This document shows, piece by piece, positions 1 to 17,376 of a stretch of 17,376 bases of DNA (within the stretch, counting starts at the first letter, position 1; every line of letters begins with the position of its first letter). Below the pieces are notes generated by a model that had not been told where the DNA came from, searched no databases, and saw nothing but the letters and a program-made list of their open reading frames with translations. The stretch lies in the IMG/VR virus record IMGVR_UViG_2541047431_000017; one strand, written 5' to 3'. Source of the stretch: a virus (lineage: Duplodnaviria > Heunggongvirae > Uroviricota > Caudoviricetes). The position numbers and the translations under genes were made by a program.

Positions 1-7517: not shown

Positions 7518-7545
7518 ACCCGCTTCGGCGGGTTTTTGTTTTTAT
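7518..7545 (+). terminator. intrinsic terminator (hok mRNA 3' end)
   Basis: ACCCGC-ttcg-GCGGGT hairpin followed by TTTTTGTTTTTATTTT. Confidence 0.6.
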
Positions 7546-7668
7546 TTTCAACGCGTTTGAAGTTCCGGACGGCGCCGGAATAGAATCAAAAATACTTAAG
7601 TAGCGCGCAGGGAGAAGAGGGATGGACCCCGAACAGGGGAGTGCTATTTATCTGGAAGGATTCTGTTG

Positions 7669-7926
7669 ATGAGAATCGAAGAATTACGTGAAATTTTTAG
7701 TGAAGATGGCCTCTATACTGTGCGCGTTGAGAAGGGCGCTATTGTCAGCCACTGCCGTATTAAATGTTTACAGTCTCAACAAAGGAAGAGTGGAGCTGCG
7801 TTAATTCATTTTGTGGATGGGCTTGTGACGGATGGTTTTATTTTGCGTGCAAATGAATTTGTCACATCGTTGCCGTCTCTGAAAGAAGCTGGGATTAAGG
7901 CTGGTTTTTCTGCTTTTGAAGATTAG
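7669..7926 (+). CDS. small hypothetical phage protein (positionally equivalent to rem of Qin-type prophages)
   Basis: ATG at 7669 (the ORF track starts 3 nt earlier at TTG) with a GGAAGGA SD-like motif upstream. 85 aa. Function unknown; the rem comparison is positional only. Confidence 0.45.
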   Translation: MRIEELREIFSEDGLYTVRVEKGAIVSHCRIKCLQSQQRKSGAALIHFVDGLVTDGFILRANEFVTSLPSLKEAGIKAGFSAFED

Positions 7927-7995
7927 TGAATTCATCTACAATTCAGCGCAGGGCTGAACCCCTGTTGAGTAACACTGTGCCACCGGAGAAAGCCG

Positions 7996-8274
7996 ATGGC
8001 GCAAAATTCCAGACTACACAATTCTGATAATTCAGCCGTCTTTGCCAGCAGGCACGGGCGGCGTTCTCATGCATTCAAATCTGACTGGTTCCGGCACGCC
8101 CCATGCACTGAAGAACAGGCCGAATGGCTGATTCAGAACTACCGCAGACGTGGGTATGAGTTTAGGAAAGCCCTCAGCCTCGATTATCGTCACTGGATAA
8201 TCTACGTCAGGCTGCCGTACTCCGAGCGCCCACCGCGTCCGTCCCGCACATTCCAGCAACGCATCTGGAGGTAA
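7996..8274 (+). CDS. small hypothetical protein
   Basis: 92-aa ORF with a GGAG motif 8 nt upstream of the ATG. Its stop sits in the SD of the next gene. Basic, Arg-rich; no family recognised. Confidence 0.4.
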   Translation: MAQNSRLHNSDNSAVFASRHGRRSHAFKSDWFRHAPCTEEQAEWLIQNYRRRGYEFRKALSLDYRHWIIYVRLPYSERPPRPSRTFQQRIWR

Positions 8275-8275
8275 C

Positions 8276-9322
8276 GTGCGGGTATTACTTCGACCTGTTC
8301 CGGTACCGGAACTTGGGGTGGTGGTCCTTAAACCAGGCCGTGAATCCATGCAGGTATTCCATAACCCTCGAGTGCTTGTGGAGCCGGAGCCGAAAAGCAT
8401 GCGCGGTCTGCCGTCCGGCATCGTCCCTGCCGTTCGCCAGCCGCTGGCGGAGGATAAATCATTACTGCCGTTTTTCAGCAATGAGCGTGTGATTCGTGCT
8501 GTTGGTGGCGCTGGTGCACTGTCTGACTGGCTGTTGCGTCATGTCAAATCCTGCCAGTGGCCTCATGGTGACTATCATCACAGTGAAACCGTTATTCACC
8601 GTTATGGTACCGGCGCAATGGTGTTGTGCTGGCACTGCGACAACCAGCTGCGTGACCAGACATCCGAATCACTCGAGCAACTTGCTCATCAAAACCTGTC
8701 AGCATGGATGATTGACGTCATCGGTCACGCAATAAGCGGTACGCAGGAGCGTGAATTATCTCTGGCTGAATTATCCTGGTGGGCGGTCCGCAATCAGGTG
8801 GCGGACGCGCTACCGGAAGCGGTATTACGTCGTTCGCTGGGGTTGCGTGCGGAAAAAATCCGCTCAATGTACCGTGAAAGCGACATCGTACCGGGAGAGC
8901 AGACCGCCACCATCATACTGAAGCAGCGCACAAAAAATCTTGCGCCGCTGCCTCACGCCCACCAGCAAAACCCACCACAGGAAAAGACGGTGGTCAGCAT
9001 TGCCGTTGATCCGGAGTCTCCGGAATCCTTCATGAAACGACCTAAACGTCGCCGCTGGGTAAATGAGAAATACACACGCTGGGTAAAGACACAGCCGTGT
9101 GCGTGTTGTGGTAAGCCAGCGGACGATCCTCATCATCTGATTGGTCATGGTCAGGGCGGAATGGGAACAAAATCCCACGATATTTTCACGCTACCGCTGT
9201 GTCGGGAGCATCACAACGAGCTTCATGCGGATCCGCTGGCGTTCGAAGAAAAGCATGGTTCCCAGGTTGATTTAATTTTTCGTTTTCTTGATCACGCCTT
9301 TGCGACTGGCGTGCTCGGGTAA
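8276..9322 (+). CDS. DUF968-family protein (YdfU-like) with C-terminal Cys/His HNH-like motif
   Basis: GTG start at 8276 preceded by GGAGG. C-terminus CACCGKPADDPHHLIGHGQGGMGTKSHDIFTLPLCREHHNELH resembles an HNH/zinc-finger motif. Lies upstream of rusA as ydfU does in Qin-type prophages. Confidence 0.55.
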   Translation: MRVLLRPVPVPELGVVVLKPGRESMQVFHNPRVLVEPEPKSMRGLPSGIVPAVRQPLAEDKSLLPFFSNERVIRAVGGAGALSDWLLRHVKSCQWPHGDYHHSETVIHRYGTGAMVLCWHCDNQLRDQTSESLEQLAHQNLSAWMIDVIGHAISGTQERELSLAELSWWAVRNQVADALPEAVLRRSLGLRAEKIRSMYRESDIVPGEQTATIILKQRTKNLAPLPHAHQQNPPQEKTVVSIAVDPESPESFMKRPKRRRWVNEKYTRWVKTQPCACCGKPADDPHHLIGHGQGGMGTKSHDIFTLPLCREHHNELHADPLAFEEKHGSQVDLIFRFLDHAFATGVLG

Positions 9323-9334
9323 AAGAGGTGACTG

Positions 9335-9694
9335 ATGCTCATAGATTTGGTTTTACCTTACCCGCCGACGGTGAACACTTACTGGCGACGCCGTGGCAGC
9401 ACATATTTTGTATCAAAAGCCGGGGAGCGTTATCGCCGGGCAGTGGTGCTTATTGTTCGCCAGCAGCGACTGAAATTAAGCCTGTCCGGACGGCTGGCAA
9501 TAAAAATTATTGCAGAGCCACCGGATAAGCGTCGTCGTGACCTGGACAATATTCTGAAAGCACCGCTGGATGCGCTGACGCATGCGGGAGTGTTAATGGA
9601 CGATGAGCAGTTTGATGAAATCAATATTGTACGTGGTCAGCCAGTATCTGGTGGACGGCTGGGTGTGAAGATTTACAAAATTGAGAGTGAGTGA
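9335..9694 (+). CDS. rusA: RusA Holliday-junction resolvase
   Basis: 119-aa product (MLIDLVLPYPPTVNTYWRRRG...DLDNILKAPLDALTHAGVLMDDEQFDEI) matches the RusA family. Typical nin-region position upstream of Q. Confidence 0.85.
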   Translation: MLIDLVLPYPPTVNTYWRRRGSTYFVSKAGERYRRAVVLIVRQQRLKLSLSGRLAIKIIAEPPDKRRRDLDNILKAPLDALTHAGVLMDDEQFDEINIVRGQPVSGGRLGVKIYKIESE

Positions 9695-9702
9695 GCGTAA
9701 AT

Positions 9703-10233
9703 ATGATATATCCGGAAATTACAGGCAAAAGCGGCGAACATTTACGCCTGAACACGCTGGAAGCAGTCTGGATCCAGGGGAAATTACGGATGTGGGGGCG
9801 GTGGTCGTATATCGGTGGGGGTAAATCCGGAAATATGTTTAACCGGTTACTGGTTTCGAAAAAGCTGACGAAAACAGCAGTTAATGAGGTTTTACGCAGC
9901 ATGAAGAAATCCGGGCTGGAAAAACCGGAACTTGAGGCATTTTTTCGGGATATGACCAGAGGGAAGCAGAAGAGCTGGTTGTCACATTGTACAGACACAG
10001 AGGCGTTGATTATTGATCGCGTTATCAGTGAGGTGCTTGGGGAATATCCCGGGCTAATCAATATTCTCCGGCAAAGGTACGAAGGACGGGGAATGAGTAA
10101 GAGAAAAATGGCAGAATGTTTAAATCGTACTCACCCGGAATGGTGTTTCAGCACATGTGAGAAACGTATTGCAGGTTGGTTAGCCGTGGCTGAACACATG
10201 CTTTATGTACCTATGCACGATTCATTTCGATAA
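9703..10233 (+). CDS. late-gene antiterminator Q-like protein
   Basis: ATG at 9703 (alternative GTG at 9691 overlaps the rusA stop). Last gene before a terminator-rich non-coding region that precedes the late genes. Weak resemblance to Q proteins (LRMWGRW motif). Assignment is largely positional. Confidence 0.5.
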   Translation: MIYPEITGKSGEHLRLNTLEAVWIQGKLRMWGRWSYIGGGKSGNMFNRLLVSKKLTKTAVNEVLRSMKKSGLEKPELEAFFRDMTRGKQKSWLSHCTDTEALIIDRVISEVLGEYPGLINILRQRYEGRGMSKRKMAECLNRTHPEWCFSTCEKRIAGWLAVAEHMLYVPMHDSFR

Positions 10234-10328
10234 AAAAAGCTTGCTTTTTTACGCAGAAACAGCTTGAATTCCTGTAAGCTTCGCAAAGCTGTATCGCGAG
10301 GCGAAATGCAAGTTTTTTCGCACAAGGA

Positions 10329-10351
10329 AGCCACCGGAAGGTGGTTTTTTT
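10329..10351 (+). terminator. intrinsic terminator (tR'-like) in the late leader downstream of Q
   Basis: CCACC-ggaa-GGTGG hairpin followed by TTTTTTT. Confidence 0.55.
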
Positions 10352-10474
10352 GTGTCCGTAATATACAGCAGCGCAATAAATTCGCTGGTGGTTATTAATA
10401 CCGTTCTTTCAGGTTGCTGGCTTTTTCGACAAGAGTTATTGGTGTGTCACGTTAACCGGAAAAGGGAAAAAGAC

Positions 10475-10672
10475 ATGCTGAAACAGCAGGATATGACAGA
10501 AACCGCCAGAGTGGTGTTTAATGAATTAAGCGTTACCGACCCGGCGACAGTCGGGGAGATTGCGCAGAATACTTACCTTTCACGCGAACGCTGCCAGTTA
10601 ATACTGACCCAGCTGGTTATGGCGGGTCTGGCAGACTATCAGTTTGGTTGTTACAGACGCCTTCAGTCCTGA
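10475..10672 (+). CDS. small hypothetical protein (possible winged-helix DNA-binding fold)
   Basis: ATG at 10475 (MLKQQDMTETARVVFNELSVTDPATVGEIAQNTYLSRERCQLILTQLVMAGLADY...). The ORF-track GTG start at 10352 falls inside the upstream terminator and is unlikely. Confidence 0.4.
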   Translation: MLKQQDMTETARVVFNELSVTDPATVGEIAQNTYLSRERCQLILTQLVMAGLADYQFGCYRRLQS

Positions 10673-10686
10673 AGGCTTTTTTATTT
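10659..10686 (+). terminator. intrinsic terminator overlapping the stop of the small ORF
   Basis: GCCTTCA-gtcc-TGAAGGC hairpin followed by TTTTTTATTT. Confidence 0.5.
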
Positions 10687-10822
10687 GTGGTAAATGGGCG
10701 GCTGGTGGGTGTAAGGGGCACCCACCAGCCATCTGCTCATGCGTTGGGTTCACAAGCAAACCTCAGGCCCACTGCTTTGCGCAAAAGCAGAATGAGCCTA
10801 TCAGAGACAGGCTTAATGATCC

Positions 10823-11545
10823 ATGCTTAATACTGTAAAAATATCCAGTTGTGAGTTAATCAACGCCGACTGCCTGGAATTTATGCGGTCGTTACCCGAA
10901 AATTCTGTTGACCTGATAGTCACGGACCCGCCGTACTTCAAAGTGAAACCCGAGGGCTGGGATAACCAGTGGGCGGGTGATGAAGATTACCTGAAGTGGC
11001 TGGACCAGTGTCTTGCGCAGTTCTGGCGGGTGCTGAAACCTGCCGGAAGTCTTTACCTGTTCTGTGGCCATCGTCTGGCATCTGACACCGAAATCATGAT
11101 GCGTGAGCGGTTTAACGTGCTGAACCATATCATCTGGGCAAAGCCGTCCGGACGCTGGAACGGGTGCAACAAGGAAAGCCTGCGGGCGTATTTCCCCGCC
11201 ACAGAGCGCATTCTGTTCGCAGAGCATTATCAGGGGCCGTATCGTCCGAAAGATGCCGGGTATGAGGCGAAGGGTAGGACACTGAAACAGCATGTGATGG
11301 CCCCGCTGATTGCTTACTTTCGTGATGCGCGCGCTGTCCTGGGGATAACGGCAAAACAGATTGCAGATGCCACAGGAAAGAAAAACATGGTGTCGCACTG
11401 GTTCAGTGCCGGTCAGTGGCAGCTGCCGAACGAAAGCGATTATCTGAAATTACAGGCACTGTTTGCCCGGGTGGCAGAAGAGAAGCATCAGCGGGGTGAA
11501 CTGGAAAGCCCCACCACCAGCTGGTGGATACGTATGCCTCTCTGA
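10823..11545 (+). CDS. DNA methyltransferase (amino-MTase), N-terminal portion; gene apparently frameshifted
   Basis: DPPY catalytic motif (VDLIVTDPPYF). The frame ends at 11545 while the downstream ORF, in another frame, carries the AdoMet motif. Confidence 0.7.
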   Translation: MLNTVKISSCELINADCLEFMRSLPENSVDLIVTDPPYFKVKPEGWDNQWAGDEDYLKWLDQCLAQFWRVLKPAGSLYLFCGHRLASDTEIMMRERFNVLNHIIWAKPSGRWNGCNKESLRAYFPATERILFAEHYQGPYRPKDAGYEAKGRTLKQHVMAPLIAYFRDARAVLGITAKQIADATGKKNMVSHWFSAGQWQLPNESDYLKLQALFARVAEEKHQRGELESPTTSWWIRMPL

Positions 11546-11880
11546 ACCGACAGTATGCGGAGCTGCAGAGTGAATATAAGCATCTGCGGCGGTATTTCGG
11601 TGTGACGGTGCAGGTGCCGTACACCGATGTGTGGACGTATAAACCGGTGCAGTACTATCCAGGGAAACATCCGTGCGAAAAACCGGCAGAAATGTTGCAG
11701 CAGATAATCAGCGCAAGCAGTCGTCCGGGAGACCTGGTTGCAGATTTCTTCATGGGGTCGGGGTCGACAGTGAAAGCAGCGATGGCGCTGGGACGTCGTG
11801 CAACTGGCGTTGAACTGGAGACTGAACGTTTTGAGCAGACGGTGCGGGAAGTACAGGATTTAATCATTCGTAACGGATGA
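11524..11880 (+). CDS. DNA methyltransferase, C-terminal portion (AdoMet-binding FxGxG motif)
   Basis: Motif DFFMGSGST. This frame is open from 11500 and has only a GTG at 11524, so it reads as the continuation of the upstream ORF after a frame change between about 11500 and 11545. Confidence 0.7.
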   Translation: MDTYASLNRQYAELQSEYKHLRRYFGVTVQVPYTDVWTYKPVQYYPGKHPCEKPAEMLQQIISASSRPGDLVADFFMGSGSTVKAAMALGRRATGVELETERFEQTVREVQDLIIRNG

Positions 11881-11920
11881 GATTGCGGAGTTAATCATGC
11901 GTCGTTATTATTCAGCAATC

Positions 11921-11996
11921 GGCCCTTTAGCTCAGCGGTGAGAGCGAGCGACTCATAATCGCCAGGTCGCTGGTTCAAATCCAGCAAGGGCCACCA
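11921..11996 (+). tRNA. ileZ: tRNA-Ile2-like (anticodon CAU, ileX/ileZ type)
   Basis: Cloverleaf folded by hand: acceptor GGCCCTT/AAGGGCC, D-arm GCTC/GAGC, anticodon loop CTCATAA, T-arm GCTGG-TTCAAAT-CCAGC, encoded CCA. Close to E. coli ileX as I recall it. One A-C mismatch at the top of the anticodon stem. Confidence 0.8.
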
Positions 11997-11997
11997 A

Positions 11998-12063
11998 CCG
12001 CCACTAGCTCATCAGGAAAGAACGTCACCCTGTGCGAGATTCGGAGTCCCCGGTGGCGGTCCA
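11998..12063 (+). other. tRNA-like remnant (possible degenerate argN-type tRNA)
   Basis: Perfect 7-bp acceptor-like pairing (CCGCCAC / GTGGCGG) followed by T-CCA, but only 66 nt and the internal arms do not fold into a clean cloverleaf. Confidence 0.3.
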
Positions 12064-12076
12064 TTATCGGTATTCT

Positions 12077-12153
12077 GCGTTGTTAGCTCAGCCGGACAGA
12101 GCAATTGCCTTCTAAGCAATCGGTCACTGGTTCGAATCCAGTACAACGCACCA
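12077..12153 (+). tRNA. argO: tRNA-Arg (anticodon UCU)
   Basis: Acceptor GCGTTGT/ACAACGC, D-arm GCTC/GAGC, anticodon arm ATTGC-CTTCTAA-GCAAT, T-arm ACTGG-TTCGAAT-CCAGT, encoded CCA. Confidence 0.85.
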
Positions 12154-12471
12154 CACCACACTTATCTGCCCTGACTCTCTTTTGCGGGCTTTTTATTACA
12201 GGAAAGACACCGGACAGTGAAATGTTAAATGCCTCACAATTCAGGCAGTTGACTGTTGCCTGACATGCTGAGCGTTTGTTAAAAAAATCCTGCATGATGA
12301 ATCCCCCTGAGCGGCGGGGCATAATGACAGATGTTTGGTTGCGTATTGTATAGGCAAGTTGCGGATTCTGTCTGGTCATTGCAGAATTCACCGGGAGGCA
12401 CCCGGCATCATGCTGTATACAGAGATTAGGCATATATCCAGGCTTCTCATCGCAGGAGCCTTTTTACATGC

Positions 12472-12497
12472 AAAAAAAAGCCCGAGTGGGTTCGGGC
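12472..12497 (-). terminator. terminator-like hairpin oriented for the minus strand
   Basis: A8 run then GCCCGA-gtgggt-TCGGGC on the + strand, i.e. hairpin plus U-tract when read on the minus strand. Confidence 0.35.
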
Positions 12498-12557
12498 AAC
12501 AGCATGAGATACTTGCATTGTCATTTTTATCGTGTGGATTTTAACCAGGGTTTATAA

Positions 12558-12588
12558 GGCTGCGCAACTGCGCGGCCTTTTTCGTTTT
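12558..12588 (+). terminator. putative intrinsic terminator upstream of the esterase gene
   Basis: GGCTGCGC-aact-GCGCGGCC (one mismatch) followed by TTTTTCGTTTT. Confidence 0.4.
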
Positions 12589-12676
12589 GCGGGCTGCGGT
12601 TCTCCTCTTTTGATTCTCCTTGTGGCCGGACCGTGGCCCGCAACTGTTGAGGAAAATCCCGGAAAGGGGAGGAATA

Positions 12677-14527
12677 ATGACATTTAAACATTATGATGTT
12701 GTCAGGGCGGCGTCGCCGTCAGACCTTGCGGAAAAGCTGACACACAAACTGAAAGAGGGCTGGCAGCCGTTTGGTAGTCCGGTGGCCATAACCCCTTATA
12801 CCCTGATGCAGGTGATTACAGCAGAAGGTGATGTGGTGGTCAGTGGTGCAACTGAGCCGGATTGGTACTACGTCATCGTACTGGCCGGGCAGTCCAATGC
12901 CATGGCTTACGGTGAAGGGCTTCCGCTGCCGGATTCATACGATGCTCCGGATCCGCGCATTAAACAGCTGGCGCGCCGCAGTACAGTGACGCCGGGTGGG
13001 GCTGCCTGCAGATATAACGATATTATTCCGGCCGACCACTGCCTGCATGATGTGCAGGATATGAGTACGCTGAATCATCCGAAGGCAGACCTGAGCAAAG
13101 GGCAGTACGGCTGTGTCGGCCAGGGGTTACATATTGCCAAAAAACTGCTCCCGTATATCCCGAATAACGCGGGGATCCTGCTGGTACCATGCTGTCGTGG
13201 TGGTTCGGCATTTACCCAGGGCGCGGAGGGGACATTCAGCGAGTCCACGGGGGCCAGCCAGGATTCGGCACGCTGGGGGGTGGGCAAACCGTTATATCAG
13301 GACCTGATTGCCCGCACCAAAGCTGCATTACAGAAGAACCCGAAAAATGTGTTGCTGGCGGTGTGCTGGATGCAGGGAGAGTTTGACATGAGCGCCGCCA
13401 CCCACGCACAGCAACCTGCGCTGTTTACAGCCATGCTGACACAGTTTCGTGCTGACCTCTCCGTGTTTAACGCGCAGTGCCATGGTGGCAGTGCTGCAGA
13501 TGTGCCGTGGATTTGTGGTGACACGACGTATTACTGGAAAAATACATACGCTACCCAGTACGACACCGTGTACGGCGGGTATAAAAACAGGGAGAGTGAG
13601 GGCGTTTATTTTGTGCCCTTCATGACAGACGGTAACGGCGTCAATACCGCCACTAACGCGCCGGCAGAAGATCCGGATATTCCGGCATCAGGATATTACG
13701 GTGCGGCATCGAGAACGAATGGAAACCAGGTATCATCAAACCGCCCGACACATTTCAGTTCATGGGCGCGCAGGAGCATTATTCCGGATCGTATGGCAAC
13801 CGCTATTCTGAACGCAGCCGGGCGCACCTCAGCCTTCATCAGTGGTAAGGCACCGGAAATCAAACCCTCGCCCGGCGGCAACACGCCATCGGGTCCGTCT
13901 GCAGATACGTCCGTTCGCACAATCTCCCTGCTGCCGGCAGCCGGAGAGGCTGCTGCGCAGGGCTGGAGCATTAAGGATGGCGGAATTCAGTTGTCAGATG
14001 GTGTATTTAAGATCACCAGGCAGAGCAATAAAACCTGGTCCCTGACGCATCCGGTGGATGACGCAATTACCCTGCTGACACAGGGCGGCAGACTGACCTG
14101 TAAGTTCCGCCTGTCAGGCGCACTGACCAACAATCAGTTCGGGCTGGGGATTTATCTGTATACGGATGCTCCCGTTCCTGATGGTGTGGCGATGACGGGT
14201 ACCGGTAATCCGTTCCTGATGTCGTACTTCACTCAGACCACTGACGGCAGAGTGAATCTGATGCATCACAGGAAAGCCGGAAACACGAAGCTGGGGGAGT
14301 TCGGCGATTACGGTAACGACTGGCAGACGCTGGAGCTGGTGTTCACCGCCGGCAGTGCCACGGTTACTCCGAAACTGAATGGAGTGGCTGGCCCGGCATT
14401 CCAGGTTATAAAAGACAGTCTGACACTGGGACTGAATGCGCTGACGCTGACGGATGTTACAAAAAATGCAGCGTATGGCGTTGAGATAGAAAGTCTGGTG
14501 CTGGAGATAAATGCACCGGCAGCATAA
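12677..14527 (+). CDS. prophage sialate O-acetylesterase, NanS-p-like (SGNH/SASA hydrolase with N-terminal DUF1737-type domain)
   Basis: ATG at 12677 with a GGGAGG SD (the ORF-track TTG start at 12620 is less likely). N-terminus MTFKHYDVVRAASPSDLAEKL... and the GQSNA catalytic motif. Occupies the position downstream of the tRNA cluster that Stx-phage nanS-p genes occupy. Confidence 0.75.
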   Translation: MTFKHYDVVRAASPSDLAEKLTHKLKEGWQPFGSPVAITPYTLMQVITAEGDVVVSGATEPDWYYVIVLAGQSNAMAYGEGLPLPDSYDAPDPRIKQLARRSTVTPGGAACRYNDIIPADHCLHDVQDMSTLNHPKADLSKGQYGCVGQGLHIAKKLLPYIPNNAGILLVPCCRGGSAFTQGAEGTFSESTGASQDSARWGVGKPLYQDLIARTKAALQKNPKNVLLAVCWMQGEFDMSAATHAQQPALFTAMLTQFRADLSVFNAQCHGGSAADVPWICGDTTYYWKNTYATQYDTVYGGYKNRESEGVYFVPFMTDGNGVNTATNAPAEDPDIPASGYYGAASRTNGNQVSSNRPTHFSSWARRSIIPDRMATAILNAAGRTSAFISGKAPEIKPSPGGNTPSGPSADTSVRTISLLPAAGEAAAQGWSIKDGGIQLSDGVFKITRQSNKTWSLTHPVDDAITLLTQGGRLTCKFRLSGALTNNQFGLGIYLYTDAPVPDGVAMTGTGNPFLMSYFTQTTDGRVNLMHHRKAGNTKLGEFGDYGNDWQTLELVFTAGSATVTPKLNGVAGPAFQVIKDSLTLGLNALTLTDVTKNAAYGVEIESLVLEINAPAA

Positions 14528-14800
14528 TAAAAAAAGCCAGCGACTGACCTGAAAGAAGACGCTGGCTAAAAGGCCTTATATGTTTGTAGAGACTTATTTT
14601 TCACAGACAGCAATGATGCCTGTCAATATATTATCAATATGCGGATTGTTTCAGTTACAGATGCTTTATTAAGGAAAAAAACAGCCAGCACTGACTTTCG
14701 GTGGAGAGGTGCTGGCTCAAAAGGATAGATGTACTTCACATGTTGCTTCTATATGGCAGTACATTTTCTGACAGACAGTGACGGATGTTGTCAAGATATT
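14527..14800. repeat. degenerate tandem duplication of a hairpin-containing unit of about 140 bp
   Basis: Two units each start with an A-run and a 7-9 bp GC-rich hairpin (14536-14566; 14661-14695) followed by aaaagg. Downstream parts align at about 70 percent (tcacagacagcaatgatgcctgtcaatatatt vs tctgacagacagtgacggatgttgtcaagatatt). Confidence 0.45.
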
Positions 14801-14891
14801 GTGTCATTTATAACCTGAATCGGGGGAGGCCGGAATGTTATCTGGCATTTTTAGCAGAGCCTGAATGCCATAATCACGGCTCCCGGCGTTG

Positions 14892-14928
14892 GCCGTCAGT
14901 GGGTGACACTGGCGGCTTTTTTGTTTTC
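14892..14928 (+). terminator. intrinsic terminator immediately upstream of the holin gene
   Basis: GCCGTCAGTG-ggtga-CACTGGCGGC (one mismatch) followed by TTTTTTGTTTT. Confidence 0.5.
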
Positions 14929-14972
14929 CTTTACTTTCATTTTCTGTCGGCGGTGACGGAGACATACACCAG

Positions 14973-17376: not shown

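Follow-up and report, generated by a model that had tools for sequence, protein, structure and literature searches.

A single-nucleotide deletion divides an M.EcoGI/M.EcoGII-family methyltransferase gene in a lambdoid prophage of Escherichia coli O157

Introduction

M.EcoGI and M.EcoGII are non-specific N6-adenine DNA/RNA methyltransferases from prophages of Escherichia coli O104:H4 C227-11 (Murray et al. 2018, PMC5778455). These near-twins are prophage-borne beta-class enzymes that methylate adenine in any sequence context. Neither is expressed in the lysogen, constitutive expression of M.EcoGII is deleterious and slows growth, and the role proposed for the pair is to shield phage DNA against restriction (PMC5778455). 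The same work named phage 1720a-02 as the carrier of a very similar methyltransferase (PMC5778455). In an AlphaFold-based model of M.EcoGII, the Rossmann catalytic domain is built from residues 1-134 and 260-349, and the target-recognition domain (TRD) occupies residues 160-237 (PMC11551740).

Here, we describe a gene of this kind that is spread over two reading frames. It lies in a 17,376-nt stretch of Caudoviricetes DNA, which we call the window.

Results

The methyltransferase gene occupies two overlapping frames

The gene is part of a lambdoid prophage, whose cI/cro-like, replication, RusA, DUF1133, tRNA, holin, lysozyme and Rz-like lysis genes flank it. The local gene order is RusA, DUF1133 protein, a small ORF, the methyltransferase, tRNA-Ile, tRNA-Arg, a NanS-p-like esterase, holin and lysozyme. 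The methyltransferase locus has the following features:

10823-11880, + strand: whole methyltransferase pseudogene, assigned by sequence to the M.EcoGI/GII-family beta-class N6-adenine methyltransferases; 1058 nt, against 1059 nt in the intact allele
10823-11545, + strand: ORF1, from ATG at 10823 to TGA at 11543-11545; 240 aa, with a Pfam match
11500-11880, + strand: second frame, -1 relative to ORF1, encoding the equivalent of residues 229-352; stop at 11878-11880
10925-10936, + strand: motif IV, DPPY, inside ORF1
11749-11763, + strand: motif I, FMGSG, in the second frame; DFFMGSGST spans 11743-11769
11505-11507, + strand: A3 run, the site of a 1-nt deletion by alignment with intact alleles, all of which have A4
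11509-11512, + strand: CCCC run, unchanged between frameshifted and intact alleles and not the lesion

ORF1 consists of enzyme residues 1-228, 12 out-of-frame residues (SPTTSWWIRMPL) and a stop, and it holds the motif IV DPPY together with the central TRD. The second frame follows a TGA at 11497-11499, and its first start codon is a GTG at 11524, corresponding to residue 234. Of the 221 profile positions of the Pfam family PF01555 (N6_N4_Mtase), ORF1 matches 1-106 (E 3.6e-17) and the second frame 119-220 (E 1e-24). Because the two frames take up complementary halves of one profile, their pairing is not due to chance. A working beta-class enzyme carries motif IV, (D/S)PP(Y/F), in its N-terminal part and FxGxG C-terminal to the TRD (the order IV-TRD-I), all on one uninterrupted polypeptide. 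The DPPY of ORF1 and the FMGSG of the second frame are placed in just this way; the polypeptide, however, is interrupted, as the deletion at 11505-11507 puts the two halves into different frames. The window gene is a pseudogene of the PF01555 family and not a working member of it.

An earlier note, made from the sequence without database searches, had placed DPPY and DFFMGSGST in different frames, and the sequence and its translation bear out those coordinates. The frame overlap at 11524-11545 and the CCCC run at 11509-11512 are likewise as the note described them. It had further read the second frame as open from 11500 with only the GTG at 11524 and no Shine-Dalgarno (SD) sequence, in line with an anti-SD pairing energy of -0.1 kcal/mol at that codon.

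One A is missing from a short A-run

We aligned the window with the identical locus of strain 2017C-4109, the 1059-nt locus of strain PV15-279 and the copy of an Stx2a phage. Inside the gene, a single difference sets the window and 2017C-4109 apart from PV15-279. Where PV15-279 and the Stx2 phage EH2201 carry the intact GGAAAAGCCCC, the window and 2017C-4109 carry GGAAAGCCCC; in longer context, the intact alleles read CTGGAAAAGCCCC and the window reads CTGGAAAGCCCC. The nucleotide alignment with intact relatives, which the earlier note had suggested, thus maps a 1-nt deletion from A4 to A3. The note’s single-base indel stands, but its site is the adjacent A-run rather than the CCCC run where the note had put it.

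The same note had predicted that one indel would fuse the frames into a protein of about 350 aa. Indeed, a single inserted A restores a continuous ORF of 352 codons, the product of which is identical to WP_000935548.1, a protein annotated as intact in strains PV15-279, 17B6-2 and CV261. In these strains the intact allele sits at the same prophage position between the same flanking genes; it differs from the window gene by the one extra A and forms a single 352-aa ORF. Since the window gene matches the intact allele at every position (100%) once the indel is set aside, the mutation is young. Taken as a whole, the locus very probably represents a recent loss-of-function frameshift, by loss of one A from A4, in a methyltransferase gene that an E. 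coli O157 prophage of the non-Stx lambdoid kind carries in its late region.

The repaired protein resembles M.EcoGII over its full length

M.EcoGII and the repaired or intact O157 protein are identical at 325 of 350 amino acids (~93%, full length), a count in which a few mismatches may be reading errors, as the M.EcoGII reference was machine-read from Supplementary Table S1 of PMC11551740. The two share the beta-class order of DPPY, TRD and FxGxG, and both are carried by lambdoid prophages. Unlike M.EcoGII, the window copy is frameshifted after codon 228; once repaired, it encodes 352 aa, compared with 349 aa in M.EcoGII. The gene of phage 1720a-02 is 93.5% identical to the window gene at the DNA level. 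By its sequence, the window gene belongs to the M.EcoGI/M.EcoGII family, whose non-specific activity is known from M.EcoGII.

The solved structures that the protein matches are beta-class amino-methyltransferases: 9c3u and 8urk (each named ‘Methyltransferase’), M.RsrI (1nw8/1eg2), CcrM (6pbd) and M1.MboII (1g60). Unlike the M.EcoGII family, these enzymes are sequence-specific. The matches fall into two stretches, N-terminal residues ~8-115 and C-terminal residues ~269-343, and no PDB sequence matches the central 150 residues, which comprise the TRD and its linkers. A family-specific insert within the catalytic domain would fit this pattern.

The break parts the catalytic half from the cofactor-binding half

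The numbering of M.EcoGII and of the O157 protein is collinear up to about residue 272, and the break lies at the end of the TRD, near the inter-domain linker. Of the enzyme, ORF1 therefore keeps the DPPY half and almost the whole TRD, and it lacks the AdoMet-binding half, which the second frame encodes. In the intact 352-aa enzyme, the DPPY half would be followed by a helix-bundle TRD and then by the FxGxG AdoMet-binding half. The frameshift takes effect after codon 228, and ORF1 translation then ends at 11545. Ribosomes that start at the ATG at 10823 would leave the correct frame at this codon and run into that stop, yielding a product devoid of the AdoMet-binding half of the Rossmann fold, and the downstream half would be left with no usable ribosome-binding site. 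Judging from the established architecture of the fold, neither fragment alone would be expected to bind the cofactor and catalyze transfer. Because the break separates the catalytic half and the TRD from the AdoMet-binding half, a loss of function is predicted, and the split enzyme is almost certainly inactive, as the earlier note had proposed.

An intact enzyme of this family would not be made in the lysogen, and its presumed task once the prophage is induced is to guard phage DNA against restriction; by analogy, the gene described here may have had such an anti-restriction role. In the O111 strains 95JB1 and 95NR1, each of which has two copies that match an 80-mer centered on the lesion with one difference, SMRT sequencing found no extra methylated motif attributable to M.EcoGI/GII homologues (PMC6602927). 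As intact homologues gave no detectable signal (PMC5778455, PMC6602927), methylation calling in an uninduced lysogen cannot separate the intact from the broken allele.

The frameshifted allele is a minority form in O157

A megablast search of 5,426 complete E. coli genomes found the window gene at 100% identity over all 1058 nt in 26 of them, and the next group of records is 99.9% identical over 1059 nt. With the 80-nt query centered on the lesion, the same number of genomes (26) carry A3, 327 show one difference, and 918 contain copies that are more divergent; from the 327, PV15-279 was confirmed as A4 by inspection, and 17B6-2 and CV261 as intact by their annotation. All 26 A3 carriers are O157-type strains where a serotype is stated. 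Their records span different submitters, countries and sources, with US, New Zealand, Japanese and Korean strain names. In a collection of 15 billion proteins, the exact 240-aa product of ORF1 occurs on 98 contigs and the exact 118-aa product of ORF2, the second frame, on 79, compared with at least 999 for the intact 352-aa protein.

The lesion is visible in existing annotation. PGAP labels the gene ‘DNA-methyltransferase, frameshifted’ in all three frameshifted records that we opened, and the ORF1 and ORF2 products have been deposited as separate ‘DNA methylase’ proteins under adjacent accession numbers. Short database entries of the methyltransferase are mostly labeled ‘partial’ and come from short contigs. 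Among phage genomes searched by megablast with the 1058-nt gene, the full-length 1059-nt matches are annotated as one ‘DNA methylase’ CDS. Matches to Stx2c phages that bear no annotated feature were considered as further pseudogenes and rejected: these records are almost unannotated, and the gene in them is an intact 352-aa ORF. The frameshift is already on record in public E. coli O157 annotations, as a routine and known pseudogene. The genomes that carry it have two to five places matching the methyltransferase gene, which indicates that other copies of the family probably remain.

The deletion occurs on two esterase haplotypes

We compared 2.8 kb upstream and 3 kb downstream of the gene in three frameshifted and three intact loci. 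The upstream 2.8 kb are identical in five of the six, whichever allele they carry, and no marker in them is linked to the lesion. Downstream, the esterase gene is mosaic, and A3 is found on two haplotypes, each of which also occurs with A4. The window’s esterase haplotype is common to CV261, and the two other frameshifted strains have a different one, common to 17B6-2; both CV261 and 17B6-2 have an intact methyltransferase. The exact 3.5-kb haplotype of the window, from the lesion into the esterase gene, was not found in the 5,426 complete genomes, the best match being 99.3%. Recombination in the esterase gene is a simpler explanation for A3 on two haplotypes than recurrence of the deletion.

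The mosaic gene itself, a NanS-p-like esterase (DUF6645 / SASA family in PGAP), lies at 12677-14527 and 14533-14968 of the window and varies between strains. Its mid-gene segment and 3' flank are those of CV261 and not those of the other frameshifted strains.

Alternative explanations of the split

The A3 state could be an error of sequencing or assembly in the window’s source genome, the true gene being intact. Single-base deletions in homopolymers are a common fault of long-read assemblies, and no genome in the complete-genome collection has the exact extended haplotype of the window. Yet the run is only three to four bases long, the same A3 allele is present in 26 complete genomes of varied origin, 98 contigs encode its exact product, and 327 genomes have a near-identical locus without the deletion. 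Since the A3 records come from different submitters, countries and sources, an assembly artefact shared by all of them in so short a run is very unlikely, and we consider this explanation exceedingly improbable. Equally improbable is a reversible ON/OFF switch like that of phase-variable mod genes, driven by slippage of the A-run. It would account for the coexistence of A3 and A4 in otherwise identical genes, and A3 beside two esterase haplotypes, each also seen with A4, is a pattern that could mean recurrence. Phase-variable mod genes, however, have long homopolymers or multi-copy repeats; the tract here is only A3 or A4, and known phase-variable genes slip appreciably only with tracts far longer than three to four bases. 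In addition, the allele state is fixed within assemblies, the 2.8 kb upstream are the same in five closely related strains regardless of allele, and recombination in the visibly mosaic esterase gene accounts for the haplotypes.

The remaining alternative is an enzyme that still works, as two pieces or by recoding. Both fragments might be made, by termination at 11545 and re-initiation at the GTG at 11524 or at 11602/11608, and assemble non-covalently; or tRNA-Pro might, at low frequency, slip by -1 in the P site on C_CCC (11509-11512) and yield a full-length protein with the change K229S. In either case a toxic methylase would be attenuated, and given that constitutive M.EcoGII is deleterious (PMC5778455), attenuation could in principle be tolerated or favored. 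Several features of the locus are compatible with such a scheme. Only residues 229-233 are absent between the in-frame part of ORF1 and a product started at GTG 11524, this codon and the ORF1 stop are 19 nt apart, and the break is at a domain boundary, near the inter-domain linker, where split enzymes can sometimes reassemble. Two further GTGs in this frame, at 11602 and 11608, pair moderately with the anti-SD (-6.3 and -6.1 kcal/mol). Because they mark the beginning of the C-terminal half of the Rossmann fold, a C-terminal fragment of some kind could be made, and the sequence permits CCC-to-CCC re-pairing in the -1 frame. Against this, the -0.1 kcal/mol at GTG 11524 compares with -7.1 to -11.2 kcal/mol for four neighboring genes. 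Inspection of 11500-11545 in the ORF1 frame found no X XXY YYZ slippery heptamer, and RNA from 11513 to 11612 folds no better than its shuffles (z -0.90; 40 of 200 shuffles fold as well), so that both hallmarks of programmed -1 frameshifting, a slippery heptamer and a downstream stimulatory structure, are missing. Chemically, a rare slip on C_CCC could occur, but there is no sign that anything stimulates it. M.AquI and M.EcoHK31I are natural two-subunit C5-cytosine methyltransferases, in which both ORFs are conserved and translated. The window gene resembles them in that its two ORFs divide in a variable region flanked by conserved motif blocks; unlike theirs, this arrangement is confined to a minority allele, whose second piece shows neither initiation signals nor conservation as a separate gene. 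The earlier note had held that a two-subunit form in related phages would speak against a split gene. We looked for it and found none: in the relatives examined (phages of 83-94% DNA identity and the intact O157 allele) the gene is always a single ORF, down to the Stx2c phage copy at 83% DNA identity, a 352-aa ORF in which the segment GELEKPHHQLV is conserved. Finally, a minority allele in one serogroup, free of other substitutions, bears no evolutionary signature of maintenance. We therefore regard a functional split or recoded enzyme as highly unlikely, and there is correspondingly little chance that the allele is attenuated rather than dead, with a rare C_CCC slip or a complementing C-terminal fragment providing a trickle of non-specific adenine methylation. 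The reading we prefer is that of a methyltransferase gene broken by a single deletion.

The prophage around the gene

From the position of the gene and the behavior of M.EcoGI/GII, the methyltransferase would be part of the late operon and expressed only after induction. A scan for promoter and terminator consensus sequences gave only weak, consensus-level sites. About 100 nt downstream of the DUF1133 gene, CCACCGGAAGGTGG is followed by TTTTTTT at 10331-10351, a site for which the consensus scan made no + strand report; it looks like the short-transcript terminator of lambda PR'-tR', which would place the methyltransferase in an antiterminated late operon. A perfect 12-bp inverted repeat, GGCTGGTGGGTG-TAAGGGG-CACCCACCAGCC, lies at 10700-10730, about 90 nt upstream of the methyltransferase start. 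No T-run follows it, and the six aligned strains all share it unchanged. A terminator-like hairpin immediately before it (10659-10676) does have a T-run.

Further features of the window are:

11921-11996: tRNA(CAT)
12077-12153: tRNA-Arg(TCT)
12263-12471, + strand: sRNA STnc100 (Rfam, 175 bits)
12473-12532, - strand: anti-GcvB sRNA AgvB (Rfam, 56.6 bits, just above the gathering score), abutting STnc100
~3683-4986: IS3-family element (IS1203/IS629) of 1.3 kb, with orfA at 3735-4061 and orfB at 4058-4948
6199-6957: paa adhesin gene

In Stx phages, stx2AB follows the tRNAs at the same relative position; in the window, STnc100 fills this slot. The 80-nt spacer between the two tRNAs (11997-12076) ends in the T-arm/acceptor-like GATTCGGAGTCCCCGGTGGCGGTCCA, and the Stx2 phage EH2201 has three tRNAs (Met/Ile, Arg, Arg) at the same place. 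The spacer, in which neither ARAGORN nor Rfam calls a tRNA, may be a decayed middle tRNA-Arg.

The IS1203/IS629 element, which has an Rfam ALIL frameshift pseudoknot at 4016-4132, sits where related strains have an uninterrupted DUF1627 gene, and this IS is also found in F3398, 17B6-2 and CV261, there at three other sites of the prophage. Downstream of paa is a hok/sok type I toxin-antitoxin module (7146-7295 and about 6979-7134), of which sok scores 103.9 bits in Rfam and hokD is annotated in relatives. Relatives are also annotated with a decayed fimbrial-protein pseudogene (‘frameshifted; internal stop’), which corresponds to about 5190-5725 of the window by offset from the related locus at 4391-4924.

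Discussion

The practical consequence concerns annotation. Pipelines that return two separate ‘DNA methylase’ proteins from this locus, as some GenBank records do, should treat the pair as one pseudogene. The A3/A4 indel could also mark a subset of strains, should the 26 carriers turn out to form a single clade. Were the improbable attenuated form real, a subset of O157 strains would make, in small doses, an enzyme whose full dose is toxic. Fragments that kept their activity, if they did, would be relevant to the design of split versions of M.EcoGII, a tool in wide use for chromatin footprinting.

For the biology of O157, the deletion means that a minority of strains carry a knockout of one of the several M.EcoGII-family copies found on O157 prophages. 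Such a methylase knockout is as expected of a decaying prophage, alongside the IS1203/IS629 insertion in the same prophage and the frameshifted fimbrial gene in its relatives.

Follow-up and report, generated by a model that had tools for sequence, protein, structure and literature searches.

A convergent small RNA pair between the tRNA module and the esterase gene of an stx-less prophage of E. coli O157:H7

RESULTS

A "moron" site with resident small RNA genes

The DNA between the last tRNA gene and the esterase gene of this viral record (the window is the whole analyzed stretch of 17,376 nt) most probably represents the "moron" site that follows the late promoter of prophage Sp9, with no protein-coding cargo, with its resident non-coding genes kept, and with the junction at which Stx phages carry stx unoccupied; we put the probability of this reading at about 90%. 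The window as a whole belongs to E. coli O157:H7, in which it is a lambdoid prophage. Positions 11921-12700 match prophage Sp9 of strain Sakai exactly (100%), the Sakai feature enclosing the match is annotated "prophage Sp9; lambda-like phage," and the stretch of about 1 kb around the spacer shows 100% identity with the chromosomes of hundreds of O157 strains. Within 11921-12700 there is no difference from the EcOnc28/EcOnc03 locus of Sakai Sp9, where the same convergent small RNA (sRNA) pair lies between argO3 and ECs_1781; outside this interval, the two prophages differ by a methylase frameshift, an IS insertion, and an esterase-holin spacer of the Stx1a-phage type. The arrangement itself is already known, and what the spacer contains was published in 2014 (PMC4104026): convergent sRNA pairs were described at the "moron" site downstream of PR' in Sp3, Sp4, Sp9, Sp10, Sp11, Sp15, and Sp17 (Tree et al. 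2014, Mol Cell 55:199; PMC4104026), with Sp5 (stx2AB, then EcOnc27 and AsxR) named as the model case (Tree 2014; PMC4104026).

The features of the interval and its surroundings are as follows.

9703-10233: Q-like gene (Pfam DUF1133, 367 bits; Phage_antitermQ, 35 bits)
10823-11880: N6_N4 DNA methylase, split in the window
11883-11911, + strand: putative tRNA promoter pT (TTGCGG, 17 nt, TATTAT), read from the sequence
11921-11996, + strand: tRNA with anticodon CAU (ileZ3; tRNA-Ile2 type) (ARAGORN; Rfam tRNA, 70.9 bits; RefSeq and Sakai annotation)
11998-12063, + strand: argN tRNA-Arg relic (alignment to 933W argN)
12077-12153, + strand: tRNA-Arg(UCU), argO3 (ARAGORN, anticodon TCT; Rfam, 71.4 bits; Sakai annotation)
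12168-12195, + strand: decayed argO terminator, holding repeat copy 1 at 12180-12190 (alignment to the 933W "terminator upstream of the stx genes")
12196-12262, + strand: junction (position of the stx promoter and stxAB in Stx phages) and conserved STnc100 upstream region with a presumed promoter (933W homology break)
12263-12471, + strand: STnc100-family Hfq-binding sRNA gene, EcOnc28 of Sakai Sp9 (Rfam RF02076)
12532-12473, - strand: EcOnc03, short sRNA of the prophage "anti-sRNA" family, terminator 12497-12480 (exact match to the printed EcOnc03 sequence)
12533-12580, - strand: candidate EcOnc03 promoter region (TAAAAT about 7 nt upstream of the 5' end), read from the sequence
12556-12595, + strand: third terminator, hairpin 12556-12579 and T-rich tail with repeat copy 2 (10 pairs, 7 of them G-C; fold -19.5 kcal/mol)
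12587-12643, + strand: long hairpin in the esterase leader, arms 12587-12600 and 12630-12643 (inverted repeat and fold)
12677-14527, + strand: NanS-p-type sialate O-acetylesterase gene, ECs_1781 homologue (Pfam DUF1737, SASA, and DUF6645; annotated in genome records)

An earlier note on this DNA, made from the sequence alone, had proposed the order Q-like gene, methylase, tRNA(CAU), tRNA-Arg(UCU), and esterase, and Pfam, ARAGORN, and the genome annotation bear it out. The same note had described some 520 bp of non-coding DNA between the last tRNA and the esterase gene. The length holds (12154-12676, 523 bp), but the description does not, as Rfam places two sRNA genes above gathering score in this spacer; the RefSeq and other genome records examined annotate zero genes there. 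The methylase gene is interrupted in the window by a 1-bp frameshift, an observation absent from the earlier note.

A tRNA module with a dead member and a weakened terminator

Positions 11883-11911 align with the stretch of phage 933W annotated "pT; putative tRNA promoter," and transcription from this element would cover ileZ, the argN relic, and argO. A strict promoter scan of the window made no call for pT or for either sRNA promoter. ARAGORN labels the first tRNA (anticodon CAT) as Met, while RefSeq and Sakai label it tRNA-Ile ileZ3. Between the two intact tRNAs lies a decayed third one that the first reading had missed: relative to 933W argN, a 12-nt deletion takes out the anticodon arm and a further 1-nt insertion is present, and neither ARAGORN nor Rfam makes a call at 11998-12063. 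The operon of ileZ, dead argN, and argO would end in a terminator that has itself decayed, with a predicted fold of -6.0 kcal/mol (z = -1.6) in the window versus -14.8 kcal/mol (z = -4.0) in 933W.

An STnc100-family sRNA gene fills the left part of the spacer

The plus-strand sRNA gene matches the STnc100 model over its full length (model positions 1 to 206 of 206) with 175.2 bits against a gathering score of 47 and an E value of 2e-40 (Rfam scan with curated thresholds), and its 3' end is formed by the terminator at 12440-12461 and a U-tract. The product, EcOnc28, would be an RNA of about 210 to 240 nt on the late-gene strand, beginning approximately 24 to 38 bp past the argO terminator. An Hfq-CRAC peak named EcOnc28 was reported in Sp9, on the plus strand and roughly 60 to 100 nt from EcOnc03 (Tree 2014, Table S2; PMC4104026), and this peak position falls in the STnc100 copy of the window. 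Seven STnc100 copies folded jointly with RNAalifold gave 34 pairs, 5 of them changed on both sides, which in so small and related a sample is supportive only. The closing helix and the terminator are kept across all seven copies, and the compensatory changes include an A-U pair of the window's own in the closing helix. For the Stx2-phage copy of this family, EcOnc27, overexpression is reported to raise fimZ and espA transcripts. By blastn, no Salmonella phage copies of the sRNA cassette were found; all 353 records recovered are E. coli or Shigella phages, mostly Stx. Any link to Salmonella therefore comes from the literature and from the name of the Rfam family.

We also considered whether the spacer encodes one or more small proteins, instead of or besides the sRNAs. 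The statement in the earlier note that the spacer has no ORFs holds for annotated and conserved ORFs but not for mechanical ones, since ORFs of 51 to 116 aa overlap it (e.g., 12335-12544, 69 aa). Hypothetical proteins are annotated at the equivalent place in YYZ-2008 and phi296, and in EDL933 several STnc100 copies are reported to be transcribed with ribosome footprints, one 209-nt copy having a ribosome coverage value of 1.73. Against these points, RefSeq records annotate no gene in the spacer, and the Rfam structural model fits from end to end. Where the ORFs lie, alignment of the STnc100 copies shows indels of 1, 2, 4, and 18 nt, whereas compensatory changes preserve the RNA helices. We consider protein coding in the spacer extremely improbable, and we read its left part as an sRNA gene.

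EcOnc03 is a sibling of AgvB and AsxR with its own 5' region

The minus-strand partner, EcOnc03, is about 51 to 60 nt long and lies tail to tail with the STnc100 gene, one base apart. The RNA of 12532-12473 contains exactly the EcOnc03 sequence printed in Fig. S4 of Tree 2014 and has a predicted fold of -13.9 kcal/mol with a terminal hairpin and U-tract. EcOnc03 was assigned to the minus strand of Sp9 with northern bands of 56, ∼54, and 51 nt that were destabilized or lost without hfq (Tree 2014, Table S2; PMC4104026), and primary 5' ends were mapped by RLM-RACE (Tree 2014; PMC4104026). Its expression and Hfq dependence were shown in Sakai (Tree 2014; PMC4104026), a strain that differs elsewhere from that of the window. 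A literature search for the name EcOnc03 outside Tree 2014, and for its sequence string, returned nothing further.

Rfam assigns 12532-12473 to AgvB (RF02702), a label that sits at threshold (56.6 bits against a gathering score of 56) and would mislead. Alignment traces this score to the shared 3' scaffold: EcOnc03 reads CGAUAAAAAUGACAAUGCA where AgvB has CACAACA, its mimic of the GcvB R1 target. In RNAduplex comparisons with MG1655 GcvB, EcOnc03 reached -11.5 kcal/mol, with 54% of shuffles as good, versus -19.8 kcal/mol and 1.3% for AgvB. We therefore rejected AgvB as the identity of this RNA: it has no CACAACA motif, its GcvB pairing is no better than that of shuffles, and its sequence is that of EcOnc03. 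AgvB1 and AgvB2 (EcOnc01a and EcOnc01b; Sp10 and Sp17; RF02702) share the position, the 3'-most ∼42 nt, and the terminator of EcOnc03, but the 5' region of EcOnc03 lacks the GcvB mimic, which makes it a sibling and not AgvB. The AsxR model (RF02703) scored below threshold as well (46.8 bits against a gathering score of 63); in a duplex comparison with FnrS by a simple 5'-end method, AsxR, the positive control, was itself no better than shuffles. EcOnc03 has the traits of the EcOnc01-03 group, namely a length of 51 to 60 nt, a 3' region of ∼42 nt with a terminator, a variable 5' region of 14 to 18 nt, and a convergent longer sRNA.

EcOnc03 would thus combine the 3' Hfq-binding scaffold of AgvB and AsxR with a 5' seed of its own, and because of that seed it should base-pair on targets of its own. 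The published RNase E-CLASH tables contain about 85 hybrid rows named "EcOnc3," and cation transport and iron homeostasis (mntH, fieF, bfr) are enriched GO terms among the targets. The portions of these tables consulted give mRNA and rRNA partners for EcOnc03 and no sRNA partner. As far as they go, these data make mRNAs of cation and iron homeostasis, rather than GcvB, the candidate targets.

Terminators and a repeated 11-mer near the esterase gene

Terminators in both orientations, as the earlier note had observed, were recovered by a scan for terminator-like hairpins, which found three in the spacer: 12440-12461 and 12556-12579 on the plus strand and 12497-12480 on the minus strand. The two sRNA genes account for two of them. 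The third is kept in 933W, phi296, Lahn2, Nil3, and the Stx1c phage, and the arms of the adjoining esterase-leader hairpin (GCGGGCTG and CAGCCCGC) are conserved in 933W and phi296.

The earlier note had also pointed to a partial direct repeat near 12181 and 12584. The repeat is real, an exact 11-mer (TTTTGCGGGCT) at 12180-12190 and 12585-12595. Two exact copies within 523 bp exceed chance expectation; allowing one mismatch, the 11-mer matches the window three times where 0.52 matches would be expected, a number attained by 4 of 200 shuffles. A core resembling TTGCGGGC occurs at both places in phi296, Lahn2, and Nil3. If the two copies were insertion or recombination boundaries of a mobile stx cassette, such as a target-site duplication or att-like sites, they should flank the stx insertion point, as the earlier note had suggested checking by alignment. 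The alignment places them otherwise. Just left of the insertion point, copy 1 makes up the 3' arm of the argO terminator together with its U-tract. Copy 2 is found ∼350 bp to the right of that point, past both sRNA genes, within the T-rich tail of the third terminator, and it also forms the 5' arm of the esterase-leader hairpin. The stx cassette of Stx phages falls wholly between copy 1 and the STnc100 gene, and the copies therefore do not bracket the insertion point. Each copy belongs to a different hairpin, both repeat-bearing elements occur whether or not a phage has stx, and the repeat is not exact in 933W, where copy 2 is TATTTCGGGCT. A target-site duplication is ruled out by position and by the presence of the repeat in stx-positive phages, and we give almost no credence to the broader idea of the repeats as cassette boundaries. 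We read them as parts of two structural elements.

The stx site of Stx phages lies between the argO terminator and the STnc100 gene

No Stx-like coding sequence was found, in agreement with the earlier note. In tblastn searches of the whole window with the A and B subunits of Stx2 and Stx1c, the best E value was 1.3, with only noise in 12154-12676, and sensitive blastn with stx cassette DNA returned a sole match to the STnc100 upstream part (12221-12262), with no stx coding or promoter remnant.

The flanking context of the stx locus is nevertheless present when the window is set against 933W, YYZ-2008, and an Stx1c phage: Q, an upstream tRNA module, and a downstream sRNA cassette with a SASA esterase. 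In 933W the order is ileZ-argN-argO (argO ending at locus position 2372), terminator (2386-2409), stx2A and stx2B (2463-3703), STnc100 (3778-3983), AsxR on the opposite strand (4037-3985), and esterase (from 4190), whereas in the window ileZ, the argN relic, argO, and the decayed terminator are followed directly by STnc100/EcOnc03 and the esterase. Homology between the two extends from the tRNA module across the argO terminator as far as about 12195 and picks up again near 12220-12234, in the conserved sequence upstream of STnc100, so that ∼24 to 38 bp in the window stand where 933W has ∼1.37 kb (the stx promoter and stxAB). The 933W/Sp5 stx2 locus, in which the STnc100 copy is EcOnc27, shares with the window the tRNA module, STnc100, the 3' scaffold of the convergent sRNA, the third terminator, and the esterase, and its sRNA cassette is ∼80% identical. 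It differs in having the stx promoter and stxAB, an intact argN, an intact argO terminator, and, as its short sRNA, the anti-FnrS RNA AsxR, with another 5' seed. In the Stx1a phage YYZ-2008 the sRNA cassette begins 54 bp past stx1B, and in the Stx1c phage two tandem STnc100 copies follow stx1cB. As these alignments have it, the convergent sRNA cassette is directly downstream of stxB in Stx2a, Stx1a, and Stx1c phages, and the site of the stx cassette in Stx phages is the stretch between the argO terminator and the STnc100 gene.

A probably unoccupied junction rather than a deletion scar

The earlier note had called the interval a possible stx-empty site or deletion scar. Part of this stands, in that the interval is a positional homologue of the stx locus without stx. 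It is not "empty," however, because the convergent sRNA pair of Tree 2014 is resident at the Sp9 "moron" site, and scar is not borne out either, given the lack of any remnant and a junction shared with other phages.

A scar would mean that the ancestor was an Stx phage and that a deletion, bounded by the argO terminator on one side and STnc100 on the other, removed its stx promoter and stxAB. Both flanks are indeed homologous to the stx flanks of 933W, with only the short joint described above in place of ∼1.37 kb, and repeated stx loss from prophages has been offered as one possible reading of synteny data (Zhu et al. 2026; bioRxiv 10.64898/2026.05.13.724894). Several observations weigh on the other side, beyond the clean absence of residual stx coding or promoter DNA. 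The junction (12175-12252) is 96 to 97% identical in seven stx-negative phage records (phi296, phi315, phi367, TL-2011a, two PPwrbA prophages, and Lahn2) in which the sRNA slot further downstream is unlike that of the window. It occurs at 769 places in 491 of 5,426 complete E. coli genomes, including O55:H7 and O111:H8. The window "junction" sequence is also found between the tandem STnc100 copies of the Stx1c phage; its right part is therefore what normally precedes an STnc100 gene, not a joint created by deletion. A second stx-less junction, tighter than this one, is present in Nil3. We consider a scar very improbable. The interval is homologous to the stx site and lacks stx, it does not appear to be a deletion scar, and we read the junction as an unoccupied cargo site. 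In place of a site that was never occupied, there may have been an old, clean loss of stx that then spread.

The stx-negative Traversvirus phages (phi296, phi315, phi367, TL-2011a, the PPwrbA prophages, and Lahn2) resemble the window in having a tRNA-to-NanS spacer of ∼530 bp with an STnc100 copy; relative to the window, their argN is intact and their STnc100 body divergent. In the phi296-type phages the minus-strand slot is taken by an unrelated unit, which has a terminator but corresponds to none of AgvB, AsxR, and EcOnc03. The PasD sRNAs of EPEC likewise lie upstream of a sialate esterase gene in lambdoid prophages and are reported to be structurally related to STnc100 with different seeds (Zhu, Shabalina, Storz 2026, bioRxiv 10.64898/2026.05.13.724894); the sequences are too distant for BLAST, and this likeness is drawn from the description in that paper.

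DISCUSSION

From left to right, the interval comprises the tRNA operon, EcOnc28, the convergent EcOnc03, a forward terminator with a structured leader, and the esterase gene. During lysogeny, each sRNA would be made from its own promoter and stop at its own terminator, and the three forward terminators (the decayed 12168-12195, 12440-12461, and 12556-12579) would prevent polymerase unmodified by Q from entering the esterase and lysis genes. Once the prophage is induced, polymerase that starts at PR' and is modified by Q would be expected, from lambdoid late-gene biology, to read through everything. In Stx phages, stxAB with its own promoter precedes the STnc100 gene and follows the argO terminator or, in phages that lack the tRNAs, Q/PR'.

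The minus-strand slot has at least four occupants: AgvB, AsxR, EcOnc03, and the unrelated unit of the phi296-type phages. Tentatively, and with somewhat more doubt than confidence, we suggest that it may be a swap-in site for short regulators built on one Hfq-binding scaffold, with EcOnc03 as a third specificity, through which a toxin-less prophage might rewire host metal homeostasis from the position that is the toxin site of its relatives.

These comparisons correct the view of the tRNA-to-esterase DNA in toxin-less O157 prophages as a landing pad or scar: it is a conserved sRNA cassette. Because this cassette is blank in genome annotation, the misreading will recur. The mapping places toxin cassettes between the argO terminator and the STnc100 gene, which is useful for comparing stx-positive with stx-negative prophages. 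It also helps in interpreting the results of a 2025 machine-learning study, in which variants in EcOnc27 and the stretch downstream of stx2B helped to predict haemolytic uraemic syndrome (HUS).

Mosaic structure of the prophage

The sequence of the esterase-holin spacer shows that the prophage in the window is a mosaic, since this spacer is of the Stx1a-phage type and not of the Sp9 type. It shares 99.3% identity with the corresponding spacer of Stx1a phages (e.g., YYZ-2008) and is unlike that of Sakai Sp9, which is only 150 bp long. Starting at about 12750, the window and YYZ-2008 are ~99% identical over more than 4 kb. Within the spacer are two units that resemble each other, one beginning at 14529 and the other at 14677, and both contain a terminator-like hairpin on the minus strand; in YYZ-2008 (NC_011356), the PasA sRNA has been placed at the esterase-holin spacer position (Zhu et al. 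2026, bioRxiv 10.64898/2026.05.13.724894).

Features of the window outside the tRNA-esterase interval
3677-4991, IS3-family element of the IS1203/IS629 type
7146-7295, hok/sok locus, a type I toxin-antitoxin system (Rfam sok match of 104 bits; related genomes have hokD annotated)
10823-11880, DNA methylase gene in two ORFs, with the break near 11505
14534-14967, esterase-holin spacer (434 bp)

The IS3-family element contains an ALIL frameshift pseudoknot (4016-4132) and is inserted at the position occupied by a DUF1627 gene in other O157 strains. Those strains carry this IS at other places in the prophage: FDAARGOS_293 has it within the antirepressor gene, and F3398 has it after hokD. The hok/sok locus, in the early region, adjoins the paa adhesin gene. 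A 1-bp deletion that turns GGAAAAG into GGAAAG, in a run of A, splits the methylase gene; in F3398 the RefSeq annotation is a frameshifted pseudogene of equal length (1,058 bp), and the gene is unbroken in Sakai and FDAARGOS_293.

Between the two live tRNA genes lies a dead tRNA-Arg gene, argN (11998-12063), which received no call from ARAGORN, Rfam, or RefSeq. Relative to argN of the Stx2 phage 933W, it has lost the anticodon arm through a 12-nt deletion and carries a 1-nt insertion, while pairing in the acceptor stem is kept with both sides changed (CCGCCAC/GTGGCGG versus CCGCCAT/ATGGCGG).

The sRNA cassette in other phages

The copy number of the sRNA STnc100 at the toxin locus differs among phages, as seen from phiSTEC1589-Stx1c, which carries two copies in tandem (3305-3516 and 3578-3791 of its locus record) immediately 3′ of stx1cB; its stx1c has no upstream tRNA genes. 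In the stx-negative phages phi296 (3680-3900 of its locus record) and Lahn2, the minus-strand slot past STnc100 is occupied by another kind of unit, which bears a terminator (GCCCGCG...CGCGGGC, with an A-run ahead on the plus strand). This unit matched no Rfam family at gathering score and therefore may be an undescribed sRNA.

Hairpins downstream of the Q-like gene

Two hairpin candidates follow the Q-like gene. The stronger scan match (10659-10676) is downstream of a small ORF, annotated in Sakai as a 198-nt hypothetical gene. The other (10331-10351; CCACCGGAAGGTGG followed by seven T) lies ~100 nt past the Q-like gene stop and looks like the true tR′. If so, the PR′ transcript would be short and StxS-like.
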